From positions 192,001 through 256,000 of the forward strand of contig CAXXLL010000003.1 of the NCBI GenBank assembly GCA_963662545.2: DNA of 64,000 bases. Reading direction: 5' to 3'. Below are positions 1 to 64,000 of the stretch, in pieces; the stretch's first letter is position 1, and the number at the start of each line of letters is the position of its first letter. The DNA comes from Gammaproteobacteria bacterium (GTDB taxonomy: Bacteria > Pseudomonadota > Gammaproteobacteria > Ga0077536). The notes beneath the pieces are model-generated. The model was not told the origin of the DNA. It was given only the letters and a program-made list of their open reading frames with translations, and searched no databases. The position numbers were made by a program, and so were the translations under genes.

Positions 1-1
1 G

Positions 2-754
2 AACGACTCGACATTCGACCGCGTCATCCGCTTTGAGGGCGCCAAAAACGTACGCGATCTCGGCGGCCTTGCGACCGTTTCCGGTGCCAGCACCCGCTAC
101 GGCTCGGTCTATCGCAGCGACGGCCTGTCGCGTCTGACCGACGGCGACCTGGAAGTCCTTGCCGACCTCGAGATCCGTTCGATCATCGATCTCCGCTATG
201 ACGAAGAACGCGAGCGAGCGCCCGATCGCCTACCGACGGATCACTCGATCGAGGTGTTCGTCCGCGGATTTCTCCCAAAGGGCTCCCGCAAGATGTTCGA
301 CGGCGTGAACAACCGGGGCGCTGATGCCGATACCGCTTTCGAACTCATGCGCAGCAACTACGCCCGCATCCCCTACGAACACGCGACCGAATTCAGGGAC
401 ATCATGCATTACGTCATTCAACCGGGCGCCGCGCCACACCTCATCCACTGCACGAGCGGTAAGGACCGCACGGGCATCGTTACCGCCTTCATCTTGCTGG
501 CGGTAGGCGTGTCGGTAGGCGAGGTCGTCGCCGATTACGAATTAAGCAACGGCGAGTGGCAGCCGGTCGACCTGTTCGGGCCAAAAGCCAAACCCGAGGC
601 GGTCGACATGGTGATGTCCGCACGGCCCGAATACATCCTCGCCGCAATCGAGGCGATCGATCGCCAAAGCGGCTCATTCGATGCTTATCTGCGGGAATCC
701 CTCGCGTTTGAGACGCACGAGCGCGAGACGCTCAGAAGCTTGATGCTGGATTGA
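2..754 (+). CDS. Tyrosine-protein phosphatase (PtpB/LipA-like, Y_phosphatase3), start at or just before window edge
   Basis: Frame from base 2 reads NDSTFDRVIRFEGAKNVRDLGG...VYRSD...IIDLR and joins the 254..754 ORF; catalytic loop HCTSGKDRTG; DYELSN. Confidence 0.9.
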   Translation, partial: NDSTFDRVIRFEGAKNVRDLGGLATVSGASTRYGSVYRSDGLSRLTDGDLEVLADLEIRSIIDLRYDEERERAPDRLPTDHSIEVFVRGFLPKGSRKMFDGVNNRGADADTAFELMRSNYARIPYEHATEFRDIMHYVIQPGAAPHLIHCTSGKDRTGIVTAFILLAVGVSVGEVVADYELSNGEWQPVDLFGPKAKPEAVDMVMSARPEYILAAIEAIDRQSGSFDAYLRESLAFETHERETLRSLMLD

Positions 755-763
755 CCAACAGTC

Positions 764-1591
764 TCAGTTGAGGATGCTTGCCATCCGTCCCCGCCATGTG
801 TTTACGCGGGCGTCGGATTCGAGCACGTTAAATATGTCGACCAGTGCTCGACGAATCGCGCCGCCGTGCCAATCCCGGTTTTCTGGAAGCAATTCGAGCA
901 GTGTGTCGACAGATGCGTCGAAATTACCGGCCACGGCGTCGCCGACCGCGCCGACGAACTGCTGACTGACCTCATCGGTCGCAGCGCTGATTTCAGCGGC
1001 GGCATCGACGAGATTGAGACGGGACGCGATGCGGGCGACGACCTGGTCGGCGGCAATGTCGACGGGCAGGCCTGAAATGAGCGACCTCGCATCCTCGATC
1101 CGATCCTCGCCAAGGTATAGCTCTACCAGCCGGGGATGAACGCGATAATCGCCGGGATCGATCGCAAGCGCTTCTTCGAGCGCTTGAATCGCTGCGGAGC
1201 TATCCCCGGACTCGAGTGCAGTGCGCGCCGATTCCAGTAATTCGTCGGTAACTTTGGGAAGGTAAGGCGCGACGAATTTTTCGAGTGCCGATAGCGGTTG
1301 CGCGCCGACCATTTGATCGACCACTTCGCCATCGCGGAACAACATCAAGGTCGGCAAACTGCGGATCCCATAGCGGCTGCCGAGTTCCGGCTCCGTGTCG
1401 GTATCCACCTTGACCACGCTCAGTGAATCCTCCAGATCCCCAGCCAGTTCTTCGACGAGCGGGCTCAGCGAATGGCACGGTCCACACCAGTCCGCCCAGA
1501 AATCGACCAGCACGGGCCGTTCGTGCGAACGCTCGATGACGGCGGACGCAAAGTTGTCGCTGTCCGCGGCCACCACGTGGGAACTTGCCAT
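764..1591 (-). CDS. cnoX: Thioredoxin-domain/TPR chaperedoxin (YbbN/CnoX)
   Basis: VLVDFWADWCGPC thioredoxin site followed by helical TPR-like region; ATG at 1591 (MASSHVV). Confidence 0.88.
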   Translation of the reverse strand: MASSHVVAADSDNFASAVIERSHERPVLVDFWADWCGPCHSLSPLVEELAGDLEDSLSVVKVDTDTEPELGSRYGIRSLPTLMLFRDGEVVDQMVGAQPLSALEKFVAPYLPKVTDELLESARTALESGDSSAAIQALEEALAIDPGDYRVHPRLVELYLGEDRIEDARSLISGLPVDIAADQVVARIASRLNLVDAAAEISAATDEVSQQFVGAVGDAVAGNFDASVDTLLELLPENRDWHGGAIRRALVDIFNVLESDARVNTWRGRMASILN

Positions 1592-1672
1592 AGCCGCCAC
1601 CCCGGGGACATGGTGTCGGACGTAGATTATGGGGCTTAGATTTGGAGATTCAACTACCACGTAAACGACGCC

Positions 1673-1735
1673 ACCGTTCGAGCGCGCTTGCGCGCGAATC
1701 GGCTAAGAAATCGCGCGCAAGCGCGCTCGCACGGT
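1673..1735. repeat. REP-like inverted doublet
   Basis: accgttcgagcgcgcttgcgcgcga (1673-1697) and tcgcgcgcaagcgcgctcgcacggt (1711-1735) are reverse complements at 24/25 positions; each arm is internally palindromic. Confidence 0.75.
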
Positions 1736-1774
1736 ACGCTCGATCTCGTTGGGACCATTTGCCAGCGAATAATA

Positions 1775-3235
1775 TTAGTCCGCTTCGGAGATGAGCCGAT
1801 CGCGCACTTCGCGCCTCAAGATCTTGTTGGCCGCGCTTTTCGGCAGTTCGGGCCACTGCGTGATGTCCTTGGGCCGTTTGTAATTGGCGAGGTGGTCGCG
1901 CACGTGCTGCATCAGCGCATCGGTGTCGAGGCCAGCGCGACCGGCGATCACGGCATGGATGCGATCCCCCCATTTTTCGTCCGGCAGGCCAACGACCGCG
2001 GCTTCCACGACGCCGTCGAAACCCATCAAGACGTCCTCGACCTCGCGCGGGTACACGTTGTAGCCACCCGAGATCAACATATCGTTCTTGCGGTCGACCA
2101 GGAAATAAAAACCGTCGTCGTCACGGTAACCGACGTCGCCAGTGTGCAGCCAGCCGTTGCGAAACACCTTTTCGGTCTGTTCCGGGCGGTTCCAATAGTA
2201 GGCCATCGTTTGCGGACCGCGGCATACAATTTCTCCCACCTGGCCGGCGGCAAGCGGCTGGTCGTCATCATCGAACACGGCGCATTCGACGAACGTGAAC
2301 GGCCGCCCGCACGAGCCTTCGCGATCGTGGTCCTCCGGGCTCAGACAGGTGATCAGCATCGGGCTTTCGGCCTGCCCGTAGCACTGCGCGAAGATACGGC
2401 CGAAACGTCGTTCGGCCCGTTGCAGCAGACTCGGCGCGATCGGTGACGCACCGTAGGCGATCTTTCTCAGGGCGAATTCGGCGTCGTCAAGACTCGGCTG
2501 CTCAAGAATCATCGCGAGCATGGTCGGTACCAGAAACGTATGGCTCGCCCGCTCTTGAGAGGCCAGTTCGATGAACGCCGCGGCGTCGAACTTCTTCATG
2601 ACCAGCGAGCGCACGCCCCGGGACAGGGCTGGCAGGAAAAATGCCCCCGACGCATGCGCGATCGGCGCCGCGTGAAGAAAGGTATCGCCTTGCGCGAGAT
2701 CGGGTACGAGATCGATCAGAAAGCCGGACAGTTCGGCGAGTTCACCCCGCGTCGTCAAGGTGACCGCTTTAGCTTTACCGGTCGTGCCACCGGTAAAGCC
2801 CAGGCGCAGCGGCTGGTCCATTTCACGATCGATCGCGCAGGGTGTCTCGTCCGCGTACTGCAGCATGTCGGCGAATTCGTCGCGTCCGATCGAAATCCCG
2901 ATTTGAATGCCTTCGATGTCGTCGTGGATGACCGCGCGGCTACCGCTGTCTTCGAGTTTGTACTGGTGATTTTCGAGGGTCTCACGCGTATTCATGCCGA
3001 CGCGCACGAGACCGGCCTTGGCCAGCGCGTAATAGGCGATCAGACACTCGATGCTGTTGGGCAGCAGAACGCCCACGCGCTCACCGGGTTCGAGACCGCT
3101 TGCGAGCAGTGCATTGCCGAGGACGTCCGTCAGGCGGTCGAATTCCCTGAAGCTGACGTCGCGCCCTTCTTCGGTTAGGCAGATGGCGTCGCCATAGTAG
3201 AGCGCGGCGCGGCGTATAAGTGAGCCGATTTGCAT
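1775..3235 (-). CDS. AMP-binding long-chain-fatty-acid/acyl-CoA ligase
   Basis: FTGGTTGKAK, YGQAE, GWLHTGD, DRKNDMLISGGYNVYPREVE, LPKSAANK motifs; likely start MQIGSLIRR at 3235. Confidence 0.9.
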   Translation of the reverse strand: MQIGSLIRRAALYYGDAICLTEEGRDVSFREFDRLTDVLGNALLASGLEPGERVGVLLPNSIECLIAYYALAKAGLVRVGMNTRETLENHQYKLEDSGSRAVIHDDIEGIQIGISIGRDEFADMLQYADETPCAIDREMDQPLRLGFTGGTTGKAKAVTLTTRGELAELSGFLIDLVPDLAQGDTFLHAAPIAHASGAFFLPALSRGVRSLVMKKFDAAAFIELASQERASHTFLVPTMLAMILEQPSLDDAEFALRKIAYGASPIAPSLLQRAERRFGRIFAQCYGQAESPMLITCLSPEDHDREGSCGRPFTFVECAVFDDDDQPLAAGQVGEIVCRGPQTMAYYWNRPEQTEKVFRNGWLHTGDVGYRDDDGFYFLVDRKNDMLISGGYNVYPREVEDVLMGFDGVVEAAVVGLPDEKWGDRIHAVIAGRAGLDTDALMQHVRDHLANYKRPKDITQWPELPKSAANKILRREVRDRLISEAD

Positions 3236-3542
3236 GATTTGATGCTCCTGGTGGGCGGTGCCCGTTCGCATCAGGCACATGCATCGAGATGCTTCGCGAT
3301 TATAGCGGGAAGTGGCCAGCCCGGATTTCTCACGACAATCTATTGAGAGGGCGTTTAGATACCGCCTTAATATCGAGGTCCCCTCGAAGCCGGCCGGCAT
3401 GGTCTCAGGCTTTCGGTTGTAGGACAATCGAAAGCCGCCAACGCGATCGGCGGCGTCGGGACGATCACTAACTGAGCGATAGCGACGAACGCATGACGGA
3501 CCGCGTTGTTTCTCCGATCCAGGTCACCAGTGACTCAAAAGA

Positions 3543-4502
3543 ATGGACACCACCACGACTAAACTGATTGCCGGCAGCCTGCGCGACCCGTACTGCGGCT
3601 TCAGCATCGGCTGTCTCGGGGCGCTGGCGGAATTCCAGGACCCCGGCGCTTTTGCGCCGGCGGCCACCGGCAACGGAACACTCGCGGCCTTCAGCGATCG
3701 CGGCGCAATCCGGATCGAACCCGCCGTTGCCGCTTCAGCGGTCGCTTACGAAGCCTTATCCGCGGCGAAAGATGCTTGGCAATGCGGCATCGTGCTCGTG
3801 ACTGCGCCTGACGCCAGATCCGGCCAGGCAAGGGAAGTCTTGACCGAGCTGCCACCGGACGCCGACGCCATTCGCGAATGCGATCGACAAAGTCTGATGT
3901 TCGACCTGGGCGTCGGCATGCCCAACGTCGATTACTGCATCCGCACGGACGATGCAGATTTGATCGCCTTTCTTCGCCATCACACGGGCACGCCCGTGAC
4001 GGAGGACGGACATCCGGTGCTGGAGCGGATCGTCGATGCCAGTCCCCATCGCGTCGCGGTATCCGCGATCGGCCGCATTGAGGTCTACCAGCGCATCGAT
4101 TGGCACAAAACCCCGAGCGGTCCGCATACGCACCTGCTGCCCGACTTGCTGTCGAAACACCGCACACATTCGACGAACATTCCCGTTCCGAAAGGGGCCC
4201 TGCCGCTGCTGACCGTGCACCCCGACAACCCGTTGACGGATGCCGAAGGTCGGCGGAAACCGTTCGCCAGGCGCGCCTTCGATGCCTTCGAAAATATTCT
4301 GAACACCCACGGGGTTCCGTATTACGTGGCAGAAAAGCGCCGGCTACGGGCGGCCGTTGCCAACGGACAAGCCCCCGGTAACTACCACAAACCGGACACC
4401 CGTCTCGGACGCCTCGCGATGCGGATCGCACTGCGCCAGCTGCTGCATCTACCGCCGCAAGGCGCCGACATCGGCGCGTGGATCAAGGTGTTTCGAACGT
4501 GA
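3543..4502 (+). CDS. Hypothetical protein
   Basis: 319 aa ATG ORF, first of three co-oriented, closely spaced genes; TPSGPHTHLLP motif; no family recognised. Confidence 0.7.
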   Translation: MDTTTTKLIAGSLRDPYCGFSIGCLGALAEFQDPGAFAPAATGNGTLAAFSDRGAIRIEPAVAASAVAYEALSAAKDAWQCGIVLVTAPDARSGQAREVLTELPPDADAIRECDRQSLMFDLGVGMPNVDYCIRTDDADLIAFLRHHTGTPVTEDGHPVLERIVDASPHRVAVSAIGRIEVYQRIDWHKTPSGPHTHLLPDLLSKHRTHSTNIPVPKGALPLLTVHPDNPLTDAEGRRKPFARRAFDAFENILNTHGVPYYVAEKRRLRAAVANGQAPGNYHKPDTRLGRLAMRIALRQLLHLPPQGADIGAWIKVFRT

Positions 4503-4503
4503 C

Positions 4504-5049
4504 ATGAGTCGCCTGACAAGGTTCCGGCTTCTGTGTTGCGCCGTCACGCTGAGCACGGCTTTGGGCGCTGTGACCCTCGCGGCGCAGGAAGATACGGTGC
4601 CGCCCTTCACTTTTGACAAGCCGACCTTTATGTCAGCCGCCCAGGTTTCGAAATCACTCATGGGTTCGACCTATGCATACACCGCACGCGCCTCTGGCAG
4701 GGCGACGCGTCTGCTGATTACCATCATGCGGGTCGACGAGGTTCGTGCGCGGTTCGCGGAAATGTCGGACGTTCAGTGCATCAATTTATTTCTCGAAGAG
4801 ATCCGAAGCGCGCACGAAGGTTTTTTCGTGGTCACCATGGCGCGGCCACTGGCCGTGGGGTCGGTGGAATTTCTCCGTTTTCGGTGGACCGGTGAGAAAT
4901 CCGGTAAAGCGATGACCGGGGTGCTCAGCTGCGGCGAATTGCAGGGCTACTACTACGTCGTACATTTCGTCGACGAGCTGCGCGCCGCAACGCGATCGTT
5001 CCCGGCGATCCGGGCGAGTTTGAAAACCCTCGCGCCGCGCGGCAGCTGA
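4504..5049 (+). CDS. Hypothetical exported protein
   Basis: ATG 1 nt after previous stop; signal-peptide-like N-terminus MSRLTRFRLLCCAVTLSTALGAVTLAAQE. Confidence 0.65.
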   Translation: MSRLTRFRLLCCAVTLSTALGAVTLAAQEDTVPPFTFDKPTFMSAAQVSKSLMGSTYAYTARASGRATRLLITIMRVDEVRARFAEMSDVQCINLFLEEIRSAHEGFFVVTMARPLAVGSVEFLRFRWTGEKSGKAMTGVLSCGELQGYYYVVHFVDELRAATRSFPAIRASLKTLAPRGS

Positions 5050-5060
5050 GACCGAGCGCC

Positions 5061-5795
5061 TTGCCCGGCCGCCAATACCGTTATTACGAATTGTTGATGG
5101 CGGGTTTCGTCACGGTGCTGCTGTGCTCGAATCTGATCGGTACCGCGAAAGTCTGTGAAATCGAGTTGCCCTTCGTGCTGCCCCTGATCGGCGCGAGCCT
5201 GGTCTTCGGCGCGGGGAATATCTTCTTTCCCATCAGCTATATCTTCGGCGACATCTTGACCGAGGTATACGGTTACGCGCGGGCAAGGAAAGTGATCTGG
5301 GCGGGTTTCGGCGCGCTGATATTCGCAGCGGTCATGGCGCAGGTCATCATCCACCTGCCGTCGAGCGCGGCCGAGCCCTTCAACGCCACCCTGCAGCCGG
5401 CCCTCGAGACCGTGTTCGGATCGACCTGGCGCATCGTAATCGCCTCTATCCTCGCGTTCTGGATCGGCGATTTTGTCAATGCCTACGTGATGGCGCGCAT
5501 GAAAATCTGGACCCACGGGCGCTATTTGTGGACGCGGACGATCGGGTCCACGATTCTCGGACAGGGCGTCGACAGCCTGGTGTTTTACCCGATCGCGTTT
5601 TACGGGATCTGGAACACAGAGAATCTGTTTAACGTGCTGATGTTCAATTTCGTCTTCAAGACGACGGTCGAAGCCCTAATGACACCAGCGACTTACGCGG
5701 CCGTTGCCTACCTCAAACGGGCGGAAGGCGAGGATTACTACGACCACAAGACCAATTTCACGCCCTTCTCTCTCGATACTGACTCACGCAATTAA
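5061..5795 (+). CDS. yhhQ: Queuosine precursor transporter (YhhQ/VUT family)
   Basis: SNLIGTAK, FPISYIFGDILTEVYGYARARKVIW, LWTRTIGSTILGQGVDS motifs; multi-TM. Confidence 0.9.
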   Translation: MPGRQYRYYELLMAGFVTVLLCSNLIGTAKVCEIELPFVLPLIGASLVFGAGNIFFPISYIFGDILTEVYGYARARKVIWAGFGALIFAAVMAQVIIHLPSSAAEPFNATLQPALETVFGSTWRIVIASILAFWIGDFVNAYVMARMKIWTHGRYLWTRTIGSTILGQGVDSLVFYPIAFYGIWNTENLFNVLMFNFVFKTTVEALMTPATYAAVAYLKRAEGEDYYDHKTNFTPFSLDTDSRN

Positions 5796-5799
5796 TGAA

Positions 5800-6867
5800 T
5801 CAGGGGGGGGCCAGATCCGCCGTCGACAAACGCGTGAGGCTTCTGAGCCAACGGATCCCGAGTATCAACAGGCCGGCGATCGTCACCGAGCCGAACAAAA
5901 CGACCTGAATGGCCGTGGAGGTGACGATGCCGGCGGAGCTGCTGAATCCAAACGCCGTCATGGCAATGACGAACACGAGCTGATAGGTGCCGAGGTAACC
6001 GGGCGCGGTCGGCACGAGGGTGCTCAGCGAGGCCGCCCCCATGATTATCAAGGCATGGGAGATATCGAGCTGCACGCCGAACGCCTTGAACGCTTGGGAA
6101 AGTGCAAGCACCTCGAAAAACCATATCCCGATCGTGAGGACGGCGGCCAGCACGGCGGAATTGCGATTGAGCGTCGTCAAGCCGCGGCGAAAATCGGCGA
6201 ACACGACCAGCATCGGCGACGGCAGCTTGAATTTGCCGAGATTGCCGGAACGCACGATGAAGATGCCGAGCATGGTGAGGCCGATCACCGCTCCGGCATT
6301 CAGCGCGATCAGTTCGAAGGTGGGCAGACGGCCAGCATCGTCGATGACCCGAAACATCAATAGACCGATGACGAGGCAACTCAGGATCGCCACAAGATCA
6401 AGAAACCGTTCGATGACGATCGATCCGAAAACGCGCGCGCGGCCGATTTGCAGGCGGCGCTTGGCATAGGCGGCGCGCACAACTTCTCCCAGGCGGGCTG
6501 GTAGCACGTTGTTGACCGCATAGCCCACGATCAGGGTCTCCATTACCGGCAGCAGCGGAGCGGTTGCGATCTGCTTCAGAAGCAACTGCCAGCGAAACAC
6601 CCGGATCATGATGGCGACCCAGTACAACACCGCGGCAGACGCAATGACGGAAGGATCGAGCGAGGACGCGACCGTCTCCACCTCCGAGAAGTCGACGTTA
6701 CGCAGTGCGAGCCATAGAAACCCGGCGCCGATCGAAAGACCGAGCACCGCCATCAGGACGTTTTTGAAGGCCCTGCGAGAATTGCGGAAGATGGGGTCGG
6801 CGTCTAATAGAGCCCGTTCGCGCCGACTCTCAGCTGACCGGCGTTCTTCAATCGCATCCGGGAGCAT
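5800..6867 (-). CDS. Lysylphosphatidylglycerol-synthase-TM / flippase-like membrane protein (UPF0104)
   Basis: RVFRWQLLL, NNVLPARLGEVVRA, ERFLD, PTAPGYLGTYQ motifs. Confidence 0.85.
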   Translation of the reverse strand: MLPDAIEERRSAESRRERALLDADPIFRNSRRAFKNVLMAVLGLSIGAGFLWLALRNVDFSEVETVASSLDPSVIASAAVLYWVAIMIRVFRWQLLLKQIATAPLLPVMETLIVGYAVNNVLPARLGEVVRAAYAKRRLQIGRARVFGSIVIERFLDLVAILSCLVIGLLMFRVIDDAGRLPTFELIALNAGAVIGLTMLGIFIVRSGNLGKFKLPSPMLVVFADFRRGLTTLNRNSAVLAAVLTIGIWFFEVLALSQAFKAFGVQLDISHALIIMGAASLSTLVPTAPGYLGTYQLVFVIAMTAFGFSSSAGIVTSTAIQVVLFGSVTIAGLLILGIRWLRSLTRLSTADLAPP

Positions 6868-6870
6868 CGG

Positions 6871-7638
6871 TCAGGGATTCACGCGAAATTTGAACAAATA
6901 CCAGAGGGCTTTGACTCCGTCTTTCCAATCGATCTTCTTACCCTCGTCATAGGTACGCCCGTAATACGAAATACCCATTTCGTAGATGCGCCACTTGCGC
7001 GCCAGTGCGACCTGGGCGCTGAACTGCACTTCGAAACCAAAATCGTTGGCCGTGATCCGCAGCGATTCCAGGACCTCGCGCGTGAACATCTTGTAACACA
7101 CCTCGATGTCCGTCAGCTGCTGATTGTAGAGTGCGTTGAAGATAAAGGAGATGAGCCGGTTAGCCATGAAATGATGAAAATACAGGGCGCGGTGCGGCCT
7201 GCCAAAAAAACGAGAGCCGTAGACGACGTCGGCCACTTCGCGCTCCACGATGAGTGCGTACATTTCCGCCCAGTCCGCAGGGTCGTATTCGAGATCCGCA
7301 TCCTGGATGATGATGACCTCGCCGGTGGCGGCCGCAAGTCCGGTCTGCAATGCCCCGCCCTTGCCCTTATTGGTCTCGTGATACAACACGCGAATATTGA
7401 ACGCCGCGTCTCCCGCGACCTGCGTGATATGACCGTCCTCGTCGACCTCGAGCGCGCCGTCGCGGCATGCGATGCCGTCGACTCCCTCGCCCAGCCATTC
7501 GCGGGTGCCGTCGCTGGAACAATCATCGACAATGATGATCTCCTTTTCGACCTGGGGAATGGCGCCCGCAACTTTCACGAGACACGGACCGATCGTGTGC
7601 CGCTCGTTGTACGCTGGAATGATGACGCTGAGTTTCAT
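6871..7638 (-). CDS. Glycosyltransferase family 2 (polyprenol-phosphate glycosyltransferase, DPM1-like)
   Basis: LSVIIPAYNE, VDDCSSDGT, NKGKGGA, IIQDADLEYDP, VVYGSRF, EGKKIDWKDG. Confidence 0.9.
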   Translation of the reverse strand: MKLSVIIPAYNERHTIGPCLVKVAGAIPQVEKEIIIVDDCSSDGTREWLGEGVDGIACRDGALEVDEDGHITQVAGDAAFNIRVLYHETNKGKGGALQTGLAAATGEVIIIQDADLEYDPADWAEMYALIVEREVADVVYGSRFFGRPHRALYFHHFMANRLISFIFNALYNQQLTDIEVCYKMFTREVLESLRITANDFGFEVQFSAQVALARKWRIYEMGISYYGRTYDEGKKIDWKDGVKALWYLFKFRVNP

Positions 7639-7737
7639 TGTCGGATCGTTACCTCTTTCTCATTCTTCTGGATCGACCGCCGAGCGTCAACGCGCCGCGG
7701 CCCCGACGACATCGCGTCTGGCGTCGAATGCCGGTGC

Positions 7738-7771
7738 GAAAAAAAAGGGCAGCGGTTGGCTGCCCTTTCTT
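7738..7771 (-). terminator. Intrinsic terminator downstream of amtB
   Basis: aaagggcagc-ggttg-gctgcccttt stem-loop with a long T run on the minus strand. Confidence 0.75.
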
Positions 7772-7793
7772 CGTTGACCGCGCCTCGCCGGGA

Positions 7794-9116
7794 TCAGGCA
7801 GGATTCGTCGCAGCCCCCAGTGGTGCTTCGGACCGACGCGGCCCGCCCCCGGACGCCGGCGGCAGACCTTCTACGGCGCTCGTAAACTCGGGATAGGCCT
7901 GCAGTCCGCATTCCGCGAGATCGAGTCCTTCCAGTTCTTCGGCTTCGGAAACGCGGATCCCTACCGTCAGCTTGAGCACCAGCCAAACGGCGAATGACAT
8001 GGTGAACACCCACGTGACGATCGTCGCGATACCGATGAGCTGCACGACGAAGCTCGTATCCGCGTTGGTCAACGGTACGGCCATCAAGCCCCACATCCCG
8101 ACTATGCCGTGCGCCGAGATGGCGCCGACCGGATCGTCGCGGCGAATCTTATCGAGGCCCATGATCGAAAAGACCACGATGCACCCGCCGACCGCGCCGA
8201 TCAGAGTGGCGGCGAGCGGACTCGGCGTCAGCGGTTCGGCCGTGATCGCAACCAGCCCGGCGATCGCTCCGTTCAGCACCATGGTGAGGTCGGCTTTGCG
8301 AAATAGGAGGCGCGATACGATCGCCGCCATGACGGCACCGCCGGCCGCGGCCGTGTTGGTGTTCACGAACACCATGGCGACCGCGTTCGCCTCGCCGACG
8401 TCGGTTAGCTTGAGTTCTGATCCGCCGTTAAAGCCGAACCACCCCATCCACAGGATCAAGGTCCCCAGCGTTGCGAGCGGCAGATTGGCGCCCGGTAATG
8501 CGCGTATTTCACCGTTCCGGCCGTATTTCCCGAGGCGCGGTCCCAGCAGGAGCACACCCGCGAGCGCGGCACAGGCGCCGGTCAGGTGCACCACACCGGA
8601 ACCGGCGAAATCAGAGAAACCGAGTACGTCGAGAAAACCGCCACCCCATTTCCAGTATCCTTGGACCGGATAGATCACCGCGGTCATGACCACGGCGAAT
8701 CCCAGGAAAGACCAGAGCTTCATACGCTCTGCAATGGCGCCGGATACGATGGACATCGCGGTCGCGACGAACACGACCTGAAAGAAAAAGTCGGACAGCT
8801 TCGAATAATAGGGCGCGTCGTCGCCTGTGCCGAGCACGGCTTCAACGGTATTTTCCGCTCCGATCAGAAAACCCAGCGAGGGGATGACCGTACTCGCGGA
8901 TTCGCCGTACATGATCTGGTAGCCGCAGATCAGGTACATGATGCAGGCGATGCTGTAGAGCAATACGTTTTTGGTGAGAATTTCCGCCGTGTGTTTGGCT
9001 CTTGCCAGACCGGCTTCGAGCATGGCAAATCCCGCCGCCATCCACATGACCAAAGCACCCGACACCAGGAAGTAGAATGTATCGAGGGCATAACTGAGTT
9101 CTGTTACCGCATCCAT
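7794..9116 (-). CDS. amtB: Ammonium transporter
   Basis: GFAMLEAG, FFFQVVF, SGAIAER, DFAGSGVVH, GWFGFNGGS, DDPVGAISAHG. Confidence 0.95.
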   Translation of the reverse strand: MDAVTELSYALDTFYFLVSGALVMWMAAGFAMLEAGLARAKHTAEILTKNVLLYSIACIMYLICGYQIMYGESASTVIPSLGFLIGAENTVEAVLGTGDDAPYYSKLSDFFFQVVFVATAMSIVSGAIAERMKLWSFLGFAVVMTAVIYPVQGYWKWGGGFLDVLGFSDFAGSGVVHLTGACAALAGVLLLGPRLGKYGRNGEIRALPGANLPLATLGTLILWMGWFGFNGGSELKLTDVGEANAVAMVFVNTNTAAAGGAVMAAIVSRLLFRKADLTMVLNGAIAGLVAITAEPLTPSPLAATLIGAVGGCIVVFSIMGLDKIRRDDPVGAISAHGIVGMWGLMAVPLTNADTSFVVQLIGIATIVTWVFTMSFAVWLVLKLTVGIRVSEAEELEGLDLAECGLQAYPEFTSAVEGLPPASGGGPRRSEAPLGAATNPA

Positions 9117-9262
9117 AGAATCACCCTTTTTCGTTAACCTGTGCGCTTACGGCGCCCCTTGAAGATCTCGATACACTGCAGTGCGCCATTCGTAGCAATC
9201 TCGTACAAAACAGGTAAGTCATTGAAATTGAAAGGGAGACCTACCATTAAATCGATCGAAGA

Positions 9263-9309
9263 TGGGCATTAATGGTGCAAAAATCGGAAGTACGCACCCT
9301 TTTGCAGCG
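9263..9309. promoter_or_regulatory. Two degenerate NtrC-like boxes upstream of amtB
   Basis: TGGGCATTAATGGTGCA (9263-9279) and CGCACCCTTTTGCAGCG (9293-9309) partly match TGCACC-N5-GGTGCA, 30 bp apart. Confidence 0.4.
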
Positions 9310-9342
9310 GAGTGGGTTCGGGACGCGACCCGGCCGGCGCAT

Positions 9343-9369
9343 AAAAAAAAGCCCCGCAGGTGGCGGGGC
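9343..9369 (-). terminator. Intrinsic terminator with no upstream minus-strand CDS
   Basis: Minus strand GCCCCGC-CACCT-GCGGGGC-TTTTTTTT. Confidence 0.8.
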
Positions 9370-9450
9370 CTAATAAGAGGAGGCGTTGGGGTGTGAATAC
9401 GCTACGCTCCGGGCCCGGCTAAAACCGGAACTGCTTCGCTTTCGATGTTG
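9343..9450 (-). ncRNA. Candidate ~105 nt small RNA
   Basis: Orphan terminator preceded by CCUCCUCUU (anti-SD-like) tract; CACAAT -10-like hexamer near 9453-9458. Confidence 0.4.
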
Positions 9451-9509
9451 CAAATTGTGAACAATGGGCGGGCCTTTTCCAGTTCGCCTCACTCGAATAC
9501 CCGCACGCC

Positions 9510-10190
9510 ATGCCAGACTTCCCCGTAATACGCGCGCGCGGCGTGCACAAATCCTACCCGGAGGGCGACGGCCGTCACACCGTGATCCGCGGGCTCGATC
9601 TCGATATTCACGCCGGCGAGATCGTCGCGATTTTGGGGCGTAGCGGTTCGGGCAAAACGACCCTGCTCAATCTGATCGGCGCGATGGATCGCCCGAGCGC
9701 CGGCAGCATCCATTTCGGCGGCCGCGACATGTCGGACTGGAGCGACGCTGAGCGCACCCTGTTCCGCCGCCGCCGTCTCGGCTTCGTTTTTCAGGCCTTT
9801 AATTTACTGCCGACCTTGACGGTATGGGAAAACGTCGCCCTGCCCCTGGAATTGAATGCGCGGCCTTTGGACGACCAGGTCTCGCGCCTGCTCGACTCCC
9901 TTGGCTTAGCCGGCGTCGGCGATCGCTTCCCCGATCAGATCTCGGGCGGTGAACAACAGCGCGCGGCGATCGCCCGCGCCGTGGTTCATCAACCGGACCT
10001 CATCATCGCCGACGAACCGACCGGTAATCTCGACCTGGAATCCGGCCGCGAGGTCATCGGCCTGTTCGAAGCTTGCGTGCGTGGTGCCGGCGCCGCATTG
10101 GTGATGGCGACCCACAGCCGCGAGATGAGCGGCAGCGCCGACCGCGTATTAGAGCTGCGGGAAGGATCACTGATGCCGGTCAACGCGTAA
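9510..10190 (+). CDS. ABC transporter ATP-binding protein (LolD/MacB-like)
   Basis: Walker A GRSGSGKT, GFVFQ, signature ISGGEQQR, Walker B IIADEPTGNLD, ATH. Confidence 0.93.
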   Translation: MPDFPVIRARGVHKSYPEGDGRHTVIRGLDLDIHAGEIVAILGRSGSGKTTLLNLIGAMDRPSAGSIHFGGRDMSDWSDAERTLFRRRRLGFVFQAFNLLPTLTVWENVALPLELNARPLDDQVSRLLDSLGLAGVGDRFPDQISGGEQQRAAIARAVVHQPDLIIADEPTGNLDLESGREVIGLFEACVRGAGAALVMATHSREMSGSADRVLELREGSLMPVNA

Positions 10191-12718
10191 TGCTGCTGCT
10201 GCGCTCCAGCCTGCGCTACCTGTCCCTACACTGGGCTCAGTGCCTTCTGGCACTGTCGGGTATCGCGCTAGGTGTTGCCATCGTTATCGGCATGCAAGTG
10301 ACGCAACTGAGCGCGCGCCATGCATTCGCCGCATCGCTGCGCAGTATTTTTGGTTCGGCGACGCATCATGTCGTCGGCATCGGTGGCAAGTTCAGTGAAT
10401 CGCACCTCGCGCACGTTCGAAGGGTTGCGCCCGAACTGCGGCCGACACCGGTGCTGGACGGCGTGGTCCGCTTCGTGGCGGGCGATCGCAAGCTCAGTCT
10501 GCGACTGATCGGCATCGATCCGATCACGGTGGGCAACAGCGGCAACACTCCCGGGTTCGACGTTCGCGCCTTCGTGCGACGCCCGGGAGCCGCGATCATC
10601 AATCGCGACACCGCGCGCCGGCTGGGACTGGCCGCGGGAGATGAATTCGAGATCGAGAATGCCCTGCACAGTGCCCCGCTCCAGGTGCTGGCCGTACTCG
10701 AAAATGAAGGCGGCGACGGCCGGCCCTTCATCGCCAACGACGTCGTGATCGTCGACATCGCGACCGCCCAGGAATCACTGGCCGAGAACGGCGTGTTATC
10801 GCGGATCGAGCTCGACTTGTCGTCGGCCCGCGATCCCGAAGAAGCCGTGGCGAGGGTCACCGCGTCGCTGCCGGACGAATTGATGCTGGTTGAAACCGGC
10901 CGCAATGCGCGCAGTGCGCGGCAATTGACGCGCGCGTTCTACACAAATCTCGATGCCTTGAGTTTGCTCGCGCTGCTCGTCGGCGGTTTCATGATCTACA
11001 ACACCGTGTCGTTTCTCGTGGTGCAACGGTACCGGTTATTTGCGCGCCTGCGCGCGCTCGGCGTCACTCGGATCGGCGTCGCTCGACTGGTGGCCATAGA
11101 AGCCGTCGTGCTCGGCGCGCTCGGCGGACTCTTAGGGATCGCCCTCGGCTACGGCCTGGCAGGCGGCATGATGTCTTCCGTAGCACGCACGGTGCGCGAT
11201 CATTATTTCGATGCCGGCGCCGCGAGCGTCGTTTTTTCCCCGTTGCTGGCCTCCGGTGGTTTCGCGCTTGCGATAGCGGCCACCCTCGCTGCAGCGCTGG
11301 TTCCAGCCTGGGCCGCGGCCCGCGCCGATCCGGTCGATGCGGCGCGTTACTCCTTCGTCGACCGTGCGGCCGGCCGCGGCATGATATGGGCGGAATGGAT
11401 CGGGATCGCCATGGCGTTCGCCGGCGCCTTGATGCTGGCCGGATCTGAGCGTTCGGTCGTCGCGGGCTTCGGCGCCCTCGGCTGCTTCATCCTGGCTTCG
11501 ATGTTGGTGGTTCCTCGCAGCGTGCAGCGCCTGCTGGGATTCCTCGACAAACACTTCGGCCGGCGTCTCGCCCTGGCCGAACGCATGGCGCTCAGGAGCA
11601 CGTCACGTTCCATGGGCCGCATTGGCATGGCGATCGCTGCGCTCATGGCCGCGACCGCCACCAGCATCGGCGTCGGCATCATGGTGGCGAGCTTTCGCAT
11701 GTCGGTGAGCGACTGGCTGGACCATCTCCTGCGTGCCGATCTCTACGTCTCCCAATCCTTCGAGGGACGCGCCTCGCCTGTGATCGGTCGCGAAATCATC
11801 GACGCCTTGTCGTCGCGTGGGGACATCTCCGCGTTGAGCAAAGTGCGTCGAGCCACTGTGGCGAGCGAGCAGGGTGAAATACGGGTGACCGCCTACGAAC
11901 TGCCGCCCGCAGCTCGCAAGGGTTTCCGCTTCCTGCATGGCGACGCTGAACAGGTCTGGAAGAAATGGCGCAACGCGGATCTGGCCATCATTTCAGAACC
12001 CTTCGCCTACCGGCATGAACTCGAAGTGGGTGACGCCGTTCGCCTCAACACCCCAACCGGCTCCGTCGAGTTCGAAGTGGCCGGTGTTTACTCGGACTAC
12101 GGTAGCGATCAGGGCGCACTCGCCGTCAGTCTGGCAAGGTTTTCACGGCACTGGCGCGATACGCGCGTCCACGGGCTCGGCGTTTATCCTGCCGCGGGGA
12201 CCGATCACCGCGTTTTAAAAATAGAGATCGAGCGTCTTCTTGCGGAGACGACGAATCTTTCAGTCTGGTCGAATGCGGAGCTCAAGGCGCAGTCGTTGGC
12301 GGTGTTCGATCGCACGTTCACGATCACGGACGTGCTGACCGTATTCGCCACCCTGATCGCAGCGCTCGGCGTATTCAACGCGATGATGGCCCTGCATCTC
12401 GAACGTGAACGCGAATACGCGGTCATGCAGGCGACCGGGTGTAGTGCCGCCATCATGCGGCGCGGGCTCTACACCCAAGCGCTGATCGTCGGGGTGCTCG
12501 CCGCCCTGTTCGCGCTGCCGGTGGGATGGGGCATCGCGCTTTTGTTGATCGAGGTGATCAACGTGCGTTCATTCGGATGGACGATGGCATTGCATGCGGA
12601 TTATTCCGCGTTGCTTCTTCCGGCGCTGTTTGCGATCGCCGCGGCGATCGCCGCGAGTATCTACCCGGCCGAACGCGTCGTGCGCATCGATCCGGCGGCG
12701 GCGCTGCGCGATGAATAG
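10190..12718 (+). CDS. FtsX/MacB-like ABC permease (two permease halves)
   Basis: TAATG coupling; two TM clusters each after a periplasmic domain; LRALG and EREREYAVMQATG; C-terminal IDPAAALRDE. Confidence 0.9.
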   Translation: MLLLRSSLRYLSLHWAQCLLALSGIALGVAIVIGMQVTQLSARHAFAASLRSIFGSATHHVVGIGGKFSESHLAHVRRVAPELRPTPVLDGVVRFVAGDRKLSLRLIGIDPITVGNSGNTPGFDVRAFVRRPGAAIINRDTARRLGLAAGDEFEIENALHSAPLQVLAVLENEGGDGRPFIANDVVIVDIATAQESLAENGVLSRIELDLSSARDPEEAVARVTASLPDELMLVETGRNARSARQLTRAFYTNLDALSLLALLVGGFMIYNTVSFLVVQRYRLFARLRALGVTRIGVARLVAIEAVVLGALGGLLGIALGYGLAGGMMSSVARTVRDHYFDAGAASVVFSPLLASGGFALAIAATLAAALVPAWAAARADPVDAARYSFVDRAAGRGMIWAEWIGIAMAFAGALMLAGSERSVVAGFGALGCFILASMLVVPRSVQRLLGFLDKHFGRRLALAERMALRSTSRSMGRIGMAIAALMAATATSIGVGIMVASFRMSVSDWLDHLLRADLYVSQSFEGRASPVIGREIIDALSSRGDISALSKVRRATVASEQGEIRVTAYELPPAARKGFRFLHGDAEQVWKKWRNADLAIISEPFAYRHELEVGDAVRLNTPTGSVEFEVAGVYSDYGSDQGALAVSLARFSRHWRDTRVHGLGVYPAAGTDHRVLKIEIERLLAETTNLSVWSNAELKAQSLAVFDRTFTITDVLTVFATLIAALGVFNAMMALHLEREREYAVMQATGCSAAIMRRGLYTQALIVGVLAALFALPVGWGIALLLIEVINVRSFGWTMALHADYSALLLPALFAIAAAIAASIYPAERVVRIDPAAALRDE

Positions 12719-13859
12719 CAGCACCGTCCTCAGCGCAATTCTCGTCATCGCGGTACTCACCGTCGGCGCCACTTTGTTCGTGCAATACGGGCACCGCCCG
12801 CCGCCGCCGGTGTCGTCGGCATCGACGACGATCGATCTGCTGGCCGAAGTCGTCGGCAGCGATGCATTCGAACGCGCCGATGCGGTGCGGGCATTCCAAT
12901 TTCCGCGTGACCACGGCATGCACGAAGAATTCCGCACCGAGTGGTGGTACTTCACCGGGCATTTGACTGACGCCGAACAGCGGCCCTACGGCTTCCAGTT
13001 CACCCTGTTTCGGTTCGAACTCGACGACGATAAGCACGCTTCAGAATCGGCGTGGCGAACGCCACGCGTGTTTCTCGGACATTTCGCCATCACGGATATC
13101 GGCAGCGGGAAGTTTTACGCGTTCGAGCGCATGAGCCGGGCCTTTCCGGGGATCGCCGGCGCCAGCATCGATCCGCAGGCCGTGTGGCTCGATGACTGGC
13201 GGGTGGAATTCGACGGCGACGCGCATTGGTCACTGCACGCACGACATGACACGGTGGAACTCGAGCTCACACTCGCCCCCCTGACCCCGGTCGTGGCCCA
13301 GGGTGAAGGCGGGCTCTCGCGGAAAAGCGCGGCGCGCGGCAACGCCTCTTATTACTACTCCATTCCCCGCCTGCACGCGCGCGGCGTACTGCGCCTGCCG
13401 TCGGGCGAACACGCTGTTGAGGGCGAGGCATGGCTCGATCGCGAGTGGAGCACGAGCGCGCTCGACCGTGATCTGGTGGGATGGGACTGGTTTGCCCTGC
13501 AGTTCGAAGATTCGAGCACGCTCATGTTTTACCGGCTGCGGCGCCGCGACGGGAAGCCCGATCCGTACAGCGCGGGTAGTTATATCTCGGCCAGCGGAGA
13601 AGCGATCACGCTCGGCGCGGACGACGTACGCATCGAGGTCGCATCGACCTGGACGAGCGACGTGACGCGAACAAGGTATCCGAGCGCCTGGAAAATCGAA
13701 GTCGAGGAACTCGACCTGTCGGTCAGCATCGTGCCGCGAGTAGCGGCGCAGGAATGGCAAGGCCAGTTCCGCTACTGGGAAGGTGCCGCGTCATTTACCG
13801 GCAAGCGCGGGTCAACCGCGGTCGGTGGTCTGGCCTACGTGGAATTGACGGGTTATTGA
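12711..13859 (+). CDS. CrtC/AttH-like lipocalin-fold protein
   Basis: FPRDHGMHEEFRTEWWYFTG, GFQFTLFR, ASYYYS, AWLDREWS, GWDWFALQ, YWEG, YVELTGY; N-terminal anchor. Confidence 0.88.
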   Translation: MNSSTVLSAILVIAVLTVGATLFVQYGHRPPPPVSSASTTIDLLAEVVGSDAFERADAVRAFQFPRDHGMHEEFRTEWWYFTGHLTDAEQRPYGFQFTLFRFELDDDKHASESAWRTPRVFLGHFAITDIGSGKFYAFERMSRAFPGIAGASIDPQAVWLDDWRVEFDGDAHWSLHARHDTVELELTLAPLTPVVAQGEGGLSRKSAARGNASYYYSIPRLHARGVLRLPSGEHAVEGEAWLDREWSTSALDRDLVGWDWFALQFEDSSTLMFYRLRRRDGKPDPYSAGSYISASGEAITLGADDVRIEVASTWTSDVTRTRYPSAWKIEVEELDLSVSIVPRVAAQEWQGQFRYWEGAASFTGKRGSTAVGGLAYVELTGY

Positions 13860-13888
13860 ATCGTGCCGGCGGGCGTTGCGCTTTAGCG

Positions 13889-15289
13889 TTAAGACGCGAG
13901 TTCGTAGCAGGGATGATAGACACTCCCCGGCAGGCGCATGCGCTGCTGCTGAACAAACCCGGTCAACAATTCGTCGAGCGCCTGCATGATCTGGCGATCT
14001 CCGGTGAGTTGAAACGGTCCGTGCGCTTCGACGGCCGCGATACCGTCATCCTTGACGTTCCCCGCGACGAGCCCGGAAAACACGCGCCGAAGGTTCGAGG
14101 CCAATTCGTGCGGCTGAAGTCGGCGTGATATTTCGAGTGCGGACATCGCCGCGTGGGTGGCCGGGAACGGCGCCTGGTAATCTCCCGTCACATTCAGCCC
14201 CCAGTTGAAATACGGTGCGTCGTCGTGGTTGTCGCGATACTGAAAGACGTCCCCAATGGCTGATGCCTGCAGTTGTGCAACCCCGTGCGGGTCACCGATG
14301 ATAATGCGATAACGCGTAGCGCTCTCGGCGCCCAGTACACCCCGGATGAATTCGTCGAGTGACTCGAAGTACGGGGCGCTTTCTTGCGGTCCGGTCAGGA
14401 CGACCGGCAGCGGCTGATGGAGATTGTCCGGATGCGCGAGCAGGCCCAGCAGGTAGAGGATCTCTTCAGTCGTACCCACGCCACCGGGAAAGATCACGAT
14501 GCCGTGCGCAAGGCGCACGAACGCTTCGAGCCGTTTTTCCATGTCCGGCATGATCACGAGCGCGTTCACGATCGGATTCGGCGCCTCGGCCGCGATGATG
14601 CCGGGCTCGGAGATGCCGATATAACGCCCCCGGCTGAGCCGCTGCTTGGCGTGTGCAATCGTCGCGCCCTTCATCGGTCCTTTCATAGCACCGGGCCCGC
14701 AACCGGTACAAATGTCGAGTCCCCGCAGGCCTAGTGCATAGCCGACTTCCTTGCTGTAGTCGTACTCAACTCGATCGATGGCATGTCCACCCCAGCACAC
14801 CACCACGCCGCGATCGTTGCCCGGCACTAACAGGCCCGCGTGCCTGAGAATCTTGAACACGGTATCGGTGACGCCCGCGGCCGTTCCCAGGTCGAACTGC
14901 GCACCCTGCTCGAGTTCCTGGGTGTTGTAGACGATATCGCGGAGCACGGCGAACAGGTGCTCGCGCACGCCGTGGATCATCTGCCCGTCGACAAAGGCAA
15001 TCGCCGGCGCATTGCGGAGATCGAGGCGCAGTCCGCGGTCCTCCTGCTCGAGCGTGACGGAGAAATCGTGGTAGCGCTCCAGCAAGGCACGGGCGTCGTC
15101 GATCTCCTCGCCGCTGCTCAGCACGGCGAGCGCACAGCGCCGAAAGAGGTCATTCATGACTGGCGTGCTGCGATCGCACAAGGCATTCACTTCCTGCTGG
15201 GACAGCAGGGCCAGGTTCGATTCCGGCGCGACGCTAGCCCGGGCGACGACCGCGGCGGAGCGCGGCATTTGATCTGACGGAGGGGTCAT
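13889..15289 (-). CDS. ppnN: Nucleotide 5'-monophosphate nucleosidase (LOG family)
   Basis: LSQQEV, LFRRCALAVL, VVCWGGH, CTGCGPGAMKGPMKGA, MPDMEKRLEAFVR, FPGGVGTTEEILY, VAGNVK. Confidence 0.93.
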   Translation of the reverse strand: MTPPSDQMPRSAAVVARASVAPESNLALLSQQEVNALCDRSTPVMNDLFRRCALAVLSSGEEIDDARALLERYHDFSVTLEQEDRGLRLDLRNAPAIAFVDGQMIHGVREHLFAVLRDIVYNTQELEQGAQFDLGTAAGVTDTVFKILRHAGLLVPGNDRGVVVCWGGHAIDRVEYDYSKEVGYALGLRGLDICTGCGPGAMKGPMKGATIAHAKQRLSRGRYIGISEPGIIAAEAPNPIVNALVIMPDMEKRLEAFVRLAHGIVIFPGGVGTTEEILYLLGLLAHPDNLHQPLPVVLTGPQESAPYFESLDEFIRGVLGAESATRYRIIIGDPHGVAQLQASAIGDVFQYRDNHDDAPYFNWGLNVTGDYQAPFPATHAAMSALEISRRLQPHELASNLRRVFSGLVAGNVKDDGIAAVEAHGPFQLTGDRQIMQALDELLTGFVQQQRMRLPGSVYHPCYELAS

Positions 15290-15447
15290 GGCTTAAATTA
15301 GCAGTTACGACAAGTAGTTGAAGTTCTTTATTATGATCCTATAATATTTCATTTAAGATCAGCTAATTAAATGATCATAATAAGATCAATTATCAATTAA
15401 AGCGCGTAATCCGCAATATGTGAAGCATAATTCTGGGGTGTGCGGCA

Positions 15448-15687
15448 ATGAGAACGAGACGGGTATCGGAACGCTGGAGCGACCTGGTCGAGGAGCTGAA
15501 GCAACTCGAAGCCTACTTCCCCAACCTGGGGACAGAAACCGATCGCGACGAAATCGAAGCCGAAGTTCAGGACCTGGAAGAACTCATCGCGGCCGCCGGG
15601 GAGGCCGAGGACGAGCATTCGTTGCGTGCCCTGACCTTTCTGCAGACCGAACTCGTCCGCAAGCGCGCCATGCTGGACGGTCTCTGA
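15448..15687 (+). CDS. Small acidic helical hypothetical protein
   Basis: 79 aa ATG ORF with GC-rich third positions; E/D-rich coiled-coil character. Confidence 0.65.
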   Translation: MRTRRVSERWSDLVEELKQLEAYFPNLGTETDRDEIEAEVQDLEELIAAAGEAEDEHSLRALTFLQTELVRKRAMLDGL

Positions 15688-15753
15688 TCCCCGCTGATCC
15701 GCGGCCGGCTTCACTCCACACTGTCGTTCTCCATTTCTGCCCACCTCCGGCGT

Positions 15754-17640
15754 ATGATGCCGCGGCACCGCAGGGATCTCACCGTGCCGACCCGACGCCA
15801 TTTCATCCGCTACCTGAGTCTGGCTTCTCTCGCCGCTGCTAGCCGCTTGTCATCGGCAGGACCGGGCGGGCCGCTCGCGAACGTGCGCGGACTCGACTTC
15901 GAGGAAATAGCCCACGGCGTCGACCCGACCCACCACGTTCCGCCGGGGTACGTCGCCCAGGTCCTCCTCCGCTGGGGCGATCCGATCCTGCCGGGGGCAC
16001 CGGCCTGGTCTCCCGGCACTATCAGCGCGGCCGGTCAGGCAACGCAGTTCGGCTATAACAATGATTTCGTCGCCTTCATGCCGCTGCCGCTGGGCAGCGC
16101 CTCCTCGGCCCGGGGTCTTCTTTGCGTCAACCACGAATTTACCAATACGCAATTCATTTGGCCGGGGCTCAATACAATGAACATCAGCCGATCGATGTCG
16201 CGCGAACGCACCGCGGCCGAGATGGCGGCCGTCGGCCATAGCGTAGTTGAGATCGAACTCGGCGCTAGCGGCTGGCGTACCAAAAACAGTCCGTTCAACC
16301 GCCGCCTGACCGCAGACAGCCCGATGCGTCTCTCGGGCCCCGCGGCGGGCCATACGCGTGTTCAAACCAACGAAGACACGCAAGGTTACAACTGCCGCGG
16401 GGTTCTCAATCCGTGCAGCGGCGGCAAAACGCCTTGGAGCACGGTGTTGATCGCCGATGAAAATTTCAACCTGATGTTCGCAGGCCATACACAGGACCGA
16501 CGTGAGCGGCGCAATCATCAACGTTACGGGGTAGGAAGCTCCAATGTCTATTCCTGGTGGCCGCGGCATTTCGAGCGATTCAACGTCGCGCGCGATTCGC
16601 GCGAGGCCAACCGCTTCGGCTGGGTCGTCGAACTCGATCCCTACGAAACTGATTCAATGCCCATAAAACGGACCGCACTCGGGCGCTTCAAGCACGAAGC
16701 TGCGACCTGTGCCCTGAACCGCGACGGCCGCGTCGTCGTCTACCTCGGTGACGACGAAACATTCGAGTACTTATACAAATTCGTCAGTGCGCAGCGCTTC
16801 GATGCATCCGATCGAAGCGCGAACCGGAACCTGCTCGACGAGGGCACGCTCTATACCGCGCGGTTTTACGACGACGGACGGCTCGAGTGGTTGCCGCTGC
16901 GATTCGGCTCGGGCCCGTTGACGCGAGAAAACGACTTTCACGATCAAGGCGAGGTCTTGATCGAAACACGGCGTGCCGCCGACCTCGTGGGAGCTACCAG
17001 GCTAGATCGTCCCGAAGACGTCGAAGCCAATCTGCAGGACGGCGTGATCTATGCGATGTTGACCAACAACACCTCACGGCACATGGACGCGCTCGATGCG
17101 GCGAACCCCCGGTCGCACAACGCCTTCGGTCACATTCTCAAACTGCTGCCGCCCGGGGCTCCCGGCACCGTGGTCGACCATGCGGCCGACGAATTTCAGT
17201 GGGAAATATTCTTGCTCGCGGGAAATCCGGACGAACCCGCGCATCATGCCCGTTACCCGGGCGCGGTGTCGGCGAACGGCTGGTTGGCGTCACCGGACAA
17301 CTGTGCGTTCGACCCTAAAGGCAGGCTGTGGATAGCGAGCGATCAGGGGCGCGGATCAGCCAGAACAGGCATTGCTGACGGCTTGTGGGCCTGTGGGGAG
17401 GACGCAGTCGGTCGCTTCGTGATCAAGCGCTTCTTTCGCGCCCCGATCGGCGCCGAAGTCTGCGGACCCGAATTCACGCCGGACGGCCGCACCCTTTTTC
17501 TGGCAATACAGCATCCGGGCGTCAACGGCGCGGATTATGACCATCCGGGCACGCGCTGGCCGGATTTCGAACACGGCACGCCGCCACGTCCCGCCGTGCT
17601 TGCGATCACGCGTGAGGACGGCGATGAAATCGGTGTTTGA
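15754..17640 (+). CDS. phoX: PhoX-family alkaline phosphatase (Tat-exported)
   Basis: TRRHFI twin-Arg signal; QFGYNND, LCVNHE, TPW, NRFGWVVELDP, KRTALGRFKHE, DRPEDVE, PDNC, IQHPG; start may be GTG 15784. Confidence 0.92.
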   Translation: MMPRHRRDLTVPTRRHFIRYLSLASLAAASRLSSAGPGGPLANVRGLDFEEIAHGVDPTHHVPPGYVAQVLLRWGDPILPGAPAWSPGTISAAGQATQFGYNNDFVAFMPLPLGSASSARGLLCVNHEFTNTQFIWPGLNTMNISRSMSRERTAAEMAAVGHSVVEIELGASGWRTKNSPFNRRLTADSPMRLSGPAAGHTRVQTNEDTQGYNCRGVLNPCSGGKTPWSTVLIADENFNLMFAGHTQDRRERRNHQRYGVGSSNVYSWWPRHFERFNVARDSREANRFGWVVELDPYETDSMPIKRTALGRFKHEAATCALNRDGRVVVYLGDDETFEYLYKFVSAQRFDASDRSANRNLLDEGTLYTARFYDDGRLEWLPLRFGSGPLTRENDFHDQGEVLIETRRAADLVGATRLDRPEDVEANLQDGVIYAMLTNNTSRHMDALDAANPRSHNAFGHILKLLPPGAPGTVVDHAADEFQWEIFLLAGNPDEPAHHARYPGAVSANGWLASPDNCAFDPKGRLWIASDQGRGSARTGIADGLWACGEDAVGRFVIKRFFRAPIGAEVCGPEFTPDGRTLFLAIQHPGVNGADYDHPGTRWPDFEHGTPPRPAVLAITREDGDEIGV

Positions 17641-17688
17641 AGACGTTGAGGTTGGGCCCGTTGAATAGTATTTCGAGGGGCGTCAATG

Positions 17689-17869
17689 ATTCGACCGCAA
17701 GCGGGCTGCTGCGGGTGAGCCGGAAAAAGGAAAAGCCATTTAATGTGGCTTTTCCCCGGCGAACGCCCGGCCAGGGATGGCCGGGCTGGAGTTGAACGAA
17801 GCCCGCGCGTTCCCGCCATGGATGGCAGGCACAGAACGATCGACACCAGGAGCCAGCTTGCGGGCGAAC
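17689..17869. repeat. Composite REP region between convergent phoX and galU
   Basis: attcgaccgcaagcgggctgctgc (17689) and caggagccagcttgcgggcgaa (17847) are inverted copies of the REP at 58766/58802; internal gccagggatggc and gccatggatggc palindromes. Confidence 0.6.
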
Positions 17870-17891
17870 AAACCTGTCCAATGAGCTCGGA

Positions 17892-18767
17892 TCAGGAAAC
17901 GCGTTTATTGAGCCATCCGCTGAATTCGTTCCCCACCTCCGGGTGCTTGAGCGCGTAGTCGACGGTCGCTTGCAGGTAGCCGAATTTCGAACCACAATCG
18001 TAGCGCGTACCATCGAACTGGTAGGCGATCACCTGCTGGCGCTCGAGCAAGGTCGCGATGGCATCGGTGAGCTGTATCTCGTTGCCGGCTCCCCGTTCGG
18101 TCATTTCCAGGATGCGCATGATTCCAGCCGGCAGTATGTAGCGCCCGACCACGCCGAGATCGCTCGGCGCATCCTCCGGTTTGGGCTTTTCAACGATGCT
18201 CAACAGTCTGCTGCAACTACCCTCTAGCGGGCTGGTTTCCACGATGCCATACCTGCCGGTATCTGCGGGCGGGACCCGCTCGACGGCAATGACAGCGGCG
18301 TCGTAACGCTCGTAGTGCTCGACCATTTGCTTGAGACAACCTTTCTCACCGCCGTCGATCAAATCGTCCGGCAGCAACACGGCGAACGGTTCGTCGCCAA
18401 TGGCCGGCTGCGCGCACAGGACCGCGTGACCGAGGCCCAGCGGTTCGGCCTGCCGCACGTAGGCGCAGGCGACCCGGTCCGGAACAATGTTCTGCACGAT
18501 TTCGAGCAGGGCCTCCTTGCCGGCCTTTTCGAGTTCCGCTTCGAGTTCGTACGCTTTGTCGAAATGATCCTCGATCGACCGTTTCGTACGCCCGGTCACG
18601 AAGATTAATTCTTCGACGCCCGCTTCGACCGCTTCTTCGGCGGCATACTGGATCAGAGGCTTGTCGACGATGGGGAGCATTTCCTTGGGATTGGCTTTGG
18701 TTGCCGGTAGAAACCGGGTGCCCAGCCCCGCCACCGGGAAGACGGCTTTCCTGATCTTAGCGCTCAC
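17892..18767 (-). CDS. galU: UTP-glucose-1-phosphate uridylyltransferase
   Basis: [56 protein letters not shown]. Confidence 0.97.
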
Positions 18768-20641
18768 TAAACGCCCCGGGTGAAAGACACCACGTTTGCG
18801 TTTCCATCGGCATCATCGCCATCCCCGACGAGTTCAGGAATGGCCTGGTGCAGGAGTTCCTCCACTTTTTCTTGATCGAAAGAATCCGTGGCGACGGCCA
18901 ATTTGGACAGGAGCGCGTTCAGCGTTTTGGGATTGACGTCGATATGTTGAGCGAGGAGCAACTTATCGTGGTGAGTCGGTGTCAGCGCTTCGGATTCATT
19001 AAACAACTCTTCGCTCAATTTTTCGCCGGCCCGTAAACCCGTATACACGATCGAAATATCCTCACCCGGATCGCGTCCCGACAATCGGATCATTTGCTCC
19101 GCGAGGTAGGTAATATTGACGGGTTCGCCCATATCCAGAACGAATATTTCCCCACCACTTCCCGCCGCCCCGGCCTGCAGGATCAGCTGGCACGCCTCGG
19201 GAATCGTCATGAAGTAACGCCGCGCCTCGGGATGCGTCACCGTGACCGGCCCGCCCGCCGCAATCTGTTCGGTAAACAAGGGCACGACGCTCCCCGCCGA
19301 GCCGAGCACGTTGCCGAATCGAACCGTCAGGAATTTCGTCTTCGACGTTTTATTGTGACCTTCACACAAAAGCTCGGCAAGCCGCTTGGTTGCGCCCATA
19401 ACGCTGCTCGGCCGCACCGCCTTGTCGGTGGAAATCAACACGAAACTTCCGGCTTCGTGCCGATGTGCCGCTTCGATCATTTCAGCGGTACCGAATACAT
19501 TATTGCGGACGGCCTCGCGCACCTGCGACTGCAGGATAGGCACGTGTTTATAGGCGGCGGCATGAAAGATCAGGGCCGGCTTGAACCGCTCGAAGACATT
19601 GTCGACTGCAGCGCGATCACAAACGTCGCCGATGACACTATGCAGGTTTAAATGAGGGTGAGACTCCCGCAATTCTTTATCGATCAGGTACAGATGATGC
19701 TCGCTGCGCTCAAACACGATCAGGCACGCAGCGCCCAATGAGGCCACCTGCCGGCAGAGTTCGGAGCCGACCGATCCGCCGCCACCGCTTACCAGTATCG
19801 ACTTGCCGGCAATTTCAGCTTGAATGAGCGTCCAATCGAGGATGACTTTATCCCTGCCGAGCAGATCGTCGATCGAGACCTCGCGCAGCGATTGGACGCT
19901 GGCGCGTCCGGAGATCATATCGTGCAACTGGGGCAGCGTCTGAAACGGCTTGCCGCTCTGTTCGCACGTCTCCACGATTTGCCGCATTTGAGCATTGCCG
20001 GCCGACGGGATGGCGATGACGATCGTTTCGGCGTCGTATCGCTCGACAATCTGCGGTAGCTGCCCGATCTTGCCCAGTACCGGGACGCCATGGATGCGCG
20101 AACGAATCAGATCTTCGTCATCGTCGACGATCCCGATCGGAATGTAGCTGCCCTCCCGCAGCATGTCGCGCACGACCATCTCGCCACCCATACCGCCGCC
20201 GACGATGATAACCCGCGTCCCGGGATAAATGTTTCGCAGGCTGATCGAATGATCTTTCCACACACGATAGAGCAATCTCGGGCCACCTAAGAGGAAGACG
20301 AGGAAGAAGGGATACAGGATCAGAACGGAACGCGGTATCCCCTCGAGCCGATTGATGAGAACGAGGATGATGCCGATCGTCACGGTGCCCAGCGCAGCGG
20401 CACGGATTATGTTCCACAGATCGGGCAGACTGGCAAACCGCCAGAGGCCCCGGTAGAGGCCGAACCGCCAGGACATCACGGCCTGTACGCCCAGCGCCAG
20501 CGGCAATGCGGTCAAGGTCGGAACGAGAAGCTCCTGCGGCGGAAGTTCGAAATTGAAACGCGCGAACAGCGCCGCAATCCAGGCGATTGCGATCGCGATC
20601 AGATCATGGAAGATGACCTTGAGGCGTGGACTGACGCTCAT
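18767..20641 (-). CDS. wbpM: Membrane-bound UDP-GlcNAc 4,6-dehydratase (WbpM/PglF/CapD family)
   Basis: Four N-terminal TMs, [60 protein letters not shown]. Confidence 0.92.
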
Positions 20642-20644
20642 CGC

Positions 20645-21670
20645 TTACTGGATTGTCGTCGGCACCGTGTGGTCGCGCATAATCATAAACCAGATCATAC
20701 CAGCAAGACCTACGGCCAGCAGCGCCGCGATCCATTCCCTGTCGTGTTCTACGACGGCCCACGCCGCAAGCGGCCAATAGATGAAAACCGTCAGCGCAGC
20801 GAGCGCAATCGCAAGCCGGTTGGGAGACCAGCCCTTCAAGATCAAAACCTGGAAAGCGTGTGTTCGATGAGCTTCCCACCAAGAGTCGCCCGAGAGAAGG
20901 CGGCGTAGCAAGGTGAAGGTCGCGTCGACCAAGAACAGGGCAAATAGCACGATCCACGGAGCAATCGATTGACCGTAGCGTACGCCCACGATCGCCAGGG
21001 CGGCGAATTGAAACCCCAGAAAGTAGCTGCCTGAATCCCCCATGAAGACGCGCGCCGGAGCGCGGTTCCAATAAAGAAAGCCGAGCGCCGCACCCGCTAC
21101 TGCGGCTGCGACCACGGCAGCTTGCCCGGCGCCGCTGTGCAGTAAAAGGGCAACCGCCGCGACCGAATAGAGAAAGGCCTGCGTGCCGGCATATCCATCG
21201 GCACCATCCATGAAGTTGAAGAGGTTGACGACCCACACGACGAGAACCGTCGATACGACCGTTACAAGGACGGCTGGCACTACCAGCCCGGGGATTTCCA
21301 CGTCCGCCAATGCGATCGAGGTAAACACGGCGACGATCACGAACTGCGCGATCAGGCGCAACATAGCCGAACGCGAGCGGTAATCGTCCCACCATCCGAG
21401 TAACGCAAAACTCGCGCCCCCCAACCACCATGCCATGTCGGCTGGCATCGCAGCATCGTGATGCGTCGCCAAAATCCAAGCCTGGATCATCAGGACGATA
21501 CCGGCGATCCCGAGACCGGCCCCACGCGGTACCGGTACGCTGTGGAGGCTGCGGTCGTTGGGCAGATCCAGCATCGACGCGCGTATCAGATAGGGCAGCG
21601 CGCGCCCGATAAGCAATGCCGTCGCGGCTGCCGAGAAAGCGAGCACAGCGACGGTGACTGCGAGCGTCAT
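20645..21670 (-). CDS. Undecaprenyl-phosphate HexNAc-1-P transferase (MraY/WecA/WbpL family)
   Basis: DLPNDRSLH..VPRGAG, GWWDD, NLFNFMDGADG, FMGDSGS, AHRTH; ATGA overlap with upstream gene. Confidence 0.9.
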   Translation of the reverse strand: MTLAVTVAVLAFSAAATALLIGRALPYLIRASMLDLPNDRSLHSVPVPRGAGLGIAGIVLMIQAWILATHHDAAMPADMAWWLGGASFALLGWWDDYRSRSAMLRLIAQFVIVAVFTSIALADVEIPGLVVPAVLVTVVSTVLVVWVVNLFNFMDGADGYAGTQAFLYSVAAVALLLHSGAGQAAVVAAAVAGAALGFLYWNRAPARVFMGDSGSYFLGFQFAALAIVGVRYGQSIAPWIVLFALFLVDATFTLLRRLLSGDSWWEAHRTHAFQVLILKGWSPNRLAIALAALTVFIYWPLAAWAVVEHDREWIAALLAVGLAGMIWFMIMRDHTVPTTIQ

Positions 21671-22617
21671 TGGACTGTTGATTGAAACCAGGCGGCCGTT
21701 TCCCGCATCGCCTGTGCGAACGGCGTTTTCGGTTCCCACCCGAGACCATCGCGCGCGCCGGCCGCGTCAACCAGCAGCGATCCGGTCAGACGTTCAATCG
21801 CATCGCGCCGGCCGGTAAGCGTTCCAAGCGCTTGCAACAACCATGAAGGACAGGAAAAGATCTTTGGTTCGACATCCAGTGAGCGCGCCATCGCCCGCAC
21901 CAGATCCGGCGTCGAGAGTTCGATATCCGCGAGGGTGAATCCCTGCAGACCGACCGGTCCGTCACGCGCTGCACAGACGACGGCATCCGCCAGATTGCCA
22001 ACATAGATCATGCTGCGTTGGTTGCTGATATCGGCCAGCGGCAGCACGCGGCCGCGCGCGATCCAACGCATCAACGCCAGCAGATTACCCTTCATTCCGG
22101 GACCATAGACCAACGGCGGCCGCAGAACGGTGACCGCCAGATCGTCCTCCATCGCTAACTCCTTTAACGACTGTTCCGCGCGCCACTTACTCGCGCCGTA
22201 GTTGTCTCGCGGCGCGGGTGGATCGTCGAAGCGAAAACCAGGCAGAGCCGAACTGTGCTCACCATTGACCTTGATCGAACTCATGAACACCAGGCGGCGG
22301 ACATTGGCATCACGCGCTGCCTCGGCCAGCCTGCGCGTTGCGGCGACGTTGATCGACGCGTAGCGCGGCGTAGCGGCGCGGGACATGAGATCTGCCGAAT
22401 GCGTCACAGCCGCCAGATGAATGACGACATCGATGCCGTCCAAAAGGCTGTGCCACGCCTCGTATTCCTCGATCGCGCCGATCGCTGCGGGCAGCGTACC
22501 CGGCGGCTCGCGCCCGCCCCTGCGGCAGGCGGCCACCACCTCATGTCCCGATTCGCACAGGCGCTTACACACACAGCGACCGATGAAGCCATCCGCACCA
22601 GTTACGAGTATCCGCAT
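21667..22617 (-). CDS. NAD-dependent epimerase/reductase (WbpV/WbpK-like)
   Basis: GADGFIG, HLAA, MSSIKVNGE, YGASK, LRPPLVYGPG, NQRSMIYVGNL. Confidence 0.9.
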   Translation of the reverse strand: MRILVTGADGFIGRCVCKRLCESGHEVVAACRRGGREPPGTLPAAIGAIEEYEAWHSLLDGIDVVIHLAAVTHSADLMSRAATPRYASINVAATRRLAEAARDANVRRLVFMSSIKVNGEHSSALPGFRFDDPPAPRDNYGASKWRAEQSLKELAMEDDLAVTVLRPPLVYGPGMKGNLLALMRWIARGRVLPLADISNQRSMIYVGNLADAVVCAARDGPVGLQGFTLADIELSTPDLVRAMARSLDVEPKIFSCPSWLLQALGTLTGRRDAIERLTGSLLVDAAGARDGLGWEPKTPFAQAMRETAAWFQSTVQ

Positions 22618-22635
22618 GATCGTGAAGTTCTGCGT

Positions 22636-23814
22636 TTAGCCGGATCTGGATGCGTTGGAGAACGTTGCGTCTAGGATCTCGTCGTAAAATTCCAGCGTTT
22701 CGCGCGCGACTCGTTCGAGCGAGAAATCCCGCGCAACGAGATCGCGGGCGTTCTGTGCGTAGCGGCGGCGGAGCTCGGGATCAGCCAGCAGTTTTTCGAT
22801 CGCCTGCGACAGCGCAGGGGCGTCCCTGACAGGCACCACAAGACCCGTTTGCCGATCAACGCAGATCTCGCGGCAGCCCGGGACGTCCGTCGCGATAAGC
22901 GGGCGCGCGCAGGCGGCACCCTCGAGCAGGCAACGCGGCAGTCCCTCGCGATAAGACGGCAGACAGACCAAGGCGGACCGCGCGTACACCTCCGGCATGT
23001 TGCGGCAATGTCCCCACCATTCGACGACGCCCTCATCGAGCCAACGTTTCAAACTCGCCCTGTCCACGGCGCCGGGGTTGTCCGGATCATGCGCACCGGC
23101 AAGTACGAATCGCGCCGCTACGCCCCGTTCACGAAGCACGCGCGCTGCCTCGACGAATTCATTGACGCCCTTGTCGGCGAGAATGCGGGCGGGTAGTAGA
23201 ACGATGGGTGGGGTTTCTTCGAGAACGGGCTGCGGACGGTATTCATCGACGTCAACGCCGGATCCGCGAATGAGTTTGCTGCGCCCATCCGCGTCGATGC
23301 CGTGCGCTCGGAGCAATGCGAGATCGTCGGTGTTCTGCGCGAGGATCCACGACCCCGGACGGCTTAACAGCCGACGTAAGAGGCGGCCGACTACCGGTTT
23401 CAAACAACGTGCCAGGGGCGCCGTGGACGAAAACAAATAGCCGAGCCCTGTGAACGCCGAAATGCTGGGCGTATCCCGGTCACCGTTGAGCGCACACCCG
23501 CCCAAAAGGATGGGCTTTAACGATACCAGATGCACGATATCCGGCTGCAAATCCGACAGTAGCCGTCGAATCGCGCGGTAGGCCTGGAAATCTCGTAATG
23601 GGTGGCGCAAAGAACGTTCGAAAGGGATGTCGACCAAGGCAAAGCCTTCCGCCTCGAGTTCGGCGCGACGCGATCCGATGCGCGTACCGACGCACACCTC
23701 GTAGCCGGCGTCGCGGGCGAATCGCGCGAGTCCAATCCGGTGAGAGCAGAAATACCAGTCTTCGGTTACCAGAAAAGTGACCCGTCGTTTGCGCTCGGAA
23801 CGGTTGGCGTTCAA
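22636..23814 (-). CDS. Glycosyltransferase family 4 (CapM/PglA-like)
   Basis: TEDWYFCSHR, GSGVD, KGVNEF, LPSYREGLP, TDVPGCRE. Confidence 0.9.
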   Translation of the reverse strand: MNANRSERKRRVTFLVTEDWYFCSHRIGLARFARDAGYEVCVGTRIGSRRAELEAEGFALVDIPFERSLRHPLRDFQAYRAIRRLLSDLQPDIVHLVSLKPILLGGCALNGDRDTPSISAFTGLGYLFSSTAPLARCLKPVVGRLLRRLLSRPGSWILAQNTDDLALLRAHGIDADGRSKLIRGSGVDVDEYRPQPVLEETPPIVLLPARILADKGVNEFVEAARVLRERGVAARFVLAGAHDPDNPGAVDRASLKRWLDEGVVEWWGHCRNMPEVYARSALVCLPSYREGLPRCLLEGAACARPLIATDVPGCREICVDRQTGLVVPVRDAPALSQAIEKLLADPELRRRYAQNARDLVARDFSLERVARETLEFYDEILDATFSNASRSG

Positions 23815-23842
23815 TCGCTGCTCACCTTGACCGCGAAATTAA

Positions 23843-23899
23843 ATTCGCCCGCAAGCGGGCGAATCGAAATCTGACTCGTGAATCGGAACACCTGCTTAG
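23843..23899. repeat. Collapsed REP palindrome with conserved flank
   Basis: attcgcccgc-aa-gcgggcgaat then ...ctcgt...aacacctgcttag; same arm and terminus as 58766-58860. Confidence 0.65.
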
Positions 23900-25848
23900 T
23901 ACCCCCAGACGTCGCGCCAGGCTTCGAAGTTGAGAATGCCCCATAACTGATACTGCAGGTTTTGCCCGCCGGCAAGATGTGCGTGCCAGGTGTCGCGGGC
24001 GACTTGCGGTTCGAAATACCCTCCCGCGCGCAAGCGCTGCTCGCTCAGCAGATCTTCCGCCCATTCCCGCAACGGGCCGCGCAGCCAGGCGTCGATGGGG
24101 ACGCCAAACCCCTGCTTGGGACGATCGAACAGGGGCCGCGGCAGATATCGCTCCAGCACCCGCCGCAGGATCCATTTGCCCTCATTGCCGCGCAGTTTGT
24201 GATCGAGTGGCAGGCGCCATGCGAAATCGATGACAGCCGGATCCAGAAACGGGATCCGGGTTTCAAGGCTGCAGGCCATCGCGGCACGATCGACCTTGGT
24301 CAGGATATCGCCGGGCAGATAGTGCTTTGCGTCGAGGACCATCATTTTGGAAATGGAATCAAACGCGGCGCCCGAAGGGAACTTCATGTCGGTTTCGTCA
24401 ACGGTATCGCGCACGCCCATGACCAGTTCGGACGGTCGTTGCCACAATGAGACCAGCCTGACGTACAGGTCGAGTGGGTCGATTGCGGTCAACAAACGCG
24501 CGAGCTTGTGTATCTTGTCGCCCGCGCTGGCGTAGCGGTAGCGCACCGGCAGCAACGGCGAGAGGGTTCCGAACAGCAAGTCCCATGCGCGCGGACTCAG
24601 AGCGTGCAATACACGGGCAGCAACTCCGCGCATTGGCATCGGCAGGGAAGCGACGCGGCGCCAGATAGTGCCGACGAGTGTATATCGAAGGTAACCTGCA
24701 AACAGCTCGTCACCGGCGTCCCCGGACATCGCCACCGTCACCGCGCGGCGCGCGAGACGCGCGACGAGAAAGGTCGGGATCTGTGAGGAGTCGGCGAAGG
24801 GTTCATCATAGATCGTGCACATTCGCGGAATGACGCTTAGCGCCGCGGCGGCGTCGACATATAACTCGGTATGATCAGTGCCGAGGTGCGCGGCGACCGC
24901 TTTGGCCTGCGGCGCTTCGTTATAACCCGGGATATCGAAGCCGATACTGAACGTCTTGATGGCCTCGGTGCTTTGGGCCTGCATCAAGGCTACGATGATC
25001 GAGGAATCGATCCCGCCCGAAAGGAAGGCGCCCAACGGTACATCCGCTACCGCGCGCTGTCGTACCACGCGGCGCAGCAATATATCGAGCTGCTCTACCG
25101 CTTCCCGCTCGTCGAGCGGCTGCATGGCGTTCAAGCCCGCTTCCGCCGTCGCTTCGAGCGACCAATATTCGCGGACTTGGGGCAGTGTTCCGGCCGAGGC
25201 CGCGGACAGGACGCACCAGCTTCCGGGAGTGAGTTTTCGAAACCCCTTGAAAACGCAGTGCGGATCGGGGATGTAATTGTAGCGCACGTAAAGGGCCAGC
25301 GCTTCGCGGTCGATGGCGGGCTTGAAGCCGTCGATGACCGTAAACGCCTTGAGCTCTGAGGCGAACAGGAAATCGCTGCCGTACCAACCGTAATAGAGCG
25401 GCTTCTCCCCGACTTTGTCCCGCGCGAGGAATAGACACCGGTCCCGCCGATCCCACACTGCGAGGGCAAACATCCCGTCGACGGCTTGCAGCGCCGATTC
25501 GAGGCCCCACTCAGCGATCGACTGGAGTAGAACTTCCGTATCGGAACGCCCCGTAAATCGATGCCCCAGGTCCTCGAGCTGCTCTCGCAATTCGGCAAAG
25601 TTGTAGATTTCACCGTTGTAGGTCATGACGTACCGTTCGCAGTGGGAGCTCATCGGTTGATGGCCTGCCTCCGATACATCGATCACGGAAAGCCGCGCAT
25701 GTCCTAGCGCGACTCCTTCGGATACGGCCGACCACGAACCCGAGGAATCGGGACCGCGGTGATCGAGCATCGCGGCCATCGCCTTGGCCCGCGATTCGAG
25801 GCCGTCCGCATCCGATCGGATCGTGAGAATACCTGCTATACCGCACAT
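23896..25848 (-). CDS. asnB: Asparagine synthase-like glutamine amidotransferase (polysaccharide amidation, WbpS-like)
   Basis: N-terminal MCGIAG, HRGPD, YNGEIYN, GEKPLYY, FLSGGIDSS, SGDAGDELFAGY, KQGFGVP. Confidence 0.93.
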   Translation of the reverse strand: MCGIAGILTIRSDADGLESRAKAMAAMLDHRGPDSSGSWSAVSEGVALGHARLSVIDVSEAGHQPMSSHCERYVMTYNGEIYNFAELREQLEDLGHRFTGRSDTEVLLQSIAEWGLESALQAVDGMFALAVWDRRDRCLFLARDKVGEKPLYYGWYGSDFLFASELKAFTVIDGFKPAIDREALALYVRYNYIPDPHCVFKGFRKLTPGSWCVLSAASAGTLPQVREYWSLEATAEAGLNAMQPLDEREAVEQLDILLRRVVRQRAVADVPLGAFLSGGIDSSIIVALMQAQSTEAIKTFSIGFDIPGYNEAPQAKAVAAHLGTDHTELYVDAAAALSVIPRMCTIYDEPFADSSQIPTFLVARLARRAVTVAMSGDAGDELFAGYLRYTLVGTIWRRVASLPMPMRGVAARVLHALSPRAWDLLFGTLSPLLPVRYRYASAGDKIHKLARLLTAIDPLDLYVRLVSLWQRPSELVMGVRDTVDETDMKFPSGAAFDSISKMMVLDAKHYLPGDILTKVDRAAMACSLETRIPFLDPAVIDFAWRLPLDHKLRGNEGKWILRRVLERYLPRPLFDRPKQGFGVPIDAWLRGPLREWAEDLLSEQRLRAGGYFEPQVARDTWHAHLAGGQNLQYQLWGILNFEAWRDVWGY

Positions 25849-25956
25849 AAGAATCGCCAGCAATTCATTGCGCGATCCGGGACGGGGAATGTCCAGGCCT
25901 CCGCGGCGTGATACCGCATGGCGCCACTTCGAACACATGTCCCACCCGCATGCGTA

Positions 25957-27108
25957 TCACGCAATGCGGGCGGACTCCGGCACGGGCATGGCCGCACCTG
26001 ACGCGAGATTGCCATAGAGATCGGCATATGCCTGAGCGCACGATTGGAGTCCGAACCGTCGTATGACACGATCGTGCGCGGTGCGACCCAAGGCGAGGCG
26101 ATCTTCATCTTCGATCAAGGACAACAAAGCCCGCGTCAGTGCAGCCTCGTCGTCAGCGGGTATTAACAGGCCGCAGCCCTCGAGCGCGTCGGGATTGCCG
26201 CCGACATCCGTCGCGACCGTCGCCAGGCCCGCGCGCATCTTCTCGAGCAGGGAATTACTGAATCCCTCCTGCTTGGACGGCAATGCCGCGATGTCACAGG
26301 CCGACAAGTAGACCGATAATTCGTCTTTTTCGCCTTCCCAGCGAACGATACTGCCGATTCCGACTTCGTCGGCATGACGTTGAAGATCAGCGCCGATCCC
26401 GTCGTCACGTCCGACACAAAACCAGACCAGAGCGTTTTTTGCCTGATCAGGCAAGGCCGCGATCGCGTCGAGCAGCGTCATGTGCCCCTTGTACGGGATC
26501 AGGTTGCCGATGGTGAGCCCCGCGACGACGCCGTCGGCCAGATCCAGTTGATCGCGTGCGCGCTCCACTTCGTCGGTGCTCGGCAATGCACTCGGCGCAA
26601 TACCACTGTAGATGAGCCCGATTTTGGACGGGGCGGCACCCTCGCCTTTGAGTTGCGCGATGATCGCCCGTGAGTTTCCGAGCAGCACCGTCGTGAAGCG
26701 GTGTAGAGCGCTTTCCAGGGTTCGAAATCCCGGATATTTCCGTTGATAGTCGTCCAGGCTGCGCCGGCTCATAACCCGGCGGGCGGTGCCCGTGAACATC
26801 GAACAAATCGAGCCAACGACATAAGCTTCCGGGAGAAAGAAATGCATCACGTTCGGCCGATAAACTCGCAATTGACGGGTGAGCCGAATCATCAGGGCCG
26901 GCAGCGAGTGCCAACCACGCCCGCCGATCCCTTCAAAGACATCGATACCCGCGTCGCGCATCAAAGGGGTCAACACGCCGCCGGCCTGCAGAGTGAATAC
27001 GGCGGTCTCTATGCCGCGATGTTTCAATACCGGCAATACCGCCAGCAGATGCCGTTCTGTTCCGCCACGGTCGAGCTTGCCGATGACGACGGCAACTCTA
27101 ACCCGCAT
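25957..27108 (-). CDS. Glycosyltransferase family 4
   Basis: GGTERH, KGH, PSKQEGFSNSLLE, TDVGG. Confidence 0.9.
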   Translation of the reverse strand: MRVRVAVVIGKLDRGGTERHLLAVLPVLKHRGIETAVFTLQAGGVLTPLMRDAGIDVFEGIGGRGWHSLPALMIRLTRQLRVYRPNVMHFFLPEAYVVGSICSMFTGTARRVMSRRSLDDYQRKYPGFRTLESALHRFTTVLLGNSRAIIAQLKGEGAAPSKIGLIYSGIAPSALPSTDEVERARDQLDLADGVVAGLTIGNLIPYKGHMTLLDAIAALPDQAKNALVWFCVGRDDGIGADLQRHADEVGIGSIVRWEGEKDELSVYLSACDIAALPSKQEGFSNSLLEKMRAGLATVATDVGGNPDALEGCGLLIPADDEAALTRALLSLIEDEDRLALGRTAHDRVIRRFGLQSCAQAYADLYGNLASGAAMPVPESARIA

Positions 27109-27146
27109 TACTCACCAATCTCCTGCTCCGAACTCCGCGCACTGAG

Positions 27147-28259
27147 TCATGTGATGCTCAACTCGTGGAATAGTTTAAACCACGCACGCTTGATGGTGTC
27201 GGGATGAAATCGCTGGGCTACCTGAGGTGCGTTCGCGGCCAACTTGCTGCGCAAGCCCTCATCTTCGATCAAGTTTCTCAGGGCCTTCGCCATGGCATCG
27301 ATGTCTCCTGCGGTAACGAGAAGTCCGTTGATCCTGTCTGCTACAATCTCGCGCGGACCGCTCGGACAATCTGTGGCAATCACCGCGCAACCCGACGCCA
27401 TGGCCTCACACAGCGCAATGCCAAACCCTTCGTGCCGCGAGCTCGAAACGAAGATCGCGGCTTTTTGATAAAACGCCCAGGGATCGGATTTCACCCCCGG
27501 TAGCGACACGCGATCCACCAAGCCCAGTTGCGCGACCGCCTGTTCGAGGCTGGCGCGTTGGCCGCCTTCGCCCAGGATCAACAAGCGCCAGTCCGGTCGA
27601 TCATAGGTCGCCTCGGCAAATGCCGGAATGAGCAGGTCATATCCTTTTTCGGATCCCAGGCGACCGACCGAGAGGACGAGCTGGTCGCGTGAAGTACGGT
27701 CCGGATCCGGCAGCACGTCGGGAACCGGGACTGCGTTCGCGATCACGCGGACGCGGATCAGGGGCAGGCGCTCGAACCATTCGCGCGCACCGCGGCTGTG
27801 CACCACCAACCGGCTCGCCAGCGGGTAGCTCAGCCAACGGAGGAGCCGCCAGATCCTGCCCTGTGGTGAAAACGACGGCTCCGATTCCTCGCAGACGATG
27901 ATGCGTAAGCCTAGACCGAATGATGCCAACAGAGTGAGAACGTTGGTGACGTGTACAAACGAAATGACCAGCGCCGGCTCGGCATCCGCCAACGCTTTTC
28001 GTAGCGATTTGAGCCGCCTCCAGTTCGCCGCGAGTGCCTCCCCAGGCGAACGGCTGTCACGCGTCAAATCGAGCCGTTTTACTCGAACGCCGGATACGAG
28101 CGCCGCAGTTGCGAACTCGGTCGCCACAGGCTCGAAGGTCAGGACATCGACGTCAAATCCTTCACCAGCCAGCATATTCGTGAGGTGGATCGCCGAGCGT
28201 TCGGCGCCGCCTACACCGAGGCTGCTGATCACGATCACGATGCGGCCTTGCTCGGCCAC
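27147..28259 (-). CDS. Glycosyltransferase family 4 (PglH/PglJ/AmsD-like)
   Basis: GGAER, VGRLGSEKGYDLLI, SSRHEGFGIALCEAMASG, TDCPSGPREI. Confidence 0.9.
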   Translation of the reverse strand: MAEQGRIVIVISSLGVGGAERSAIHLTNMLAGEGFDVDVLTFEPVATEFATAALVSGVRVKRLDLTRDSRSPGEALAANWRRLKSLRKALADAEPALVISFVHVTNVLTLLASFGLGLRIIVCEESEPSFSPQGRIWRLLRWLSYPLASRLVVHSRGAREWFERLPLIRVRVIANAVPVPDVLPDPDRTSRDQLVLSVGRLGSEKGYDLLIPAFAEATYDRPDWRLLILGEGGQRASLEQAVAQLGLVDRVSLPGVKSDPWAFYQKAAIFVSSSRHEGFGIALCEAMASGCAVIATDCPSGPREIVADRINGLLVTAGDIDAMAKALRNLIEDEGLRSKLAANAPQVAQRFHPDTIKRAWFKLFHELSIT

Positions 28260-28269
28260 GCCCGCCGAA

Positions 28270-29235
28270 TCACGCGTCGAGTTCGTTGTCGATGTCTCTT
28301 TTATCGAGATAGCGCCCGTAGATAGTTTTGAGCGGCCGGCTCATTGGCAGCAGGGACAAATAGCCCATTAGTTTCAACGACCGACGGCGATCCGAACGGA
28401 TGCGTCGCGGCCAAACGGCACGATGCGCGAATGACTTCCATAAGTACCGGCGCGCCGGAACGCGTTCGTCATGGAGCGCCAGCACCGCGGCGAAATAATA
28501 GGCGGCGCTCAGCGCCTGGCTTTCCAGACGACGTATCGATTCAGACAGGTCATCGCGCGCGAAGAACGATTCGATCAGGCGAATCCTTGACGCCGCCATC
28601 GCTGCTGAGCGATTACTCATCGAGGTATTCGCTTCATGGCGACGCCACGAAGCGAGCACCCGCGGAATGCGTTGCATTGGCCCACGCGAACCAAGGCGCA
28701 GCCACGCCTCGAAATCACCGTTCAGGGGGAACGCCGCCGAACGAACCGCTTCGTCCCCGAACGCTGAACGGCGAAAGAACGTGCCGGGTCCGGGAATGCA
28801 GTAATGCTCCTCGAGCATGCGTGCAAAATCGTAATCGGGCGCCTCGTGGATCGCCGCCGCACCGCCGCGCTCATCGATCGACTGCCAGTCGGGATAGACC
28901 GCAACCAGCGCTTCGTTTTTCGCGAGAACCTCGGTCGCGGCCGCGATGAGCCCGGGCAGTATGGGATCATCCGCATTGACGATTGCGATGATGTCGTTCG
29001 AGGCGGCTTCTACCCCGGCATTGACGGCGGCCGACTCGCCTTGATTGTCCTGATGGAGAATCCTGACCCTGGCCGCGTATTTACCGAGCAGCTCGGGCGT
29101 GCCATCCCGCGACCCGTCATCGACGACGACGTATTCGAGATCCGGATAATTTTGCTCGAGAACGCTCAAGAGCGTCTCTTCGATGAAAGCTTCGCCGTTG
29201 TAAACCGGCGTGATGATCGTTGCCGGAAGCGACAA
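28270..29235 (-). CDS. Glycosyltransferase family 2
   Basis: IITPVYNGE, VVDDGSRDGT, NQGESAAVNAG, VNADD. Confidence 0.9.
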   Translation of the reverse strand: MSLPATIITPVYNGEAFIEETLLSVLEQNYPDLEYVVVDDGSRDGTPELLGKYAARVRILHQDNQGESAAVNAGVEAASNDIIAIVNADDPILPGLIAAATEVLAKNEALVAVYPDWQSIDERGGAAAIHEAPDYDFARMLEEHYCIPGPGTFFRRSAFGDEAVRSAAFPLNGDFEAWLRLGSRGPMQRIPRVLASWRRHEANTSMSNRSAAMAASRIRLIESFFARDDLSESIRRLESQALSAAYYFAAVLALHDERVPARRYLWKSFAHRAVWPRRIRSDRRRSLKLMGYLSLLPMSRPLKTIYGRYLDKRDIDNELDA

Positions 29236-29248
29236 AGGCTTGCGAGTC

Positions 29249-30355
29249 TTACTGCTCTGCGCTTAACGGCGCGATGCACCGGTGGTAGCCGAGTACGATT
29301 CGAACGACCGTTTCGCTGACTGCGTTCTTGAGGTACTCCTGCGGGGGCTGCCATTCGTTACGGATGGACAAAACCGCGTTCACGCACCTCAAGATGGTGT
29401 CCGGATCGCCGCCGCTGAGAATGTTGCTGCCGCACTCGATCGTCTCCGGCCGCTCGGTGACGTCGCGCAGGGTTACGTTTGGCTGCCCCAGGATCGCGCA
29501 CTCCTCCTGCACCGTGCCGCTGTCACTCAGGACGCAGCGCGCGCCTTTCTGCAGCCGCATGAAATCGAAAAATCCAAATGGATCCGGAAACCGGACGCGA
29601 TCGTCGACGGCGAAGCCGGCGGCTTCCATCCGGGCCCGGGTACGCGGATGGGTACTGACGATCACGGGGCAATCATAAGTCTCGGCAAGCCGCTCCAGCG
29701 CCTGCAGAAATCCCCGCAGACGGCTTTCGATATCGACGTTTTCAGCGCGATGCAGGGTCACCAGGAAGTAGTCCTTGTCTCCCAGTTCGAGTCGGCCGAG
29801 CACGCCTGATGATTCAATCTCGCCCGCGGCCCAATTCATCACCTCGTAGATCGGGTTGCCGGTGACGAAGATGCGGTCGCTCGCGATCCCTTCGCGCAGG
29901 AGGTTGGCGCGGCTGCGTTCCGTGTATGGCATGAGGATATCGGTGGCATGATCGATGATGCGCCGGTTGACTTCTTCGGGCACGCGATCGTCGAAGCAGC
30001 GGTTGCCCGCCTCCATGTGGAATACGGGAATGCCGCGTCGTTTGGCCACGATGGCGCACAGGCTCGAATTGGTGTCGCCGAGCAGTAGCAGCCTCGACGG
30101 TTCGAACTCGTCGAATGCTCCCTCGCAGCCGCTCAATATCTGACCAATTTGATCACCGAGTTTTTCGGCACGAACGCCGAGGACCTGGTCGGGTGCACGC
30201 ACGCCGAGCTCTTCGAAAAATTGATCGCTCAAGGCCGGATGATAATTCTGCCCGGTATGCACCAGGACGTGATCGCACAGTGCATCGAGCCTGGGAATGA
30301 TTTGGGACAGCCGGATGATCTCGGGGCGCGTTCCGAGAACGGTCATCACCTTCAT
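29249..30355 (-). CDS. wecB: Non-hydrolysing UDP-HexNAc 2-epimerase (FnlC/QnlB-type)
   Basis: GTRPEIIRLS, HTGQNY, GDTNS, HMEAGNRCFD.RVPEEVNR, HRAENVD, SDSGTVQEE, TERPE. Confidence 0.9.
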   Translation of the reverse strand: MKVMTVLGTRPEIIRLSQIIPRLDALCDHVLVHTGQNYHPALSDQFFEELGVRAPDQVLGVRAEKLGDQIGQILSGCEGAFDEFEPSRLLLLGDTNSSLCAIVAKRRGIPVFHMEAGNRCFDDRVPEEVNRRIIDHATDILMPYTERSRANLLREGIASDRIFVTGNPIYEVMNWAAGEIESSGVLGRLELGDKDYFLVTLHRAENVDIESRLRGFLQALERLAETYDCPVIVSTHPRTRARMEAAGFAVDDRVRFPDPFGFFDFMRLQKGARCVLSDSGTVQEECAILGQPNVTLRDVTERPETIECGSNILSGGDPDTILRCVNAVLSIRNEWQPPQEYLKNAVSETVVRIVLGYHRCIAPLSAEQ

Positions 30356-31416
30356 GCCAGCATCTCACCTTCGATTACGAATTCGTCATCTACCATGAGT
30401 TTGCGTGCAACCAGTAAATCGCGGAGTTTATCGGCGTCCATGACCGAATCCGCGGAGCTGTATTCCTCCGCGAGGTCGCAGACGTCGAGCGACGCCTCCC
30501 GCAACTCGGGCAGTATTGGCGCGATGACGTAATTGCCGTCTCTTTCGACCGTTCGATGGGTTTCTTCTTCGGATATCAAGATCTCGTGTAGCTTCTCTCC
30601 CGGACGGATCGCGGTAATTTCAGTCTGCACGTTTCGATCCCCGATCAATACTTGCGCCAAATCAACGATCCGCGCCGAGGGTACGCGTGGAATATAAGTT
30701 TCGCCGGGGCGGGCATCCTGCACGGCCGTCAGGATCAGGTCAACGGCCTGGTCGAGACTGAGGAGGAAGCGCGTCATCTCGGCATGCGTGATCGTCACCG
30801 GCCCGCCGCTGGCGATTTGACCATGGAACAGGGGAATTACCGAACCGCGCGAAGCGAGCACATTGCCGTAACGCGCAAGGACGTAGCGCACGCCGCCGGA
30901 ATCGAGATTGGCGCGCGCAAAGACGCGTTCCTGAATGGACTTCGTCATGCCCATGACGTTGACCGGTTTCACTGCCTTGTCGGTCGAGATACCGACGACG
31001 GTTTCGACCTTGCTCGCGGAACTCCTGATCGCGCGCACGATGTTTTCCGCGCCGACGATATTGGTCTGGACCGCCTCGAACGGAAAGTATTCACAGGTGG
31101 GAACCTGTTTGAGCGCCGCGGCATTGAAGACGATGTCGATGCCCTGGATCGCAACGGCGACCGCGTTCAGATCCCTCACGTCACCGATCTGAAATTCGAG
31201 CGTTCGGGCAAAGTTCTGGTAGATGATCTCATCGGTTGGCGAGCGTTTGTGCTCGTAGGCAACGCGCAACTCGTGCTGTTTCGCCTCGTCCCTCGAAAAA
31301 ACCACGATCCGTTCCGGCGCGCCATTCGTTCCGCTCAACAAGCGCTGCAACAACACCTTGCCGAGCGAGCCCGTACCGCCGGTGATCAGGATTCTTTTCC
31401 CCTCCATCACGTTCAT
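30352..31416 (-). CDS. fnlA: UDP-GlcNAc 4,6-dehydratase/5-epimerase (FnlA/CapE)
   Basis: GGTGSLG, FSRDEAKQ, AAALKQVPTCEYFP, STDKAV, RYGNVLASRGSVIP, RPGEKLHE. Confidence 0.9.
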   Translation of the reverse strand: MNVMEGKRILITGGTGSLGKVLLQRLLSGTNGAPERIVVFSRDEAKQHELRVAYEHKRSPTDEIIYQNFARTLEFQIGDVRDLNAVAVAIQGIDIVFNAAALKQVPTCEYFPFEAVQTNIVGAENIVRAIRSSASKVETVVGISTDKAVKPVNVMGMTKSIQERVFARANLDSGGVRYVLARYGNVLASRGSVIPLFHGQIASGGPVTITHAEMTRFLLSLDQAVDLILTAVQDARPGETYIPRVPSARIVDLAQVLIGDRNVQTEITAIRPGEKLHEILISEEETHRTVERDGNYVIAPILPELREASLDVCDLAEEYSSADSVMDADKLRDLLVARKLMVDDEFVIEGEMLA

Positions 31417-32304
31417 TCAGTTGATCTCCCGCCTCAAGTCCTCGTAATTCGTTGGATCGGCATACATCGCTTCGATCATTTCACGCCAGGCCGGTGGCGC
31501 GAAACCGGTCTCCCTACGAAACCGGCTGCTGTCGAGACGGCGATCGCAGTAAAAATTGACGTCTTCCTCGATGCGCATTTCCTTGTCATAAACCTCGTTG
31601 ACGATGTTCAGCAACTCAAACTTGTCGATGGCGTCGCTCGATACATGCCACAGCCCTTCCAACTGGCGGTGTTCGACGATGATTCGCTTAAGGATGTCGG
31701 CGAAAGCCGTCGTCGTGAAGCCCGTGTAGAGCGCATGGCGGTAGCCGCCGATCGCGGGGCCCGGGTGCTGCAGAAACCATTCCAGTAAGCCCGTGCCCCG
31801 ACTGAGTTCGCGTCCAATGATCGAGGTTCGAAGCGTGCAACTGCCGGCAGTGCCCACCTCGCCCAAGCGCTTGGTGCATCCATAAAGATCGTCGGCGTCA
31901 GCGATATCATCTTCAGAGTAAGGCCCGTTCGCACCCGAAAACACGCAGTCCGTGCTGATGTGAATCAGTCGCGCCCCGTGTTGGTTGCAAATCGTCGCCG
32001 CCAGGTGCGGGAAGAGCGCGTTCAAGCGGATCGACAGCGCCGGATCCTTCGCTTCCTTGAGTTGCTTAACGATCCCGATGCAATTGACGACCGCCTCCGG
32101 CCGAAAATCCGTAACGGCCCGCTCTACCGTCGATAGTTCTTCCGCACTGACTCTTTCGTAAAGCGGCAGGTCGAGGCGGAGCGCGCTGAGCGGCGACTTC
32201 GCAGCGATGGTCCGGATGGTGGCGGCGATCTCCAGTTCGCCCTGCCATCGCTGGATAAGCTTGTGGCCCAGCATTCCCGCGCCGCCTAGGATCAGAACGC
32301 GCAT
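31417..32304 (-). CDS. RmlD-like NDP-4-keto-6-deoxysugar reductase (QnlA/WbvR-type)
   Basis: GGAGMLG, NCIGIVKQ, NALFPH, ISTDCVFSG, YGCTK, RTSIIGREL; 295 aa with no C-terminal cupin. Confidence 0.85.
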   Translation of the reverse strand: MRVLILGGAGMLGHKLIQRWQGELEIAATIRTIAAKSPLSALRLDLPLYERVSAEELSTVERAVTDFRPEAVVNCIGIVKQLKEAKDPALSIRLNALFPHLAATICNQHGARLIHISTDCVFSGANGPYSEDDIADADDLYGCTKRLGEVGTAGSCTLRTSIIGRELSRGTGLLEWFLQHPGPAIGGYRHALYTGFTTTAFADILKRIIVEHRQLEGLWHVSSDAIDKFELLNIVNEVYDKEMRIEEDVNFYCDRRLDSSRFRRETGFAPPAWREMIEAMYADPTNYEDLRREIN

Positions 32305-32334
32305 CGATCAACGTCCGCGATCGCCGGACTCCCG

Positions 32335-33759
32335 TCATTCACGTTCGTACCAGTAAAGCATGCGCCCTTCTCGGGAGATCTTCTGGGCTTTTTCGATGCG
32401 CGCGTGATTGGCGAGCGCCTGTTCGAATACATCCTGAGAATAAGCGTCGAAGATGTCTTCGCGCAATGCGAGCATCTGCTTCACTGTGGTGTCATCTTTC
32501 TGCACGAATTCGATGACCCCCCGTGGCGCCTGGCAAACCAGCCATGCCACGACATCCGGCAGCGGTATGTTCCGGCCGATGGCAAGATGGTGTTCGAAGG
32601 CGAGGGCCAGAATCGCATCGAATGTGCCGCGTTGTTCGAACCCGAGGCGTTCGGATTGACGCCATCCTTGTGACGGACTCGGGTTTGCCGCATCGAGATA
32701 AAGCGGCGTAATTTTGAGGTTTCCGGCGACGGCACGTTGGTATGCCTTTTCAAGCGCGACGCGGTCGTACTCGAAACCGATCACACGCTCGGCACCGGCG
32801 CGGCAGGCCAGTTCGGAGAAGGCGCCGGTGTTACAACCGAAATCGCCGACGAGTTTAGCCCCAATCCGCTCGATGAACTCCGCGACAAAACGCTTCTTCG
32901 CCTCCATTTCCTCTGTTCCATAAGTATGCGTTTCCGAATAATCGCCCCAGGTGCTTTGACCGACGTCACGCGGGGTTAATTTGGCGATCCAGTTTCGAAG
33001 CTGCTCCATGATCCCGAGATAACCCAGTTTCGACAGCCCACGAGACGTCATTCGCTTTTCCGCCTTAGCGACAGCGCCCTGGTTAGACAGGGCGGCTGCC
33101 TGCATTCGGGCTGGACCGATTACGTGGACGAGTACTCGCCAGGACAGGCGTGAGCGCGCCGGCAGCATCCGACCCAATTCGCCCGCCGGAATGCCTTCTA
33201 ATGAGCCCCGGAACCACGCATTGTGGGGAACACCCAAATAGGCACGCAACAGGAGCGGATTGAGAAACTGCTCGCAAAACTGTCCATAACCTAACCAATA
33301 TTCACCATTTCGATAAGGTCGCAACGATAGCAGGTCGATGAACAGGGGCGCCGAACCGTCAAATTGAATGTTATAGGCGGATGCGTCCGAAAATGCGACG
33401 TCGTGTTCGAGCGCGTCCATTTGCAGATCGAGGTGGAGCAGCGCCGCCGCTTTCAACATGCCGAATGACCATTCGTAGGGGTACGATATGAACGGTAACC
33501 GCTGATGCTCTACGATCGTTTCGCATCCAAGATGCTCCGACAATTCCGGTAGTTCTATTTCGGTGGCGGATACAAAACTTCCATTAGCTACCCACCGCGT
33601 GAGAAATCCCTTCTGCAGGACGAATTCGAAATCGTCCGATGCCCGGTGCGACAGAGATCTGAGGATACGGCCGTCATACTCGAACACCTGACCTCTCGGA
33701 TCGCGAAACGATCCAGGGTTCAAAATAATCTCGCTTGCTTTGTCGACCTGCGGCGAAAT
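32335..33759 (-). CDS. NoeA-like protein with class I SAM methyltransferase C-terminal domain; start uncertain (ATT 33759 or TTG 33723)
   Basis: PGSFRDP, PFISYPYEWSF, DASAYNIQF, DFGCNTG, NPSPSQGW, LALAFEHHL. Confidence 0.8.
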   Translation of the reverse strand: MSPQVDKASEIILNPGSFRDPRGQVFEYDGRILRSLSHRASDDFEFVLQKGFLTRWVANGSFVSATEIELPELSEHLGCETIVEHQRLPFISYPYEWSFGMLKAAALLHLDLQMDALEHDVAFSDASAYNIQFDGSAPLFIDLLSLRPYRNGEYWLGYGQFCEQFLNPLLLRAYLGVPHNAWFRGSLEGIPAGELGRMLPARSRLSWRVLVHVIGPARMQAAALSNQGAVAKAEKRMTSRGLSKLGYLGIMEQLRNWIAKLTPRDVGQSTWGDYSETHTYGTEEMEAKKRFVAEFIERIGAKLVGDFGCNTGAFSELACRAGAERVIGFEYDRVALEKAYQRAVAGNLKITPLYLDAANPSPSQGWRQSERLGFEQRGTFDAILALAFEHHLAIGRNIPLPDVVAWLVCQAPRGVIEFVQKDDTTVKQMLALREDIFDAYSQDVFEQALANHARIEKAQKISREGRMLYWYERE

Positions 33760-34025
33760 TACTCTTCCTCCGGTGCAGCCGTATCGGAGACGGTTGCCGC
33801 GCTTGAATCTTCCGGCACAGGTTCTTTGCGCACGACGCGCGCGTACCAAGCCGTGAGTCGTCGCCAGTACAGCTTGATCGCCACAGCCGTCCCGGCGATC
33901 ACCCCGATCAATCCTTGAATGAGCATGCTCCCGGTCACGGGGTCGAGATACGCCTGAACCTGCGGTCCATACACCGTACCGCCTGTAAGCGCTAAGAATA
34001 TCGCCAGCCATTTTCCGTACGTCAT
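33759..34025 (-). CDS. Small membrane protein with AYLDPxTGS motif
   Basis: 88 aa: signal-like N-terminus, AYLDPVTGSMLIQG, TM helix, acidic tail; stop overlaps next gene. Confidence 0.75.
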   Translation of the reverse strand: MTYGKWLAIFLALTGGTVYGPQVQAYLDPVTGSMLIQGLIGVIAGTAVAIKLYWRRLTAWYARVVRKEPVPEDSSAATVSDTAAPEEE

Positions 34026-34144
34026 AGTTCTACCTCAGTTCCGGGCGCTTCCATACCGTCCGCCCCGCTACTCTCTTGTGCAGCCAAAAGTACGCTGCGC
34101 CTCCCGTTCTCCACACTGGCACCATGATAATCCGCACAGCTTTG

Positions 34145-35440
34145 CTATACGGCGCCGACTGCTTCCATAAATGCAGCCGCAGCGTCATCAGGTGAAAAAT
34201 CTCGCGCCGCACAGCGTCTAGCGTTCGTACATATCAACGCACAACGTTCCTGATCCTCGTAGATCGCTTTCAGTACCACCGAGATGTCTTCCGGGCGATC
34301 GCTGGTACACACGAAACCGCAATTATTCGACACCAGGTAATCCACTATGAATGTATCGGCAGGCGCTACCGCGAACACCGGCCTGCCGCTGGCGAGATAG
34401 TCCGCGAGTTTGGCCGTGCCGGAAGTCGCAATTAAAGTCCTGGCCTTCGGATCGAATGTGAAAGGGAGCAGGAGAATATCGGCGTCTTCCTGAATTCTCG
34501 CGATCTCGTACGGCGGCACGTGTTCGTTTAATTCGAGACGCTCATGCGCGTCATCGCCCTTGTCTAGGAACCCGGTTTGCGCAGTATATAAAACCAAACG
34601 CACCTGCGTTTGTTGCAGGCCCTGAACGCCCCGCAGAACGCTTTTAACTGTGCTTTCGTTTACCGCGTACACCGCGCCCGTATACAGCAATGAAATCGGC
34701 TTCGAACCGTCGATTCGCCGGTACGCCCAACTCGCGTTAGAAACGGGCGCGGCTGTCGGATTTCGAACAATTACGCATTCCGATCCGTAGCGGGATTCCA
34801 ATTCACTTGCCATATGCTCGTTGGGGACGACGAGGCCGGCCTTTTTCTCAACGATATACTTTTCGAAGCACCGCGCCATCTGCTCTGCAGCGGGAAACTG
34901 CCACCATTGAGTTACGAAATCATCGAATACGTATAGAACGAACCTGGCTCGAATGGCCCGCGCGGCAACGAATGCGGCCGGCACCTCCACCAGATCCCCG
35001 GTCGTCGCCACAACGGTCTGAACTTTCTCAGCTTCCAGGATCCTGGCGAGGCTGTAAGCACGCTGTCCAATCTTCGACAAAATGGTCATCCACTGGCCGA
35101 GTCCGTGGCGGGATGACGGCAAAAATAAACTGCCAGGGACGTGGTGATAGGTTGCAGGTAATTTCGGAATGAAATCGTCCTCTTCCCGTCTGGAATACGC
35201 TAACCGCGAAACCAGGCAATACGTCCCCGTCGGAACTCTGCTCAAGATCCGACTGAGGACGATGGCGCCACCGGACCAGGCTGGTGGCAGATAATACGAA
35301 ACGATTGCGAATATTTTTGCGCTGCTTGGCGGAATTGAAATCTTGCGTAACCGGAACCGTAGAAGACCGCGGCAGACCAGAATAAAAAAGGTTTCCGCAA
35401 TGTGAAAGATTGCCCTTATCATAATGCTCTTTCTTTGCAC
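34145..35440 (-). CDS. Divergent GT-B glycosyltransferase
   Basis: YYLPPAWSGGA, LLYTGAVY, ADILLLP, KLADYLASGRPV. Confidence 0.75.
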   Translation of the reverse strand: MQRKSIMIRAIFHIAETFFILVCRGLLRFRLRKISIPPSSAKIFAIVSYYLPPAWSGGAIVLSRILSRVPTGTYCLVSRLAYSRREEDDFIPKLPATYHHVPGSLFLPSSRHGLGQWMTILSKIGQRAYSLARILEAEKVQTVVATTGDLVEVPAAFVAARAIRARFVLYVFDDFVTQWWQFPAAEQMARCFEKYIVEKKAGLVVPNEHMASELESRYGSECVIVRNPTAAPVSNASWAYRRIDGSKPISLLYTGAVYAVNESTVKSVLRGVQGLQQTQVRLVLYTAQTGFLDKGDDAHERLELNEHVPPYEIARIQEDADILLLPFTFDPKARTLIATSGTAKLADYLASGRPVFAVAPADTFIVDYLVSNNCGFVCTSDRPEDISVVLKAIYEDQERCALICTNARRCAARDFSPDDAAAAFMEAVGAV

Positions 35441-35505
35441 CGCGATTTCCCTGTGCAGGACAAAGTTACGACTTCTCGTCCATTAACCAGCACGCTCATC
35501 GCGCT

Positions 35506-37191
35506 TCAGTAAACATCCGATCCGAAGTCGACCATATCCACTTTGACCAAGTCCGGCTTATCTTTGATGTTAGCCATTACGGTATGTTCTTTGACGGGCG
35601 GTTCGGTGACTAATGACGGCGTAAGATGCTCGCCAAGCAGCCGTTGCACCGGCGCCATACGCAAATCGATACCTGGGTCAAGACCCGGGGCCCTAATTGA
35701 AAAATGAGTCGCAAAATTGTCAATTAGATCACGCGCGTCCATATCTTCGGCATACTTGGTCTTCGAAATCCTGGAGCCATGGTCGCCCGTTATGACGAAC
35801 GTTGCATCTTTTAAAATAGGATTCGATTCGACCGCTTTAAATAACGTTTCCAATTCCGAATATAGACAGTTGAGTTGCCCGTAATAGCGCTGGTAGCTGT
35901 CGACATACGTACGCTCTACCTCTACGGAATCCTCGATTCTCTCGGCTAGCGCATAGGGATTAACTGCGCCGGGATTCAGCGAACAGTCGTCGTTCAACAT
36001 GTATGGCGCGTGCGGGACGAGAATATGCGCGAAGATTATCGTGCCCGGCTGAGCTTCGAGGATTCGGCCCTTGATCTTCGCAAACCAGCGTAAGAAAACG
36101 TGAACATCAATGCGTAGAGTCAGCTTCGGTAACTCTAACAGCGGCACAATATTTCGTTGCAAGTTTTTGACGAAATAACTATTCTTCGTCGCGTTCAACA
36201 CAGTTGTCAGTGTCAGCAGCGGTTGAGCGCCGCGTTCGACTGGCAGATATTTGGAAAACTGATTGAATGAGTCGAGCGTCGCGCAATAGATCACACCCGG
36301 AATACCACAATAAAACATGATGTCCGCCTGAAACATCTCTATCACATAGCCATTTTCAACGTATTTCTCGAAGATGGCGTTGCCGACTACCTGATTGCGC
36401 ATTGCCCTACCAAAGACATCTTTTTTAGTCTTAGTCCTTTTCAAATAACTTGCCGACAGAGTGGTGCGTTCAAAATCAATATTGAGCATCGCCGGTATCG
36501 ATTGTCGCGTCCAATAGTGCCGGCTGTACGCGTTCGGATAAATACGAAACCCATAGATTTCATGAAAATCGAATACGCGTTGTTTCACGGCGTCCGCCGC
36601 GTCCGGAACTATTCCGTCGGGAAACGCACTCGCCGACATGAGTTCGTCAAATAAAAGGATAACGATGACGGGTTTGCCTTTCGCGCGTTCGTTTTCCGCT
36701 TCCGCTACGACGCTTTCCAATTCTATATACGGTAAATCCATAGTCGCCGTTTCTTGAAAGATCAGTGTGCTCAATAGGATTGCCGAGAAGATCGCGCCAA
36801 AAACGAGGGGTGCGTTGGCTGCGAGCAAATATGCAATGACACTGATTACCGTGGCGGTCGCGACAATGACCAGATAGTGGCCCGAATCCGACGGAATACC
36901 CATCCATTGAAATGAAGTGTCCCAGTGGACGGCGAGACTATTCCCTCCATACGCGACATCGATAAAAACGAGCGAGGGCACGGCAATCATGACTGCCTGG
37001 ACAGGTCTTGGGAGGCGAACGAAAGTAATTGCAAAAATCCCGCCGGCGAGCGCAATGACAAAGAATATCGTTAGCGCTCCCGCATGCAAGAGCGACATTC
37101 TAAGGCTCAGCATCGAATTGCAAATGGGCGCCGCAAACGCGGAAAAGAACAAGATGAAGGCCCAGAATGAACCGGGCCGAAGCTTACGCAT
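35506..37191 (-). CDS. Sulfatase/LtaS-like membrane transferase (alkaline phosphatase superfamily)
   Basis: About five N-terminal TMs, then LLFDE, YS..YWTRQS (candidate Thr nucleophile), HILVPHAPY, ITGDHG. Confidence 0.75.
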   Translation of the reverse strand: MRKLRPGSFWAFILFFSAFAAPICNSMLSLRMSLLHAGALTIFFVIALAGGIFAITFVRLPRPVQAVMIAVPSLVFIDVAYGGNSLAVHWDTSFQWMGIPSDSGHYLVIVATATVISVIAYLLAANAPLVFGAIFSAILLSTLIFQETATMDLPYIELESVVAEAENERAKGKPVIVILLFDELMSASAFPDGIVPDAADAVKQRVFDFHEIYGFRIYPNAYSRHYWTRQSIPAMLNIDFERTTLSASYLKRTKTKKDVFGRAMRNQVVGNAIFEKYVENGYVIEMFQADIMFYCGIPGVIYCATLDSFNQFSKYLPVERGAQPLLTLTTVLNATKNSYFVKNLQRNIVPLLELPKLTLRIDVHVFLRWFAKIKGRILEAQPGTIIFAHILVPHAPYMLNDDCSLNPGAVNPYALAERIEDSVEVERTYVDSYQRYYGQLNCLYSELETLFKAVESNPILKDATFVITGDHGSRISKTKYAEDMDARDLIDNFATHFSIRAPGLDPGIDLRMAPVQRLLGEHLTPSLVTEPPVKEHTVMANIKDKPDLVKVDMVDFGSDVY

Positions 37192-37260
37192 ATGAATTCT
37201 TGCCGCTTGCAAACAGGTATTCAATTTCCGGCGATCGGGATCGCGCTGCGCAACCAGACC

Positions 37261-38478
37261 TCATGCTCCGTCCTCGCTTACCTGGCCAAGCTCAAAAATC
37301 AAGCCTTTTTCCAAGGCCTCATACATGCGGATCGCACGTTCGCGCACAATATCGGAAGCCAATCGCGCCGTGACCGTTCGTTCATTGATGCGGACCGCGT
37401 TGTCGATGAATTCATCGTCCGTGACCGCTGTCCGGATGCGGTCGGCTATCTCTTCGGCCCGATAGGGTGACACGATGAATCCACCTTCCCCATCGTTGAT
37501 CCACTCGTCGACGCAAGCGGTATTCGCTTGTATCGGGACGGATTTCAATACGAGCGCTTCCAGAAAAGAAGTGCTGATGGCGTCGGATATCCCGATTCCT
37601 ATGGAGACGCGTGCGGCTCCGTGCACGCGCAGGATCGCCTCTCTGGGCGCCGGAAACGCCAGACTGTGAATGTTAAGACCGTAATCAGCCTCGACCAACT
37701 TCACCATGAGTGCGACGTCAGGAGTTACTGCGTATACCTGAATTTCATAATCCTGCAATGCGTCGGCCGCGAGACAAATCGCGTCGAGCGCGGTTAACGC
37801 CCGGCCGGCGAAATGCTGGTACCCCTTGACCGCGATCACGCGGCGACTCGAGGTCTTGCCGGGATCCTTGATGAATTTCCGCATCCACGCTAAATCGAAT
37901 CCGCCGCCATTGGGAAGTACCGGCAGGACTTCTCCGTTAAACCCCCACTCTTTCGCAATCCGGACGTCGCGTTGGCATTCAGCGGAATAATAATCGGCAG
38001 CAAGCAATATGCGTTCGATTTTCTCTCGGTGATCGGACAACCTGCCGAAAAGGTAAATGTCGCTTCCCCAGTTGGTCGCTATCCAAGGCGGGAACTCCGC
38101 GCCCATTCTGTCCCTCGCCTGCAGGGTGAGGTAGCCGGCGGATTGGAACTCCAAGGAATGCACGACGTCAGGTTTGAATCGCCTGATAGCCTGAATCAGC
38201 CAATCTACGCGCCACTCCGCCCCACCGGTTAAGTTCTCAACCATCAGTTCGGCGCGGACCGCGCCCCGCCGAAACGGCCACAAGGACACCAGGTTGACGG
38301 TACCGTCCGCGCACGGCTGCCCGCCCCAAGTTGAAAGGCGTCGGACTTTCTCCAAGTTGTAATGACGCTCCGCTGTGTAGGGAGGAAACAGCAGGATTTC
38401 ATGTCGCGTCTCACTGAGCTGATTGATCCAGCGGGCCGTATGAATACTGTTATGCATTGCGACGAACAGAATGCGCAT
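37261..38478 (-). CDS. GT-B glycosyltransferase
   Basis: MRILFVA..SIHTARWI, TNWGSDIY, SDAISTSFLEAL. Confidence 0.8.
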   Translation of the reverse strand: MRILFVAMHNSIHTARWINQLSETRHEILLFPPYTAERHYNLEKVRRLSTWGGQPCADGTVNLVSLWPFRRGAVRAELMVENLTGGAEWRVDWLIQAIRRFKPDVVHSLEFQSAGYLTLQARDRMGAEFPPWIATNWGSDIYLFGRLSDHREKIERILLAADYYSAECQRDVRIAKEWGFNGEVLPVLPNGGGFDLAWMRKFIKDPGKTSSRRVIAVKGYQHFAGRALTALDAICLAADALQDYEIQVYAVTPDVALMVKLVEADYGLNIHSLAFPAPREAILRVHGAARVSIGIGISDAISTSFLEALVLKSVPIQANTACVDEWINDGEGGFIVSPYRAEEIADRIRTAVTDDEFIDNAVRINERTVTARLASDIVRERAIRMYEALEKGLIFELGQVSEDGA

Positions 38479-38599
38479 GCCTAGCTACTCCGACTCCGCC
38501 GACGGCCCGCGCGGGTGCCAGTCGGACGCCTACCCCCGCCGGCGCTTCGTAATGAAAGATTTGGAGTCATCGTTTTCGCACCATGGTTTGTGATCAAGG

Positions 38600-38611
38600 C
38601 ACGCTACCGCC
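38600..38611 (-). promoter_or_regulatory. ops element (RfaH recruitment site) in JUMPStart-like leader
   Basis: Minus strand reads GGCGGTAGCGTG, an exact match to GGCGGTAGnnTG, ~120 nt upstream of the ATG at 38478. Confidence 0.85.
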
Positions 38612-38668
38612 CTTCGACACCGCATTTACAGAGTCGCCTAATTAAAATCCCACCAATTCAACAACCGA

Positions 38669-39280
38669 TTATTCGTACTGGCGGAGCAATCCATCCAATA
38701 GATTCGGTACCAGCAATTGACCCTTTTCAAGCCGTTCACTCAACTCGCGATGCAAGGCGTCGGAATTGACAAGCGCCGTAAAAATGCACGTATCAAACGT
38801 CGCCACGTCTCCGAATTCATGCCATACGGGTTTATGCAAAAACTTATCGAGCTCGGAATCCGGATCGTAAGTCCCCGCTAATTCAAGTCGAAAGTCTTGC
38901 GCCCGCAGTGAACCTATTTCAGCAAGTTCGGATACGCCCGCGAAAACAATCGTGCGTGCACCCGCGTCTTTGCACTGATGAAATACAGTGCTGAGCGAAT
39001 CGCCCGCCCTGCGATAAAAGTCGAATGATGACGACAGGTGTGCTTTCGTCAGCCGGGCTTTTTCAGCGAAGCCTCGCGGCGTTAAGTAATACAGATAACG
39101 ATTCGCAGGGGCCTGATGGATCTTGATGAGCCCTTTGCGCGCGCACCTTTTCAAATAGGAATTCGCCATGCCCAAGGCAATTCCAAGCCTGGCAGCGAGA
39201 TGGCGCTGCGTCACATTACTACGCGCCTCTATAGCCTCGAGGATCTCGAGGGTAAGCGCTTCTTCCCGATCCTTGCTCAT
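38669..39280 (-). CDS. EPS-associated MarR-type winged-helix regulator
   Basis: LEILEAIE..TQRHLAARLGIALGMANSYLKR..KGLIK..RYLYYLTPRGFAEKARL plus C-terminal Rossmann-like domain. Confidence 0.85.
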   Translation of the reverse strand: MSKDREEALTLEILEAIEARSNVTQRHLAARLGIALGMANSYLKRCARKGLIKIHQAPANRYLYYLTPRGFAEKARLTKAHLSSSFDFYRRAGDSLSTVFHQCKDAGARTIVFAGVSELAEIGSLRAQDFRLELAGTYDPDSELDKFLHKPVWHEFGDVATFDTCIFTALVNSDALHRELSERLEKGQLLVPNLLDGLLRQYE

Positions 39281-39399
39281 CGGTAGTTCGGTCGGCCCGC
39301 AGGCCTCTGTAATCGTCCCCCAATTTGCCCGTATGCTGCGTGCAAACGACATCCCATCGATGTCCCGGTCTTATCCATACGATTGCTGGTGGAAACTTC

Positions 39400-40611
39400 C
39401 TATTTACGCTTGACCACCAGATCGACGTTTGTGCCGCGGTCGAGCCGTGTCGCCATCAGCCTGAACACGATCCGAAATGGCTCGGTGAGAAACCAATGAA
39501 AGGGAGCACGAATCATTTTGAGTTCCAACTGCATTTCGCGGAACTTCTTATCCGATTTATGGAGCGCCAAATCCCGTGCAAGAAGTTTGTCGTTCCACAT
39601 TCGGGCGTGCAACCGAACCTGCTCTACGGTGCTCTCCATTTCATGTACGCGAATTTTCAACGCCTCGAGTTGCGTATCGAAGGCGAATACACCATCGACT
39701 GGAACGATGTCATAGACTTCACGCGCAAAAGCCGCCAAATCGAACAGGGGCTCAACCGTTCCCGTGTCCGTATTCACCAGCCTCAGCTCCGCCGTCTTCA
39801 GATCGATCTCCTCGTCGACGATCGTGTTTTTGCTGCGTGATACCCTGCGTTTCTCGCTTATCCCGACTACGATGCGATCGCCCAGGCGTGTAATGCCGCG
39901 TGTGTAACCGCCGATCCGAATATCCTTGACGACCTGCCAGGCTCCGTCATCAGCGCGTTCACAGACGTAAACCTTCTCGTCACCGGATTCCGCAAAATAG
40001 AGTTTGCCGTCGAGGATCGTGGGGCTGTGCGGTTGACGAAGCCGCTCGCGAATCGGCGCAAACGGGTCGACGTAGAACAGTCGACCTTTCATTCCCCAGC
40101 TTCCGTCGCCCGTTTTGGGCCCGAAACAGGTCGCTATCAGCCCGTCTTCGGCGGCCGCGATCCCGTTGAGATGAATTTCGTCCGCATCTTGGCCGACCCC
40201 TGGATAGCGCCAATATAATTCCTGTTCGCCCAGTTCCCTGCCGTTTACGGAAACCCGGTGTATTTCATTTGTACCGGTACTCGTTATATAGATGTGGTTC
40301 TGGTAGAAAGCAATTGAATGTGGATCTCTTACGCCCTCCAATTGGATAACTGAAATCGGCTCTGGCGACACAAGGTCCAAAATGGCGAGCAGTGGTGTTT
40401 CCATACTTTGGGTGCATAAGGCGATCGCATCACCGATCCGGCAAACGCCGGCGGTGCCACCGAGATCACGTGTACCCTCATCCGGGATCCAGTCGAGGTT
40501 GACCCACGTGATCCGTCCAGTGCCCGTTTCCAGTATGCACGTAGAGTGCAACAGCGAAGATTTCTGGTTACAGAATGTTAGAAGGACCGTGTCTCTGTTA
40601 GGCTCTTTCAC
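39400..40611 (-). CDS. DUF4915/TIGR03032-like beta-propeller protein with C-terminal coiled coil
   Basis: DPHSI, HLNGI, QPHSP, GYTRGI, EVYDIV motifs; helical tail ending FHWFLTEPFR. Confidence 0.65.
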   Translation of the reverse strand: MKEPNRDTVLLTFCNQKSSLLHSTCILETGTGRITWVNLDWIPDEGTRDLGGTAGVCRIGDAIALCTQSMETPLLAILDLVSPEPISVIQLEGVRDPHSIAFYQNHIYITSTGTNEIHRVSVNGRELGEQELYWRYPGVGQDADEIHLNGIAAAEDGLIATCFGPKTGDGSWGMKGRLFYVDPFAPIRERLRQPHSPTILDGKLYFAESGDEKVYVCERADDGAWQVVKDIRIGGYTRGITRLGDRIVVGISEKRRVSRSKNTIVDEEIDLKTAELRLVNTDTGTVEPLFDLAAFAREVYDIVPVDGVFAFDTQLEALKIRVHEMESTVEQVRLHARMWNDKLLARDLALHKSDKKFREMQLELKMIRAPFHWFLTEPFRIVFRLMATRLDRGTNVDLVVKRK

Positions 40612-40682
40612 AACCTGTTACCTTGATCGCTTCTTCTTAGAAAGCATCCAAGAACGACCAGGCACCAATTCATTGAGACGCT

Positions 40683-41411
40683 TCATGCACCGGTGACGCG
40701 AATGCCGTAGGTTTCTGAAAGTTCCAGTGCCCGATTCCTTGCGGATGCCACGAGCGCGTAGTCCCTTTCGTGCAAATCTCTGAACCATTCATACGTTTCA
40801 TCCGACACGTTGTAGGCCGCACGCGGGTAGCGCCGCGCAGGGTTCACATTGGTTTCGGAAATTTCAGGCATTTCGCCGGATATACCAAGGATCTTGCCCA
40901 ACAACTCGATTCCGGCTTCGTACCATTCGGTGATCCCAACAAAATCGAAATCGTCGATATCGCACTCCCCGATGAAGACGCGTTGTAAATTCTGAATCGC
41001 GGGGTCTCTTGCGAATCCTTCGAAATTCATCCCCTGCGCCGCGACCCTTTGATAAACCGGGTGATCCGGATTAGGCAAACGGCACCAGTAGTTGAAATGG
41101 GATATCGCCCGCTGAAGCGGATCACGCAACCACACCAGCTTGAGGGTTTCGTCGCATACGCTATCGTACTTTACGGCACTGAAATGTCCGTGTACGCAAT
41201 TCACGAGACGCTCTGACCCATCTACTTTGACGTAGCAATGCTTATCTCTCTCGATGATCGTGGGCGCCGAATTCTTGCCAATGATCGGAATGTCATCGTA
41301 GTCAGCGTAATACTCATCATTGAATATATTGTGCAGAAGGCGATAGAAGCTTGATCCACCAGTCTTCGGTATGTGTACGGAAATAACAAGCATCGGCACG
41401 CGCGGGGCCAA
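40683..41411 (-). CDS. Sulfotransferase (family 2)
   Basis: HIPKTGGSS PAPS loop, HGHF, LRDPLQRAISHFNY, FVGITE. Confidence 0.85.
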   Translation of the reverse strand: MAPRVPMLVISVHIPKTGGSSFYRLLHNIFNDEYYADYDDIPIIGKNSAPTIIERDKHCYVKVDGSERLVNCVHGHFSAVKYDSVCDETLKLVWLRDPLQRAISHFNYWCRLPNPDHPVYQRVAAQGMNFEGFARDPAIQNLQRVFIGECDIDDFDFVGITEWYEAGIELLGKILGISGEMPEISETNVNPARRYPRAAYNVSDETYEWFRDLHERDYALVASARNRALELSETYGIRVTGA

Positions 41412-42818
41412 CTACGGCGCTGCGACACTCAGCTCTGGCATGTAACAGAAATCTACGACGCCCGTGGAAAACACCACGCTTCGCTTATTAACCCGGAACG
41501 CAAGCGCATCAATGATCCGGTGTAGGCTTCGCGCTTCGTGGTTTCGAACGTGGCAATTCATAAAATACACGCCTACGTTTAGTGCGCATTGAAATTCGAA
41601 GGAAATGACCGCTTGCTGTCCATTATGGAACTTGATTCCAGGGGATTCGGAATCAGGATATTGACCTCCGCCCAGATTAATTCCAGATTTCGTTCCAATC
41701 ATCGTATAAAAGTGGACGCTACCGGGATCTTCATCAAAAACGACATCGAAACAGAATCGGTAACGCTCCCCATTTACGAGACAGTTTACCTGCTGTCCGG
41801 ATTTATCCAGCAGTCGGGGATTGCTAATTTCAGCTCCGCTGGGGCGATAAGAAATTGTACTTTTAGACACGAGGTGCGGATCGAAATCTGGTTTGTTGAA
41901 TTTGAAATCGGATTCCGTAAGATCGGAAATGGCATCGCTAAAACTTGGAGTCAAGGACCGCAATTCCCGGCCTTGGACATCCATGTTCTCTACAGCCGGA
42001 CCACTATCGTCGTGCACTGGCGATGCAGCATCCTTTTCACGGATTTCGGCGCAGATTTCGTCATTATATTCGGACGGAGAGTTGATCAACTTTTGGTATA
42101 GACCTATTGCCTCCTTTGGGTTGCCCGTATACAGCCGCTGACCCGAGTGCAGTAGCACTGCGCGGTCGCAAAGTTCGACAACGGCTTTTGGTGAATGAGA
42201 AACGAAAAGGATGGTTCCGTCGCCGCCCCTGATCTGCTCAATGCGCGCATGACACTTGCGCTTGAAAGCCTCGTCACCGACGGCGAGTACTTCGTCCACC
42301 AAAAGAATGTCCGGTTCAACACTAATCGCCACGGCGAACGCCAAACGCGCGTACATGCCACTCGAGTACGTCTTTACCGGTTGATTGATAAAATCTCCAA
42401 TGTCAGCGAACGCTTCAATTTCGGCGAATCTTTCGTTGATCTCGCCCTCCTCATATCCTCGTATCGCGCCGCTCACAAATACGTTTTCGCGCCCTGTAAA
42501 GTGCGGATTGAACCCCGCCCCGAGTTCGAGCAAGGCCGATACCCGGCCGCTGACCATGATTTCGCCTTGCGTTTGAGTTAGGTTTCCGCAGACCAACTGC
42601 AATAGTGTCGATTTACCCGATCCGTTGGCGCCGATGACGCCTACGGTCTCACCCCGCCGGACTTCCAGTGAAACGTCGCGGAGCGCCCAGAAATCGCGGT
42701 AATACTTGCGGCGGCCGCGTAGTAACATCTGTTTGAGCCGGTCTTTCGGCTTGCCGAATAAGGCATAGGCCTTGCTTAGGTCGGTGGCACGGATGGCGAC
42801 TTCAGACGACATCCGCAA
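41412..42818 (-). CDS. wzt: Polysaccharide ABC exporter ATPase with C-terminal carbohydrate-binding domain
   Basis: FWALRDVS, GANGSGKST, LLELGAGF, YSSGMYARLAF, VDEVLAVGD, VSH; Wzt_C-like tail. Confidence 0.93.
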   Translation of the reverse strand: MRMSSEVAIRATDLSKAYALFGKPKDRLKQMLLRGRRKYYRDFWALRDVSLEVRRGETVGVIGANGSGKSTLLQLVCGNLTQTQGEIMVSGRVSALLELGAGFNPHFTGRENVFVSGAIRGYEEGEINERFAEIEAFADIGDFINQPVKTYSSGMYARLAFAVAISVEPDILLVDEVLAVGDEAFKRKCHARIEQIRGGDGTILFVSHSPKAVVELCDRAVLLHSGQRLYTGNPKEAIGLYQKLINSPSEYNDEICAEIREKDAASPVHDDSGPAVENMDVQGRELRSLTPSFSDAISDLTESDFKFNKPDFDPHLVSKSTISYRPSGAEISNPRLLDKSGQQVNCLVNGERYRFCFDVVFDEDPGSVHFYTMIGTKSGINLGGGQYPDSESPGIKFHNGQQAVISFEFQCALNVGVYFMNCHVRNHEARSLHRIIDALAFRVNKRSVVFSTGVVDFCYMPELSVAAP

Positions 42819-43707
42819 ATCCCCGCTTGGTTATGGTAAACCACGAGAGCCCTAGCCAAGCGATAACTACGGCGACGACGAGATATACGAACAGGCCCGA
42901 AAAATCGGGCGACAGACCGCGCAGCATAGCGTTACGTGTTTGCTCGATGATGTATGCGAGTGGATTCAAGTACATTAGGCCCTGCAGCTTTTCCGGCAGC
43001 GCCGTCACGGGATAAAAAATGGGGCTCGCAAACAGCATTACCGGGACTATAACCCCCACGATCTGACGAGCATCCATAATGAATACACCGACCGACGACA
43101 GAAACCACATAGCGCCTATCGTCATCAGTGCCAGGGGAAGCAATATGACCGGCAGCCACAAGACGGTTAAGTGGGGCACTCCAACCAGTAGCGAATACGC
43201 GAGAACTAACACGACGCCACTGACTATCGTGTTAAACAGTGCACTGCCCAGGACGACCCAGGGCAAGATCTCCAACGGGAAAACGATACGCTTGATGTAC
43301 GGGACGTTCTCGAGCATCAATCCCGGTGCACGGCTGATACACTCCGAAAACAATTGGAATACAAGAAGCCCGGCGAACAGAACAAGCGCGAATTCCCCGC
43401 GGTTACCCACGCCGACAGCCCACCGCGCCTGGAAGACCACGCTGAATACGAATGTATAGACCGATAACATCAACACAGGCGTCAAGAAAGACCAGGCTAG
43501 GCCAAATATGGATCCGCGGTACCGGCCCACGATTTCGCGCTTGACGAGTCGGTGGATCAACCGACGATCGTTCCACAGCGTCAGGAAGACGTAATGCGGC
43601 CCGTTTTGACCGAAGGAAAGCTGCGGGGGCTCCGATGTGCGGATAACCGTCGGCCGCTGCGAATCTCCCGATACGCGTTGAGCTTCGCTACCTTCCGGCA
43701 GCATCAT
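42802..43707 (-). CDS. wzm: Polysaccharide ABC exporter permease
   Basis: KREIVGRYRGSIFGLAWSFLTP, YIKRIVFP, SPIFYP, LNPL, C-terminal FADVV. Confidence 0.93.
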   Translation of the reverse strand: MMLPEGSEAQRVSGDSQRPTVIRTSEPPQLSFGQNGPHYVFLTLWNDRRLIHRLVKREIVGRYRGSIFGLAWSFLTPVLMLSVYTFVFSVVFQARWAVGVGNRGEFALVLFAGLLVFQLFSECISRAPGLMLENVPYIKRIVFPLEILPWVVLGSALFNTIVSGVVLVLAYSLLVGVPHLTVLWLPVILLPLALMTIGAMWFLSSVGVFIMDARQIVGVIVPVMLFASPIFYPVTALPEKLQGLMYLNPLAYIIEQTRNAMLRGLSPDFSGLFVYLVVAVVIAWLGLSWFTITKRGFADVV

Positions 43708-43924
43708 AATTCCGGTCCGCGTATCGTAGTTCGCGTACCGATCGCTCCACTCTCGATTATGACGAGTGCACCCGTTTCAATCATTCAATTCTCATGAGAT
43801 TGGTGTGGTTCTATCCGGATGCGGTACGTCTTTAGTCACGACCCTGCGAACTTCACTTAATATCACTTCTATCTCATGCGTCATGCTGCATCCCGTGGAT
43901 GCAGTTCGCGCAATCTCGCTTCGC

Positions 43925-43969
43925 GTTCAGTTTTTGAACACTATACAGTGTAGGCAATCGACGCGTCAA
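43925..43969 (-). promoter_or_regulatory. Sigma70-like promoter for the wzm operon with adjacent palindrome
   Basis: Minus strand TTGACG-N18-TATAGT (43969-43940), followed directly by GTTCA-N5-TGAAC (43925-43939). Confidence 0.5.
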
Positions 43970-44466
43970 CCGGCCGATGCATATCCGCACGGCGTCGCTT
44001 CAGAAAAAGATTTCGTTGTCGGACCGTCGGCGCGTGGAACATACCGCATCACGCCACGCATTCCTCGGACAGCCGAAATACCGCGCCCTCGCGATCGCCT
44101 GCGATCAGCAAATCGATCACTCGGCATGACCCTAACAGGTTGGTGAAAAATGTCTTCCTGACATTTTTTTCACCTCGCTTTAACGAAAACGCAGTTTCCG
44201 TTGCGCTCCATCCATCGAGCACTTACGTGCTCGACGGATGCCGGATACGCCCGGAATATTCCGATTGCGCGTTCTGGGAAGTGAGTATCAGCGGATTCTC
44301 AGCGCGCACCACCGAAATGCCAGAGGCGCGCGCTTCCAAGAGTCTGCCCGCCCTTACTCGAACATCAGCTGTACGAACCTTTGTACTTACGATACGCGGC
44401 GGTTATGATCCCGCCGATCTCCAGCCCCCTGATTGACCTTAATTCAAGTAAGAAAACACGCTATCG

Positions 44467-45981
44467 ATGGTCAAGATCCTTGGAATATCGGCGAGTCTTC
44501 GTAACGCTCGATTCGGCGCCGGCGGCACCAAGCTGACAGACGATCTCGCGGCGTTGGAATCGCGTGAAAGTTTTGTGCAATTCCTGTCGGATCAAACGAG
44601 GATCCTCCTCGAGGAGTTTTTTGACCAAGGACGAAGCGAAGGTCTCGACTTCGAATCGATGTACCGGCGGCTCCGCGGTTCTTCCGGAGATCGGGGTCTA
44701 AGCAACTCGGAAGGTACGCTTGCCGCCGCCCTCTGGGGTGCCAGCCGGGAAGGTGCCGAAATCCGCTACCTGGGACTCGGTCATCATTTTCGCGGTGACG
44801 GTTCGGTCGCCAACATCGATGCGGTGCGTGACGCGATCCTGTGGGCCGACGGCATTATCCTCTCAGGACCCGTTTACTTCGGCGACCGTGGCTCGCTCGC
44901 GCAATCCCTAGTCGAGTTTCTCCACGCGGACGCGCGGTGTCGTGCCCATATCCGCAACAAGGTCTACGGCGGCGTGACCGTCGGCGCCAAACGCAATGGG
45001 GGTCAGGAAACGACACTTATTTATCAGCTCGTCGACATGACTAATCTCGGCATGCTCGCGGTCGGCAACGGCAGCGAGACTACCTCGCAGTACGGGGGAA
45101 CTGCCGTCGCGGGGGATGTTGGCACGATCCATCTGGACGACTATGGTATAGAAACCTCGATTAGCACAGGCGCTCGCGTCGCCCGGGTCACGAAACTTTC
45201 CGCCCTGGGAATTGCTGCTCGCATCTCCGATCCCGTACGCATTGGCGTGTGGTTGCTACAAGACAGTCCCGACCATCGTGGACGTGAACTTATCAGCGAA
45301 CTCACAACGTCATGGAGCAGCGAGGGCGATAACGTCGAGTTCGAGATTCTCGATGGCCCGGCGGAACCGATTCACCGATGCATCGCATGCGACATTTGTC
45401 CGATCGACGTCGGGCCACCGGAGGAGTACCGCTGCATTATTAAGAGCAAGGATGATCTGTTCAAAAAGCGACATGTTCAACTGGCGTCCGTTGACGCTCT
45501 GCTGATCGCGGCCTACAGCCCGCGTGATCGGAGGGACATACTCAGCGTTTACCAGACATTTATTGAACGCACGCGCTATTTGCGGAGGGATCATTACCTG
45601 CTGGGGGATCTCTTCGTTGCGCCGCTGGTAATCAGCGAGATCGGCGCCAACCAAAACTTGCACATCCGGATCCTGACGTCCATGGTCCGGCACCACACGA
45701 TCCTTCACCATGCCCTGATCGGCTTTGAACAGGATCGACGTCTGCTCAACCAGCAGGATCTCGAGGAGGGTGGGAAACACTTCGCCAAGCTTGCAGTTCA
45801 AATTACCGCAGGCCGGCTGCGGCAGGCGCAGGCCGCGGGAAAGGACGTCTATCAACCAGTCGGTTATGTGGTGAGCGAAGAGAAGCTTAAAGCGGATCGA
45901 GAAGACGGGAAATTGGAGAAAGCACTCGAAGCGCGCGATGCAGTACGCAAGCGCGATAGGCGACGAATCATTGCCGGATAA
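44467..45981 (+). CDS. Tandem flavodoxin-fold (iron-sulfur flavoprotein / FMN reductase-like) protein
   Basis: Domain 1: KILGISASLR, ADGIILSGPVYFG, NKVYGGVTVGAKRNGGQETT; domain 2: CIACDIC...YRC, YQTFIER. Confidence 0.8.
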   Translation: MVKILGISASLRNARFGAGGTKLTDDLAALESRESFVQFLSDQTRILLEEFFDQGRSEGLDFESMYRRLRGSSGDRGLSNSEGTLAAALWGASREGAEIRYLGLGHHFRGDGSVANIDAVRDAILWADGIILSGPVYFGDRGSLAQSLVEFLHADARCRAHIRNKVYGGVTVGAKRNGGQETTLIYQLVDMTNLGMLAVGNGSETTSQYGGTAVAGDVGTIHLDDYGIETSISTGARVARVTKLSALGIAARISDPVRIGVWLLQDSPDHRGRELISELTTSWSSEGDNVEFEILDGPAEPIHRCIACDICPIDVGPPEEYRCIIKSKDDLFKKRHVQLASVDALLIAAYSPRDRRDILSVYQTFIERTRYLRRDHYLLGDLFVAPLVISEIGANQNLHIRILTSMVRHHTILHHALIGFEQDRRLLNQQDLEEGGKHFAKLAVQITAGRLRQAQAAGKDVYQPVGYVVSEEKLKADREDGKLEKALEARDAVRKRDRRRIIAG

Positions 45982-46036
45982 GCGCAGCCACAGCGCCGCC
46001 GCCCGATTTCTTCCCGTGAGTGCCCGCAACATACTG

Positions 46037-46144
46037 ATGGCGGTAGCATCGGTCGCCGGATGGTTCGTGCTCGAAGGTGCCGTCCTGGTCGCGCTCTACC
46101 TCGCCTCGGTCGACCTCGAGATGTTCCGGTATGCCGGTTTTTGA
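46037..46144 (+). CDS. DltX-like membrane micropeptide (acyl-shuttle motif FxYxxF); start may be further upstream (45971 or 46016)
   Basis: MAVASVAGWFVLEGAVLVALYLASVDLEMFRYAGF*: one TM helix and terminal FRYAGF; overlaps start of next gene. Confidence 0.72.
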   Translation: MAVASVAGWFVLEGAVLVALYLASVDLEMFRYAGF

Positions 46145-47207
46145 GGCTCGCGACGCCGGACAGGGGATCGCTCCGATCCTTGCTGCCGCCGCACTGTGGG
46201 CACTCCTCTGTTGGTGGTTAAACCAGAGTATATCGCTCGACCTGATACGCGGCACGCCGATGGGTCCATGGCTGGCAGACATCAGGGATGACCACACGCG
46301 CATCGCGCACCGACTGGCCAATATGAACTACGAGGAGCCGATGGTACTCATCGTGGGCGGTTCGTCGTTTCGCGAAGCATTTGACTCGGACTGGATTCTA
46401 GAGCGCAGAATGCGGGAAGTGCTCGGTCGCGGAATCAATGTGGAAAAGCTGTGCAGCGCCTCGCAATCGCTGTTTGAAAGTTTCGCGATACTTCTCGAAG
46501 CGATGCGGGACAACCGGCTTGCACCCGGGAGCGTGGCTATAATCGGAATGAATCCGCATCGATACGCATCGGGCCGTGAAGAGGTAATCGCGAAGGTGCG
46601 TGCGCCGTTGATTCCTTTCCTCGATCACCGTGGCGCCGCGGAGCGGGTGATCGAGAACGAATCGATTCCCGGTAGATTTCGCCTGCTGACGCAGAGGGGA
46701 GTTGCGCGGCACTGGATCGAGCAACGTCTCCGCAACAGCCGCAACTGGCTGGACGGCGATTGGCTTGCTCCCCTCCCGTATCTCGAATATGCCTGGCCGG
46801 ACCGCCCCCTGCCGACGAACGAAAAGCATAAACACGCCCATGCCGTAGCATCGTGGCTGGGGAAGGATTTCGAAGGAAGCCACGATTTCGCCCAAAACGT
46901 TGCGCGCCAACTCGTTGCAAGTTTGCGAGATGAAGATATCGAGGTTGTCATGCTTCAATTGCCGCGAGATTCGCGCATCGTGGATGTTTACCAACCGTAT
47001 GCCGAAACGTACGAAACGCATCTGGCCGAACTCTACGAACTAGGCGCACGTCCGTGGGATCTGCGGACACTGGGCTTGGACGACGACGCGTTTTCGGACC
47101 TGTTTCACGTACGGCCTGGCGCGCCCCGCGATGCCCTGACCACCGTATTCATCCAACGCTTGACCCGGCTCCTTGGCGGGTCTGAAGGGACTCCCCTTGG
47201 ACGCTGA
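46131..47207 (+). CDS. DltD/AlgJ-like SGNH-fold periplasmic acyltransferase
   Basis: N-terminal TM, LIVGGSS catalytic-Ser block, FSDLFH (DxxH) near C-terminus. Confidence 0.7.
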   Translation: MPVFEARDAGQGIAPILAAAALWALLCWWLNQSISLDLIRGTPMGPWLADIRDDHTRIAHRLANMNYEEPMVLIVGGSSFREAFDSDWILERRMREVLGRGINVEKLCSASQSLFESFAILLEAMRDNRLAPGSVAIIGMNPHRYASGREEVIAKVRAPLIPFLDHRGAAERVIENESIPGRFRLLTQRGVARHWIEQRLRNSRNWLDGDWLAPLPYLEYAWPDRPLPTNEKHKHAHAVASWLGKDFEGSHDFAQNVARQLVASLRDEDIEVVMLQLPRDSRIVDVYQPYAETYETHLAELYELGARPWDLRTLGLDDDAFSDLFHVRPGAPRDALTTVFIQRLTRLLGGSEGTPLGR

Positions 47208-47457
47208 TACGATTCAAAATGAGCTGCGAAAGTTTCTGGTCGATGAACTCGGTATCGAAGAGCGGGAGCTCGACCCGGCCAGCCGCTTGATCACCACCGG
47301 AATCATCGATTCCATGGATATGCTGATGCTTGTTGCATTTGTGGAGAATAATTTCGGTCTCACGATCAAAGCACTCGACGTCAGCGTCGAGGAGTTCGAT
47401 AGTCTCGATAGACTGGCAGAGTTCGTTCTGCATCGTGCCACCGCATCTCTGGGCTGA
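47197..47457 (+). CDS. Acyl carrier protein (DltC-like)
   Basis: 86 aa acidic protein; GIIDSMDML phosphopantetheine site; EEFDSLDRLA; TTG start with GAAGGGA upstream. Confidence 0.88.
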   Translation: MDADTIQNELRKFLVDELGIEERELDPASRLITTGIIDSMDMLMLVAFVENNFGLTIKALDVSVEEFDSLDRLAEFVLHRATASLG

Positions 47458-47488
47458 ACAGTTGCAAACCGGGAGCGTCAACATAGCG

Positions 47489-49165
47489 GTGGATGCAGAA
47501 ACAAAGCCGTCGGCGCCGCAATCGAACACATTGCGGGCGTGGAGTCTCATTGCGCTGCTGTTCATCGTCATCGTGCTACTCGAAGGATTGACTGGCGACC
47601 GCTCCGAACTGCGTTTCCAGGGAGGCAAACCCTCCTTCCCGCTGATCCTGTCGGCAACCGGCGCTCCTCTGGAGATCCATTTCAAATCTGGTCCACGCGA
47701 GGAACTGGTTATTGCGGAGGGCATAGGTACGACGCGACTGCAGCGCGATCCCAGCCGCGCAAAGGACGCGGGGTACGAAGTGCGCAGCCTGGACGACGGT
47801 ACGGTCCGCACGCGTCTTTCCTTTCGACGGTCTCCTACTCAGAAGACGGTTTCACTGCGGCCGCCGTCCGGCATCGAAGCCATGCGCCTCGATTCCTTCG
47901 ACCTTCGAGTGGTCAAATCCACGCGCGCGACTATCGGCGGTTACGAAGCGCTCGGCTGGCTGGTGGTTGTCTGCTTTGCGTGCATTCCTGTCGTCTGCCT
48001 GTTAGGGCGTTCCCCCGTGTTCAGTCAATGGGTGTTTGCTGCCTCCACGCTGACCTGGATGTTGTTTTTTCAGCCGGCGTTCGCGCTTGCGCTGCTCGCT
48101 TTTCTAGTCTTCGTGCACCGGCTTGGGCTCGAGTGTGCACGCAATCATATAACAGGAAAAGGAGCTTCCGCGTGGAACCTACTGCGGCTCGGTGGCGGCA
48201 TGGCGCTGGCATTTCTACTGGTTGGAAAGTACGGCGCCGATGCCGTCGCCGAGCTCTTCGCAAACCCCGGTGGCCTTGCGCTTGCAATGCCACTTGGCAT
48301 TTCATACTTCGTCATCCGAGTTCTCGATACACAGTTGCGCTGGTATCGGGGTGACCTCGTTGACGTAAGCCTGCGCGAATTTCTCGCCTATGTGCTTTTT
48401 CCCGCAACCGTTGCGGCAGGTCCTATTGCGACGCTTCCGGGGTTCCGGAAGGGTTGGCTGGGCCCGGTCAGCCTGTCGGAAATCGGGCCTCCGATACGTC
48501 GTATCCTGCAGGGGATAGCCAAAAAAATCGTATTGGTCCAGATCTTTCTCGGAGGCATGCTGTTCGGCATCGGTCCGGTTGCATTCGATCCCGGGCTCAT
48601 GATTCAGGTGCTGTGGGATCCGATGGGCGTCACCTCCGGACGCATTCTGATGCTGCCATTTCTGATGCTTCTTTATTCCTATCTTGATTTTTCCGCTTAT
48701 AGTGACATAGCGATCGGATTCAGCCGGCTTCTCGGCGTACGAATGGTGGAAAACTTCAACTGGCCAATTCTGGCCAGTGACCTCCAGGAATACTGGCGTC
48801 GATGGCACATGTCGCTATCGGGCTGGTGTCAGCGCAACATCTTCATGCCAGCTACACTGGCGACGCGCAACCAGTTCGTTCCGGCTTATCTCACGATGCT
48901 GGCGGTCGGGCTCTGGCACGCGTTCGCCTTACCTTGGTTTCTATGGGCCTTGCACCATGCGACCGGTCTGATCGTGTTGAGTAAATGGCGGCACCGCCGC
49001 GGGCGCAAACGCGAACTATCGCGCGGGCGAATATGCGCCGGAGTGGGGCTCACCCTGACGTTCGCGGCGGCCGGCTATTCCTTTGCATTCATCGGCGACA
49101 CCGCAACCGCGCTGGCCATATACGGGCGCTTCTGGATCACACTCGTGACACTCGGGCAAATTTAA
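47489..49165 (+). CDS. MBOAT O-acyltransferase (DltB/AlgI family) with N-terminal extension
   Basis: PLGISYF, YLDFSAYSDIAIG, ENFNWP, YWRRWHMSLSGW, GLWH; start uncertain. Confidence 0.88.
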   Translation: MDAETKPSAPQSNTLRAWSLIALLFIVIVLLEGLTGDRSELRFQGGKPSFPLILSATGAPLEIHFKSGPREELVIAEGIGTTRLQRDPSRAKDAGYEVRSLDDGTVRTRLSFRRSPTQKTVSLRPPSGIEAMRLDSFDLRVVKSTRATIGGYEALGWLVVVCFACIPVVCLLGRSPVFSQWVFAASTLTWMLFFQPAFALALLAFLVFVHRLGLECARNHITGKGASAWNLLRLGGGMALAFLLVGKYGADAVAELFANPGGLALAMPLGISYFVIRVLDTQLRWYRGDLVDVSLREFLAYVLFPATVAAGPIATLPGFRKGWLGPVSLSEIGPPIRRILQGIAKKIVLVQIFLGGMLFGIGPVAFDPGLMIQVLWDPMGVTSGRILMLPFLMLLYSYLDFSAYSDIAIGFSRLLGVRMVENFNWPILASDLQEYWRRWHMSLSGWCQRNIFMPATLATRNQFVPAYLTMLAVGLWHAFALPWFLWALHHATGLIVLSKWRHRRGRKRELSRGRICAGVGLTLTFAAAGYSFAFIGDTATALAIYGRFWITLVTLGQI

Positions 49166-49181
49166 CGAATCGGCGCCGTCG

Positions 49182-49595
49182 ATGAAGCAAATAATTGCTT
49201 GTGTGATGATTCTGGGCGCGGTCGGTCCCACTTGCGTATCCGCCCGGGCGCTCGATGTCTACATGATTCAGGAAATGCGTATCTGTCGTGTAATCGTCGA
49301 AGCCAGGCCACTTCGGGCCAGCGACTCTGATAGCGATCACCTCGCCCGGTTGCGTTTGGACGTCGTCGACGCCGTGCGCTCAATGCCTCCCGCGGCCTGT
49401 CTACCTGGTACGCGCAGGCTGGCCCACGTGGTCTTGCCGCTCGCCTGGCGTGACAACGGCCTACCTCACTGGCACCGCGTCCGCATTCTCGCGACCTTCA
49501 AGGTACAGCCTGAAACTTGGGCGGCCCTGCTGGAAGTCGCGGCCCAACCGCGGCCGCTGGCGGACGCCCTGCCATGGGCTGACGATCGGTACTGA
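49182..49595 (+). CDS. Hypothetical exported protein
   Basis: 137 aa; signal-like MKQIIACVMILGAVGPTCVSARA; TGATG coupling to next gene. Confidence 0.6.
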   Translation: MKQIIACVMILGAVGPTCVSARALDVYMIQEMRICRVIVEARPLRASDSDSDHLARLRLDVVDAVRSMPPAACLPGTRRLAHVVLPLAWRDNGLPHWHRVRILATFKVQPETWAALLEVAAQPRPLADALPWADDRY

Positions 49596-51055
49596 TGGCG
49601 AAGGACGGGCTTTCCAGGTACCTGCTGGAACTGTTACGTCGACGCGCGGACGAAGATGATTATGCGATTCGGGATCTTGAACGCCAATACAGCGCGACGG
49701 AACTCTTACGCGCGGCCGAGTCGAGCGCAGCTGCGCTTGCGGAATGCGGCCTCGGCCCCGGAGACACGGTCGCCGTAGCTAGCCACAGGGGCCTGGATTT
49801 CGTTGCCGATGCATTGGGTGTCTGGCATTGCGGTGGCGTGCTGGTGCCGTTCGACACGCACTGGAGTGCGCGCCATCAGGAAACAGTGCGGCGCAAATCC
49901 GCCGCAAGCTTTTCAATCGGGTTCGAACTCGACGATGCGGTCCGCGTCCACCCTGGTGACGGTGCAACGAAACCCGTCGTTGATTCCAACGAGTCGGCAA
50001 ACTCCCGCTCCGTCATTCTTTTCACGAGTGGCTCGACCGGAGAGCCGAAGGGCGTGGCCTTAAGCGGTACAGCACTGCTTGGTAACGCACAGGCGGCGGT
50101 GCAACGACTCGGGTACCGCGCAGGCGCGCGTTTCGCGATCGCCACACCGTTCCATTTTACCAGCGCCCTGTGCCATGCGCTCGCCTGCCTGTTAACCGGT
50201 GCGCCTCTAAGCTTGCGCGAGGACGGTCCGGCGCCGGCCGACTTCATCGAATGGCTGGTTGTGGAAGGGGCCGACGGTTTCGGTGGTGCACCTATACAGC
50301 TTGGCTGGCTGGCAGACGGCGGATTGGAGAAGCTTACGGCGATGCGCTGGTTGATGTCGTCCGGGGACCGTCTTCCGGAGAAAACGATCCGCGATCTTCT
50401 GGCGATTCGTCCGGCTGTCGACGTCCATACCGTCTACGGGCTTACCGAATTGGGCGGGCGTTTTTGTACGCTCCCTCCGCACGAATTACCCGAGCATGCG
50501 GGCACCGTCGGACGCCCCATTGAAGGTCTGAGCCTGCGCCTACGCGACGAGCACGGGGTCGAAATGGGGCCCGGAGAGACGGGTGAGGTGTACGCATCCG
50601 GGCGTTACATGATGGAGGAATATGTCGGCGAGCCGGAGGCCACCCGCGCCGCCCTCTCTGCAGGCGAACTGCGCACCGGGGATTTGGGCGAACTCGACGA
50701 TGCCGGACGGCTACGATTACACGGTCGCAGCGATGAGGTCATCAAGGTCGCAGGACAAAAGGTCAGCCTGGTTTCCGTCGAGGATGCGATACGCGAACTC
50801 GGCCTATTCCGGGATTTTTCCGTTCTCCCGTACGCGCATCCCGTGCTCGGGACAACCCCGGCTTTGTTCTACGTCGGACGCGAGGGCGAGGCTTTGCAAA
50901 AGGGCGCGTTGCTCCGTCAGCTTCGCAAGCGCCTGCCCGGTACTCACTTGCCACGAACTCTGATCTCCGTCGACGAAATCCCGCGAACCGGTTCAGGCAA
51001 GGTAGACCGCGCCGCGCTCGTGCAATTCGCGCCACCGGTTTCCGAAAGAAGCTGA
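49595..51055 (+). CDS. Class I adenylate-forming enzyme (acyl-ACP/CoA ligase) in the DltA position
   Basis: FTSGSTGEPKG, YGLTE, RTGDLG, GRSDEVIK, PRTGSGKVDR. Confidence 0.88.
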   Translation: MAKDGLSRYLLELLRRRADEDDYAIRDLERQYSATELLRAAESSAAALAECGLGPGDTVAVASHRGLDFVADALGVWHCGGVLVPFDTHWSARHQETVRRKSAASFSIGFELDDAVRVHPGDGATKPVVDSNESANSRSVILFTSGSTGEPKGVALSGTALLGNAQAAVQRLGYRAGARFAIATPFHFTSALCHALACLLTGAPLSLREDGPAPADFIEWLVVEGADGFGGAPIQLGWLADGGLEKLTAMRWLMSSGDRLPEKTIRDLLAIRPAVDVHTVYGLTELGGRFCTLPPHELPEHAGTVGRPIEGLSLRLRDEHGVEMGPGETGEVYASGRYMMEEYVGEPEATRAALSAGELRTGDLGELDDAGRLRLHGRSDEVIKVAGQKVSLVSVEDAIRELGLFRDFSVLPYAHPVLGTTPALFYVGREGEALQKGALLRQLRKRLPGTHLPRTLISVDEIPRTGSGKVDRAALVQFAPPVSERS

Positions 51056-51357
51056 GACCATCGCCTACCAAACTAACCCGACGGTTGCCACTCGTCCGGT
51101 GAACTCGCGGGATATGTATGCAGGCAAGTGGTGTTAAACCACCATAACCCAGCTGATCAATGCAATTTCGGCTCCGGAGATTTGGTCTCGCCATTTTTAT
51201 AATAGCGGCCTCAATTCGCACCCACCTCCCCGCCATTCTTTTTGGAAGAAACTACCGGCATGTCACCGTGAATGAGCGATCGCCTGGCGCGAAGACGCCA
51301 TTCGCACTTCTATCGGCGCGACGCCGCTGGTCGATACCGACATCGACCGGAGCTATA

Positions 51358-52365
51358 TCATGATGATCTGACCCGCGTCCGCATCCAAAACGCGGTGGGT
51401 TCGGAGTTCGGATAGTTTTTCCGCATCGCGTCGATTTCTGGGAAAACGGCCAGCATCTTCTCCGCGTGATTGAGCATCACGTGATTGCCGGGCCAGATCA
51501 CCTCGAAGCGATCATTAAATGCAAGAAACGCCTGCAACAGGTACTGCTCGTTCCAGTACCATCCTTCCTCGTAGTAATAGCGCGGATAACGTTTTGGCAG
51601 ACTGATGTCGTGAACGTGCACAAGCACACCGTCACCAAGTCTTGGTAGGAGCTCGAGGTATTCGAACTGAACGTCGTTGCCTTCGCGCAGGACATGGGTC
51701 GAATCGATGAACAACATATCATTAGCTTTGAGTTCGTTAAACAGCGCCAGGTCCACGTCCTGAACTTTGGCCTGGACCAGGTCGAGCCCCGGGATGGCGC
51801 GAAGATATCCCGCCGGGTTCGGCTCGATCGACGTGATTTTACAGGGGTGGTGTTCACGGCCGTTTTCGGCAGTCGCGTCGGCCGCTAATAGGGCCGACAT
51901 CCCCGAACCGATCTCGATGATCCGTGCCGGCTTCAATTCTCGGATCAATGCATAATAGACATGGGCGTCAACGGCCATGTAGACGCGATTCAATAGATAA
52001 AAGCCGGCGAAAGCTTCGTCCGGTATATCGAGGGGATAGCGATTTCTGAATTCTTCCCGCCAGCGCGGGACGACTTCGTCCAGGATCTTCGAATAGGCCT
52101 CCTCGTCGATAGCGATACCCGGCAATTCGCTCTGTTCATCCCAGAATCCCGGCCCGAAATCGCTCGTATCGGGGACCGGTGAATAGTAGTGGCGAACGAC
52201 GAGGTCCATGCCACTTTCGACCGCGATGCGCTCCATCTCGGGTTTCATGTTCATGCGACGGATGGCCCAAAATGCATAGCGAATGATCGGCATGGACAGC
52301 TGCCGAAGAACGAACGACGCCAGTCTGCGAAAACCGTAGTAATAGCGTAGGAACGTCGGATTCAC
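51358..52365 (-). CDS. Class I SAM-dependent methyltransferase (Methyltransf_24-like)
   Basis: HYYSPVPD, KPARIIEIGSG, LFIDSTHV, GVLVHVHDI, WNEQYLLQAFL. Confidence 0.85.
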   Translation of the reverse strand: MNPTFLRYYYGFRRLASFVLRQLSMPIIRYAFWAIRRMNMKPEMERIAVESGMDLVVRHYYSPVPDTSDFGPGFWDEQSELPGIAIDEEAYSKILDEVVPRWREEFRNRYPLDIPDEAFAGFYLLNRVYMAVDAHVYYALIRELKPARIIEIGSGMSALLAADATAENGREHHPCKITSIEPNPAGYLRAIPGLDLVQAKVQDVDLALFNELKANDMLFIDSTHVLREGNDVQFEYLELLPRLGDGVLVHVHDISLPKRYPRYYYEEGWYWNEQYLLQAFLAFNDRFEVIWPGNHVMLNHAEKMLAVFPEIDAMRKNYPNSEPTAFWMRTRVRSS

Positions 52366-52500
52366 GGTCTCTTCCCGGCTGGCTGCAAGCGCCCAGGCAT
52401 TATAGAGTTAAAGTAAGAATTCCGGTTATCAATCGAAAAGCGGCGATCGGGTAGACCACGCGGACTGCTCCCCTTCATTGGACCGCGGGCGCGGTCTATT

Positions 52501-53184
52501 ATGACGAACGTGAATTTTTTCAGAAAAATATCAGAACTGCTGGCGTCTATCCCGTCGGTTAAAACCGTTTACTTTAATTATCTCTACTTTCCGTTCGAAC
52601 TCGCGCTCAAGCTGCCGGTCGAGGTATCGAACAAAGTGAAATTGGTTCGAATGGAGGGCGAAATCAGAATCAACGGTCCGATACACCGGGGGATGATATC
52701 GATCGGTTATGGCAACGTCCCGATCTTCGACAAGGCACGGGCTCGTACTGTTTGGAACGTCATGGGCACGATCGTTTTTAACGGCCCCGCTCAGATTGGG
52801 CATGGATCGAAGATCTCCGTCGATCCTAAAGGAACGCTGACTGTTGGCAAGAATCTAATAATCACAGCCGAAACCACGATCGTCTGCGGGAAAGAAATTA
52901 CGCTCGGCGATGGCGTCCTGATGGCATGGAATATTCAGATCATGGACACTGATTACCACCATATTCACAAGGACGGAGAACTCATCAATCCTGACGCGAC
53001 CATCACCATCGGTAATCACGTCTGGATCAACAGCCGCGCTACTTTATTGAAAGGAACCGTGATCCCCGACGGCTGTGTAATCGCCGCCGCCGCGCTACTC
53101 AACAAAGCTTATACAGAGCCGGAATGCGTCATCGGCGGCGTCCCTGCGCGCGTGCTTACGTCGGGGATAAGCTGGTCGCATTAA
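52501..53184 (+). CDS. Hexapeptide-repeat (LbH) O-acyltransferase
   Basis: IMDTDYH, ITIGNHVWI, LKGTVIPDGCVIAA, GGVPARV. Confidence 0.88.
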   Translation: MTNVNFFRKISELLASIPSVKTVYFNYLYFPFELALKLPVEVSNKVKLVRMEGEIRINGPIHRGMISIGYGNVPIFDKARARTVWNVMGTIVFNGPAQIGHGSKISVDPKGTLTVGKNLIITAETTIVCGKEITLGDGVLMAWNIQIMDTDYHHIHKDGELINPDATITIGNHVWINSRATLLKGTVIPDGCVIAAAALLNKAYTEPECVIGGVPARVLTSGISWSH

Positions 53185-53197
53185 TTGGCCCCGGCCG

Positions 53198-53968
53198 ATG
53201 GACGAGCTCCCTTCCAATCAGCAAATCGTCCCCTTGAACGAGCAGATCCTGCGGGATCACGGCATTCACCTGGCCCACGATGATTTCATCCTCGATTTCG
53301 GCTGTGGATCGGGCCGACATGTATACGAGCATATCGATCACGGCTTCAATAACGTCTTCGGTTATGACGTCCAGAAATACCTCGATCTTCGGAATCCAGC
53401 CGACGAATTTCGCTTCAAATTTGATGAGGCCGATCGCATCACGCATATTCCTTTCCCGGACGATCATTTCGATTTCATATATTCATATTCGGTTTTCGAG
53501 CACGTGCTCGATCAGGAGAAGGCCTTCCGGGAGATCAAGAGAGTCCTTAAACCAGGCGGCGTGAGCCTGCATAATTTCCCGGCCAAATGGCGTCCACTCG
53601 AACCACATCTTTTCGTTCCATTCGGCGGCGCGTTCCGTTCGTACAACTATTACCGGTTTTGGATATCGCTGGGCATCGGAACCAGGCTTGGAGGTGGTTG
53701 TTCGCGCCACGAGTTGACTGAACGATACGCGGAATTCGGCAAAACAGGCCTGTGTTATCCCGAAGGATACGAAATCGACGAGATGCTGGACCGGTGTTTC
53801 GATCGCTACTCTTACGTGACCACGTCGTTCGTACGCTGGTCACCCGGGCGCTCTCGCTATCTCTACCCGCTCATAAAAACGATGCCACCGGTCGAACGCA
53901 TATTCCGATTCCTCCATACGCGCGTGGTCTTGCTGGAAAAAGCACCACTACGCAACGTCCGCAATTGA
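53198..53968 (+). CDS. Class I SAM-dependent methyltransferase
   Basis: ILDFGCGSG, IPFPDDHFDFI, VFEHV, RVLKPGG. Confidence 0.88.
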   Translation: MDELPSNQQIVPLNEQILRDHGIHLAHDDFILDFGCGSGRHVYEHIDHGFNNVFGYDVQKYLDLRNPADEFRFKFDEADRITHIPFPDDHFDFIYSYSVFEHVLDQEKAFREIKRVLKPGGVSLHNFPAKWRPLEPHLFVPFGGAFRSYNYYRFWISLGIGTRLGGGCSRHELTERYAEFGKTGLCYPEGYEIDEMLDRCFDRYSYVTTSFVRWSPGRSRYLYPLIKTMPPVERIFRFLHTRVVLLEKAPLRNVRN

Positions 53969-53986
53969 TGCGGTGAGTCTTGTTCA

Positions 53987-54685
53987 TTGAACGTTTCTGA
54001 CTATAGATACACCTGGGATCGCGCACGGCATGCCTTGTATCGCTACCGCTTGCGCAACGAAATTGAAAGTATTTACGCCGACCTTATCGCGGGGTTGGAC
54101 GAAGCCGCTTTTACTGCGGCACTCCGGCCATTCTGGAACCCTTTTGCCGGGGCGGGCGCGGCAAAATACCTAGCCGTCGAAGTGTGGTTGCGGGAAGCGG
54201 TATTTCGCTATCTGTTATGCACGGCCGGGCTGAAGCAGACTGGCCCGGTTGTCGATCTGGGTAGCGGCACTGGTTACTTTTTATGGGTTTGCCGTGAACA
54301 CGGACACAAGATCCTTGGCATCGATATCGAAGGAGAACCGCTATATGACGCCTGCTGCAGCTTCCTCGGTATCCCGCGTGTCGAGTATCGTATTGAACCA
54401 CATAAAGCGTTAAGCGATACCGGACACGAACTCTGTATGGTCACGGCATTCATGACATGTTTTGATCGCTTTGAAGACGGCCGCCCTTGGGATGTCGATG
54501 CCTGGCGTTTTTTCCTCGCAGACGTTCGGACGCGATTGAAGTCAGACGGTCGGCTCGTGATCAAGTTCAACGCTCAGGCGGATACCGGTGATCTTTATTC
54601 CCCGGACGTGCATCGTGTGTTCGGATCCACGAACGATTACCGCTTTCGGCCGTTTCTAGACTACGCGATACTCACCGCGCGCTAG
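53987..54685 (+). CDS. Class I SAM-dependent methyltransferase
   Basis: VVDLGSGTGYF, LGIDI, LKSDGRL. Confidence 0.78.
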   Translation: MNVSDYRYTWDRARHALYRYRLRNEIESIYADLIAGLDEAAFTAALRPFWNPFAGAGAAKYLAVEVWLREAVFRYLLCTAGLKQTGPVVDLGSGTGYFLWVCREHGHKILGIDIEGEPLYDACCSFLGIPRVEYRIEPHKALSDTGHELCMVTAFMTCFDRFEDGRPWDVDAWRFFLADVRTRLKSDGRLVIKFNAQADTGDLYSPDVHRVFGSTNDYRFRPFLDYAILTAR

Positions 54686-54809
54686 TTTCTACGACAACGC
54701 TCTGCACTTCACCGCAGTGCCACGAGCAATGCTCTGGCGGCGCATTTTTTCTTTCGCATGCCTTCGACGACATCGAGATCCGGTCGCCCGGACAGCCGCT
54801 TCAGCTCCG

Positions 54810-55670
54810 TTAAGTCCGATGTTTCCGCTTTAAGCGTTGCACACTCGCACGATAGTAGTTCAGGAAGACCGTTTCCCATTTCACGTATCCTCCATATATT
54901 TTGTTCCAACGTCGAAAGTTCGCCAGATCCGCCTCATAGTCGTTGCCGTATGCGGCGATTGACGCGGCGAAGAGAGCCTGCGCGAATTGATGGAGTTCCA
55001 GATCTAACGCCTGAGTTTGATTGATCGCAGCGACGACTGCCGCGGTCAGATCCGCTCGATGGGCACTCTGCTTGGTGACATTGAAATTTTCGTAGAATGC
55101 GGTCCGCCATCCGAAGTGCTTTTTCCATAGAAGCATAGCGCCGTCAACCTCTTCACTCAGCCCAACAATCGCAAAGCCATTTTCCAGTGTGTGCTTTGCT
55201 TTCTCCAGATCCTCCGCGCCTAATTCGCCGAACGGTTTTTCGTTAACTGCGCCACGATCGCCGCTGAACAGCCTGGTCTGAAAGTTGTCAATTTCTACAG
55301 TCATGCCACTGAGCAGAAATTGTTCGAAACTCGTATTTTCATCAGCCAGGCGACTATACAGATAGTGTCCAGGCGTGGTCCGCGCATATCGGTAGTAAGA
55401 GCGCATTCTGTCGGCGGGATTCCTGAGAAGTGTGACGTATCGGCTCTCACCGGAAATTGCTTCATGAATCCCATAACCGAAATGCCCCGAAATCGCTCGG
55501 GCGCCGAACGTTGCTGCATCGAACTCCTGCAGTTCCTTCAAGCTTGTCTCGGCTCTGCTCCAGGCATATCGAAGGAATAGCGGTTCATACTTACGTCGCA
55601 GCATTCTAGCGACCGTGCTGCCCGCGGCTTTGGGCACATGCAGGAAAATTATGGTTTTGTTTTCAGGCAT
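54810..55670 (-). CDS. Sulfotransferase (family 2)
   Basis: FLHVPKAAGST, SGHFGYG, TLLRNPADRMRSYYRY, VGLSE. Confidence 0.85.
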   Translation of the reverse strand: MPENKTIIFLHVPKAAGSTVARMLRRKYEPLFLRYAWSRAETSLKELQEFDAATFGARAISGHFGYGIHEAISGESRYVTLLRNPADRMRSYYRYARTTPGHYLYSRLADENTSFEQFLLSGMTVEIDNFQTRLFSGDRGAVNEKPFGELGAEDLEKAKHTLENGFAIVGLSEEVDGAMLLWKKHFGWRTAFYENFNVTKQSAHRADLTAAVVAAINQTQALDLELHQFAQALFAASIAAYGNDYEADLANFRRWNKIYGGYVKWETVFLNYYRASVQRLKRKHRT

Positions 55671-55676
55671 CTACTT

Positions 55677-57150
55677 TTAATTCGCCACCGCCACGCGCGG
55701 CGCGATTCGTTTAACGGTCTCGATGTCGCCGCTGAAGATAAGGACCGGCCAGTCGCCCCCCCCATACATCTTTAAGTGCCTTTCATTGGATACGCCTCCT
55801 AGAGAATAATTCGAGGACGGGATCAGAGAGCGATAGACCTCCGCGGTTACCGCCGCGATCTTCGGCCAGGTGAAACGTTTGCGCGCTTGCGCGGCATTGC
55901 CGATATGGGCGATCTTCTCGTGCGAATTGAGAAACTCGATGATGGTTCTGGAAAGCGCATTGGCTTCGACGGCTTTGAGAATGATGACGTCACGACCGCT
56001 GATCAGTACGCCCGGTCCGAAGGTGTCGATATTCGATATGCTCAGCACGGGATTCCCCGTGAGCATCGCTTCCCTGCCGGCGATGCCTAGCGAATTCTTG
56101 CCGCCGTCCGCCTGACCGAACCACATGGCCTCGAGTTCCGCCAACGCATGGAAGACCGGGACGTGCATGTGTGGCGGTACGCCGGCAAAGATCATCGTGC
56201 CCTCGAGTCCGAGCTGTCTTACCAGATTGACAGGCCGCTGGTCGCAGACGGCGCCGACGACGACCACTACAACCTCCGGGGAGCGAACACATACCGCCGG
56301 CATGGCACGGATCAGATCCGGACGAGACGGTTGCGCAGCGTATGGACGTGACCTAGCGAGAGAATGACGCGGCGCGCGGCGAGGCCGAATTGTTCCACGA
56401 TCCGGCGCTCGACGCCGGCACCGGAGCGATCCGGAAGGCTGCTGCCGTAAGGTACGAAGTGCCCGTCGTCGCGACCGAAGGCTTCGGCGAGATACGCTTG
56501 TATATTCACGCCCGGGTAGATCACGGCGTCCGCGTGCCGTACTGCGGCGTGCCGCAGAAAGCCGCGATCAGCCGAATACAACAGCAGATTGAAAGCGCGA
56601 ATACTGTGCTTGATGACCGTGTGCAGGGTCAAGGCCACGGTCAGACCGAGCGAACGCTTCAATGACATCCCGGCAAACGCCATGTCGAACATATGATTGT
56701 GAAGGTGCAAAAGATCGATGTCATGACGCTTGATGATGGCTTCCATACGACGCAGCTTGGCCGGCCAGAACGTCCAGTTCAGCCACGGGAAATTCATTGC
56801 AATCGACATTCTGGGCAAGCGTGGCACATGCACGCCGTAGATCTCGAAACCGTCCAAGACCTCGTAATCGGGGATCGATGGATCGACCTGCGCCATGATC
56901 ACCACCACATGATGTCCGAGCGATGCCAGCTCGCGCGAAAATCCGAGGATCTGGGTCGCCGAACCGGTCGTAATGCGGTGAACCAGATTGGTGAGCAAGG
57001 CGATCCGGTGCGGCTGGCCCGCCCTTGTCGGCCTGTTCGTTCCCGGCTGCATAAGCGCCGCTGGATCCGGCGCATCGAGCGTATCGGTGGACGTCGCCTG
57101 CGATGCGGGCTTGCGGACCAGGGTCATGATGAGTTCATAACTGGACATGC
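55677..57150 (-). pseudogene. Frameshifted glycosyltransferase family 4
   Basis: N-half (LGHHVVV, HLHNH, LTLHT, SLGHVH) stops at 56312; C-half (GIAGREAMLTG, RFTWPKIA) continues in another frame from ~56315. Confidence 0.72.
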
Positions 57151-57170
57151 CGGCACTGAATTCTACAGAA

Positions 57171-57668
57171 TCAGGTGAGGCGTTGTACCGCATCGCTACG
57201 CGCCACGAGCGCAACATGCCGACCCGCGACTTTCAGCAGCAGCGCGACGCGGTCGCGCCCTCTCAGCTCGGCCACGACGGCCTCATAGCCGGCGAGCGCC
57301 CCCTCGATGATCTCCACGCTGTCGCCGGGGACCAGCGCTTTCTGCATCACCTCGCAGACATCTTCAGCGCTGGCATGCGCCTTCAGTTCATCGATCCATG
57401 CATCCGGTACGCGCGCATACGCCGCGCCGAATCTAATCAGGCGCAACACGCCGACGGTCGATCGGATCGGCCCGAAATTGTCCACGTCCGGACTCAGCTG
57501 GACGAATAAGTACCCCGGAAACAGCGGTTCGATGCGCTCGCTGCGCGGGCGGCGCACTCGCAGCCGCGGCAGCCAGGTGAGGTAGCCCTGGCGCTCTAGG
57601 TTCTCGCGCGCGACGGCTTCACGGCGTGCTTTGGTCTGCAGTAGATACCACTCGCGGGACACGCTCAC
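57171..57668 (-). CDS. rfaH: Transcription antiterminator RfaH (NusG paralog)
   Basis: WYLLQTK, ENLERQG, EPLFPGYLFV, PIRSTVGV, FG, KOW-like PGDSVEIIEGALAG. Confidence 0.9.
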   Translation of the reverse strand: MSVSREWYLLQTKARREAVARENLERQGYLTWLPRLRVRRPRSERIEPLFPGYLFVQLSPDVDNFGPIRSTVGVLRLIRFGAAYARVPDAWIDELKAHASAEDVCEVMQKALVPGDSVEIIEGALAGYEAVVAELRGRDRVALLLKVAGRHVALVARSDAVQRLT

Positions 57669-58708
57669 GGCCGGTCTCCCGCGGGTATTGAGAACGAAAA
57701 ATCACGCGCAAACTCGGACAGTGGAGCCGCTCGCTCCAGCACCCGTGCGATGTCGCGTTCCAGCGAAACGGCAACCTCATTCGTAAAATGCAGCGGATCC
57801 CAATAGTTGGTGTCCGCACGCGTCAGTGGAGATATGTGCATAAAATCCAGTACCGCCACATTATCGAAATTCGGCAACAGCGCTGCAAGCCGGCCCTTGC
57901 ACTCCCTCAGATTAGCGACCCTGCCGGCGACATAATGACTGTGCAGCGGTGGAAACAACAGAATGATTCGCGTCGGTGCCGGCGTTTCGTTCAAGACATC
58001 GCGCAAGACATCGAGCAGTGGGTAATCCCACCCGGGTTGTGTCAAGGTGGGCGCGATCTGTACGTCAGCGACCGGGAGCTGCGCGGTCCCGTAAAGACGC
58101 TCCCTGACCACCGCGAGGTCGTAGGATCCGAAATCAGCCGTGAAATCGCGGTACCCGTCGAGACGATATTTTGGCTCGCGCCTGCCTGTCAAAAGCTCCA
58201 ACATCCGCACCGCGTTCTCCAGCGCCTTGTCGTTGAACAGGTACAGCAGGTCGTTCCAGCGATTCTCGTCGTACATCCATTCGGGAAACGCGCGGAACGT
58301 GTATTGCTTAATCGTGTCGGCACGGTTACACCAAGTCTCGTCGATGCCGAATACGAGGTAGCGCGCGTCGGGATGGTGGCGCACAAATACCTCGTGTATC
58401 CGCGTCTGTTCGTAGGCGGTGGCTGAATTCATCGCGAGATTGACAAACCGGGCGTCGAGCAATTGGCCGAGCCGCGCGGGATCGAGCAGGCGCACGGTTG
58501 AGGTCCCGATGATGGCCCCGTCGAAGTCCGGATCGCGTGCCAGCGCCGGGTAGGCAAAGCGTTGATTCGTGCTGACCGGTGCGCGGTTCAACGCAGGCGA
58601 AAACAGCACGTTCTGGTACGGATCGAGAATCAGGATGAAGGCGTATAGACAGACGCCGATCAGCAGGGTGGCGAACAAAACGAAGCGGGTGAACCGCGGC
58701 CAGGCCAT
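57665..58708 (-). CDS. SGNH-like periplasmic protein partnering the AlgI-like MBOAT
   Basis: N-terminal TM then DPY, IIGTST, VNLAMN, NYWDPLHF (DxxH). Confidence 0.7.
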   Translation of the reverse strand: MAWPRFTRFVLFATLLIGVCLYAFILILDPYQNVLFSPALNRAPVSTNQRFAYPALARDPDFDGAIIGTSTVRLLDPARLGQLLDARFVNLAMNSATAYEQTRIHEVFVRHHPDARYLVFGIDETWCNRADTIKQYTFRAFPEWMYDENRWNDLLYLFNDKALENAVRMLELLTGRREPKYRLDGYRDFTADFGSYDLAVVRERLYGTAQLPVADVQIAPTLTQPGWDYPLLDVLRDVLNETPAPTRIILLFPPLHSHYVAGRVANLRECKGRLAALLPNFDNVAVLDFMHISPLTRADTNYWDPLHFTNEVAVSLERDIARVLERAAPLSEFARDFSFSIPAGDRP

Positions 58709-58765
58709 CGTCTAATTGAATGTCCCGCATGACAGGACGCTTTGTAGTTTAAAACGGAAAGTTTT

Positions 58766-58860
58766 ATTCGCCCGCAAGCGGGTTCCTACCCGGGCAATGC
58801 TGTAGGAGCCCGCGTGCGGGCGAATCGAGAGCGGTCTCGTAATTTGAAACACCTGCTTAG
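58766..58860. repeat. GTAG-type REP doublet (REPIN-like) with conserved flank
   Basis: attcgcccgcaagcgggttcctac (58766-58789) inverted to gtaggagcccgcgtgcgggcgaat (58802-58825), then ...aaacacctgcttag. Confidence 0.75.
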
Positions 58861-60233
58861 AACTGGAAGTAAATGAACTCGAGTCCGCGTCCCTGACCGA
58901 CGCGCATGATGGTCGCGATCATCAGCAGAGCGAGCGGTACGGCAACGAGACGGCGGGCGATCCACCTCATGCGAGACAGGTCGAAATTGGTCGGCCCTAG
59001 CAGCGCGAACCCGAGGCCGATTAAAACCAAGCGCCAAGCTTCGGTGTCCGTCTCGCCATCCCCGCCGAAGCCGAGCATGGCCGCGACGAGGTTCATCGCC
59101 ACGCCGAAATCCGCGGCCCGGAACAAGACCCATCCAATCACGACGAAGAACATGGTAATGGCCCAGCCCGCAAACGCCGGCATGCGCCACGGCGTCGCCA
59201 TCCACAGCCGATTGCAGCAAACCGCGAGGCCGTGCAATCCGCCCCAAGCGATGAAGGTCCAGCCGGCGCCGTGCCACAAGCCGCACAACAGCATCGTGAA
59301 CACCGCGACGGCGACCATGCGCGCGGCGCCCTGGCGACTGCCGCCCAGCGGGATGTAGACGTAGTCCCGCAGAAACCGCGACAAGCTCATGTGCCAACGG
59401 CGCCAGAATTCGCGAATGCTCTTTGCGCGATAGGGATTGTCGAAATTAAGCGGCAGGTCGAATGCGAAGATCGCGGCGAGGCCGAGCGCCATGTCGGAAT
59501 AGCTGGAAAAGTCGAAATAGAGTTGCAGCGAATATGCCAGGGCTGCCTGCCATGCGCCGTCAAAGCCGAGCGCGGTGCCGGCCGCCACCATGGAAAAGCC
59601 TGCATCGGCGATCGGCGCGAGTTCGTCGGCGAAAAACACCTTCTTGACCAGGCCCAGGATGAAGAGCACGAGGCCGCGCGCGATGCGTTCGACCCCGCCG
59701 TCACCCAGCGGGCGGGCGTCGAACTGTGGGATCAATTCGTTGTGGCGCACGATGGGTCCGGCTATCAGCTGTGGGAAAAAGCTCACGAAACAGGCGTACT
59801 CCAGCAGGCCGTAGACCGGTGCCTCACCCCGCTTGAGATCTATGAGGTAGGAGATCTGCTGGAAGGTAAAAAAACTGATCCCCAGTGGAAGAATGATGTT
59901 GAACGCCTGGAATTCGATGCCCGCGAAGCTCAGTACGGATTCAGCAAAGAAATTCGTGTACTTGAAGAAACCGAGCAGTGCGAGATTGAAGGCAATGCCG
60001 CCGATCACGATGGCGCCGCGTTCGAACCGCGCGAACGCGCGCGCGACCAGCCAGTTCACGAGGATGGTCGCGACGAGCAAAGGCAGAAAGCGCACGTCCC
60101 ACCAGGCATAGAAAACCAGGGAGCCGGCCAGCAGCACGGCCAGCCGTAGCGATCGACGGCCGGCCACGGCGTAGTAGGCCGTCACCACCAAGGGCAAGAA
60201 TAGGAGAATGAAGAACTGCGATGAAAACAGCAT
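58857..60233 (-). CDS. algI: MBOAT O-acyltransferase (AlgI/PatA family)
   Basis: MLFSS.FILLFLP, FFKYTNF, LPLGISFFTFQQISY, FFPQLIAGPI, EFWRRWHMSLS, GLWHGA, C-terminal EFIYFQF. Confidence 0.92.
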   Translation of the reverse strand: MLFSSQFFILLFLPLVVTAYYAVAGRRSLRLAVLLAGSLVFYAWWDVRFLPLLVATILVNWLVARAFARFERGAIVIGGIAFNLALLGFFKYTNFFAESVLSFAGIEFQAFNIILPLGISFFTFQQISYLIDLKRGEAPVYGLLEYACFVSFFPQLIAGPIVRHNELIPQFDARPLGDGGVERIARGLVLFILGLVKKVFFADELAPIADAGFSMVAAGTALGFDGAWQAALAYSLQLYFDFSSYSDMALGLAAIFAFDLPLNFDNPYRAKSIREFWRRWHMSLSRFLRDYVYIPLGGSRQGAARMVAVAVFTMLLCGLWHGAGWTFIAWGGLHGLAVCCNRLWMATPWRMPAFAGWAITMFFVVIGWVLFRAADFGVAMNLVAAMLGFGGDGETDTEAWRLVLIGLGFALLGPTNFDLSRMRWIARRLVAVPLALLMIATIMRVGQGRGLEFIYFQF

Positions 60234-60284
60234 GTCAGCGACGATGCAAACCCACGGGCGAAATGCCTAGGCGTCGCACGCCGC

Positions 60285-60872
60285 TCATACCGCGTTTATT
60301 GCAGCCAGGCTCGCTTCGTTAATTTCGTCTTGCTGCACGGCCTCGAGTATCTCACGCAGTGTCGCTGTACGATACACGCCGAAAGTCAGCGCCTGGTAGT
60401 TGCGGAACTGATCGCGCAGGCGCACCAGCGCATCGCCATCGTCGTTGCTCGGCGAGAAATACTCGATGAACGGGATGTCCATCGCATCCCGCGCGTCCTG
60501 TAAAAACATGAAGCAATAGCCGTGCGCGCAGTGATGGTCCGGCGACCTTTCCAGCATCCGCACCGCCCGACTGATGCGGTCGATAAAGATCAGGTCGTCG
60601 TCCGCGCGGAGCTGGCAATATGCCGTGCCGACGTGCCCCACGCCGTCCAGAAACTTGTCGAATAGATGCGTGTCCTCGGCGTACTCGCGGTATCCGACGT
60701 TGAGCCCCTCCCTGTCGCTTGCGCGGCGGTTGAGGTCGCGATTCCCGGGCTGGCTCGAATCGAGCACGTGGATTGGGAAGCCGGCACCCTTGCGTTCAAG
60801 GTAAGCGAGCAGCGACGCGAGTTGCCCCGGACGGTTGTAGGTCGGTATAAGCAGCGTGTATTCCGGCGGCAT
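60285..60872 (-). pseudogene. Probably truncated GT2 (TIGR00180-like) glycosyltransferase
   Basis: TLLIPTYNRP, VLDSS, ADDD; stops at 195 aa soon after the FGVYRT motif with a non-homologous-looking tail. Confidence 0.5.
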
Positions 60873-60887
60873 CGCCGTGTTTCGGGA

Positions 60888-61655
60888 TTATCCGACGCGC
60901 TTTAACCATGCGCTGGGCCAACCGGTAATGACCTTGTCGAGTTGGCTTTCGTTGAACGACCAAGACGGGTACTCGAGCACGAACTCCGGATGTAGAGCGG
61001 CAAATTCCCGGGCGGCGGCCGCCGGATTGTCATCCTTCCAGCCGGGCTCCCCGCGCGGCACGTCGTGCAGGACCTCCATGATGCCGTCGGTCGCGACGAT
61101 GTAGGAGCCGGACGTCACGAAGCCATGGTAGGCCTCTAGCTCCCTTGCAACGTGCGCCTTGCTGTGATCGGAATCGAGCACGATCAGCACGATGTCGCTG
61201 GGCTTGATACCCGCGGTCGCCTGCGCGACGACCTCGGGCGCGGTCGAATCGCCTTCCACCAGCGAGATCATCGGCCACAGTTCGTGCGCTTCGATGGCTG
61301 CGCGATTGCGTGGGCGGATCTCGATGTCGACCCCGACGACGCGTCCGACTCCGATCGATTTCATCAGTGAGGCGATGAACACGAGCGATCCGCCGTGCGC
61401 AACCCCCGTCTCGATGACCACGTCCGGCTTCAGCTTATAAACCACCTCCTGCAGCCTGACGAGATCTTCCGGATGCTGAATGATCGGACGGCCCAGCCAC
61501 GTGAACGTGTAGGGATACTTCTGGTTCCAGCTCATCTTGAGCCAGATGTCGGAGATCAGCTCGAACGCCTCCTTGCCGAAAAGGTCCATACTGCGCTCAG
61601 TGCTACCGTCCTTCACGCGCAGGGTTTTAACTTCTGTATCAATGTCTATTTGCAT
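60888..61655 (-). CDS. CmcI-family (sugar O-)methyltransferase
   Basis: YTFTWLGRPIIQHPED, KPDVVIETGVAHGGSL, VGVDIEIR, VLDSDHSKAHV.RELEAY. Confidence 0.9.
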   Translation of the reverse strand: MQIDIDTEVKTLRVKDGSTERSMDLFGKEAFELISDIWLKMSWNQKYPYTFTWLGRPIIQHPEDLVRLQEVVYKLKPDVVIETGVAHGGSLVFIASLMKSIGVGRVVGVDIEIRPRNRAAIEAHELWPMISLVEGDSTAPEVVAQATAGIKPSDIVLIVLDSDHSKAHVARELEAYHGFVTSGSYIVATDGIMEVLHDVPRGEPGWKDDNPAAAAREFAALHPEFVLEYPSWSFNESQLDKVITGWPSAWLKRVG

Positions 61656-62584
61656 GGCTTTCCGTCACGACCTGGGAATCCCCGGTTCCTGATTGCATCG
61701 ATCTCGCGCCGTAGACCCTCCCTGAGCGTGTGCCGGGGATGCCATGACAGCGCCACCGTAAGCTTCGAAATATCGGCGACGATGCAGGGCGGCTCCTGAG
61801 TCGGCGCCTTGCGCGCGCCAAACCTGACCAGCCCGTCACCGCGGCCCGTCAACGCGCCGATTTCTTCGATCACATGCCGCACCGCAACGCCCTCGCCCGA
61901 TCCGATGTTGAACGCGCCTTCGCTCGTGACATCCAGCAGTCCCACAAGCGCACGCGCGACGTCTTCGACGTAGATGAAATCGCGCACCTGCAGCCCGTCG
62001 CTGGTCTCGACCTCCTCGCCCGTGAGCAGAGCGCCGGCCACTGCGGGTACCAGCTTTTCGTGTGGCTCGCCCGGGCCATAGATGAAGAATACCCGTCCCC
62101 ATGCCCAGCCCATACCGTATTCCCGTGCGAGCTTCTCCAGCGACCGGCACGCTTCCAGCTTGCAGCGGCCGTACAGCGTCGCGGGTTCCAGCGGCGTTTC
62201 CTCCTCCCGGCAGACGCCGTCCGTCCAGTCGTATTCCGCGCAGGATCCCACGCCGACGATACGTTCTCCGCCCGCCGCTCCGAAGTGTTCGAACAAACAC
62301 CGGCTGGCGCCCATCCATCGATCGTTATCTGCGCTCGTCCAGAATTCATCGGGCGTCGTGTTCCAGGCGGTATGCAGCAGGTAGCTCGCATTCAGTGTTT
62401 CGAACAGCGCCGATGTGCTCCGCGAGTCGAGCAAATCGACTGCGTGCCACTTGACGTCCGTGTTCGAGGTATCGGGTCGGCGGCACAGTGCGTGCACTTC
62501 GAAATCGTGTCTCAGCAGCTCCCACAGACAGTAGCGTCCGATGAAGCCCGTCGCACCGGTCAGGACTACCCGGCGATTGCGCAT
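61646..62584 (-). CDS. NAD-dependent epimerase/NDP-sugar 4-ketoreductase
   Basis: GATGFIG, GSCAEY, YGRCK, GRVFFIYGPGE, RDFIYVEDVA. Confidence 0.88.
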   Translation of the reverse strand: MRNRRVVLTGATGFIGRYCLWELLRHDFEVHALCRRPDTSNTDVKWHAVDLLDSRSTSALFETLNASYLLHTAWNTTPDEFWTSADNDRWMGASRCLFEHFGAAGGERIVGVGSCAEYDWTDGVCREEETPLEPATLYGRCKLEACRSLEKLAREYGMGWAWGRVFFIYGPGEPHEKLVPAVAGALLTGEEVETSDGLQVRDFIYVEDVARALVGLLDVTSEGAFNIGSGEGVAVRHVIEEIGALTGRGDGLVRFGARKAPTQEPPCIVADISKLTVALSWHPRHTLREGLRREIDAIRNRGFPGRDGKPCK

Positions 62585-62594
62585 CCGGCCGCCT

Positions 62595-63821
62595 TCAGAC
62601 CACCCGCACTTCAGGCACGGGCACGATGAAGCGCCCGCCCGAGTCGCGATAGGCGGACTGCTGCTCGAGGATCTCCTCGGCGAAGTTCCAAGTCAGGAGC
62701 AGCACGTAATCGGGTCGCTTATCGAGCAGCGCCTCCGGCGCCAGGATCGGTATATGCGTACCGGGCGTGAAACAACCCTGCTTGACCGTACTGCGGTCGA
62801 CTACGAATTCGATCTCGTCGCCGCCGATCTCGAAGGCATTCATCAGCGTGCTGCCCTTGGCCGAGGCGCCATAGGCCGCGACGCGCTTTTGCTGGGCACC
62901 GAGTTCAGCCAGCAGGGACTTGAGATCGTGCTTGAGTCGCCACACGCGATCGGCAAATTTTTGGTAATAAGGTAAATTGCAGACGCCGGCCTCGCGCTCT
63001 TCACACAACATGGCATCGACGCGCCGGCCGACCTCCATGCCTTCGTGGCCGACGAAATACCGCAGGGTACCGCCGTGGATGGGCACGCGTTCGACATCGA
63101 CGACCGCGAGGCCGTGACGGGCGAACAGATCCGTAGCGGCATGCAGCGAAAAGTAGCTGTAGTGTTCGTGATAGATCGTGTCGAATTCGAGTTGATCGAT
63201 GAAGTCGCGGACGTACGGCGCCTCGATAAGCCCGATGCCGTCGCCTTTGAGCAGCTTTTTCAATCCCGCCGCGAAACGATTCGGATCCGGCACGTGCGCG
63301 AAGACGTTGTGGGCATGAACCAGGTCCGCAGCACGGCCCTCTTTCCGCAGCCGTGCGGCAAGATCATCGTCGAAGAACTTGGACAGCGTCGGCACATGGT
63401 GATCGCGAATCGCCTTCTCCGCCACATTCGCGGCCGGTTCGATGCCGAGCACGGGTATGCCGCGCTGCACGTAATTCTTCAGCAGGTAGCCATCGTTGCT
63501 GGCGATCTCCACCACCAGCGAGTTGCCGTCCAGGCCACGTTCGCCCGTCAGGCGCGAGCAGAGCTCGCGTGCGTGCGTAAGCATCGTTTCGGAGAACGAT
63601 GAGAAATATACGTAGTCCTTGAACAGGATCTCCGGGTCGACGGACTCGGTGATCTGTACGAGGGTACATCCCGGACAGAACACGAGATCGAGCGGATATC
63701 GGTTCTCCTCCGTCGCCAGATCTTGGGTCCTGAGAAGTGCATTGGCCAGCGGCACCTTCCCGAGCGAGAGGATATCGAGCAAGCCGTCGCCACCGCAGGA
63801 CCGGCAGATCGCTGCCTTCAT
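62595..63821 (-). CDS. NDP-hexose C-methyltransferase (TylC3/EryBIII/NovU-like)
   Basis: Zn sites CRSC and [43 protein letters not shown]. Confidence 0.9.
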
Positions 63822-64000
63822 GCGGAGGCCCTGAAGAATTCACGGTACCAGGCAATCGTCTCTTCGAGTCCTTCGCGCATCGTGTACAAGGGTTTCCAGC
63901 CGAGCATTTCGCGCGCTTTTTTCGCGCTCAGGTACTGTTTTTGGATCTCGTTACTGACCTCGTTGAGAATTTTCGGGGCTTGGCTACCCTCCATGGCCTC
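63818..64000 (-). CDS. C-terminus of NDP-sugar 4,6-dehydratase (RfbG/Gmd-like), 5' partial
   Basis: Reads [20 protein letters not shown]...[14 protein letters not shown]; ATGA overlap with next gene. Confidence 0.75.

Follow-up and report, generated by a model that had tools for sequence, protein, structure and literature searches.

A probable DltX-type acyl-shuttle microprotein encoded beside a tail-less MBOAT in a bacterial surface-glycan cluster

What is the function of a 35-codon open frame that ends in F-R-Y-A-G-F and runs into the start of a gene for an SGNH-fold protein? The frame (46037-46144, plus strand) lies in the window, by which we mean the whole 64,000-nucleotide stretch of DNA that was analysed, from an organism apparently known only from assemblies. 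It is one of seven closely spaced plus-strand genes (44467 to 51055) in an extended surface-glycan cluster located mostly on the minus strand. From their translations, we take the surrounding glycan genes to include Wzm/Wzt and RfaH. Pfam assigns the FMN_red, PP-binding, MBOAT and AMP-binding families to the cassette genes that start at 44467, 47200, 47489 and 49595, respectively, and no family to the 358-aa SGNH gene. The features of the cassette, and of a second system in the same window, are as follows.

44467..45981, plus strand: 504-aa protein of flavodoxin fold (FMN_red) in which a C-x2-C-x2-C...C motif is conserved; it heads the cassette here and in two related loci (L170, L173)
46037..46144, plus strand: micro-ORF of 35 aa (42 aa from the GTG at 46016) that has a single membrane helix and ends in the hexapeptide FRYAGF, which contains the proposed acyl-shuttle Tyr32; no Pfam or NCBIfam family
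46124..46144, plus strand: codons of F-R-Y-A-G-F and the stop codon, the last 14 nt of which overlap the SGNH start
46131..47207, plus strand: 358-aa SGNH-fold transferase with an N-terminal helix and Ser78, Asp323 and His326, putatively in the DltD role (72-row alignment, structural model and Foldseek)
47200..47457, plus strand: 85-aa acyl carrier protein (PP-binding), putatively in the DltC role
47489..49165, plus strand: MBOAT of about 558 aa (start approximate) with a DltB-like core, His477 and a short C-terminus that lacks the Tyr motif
49182..49595, plus strand: 137-aa ORF between the MBOAT and ligase genes; assigned to no family and not seen in the related loci examined
49595..51055, plus strand: 486-aa adenylating enzyme (AMP-binding), putatively in the DltA role, with P-F-H-F-T-S in place of the DltA P-Y-S-F-D-L
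57665..60233, minus strand: separate system that serves as an internal control; its AlgI-type MBOAT (58857-60233) itself ends in a FIYFQF tail, and a 347-aa ORF without a Pfam family (57665-58708) is the probable partner gene

We propose, with a probability of roughly 0.8, that the micro-ORF product is a DltX-type acyl shuttle that acts in trans, with transfer via its tyrosine suggested by analogy with DltX and PatA. The FXYXXF shuttle mechanism reportedly goes back to Schultz et al. 2023. According to a 2025 paper (PMC12148441), the acyl group is carried in both DltX and PatA by the tyrosine of a C-terminal FXYXXF motif.

Is the micro-ORF a gene? The sequence-only reading had described an ORF of about 35 aa with a single transmembrane segment that ends in FRYAGF and overlaps the start of the SGNH gene. 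Translation of the window confirms this description. The 35 codons are open and followed by a stop, the only hydrophobic stretch reaches 2.01 in its best 19-residue Kyte-Doolittle window, as in one transmembrane helix, and the overlap with the SGNH gene (ATG at 46131) amounts to 14 nt. The frame is open further upstream, where a GTG at 46016 would yield 42 aa and an ATG at 45938 would yield 68 aa; a clear ribosome-binding site is absent before each of the three candidate starts (45938, 46016 and 46037). Because related peptides with plain starts have lengths of about 37-47 aa, the comparison favours 46016 or 46037 as the true start. As to a DltX-like basic cytoplasmic N-terminus, the 42-aa form has one Arg and the 35-aa form has none N-terminal to the helix, a result that depends on an ambiguous start codon; the 35-aa form also contains a Glu within the helix and is in these respects unlike DltX. 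The expectation that annotation pipelines would miss the ORF or call it a frameshift held only in part: the 35-aa form is absent from the protein collection (NCBI, Logan and ENA), and the 68-aa form and a separate 358-aa SGNH protein are both annotated there. A single metatranscriptome run yielded four short contigs over 44490-46001, none of which reaches the peptide.

A frame that is this short and lacks a strong ribosome-binding site could be a chance opening between two genes, a reading that the rarity of its terminal motif renders extremely improbable. In the whole 5.58-Mb genome, a strict F-x-Y-x-x-F directly before the stop occurs in only 4 of 129,678 stop-terminated frames of at least 25 codons (a looser rule gives seven matches). 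All four are preceded by a hydrophobic helix and each is found in a sensible context: the micro-ORF, the AlgI-type MBOAT at 58857-60233 (FIYFQF) and two DUF5989 peptides. Furthermore, the GC content of the micro-ORF at the three codon positions (0.71/0.40/0.77) resembles that of the neighbouring genes, and the peptide is conserved as a protein in eight related loci. The chance reading was rejected on motif rarity in the genome and on this conservation.

The overlap of 14 nt, which recurs in a related locus from Methylococcaceae (L003), could also mean that the micro-ORF is the N-terminus of the SGNH protein, severed through an error in sequencing or by programmed frameshifting. However, no continuous protein from 46037 to 47207 was found. 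Three other sequencing runs, one of them possibly the source of the same DNA, each cover this region in a single contig that shows no indel. The motif occurs within the first 80 residues in 0 of 116 SGNH relatives, which begin at their own helix. Moreover, the peptide and SGNH genes do not overlap in L004 and L083, lie on opposite strands in L170 and L173, and are arranged with the peptide downstream of the SGNH gene in L169 and L174. The severed-terminus reading is refuted by these observations and retains practically no probability.

How widely is the peptide conserved? A separate ORF ending in F-R-Y-x-x-F is present in all eight related loci. The order peptide, SGNH, carrier, MBOAT and ligase is repeated in L003 and in L004 (Magnetococcus), the closest among the loci fetched, and the peptide is also found in L083 and L084. 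The remaining four were obtained with an SGNH alignment as the query, which is blind to the peptide. This search covered about 800 genomes and matched 3 of 400 and 2 of 399 scored, one match being a duplicate of a known locus. All four new loci (L169, L170, L173 and L174) carry the peptide, with the tails FRYAGF, FRYAAF, FRYAGF and FRYQNF, respectively. The single SGNH sequence as the query retrieved no related loci in genome contigs and none in 60 related genomes, and a word-index search with it returned only its own cluster.

Across the nine aligned peptides, no position other than the F, R, Y and final F of the motif is invariant. The terminal tyrosine, whose conservation was in question, is present in 9 of 9, and the other eight peptides are 23-38% identical to the micro-ORF product. 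The codons of the motif vary synonymously among the related loci, and TGA, TAA and TAG are all used as the stop. An invariant motif with varied codons and three different stops argues that selection acts on the peptide, and conservation in the eight related loci is, as judged from the alignment, at the protein rather than the DNA level. A peptide profile matched 385 of 713 candidates at E<=10, and all 120 matches listed end in F-R-Y-x-x-F; this search is biased, as its candidates were selected on shared words, those of the motif among them, and the majority of matches lie close to L083 and L084. By these sequence criteria, the micro-ORF is a real, conserved gene for a tiny membrane protein.

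Beyond the close group, the tails FIYIDF, FFYQGF, FVYVMF and FGYLNL were found in distant lineages, with the tyrosine fixed while its neighbours vary. The last of these is a terminal-Leu variant from Nitrospina (L005:8843-8980, plus strand), in which the peptide directly follows the MBOAT and the ligase terminates in a carrier-like domain. L006:5935-10967 contains two tandem sets of SGNH, short MBOAT and peptide genes, with FVYVMF as both tails and the first MBOAT in two pieces; a carrier or ligase was not seen near these sets. Short MBOATs with free peptides also occur at L118:2429-4234 and L090:845-2710, where genes of about 600 aa lie upstream. We take these genes to encode FkbH-like loaders, which would be a third kind of cargo supply.

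Does the peptide supply what the MBOAT lacks? The window MBOAT had been said to end in ...FWITLVTLGQI without the motif, and this is correct: the protein terminates so at 49165, it holds no other copy of F-x-Y-x-x-F, and the terminal motif is found in 0 of 38 close relatives. The window MBOAT has 81 residues after the catalytic His, close to the 78 of the DltB in a Firmicute dlt operon (L101), versus 126-187 (median 149; 135 of 137 measured) in MBOATs with tails.

The association between missing tails and free peptides was examined in 160 loci, retrieved with an alignment of 37 MBOATs as the best 80 of 598 genome matches and the best 80 of 598 metagenome matches; seven loci were dropped since their MBOAT runs off the contig. 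Under the first rule, the peptide was found in 11 of 21 tail-less and 0 of 132 tailed loci, and five of the 21 turned out to be tail variants and were reassigned. The rule was relaxed after two misses had been noticed and was then applied to both groups, with the peptide within 4 kb. Under the relaxed rule, 13 of 16 tail-less loci have the peptide versus 4 of 137 tailed loci, and the four matches in the latter end in Leu and look like chance. Among the 13 are the true Firmicute dlt operon of L101 and L137, a locus with dlt gene order; the three tail-less loci in which no peptide was found (L091, L128 and L160) all have short flanks. A Fisher test on the co-occurrence table yields p 8e-15, a value that ignores kinship and is not relied on. 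In unrooted trees of 51 rows, with 30 tailed loci drawn at random and L160 left out, the tailed MBOATs form one side of one branch, with a support of 99 with the tails in the alignment and 73 on the core alone. The cases are thus not independent, and the co-occurrence may, on these trees, represent a single evolutionary event.

Both partners that a shuttle would need are encoded in the cassette: an MBOAT with a catalytic His and no tail, and an SGNH protein with Ser and Asp-x-x-His. The MBOAT is closest to DltB among solved structures, both by sequence and by fold, and its His477 is invariant in a 37-row alignment. In addition to the core, the region 47489-47930 (plus strand) encodes an extra N-terminal helix and a beta-rich domain of about 110 aa that is probably periplasmic; two cysteines found in this domain in most relatives are missing in the window copy. 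In the SGNH protein, Gly76, Ser78, Asp323 and His326 are kept across 72 aligned rows, with Ser78 in 90% or more and Asp323 and His326 invariant. Its structural model (pLDDT 93.7) retrieves DltD chains in the top nine Foldseek rows, with a best E of 1.2e-5 at about 10% identity. A wider structural search with the model ranks small GDSL esterases (Z 15.4, 171 aligned, rmsd 2.6) level with or above DltD (Z 12.6, 252 aligned, rmsd 4.4), and comparing the SGNH sequence with those of solved structures produced nothing above noise. The model thus confirms an SGNH fold for the 358-aa protein, with a modest predicted likeness to DltD.

On this basis, a four-step relay can be proposed. The adenylating enzyme would activate a carboxylic acid, probably not an alpha-amino acid, and load it onto the carrier protein, a step consistent with the enzyme classes present. 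The MBOAT would then use His477 to move the acyl group from the carrier thioester to Tyr32 of the peptide at the periplasmic face; these residues are conserved, and the reaction is modelled on DltB/DltX and PatA. The peptide tail would pass the acyl group to Ser78 of the SGNH protein, whose fold and Ser/Asp/His set are those of such an enzyme. The SGNH protein would finally esterify a surface glycan, most likely the polymer of the surrounding Wzm/Wzt-type cluster, as its neighbourhood suggests. In this relay, a one-helix inner-membrane peptide with a predicted periplasmic C-terminal tyrosine would replace the C-terminal arm that is fused to AlgI/PatA-type MBOATs. The suggestion that the peptide supplies in trans the tyrosine missing from the MBOAT is supported by the separate peptide gene, its invariant tyrosine and the tail-less partner MBOAT family. 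A complex prediction for MBOAT residues 148-558 with the peptide scored 0.01 against a mark of 0.32, in a test in which the controls were not folded.

Would a peptide of this kind need to carry the acyl group at all? It could be a real but purely structural subunit that tethers the MBOAT to the SGNH protein while the acyl group takes another route. DltX also has a bridging role, as noted in PMC12148441, and the invariant Arg and two Phe would suit a docking motif. However, the tyrosine is located at the same distance from the C-terminus as the acylated tyrosine of DltX and PatA and remains fixed across lineages in which its neighbours change, and the MBOAT holds no other copy of the motif. We consider the purely structural role improbable and retain the shuttle as the preferred reading.

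The acceptor is less firmly placed than the shuttle itself. The relay could operate as proposed and deliver its cargo to something other than a surface polysaccharide, such as a lipid, lipid A, peptidoglycan or a protein. Most of the glycan genes are on the other strand from the cassette, the neighbours shown in L003, L170 and L174 are not clearly glycan genes, and the MBOAT belongs to a family with an extra, probably periplasmic domain. In contrast, the cassette lies among sugar-nucleotide and glycan genes in the window, in L004 and in L173, and known MBOAT-SGNH pairs acylate envelope polymers (PMC12148441). A different acceptor is unlikely on balance, with a surface glycan being the preferred target of the shuttle.

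What cargo does the cassette move? In amino-acid-activating enzymes, an Asp at the DltA position binds the alpha-amino group. This Asp of the DltA P-Y-S-F-D-L is replaced in the window ligase (P-F-H-F-T-S) and is missing in all five ligases of the close group (window, L003, L004, L173 and L084), which share P-x-x-F-T-S. With an adenylating enzyme that lacks the amino-acid-binding Asp, the cargo is probably not D-alanine, and the neighbourhood together with this one residue suggests that the window cassette probably handles a non-amino acid. The Asp is present in the ligases of L169 and L174, which adjoin PLP-dependent decarboxylase-like genes; the L170 row of the comparison is an adenylate cyclase and does not enter these counts. 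The relay seems, from the same neighbourhood evidence and the same residue, to act as a shared core that is fitted with different cargo genes. In L003:4466-6325 (minus strand), ComA, ComB and a glyoxalase-fold gene take the place of the flavoprotein, are divergent beside the peptide gene and give a hint of sulfolactate cargo in that locus. The flavoprotein of the window (44467-45981, plus strand) is a two-part protein of about 500 aa that is about 50% identical to its counterparts at L170:563-2089 and L173:3614-5122, and it may prepare the acyl cargo. The 137-aa ORF at 49182..49595 may lie outside the system.

A broader picture, which we offer tentatively and place somewhat below even odds, would make DltX a single branch of a large group of free tyrosine-shuttle microproteins. 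Such proteins would work with tail-less MBOATs across many phyla, in cassettes that swap their cargo genes. The clade of the window would export a non-amino acid onto a Gram-negative glycan. An unusual, possibly sulfonated or redox-tailored acid is suggested by the P-x-x-F-T-S ligases (5 of 5), the flavoprotein with its Fe-S motif (window, L170 and L173) and the sulfolactate-making ComA/ComB of L003. As further parts of this picture, the split state may predate the fused tail of AlgI and PatA, and the tails of DUF5989 peptides may carry carbamoyl groups without an MBOAT. For annotation, a simple rule follows from the proposal: a short MBOAT is a reason to look nearby for a tiny F-x-Y-x-x-F gene. 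The peptide would also be a small unit on which the cargo could be read directly.

How does the cassette compare with known systems? A literature search conducted mostly without subscription journals found no publication that describes free shuttle peptides beyond the dlt operons. The closest likeness is to the dltXABCD operon, which likewise combines an adenylating enzyme with a carrier protein, a tail-less MBOAT and an SGNH protein. DltX (PF12459) is a protein of about 50 aa with one membrane helix and a C-terminal FXYXXF, and the window peptide, at 35-42 aa with one such helix and the same terminal motif, agrees with it in these features. Neither the window peptide nor 10 related peptides matched PF12459 at E<=1, whereas the DltX of L101, as a control, scored 54.6 bits against a cut-off of 25; membership of the micro-ORF peptide in the Pfam DltX family was therefore rejected. 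The window MBOAT (131.6 versus the DltB cut-off of 375) and carrier (15.9 versus the DltC cut-off of 52.35) are likewise below their cut-offs, and no DltA model is among the best 25 matches listed. With an MBOAT and a carrier below the cut-offs and a ligase that lacks the Asp, the cassette appears to fall outside the D-alanine-transferring dltABCD operons. It also differs from dltXABCD in its gene order, the extra N-terminal domain of its MBOAT, the flavoprotein at its head and its location in a Gram-negative glycan cluster.

Gram-negative Dlt-like operons offer a second comparison. The dltXABCD genes are reported for all Dickeya in 10.1101/568105, and the Gram-negative DltX is described in PMC5541007 as having the same topology as the Firmicute protein without sequence likeness to it, with dltX often missed. 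The Dickeya and Pectobacterium operons thus resemble the window cassette in a small membrane DltX of the same topology (PMC5541007; 10.1101/568105). Compared by description only, they differ in that they are named dlt and tied to antimicrobial-peptide resistance, whereas the window cassette has another ligase signature and extra parts.

PatA/PatB and the AlgI-type systems share the same hexapeptide and, by analogy, would share the same acyl-Tyr chemistry (PMC12148441). In those systems, the MBOAT itself bears the motif, on two additional helices, and acyl-CoA serves as the donor, whereas here the motif belongs to a separate gene accompanied by a carrier and a ligase. The window MBOAT, without a C-terminal motif of its own, is not of the fused AlgI/PatA type. 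Both designs occur side by side in one glycan cluster, where the fused AlgI-type MBOAT at 58857-60233 accompanies the split cassette. Next to that system, adjacent ORFs of 301 aa and 208 aa at 55677-57217 (minus strand) resemble the halves of one glycosyltransferase gene that is perhaps broken.

DUF5989 (PF19451) peptides are a further likeness, at about 50 aa with one helix and an F-I-Y-x-x-F end. The two copies in the genome, at C3:80725-80883 (L163:5726-5884; tail FIYAIF) and C3:522524-522676 (L164:5525-5677; tail FIYTLF), belong to cassettes with SxtJ-like and carbamoyltransferase genes, and no MBOAT was found beside them in the 11-kb stretches read. The L163 copy is also beside a GDSL/SGNH gene, and its carbamoyltransferase gene is shortened by an apparent insertion sequence. 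The two score 66.1 and 95.5 bits against PF19451, which the window peptide does not match. As their tail equals the acyl-shuttle motif, DUF5989 peptides may shuttle carbamoyl groups.

The shuttle chemistry itself has been published before, and the literature already contains a Gram-negative DltX that is dissimilar. PMC12148441 describes MBOAT/SGNH pathways other than Dlt as lacking both a DltX-like microprotein and a carrier protein. Since the window cassette has a microprotein and a carrier and does not look like a D-alanine system, the split, carrier-fed design appears to be wider than that paper states, and it would be able to move acids other than D-alanine.
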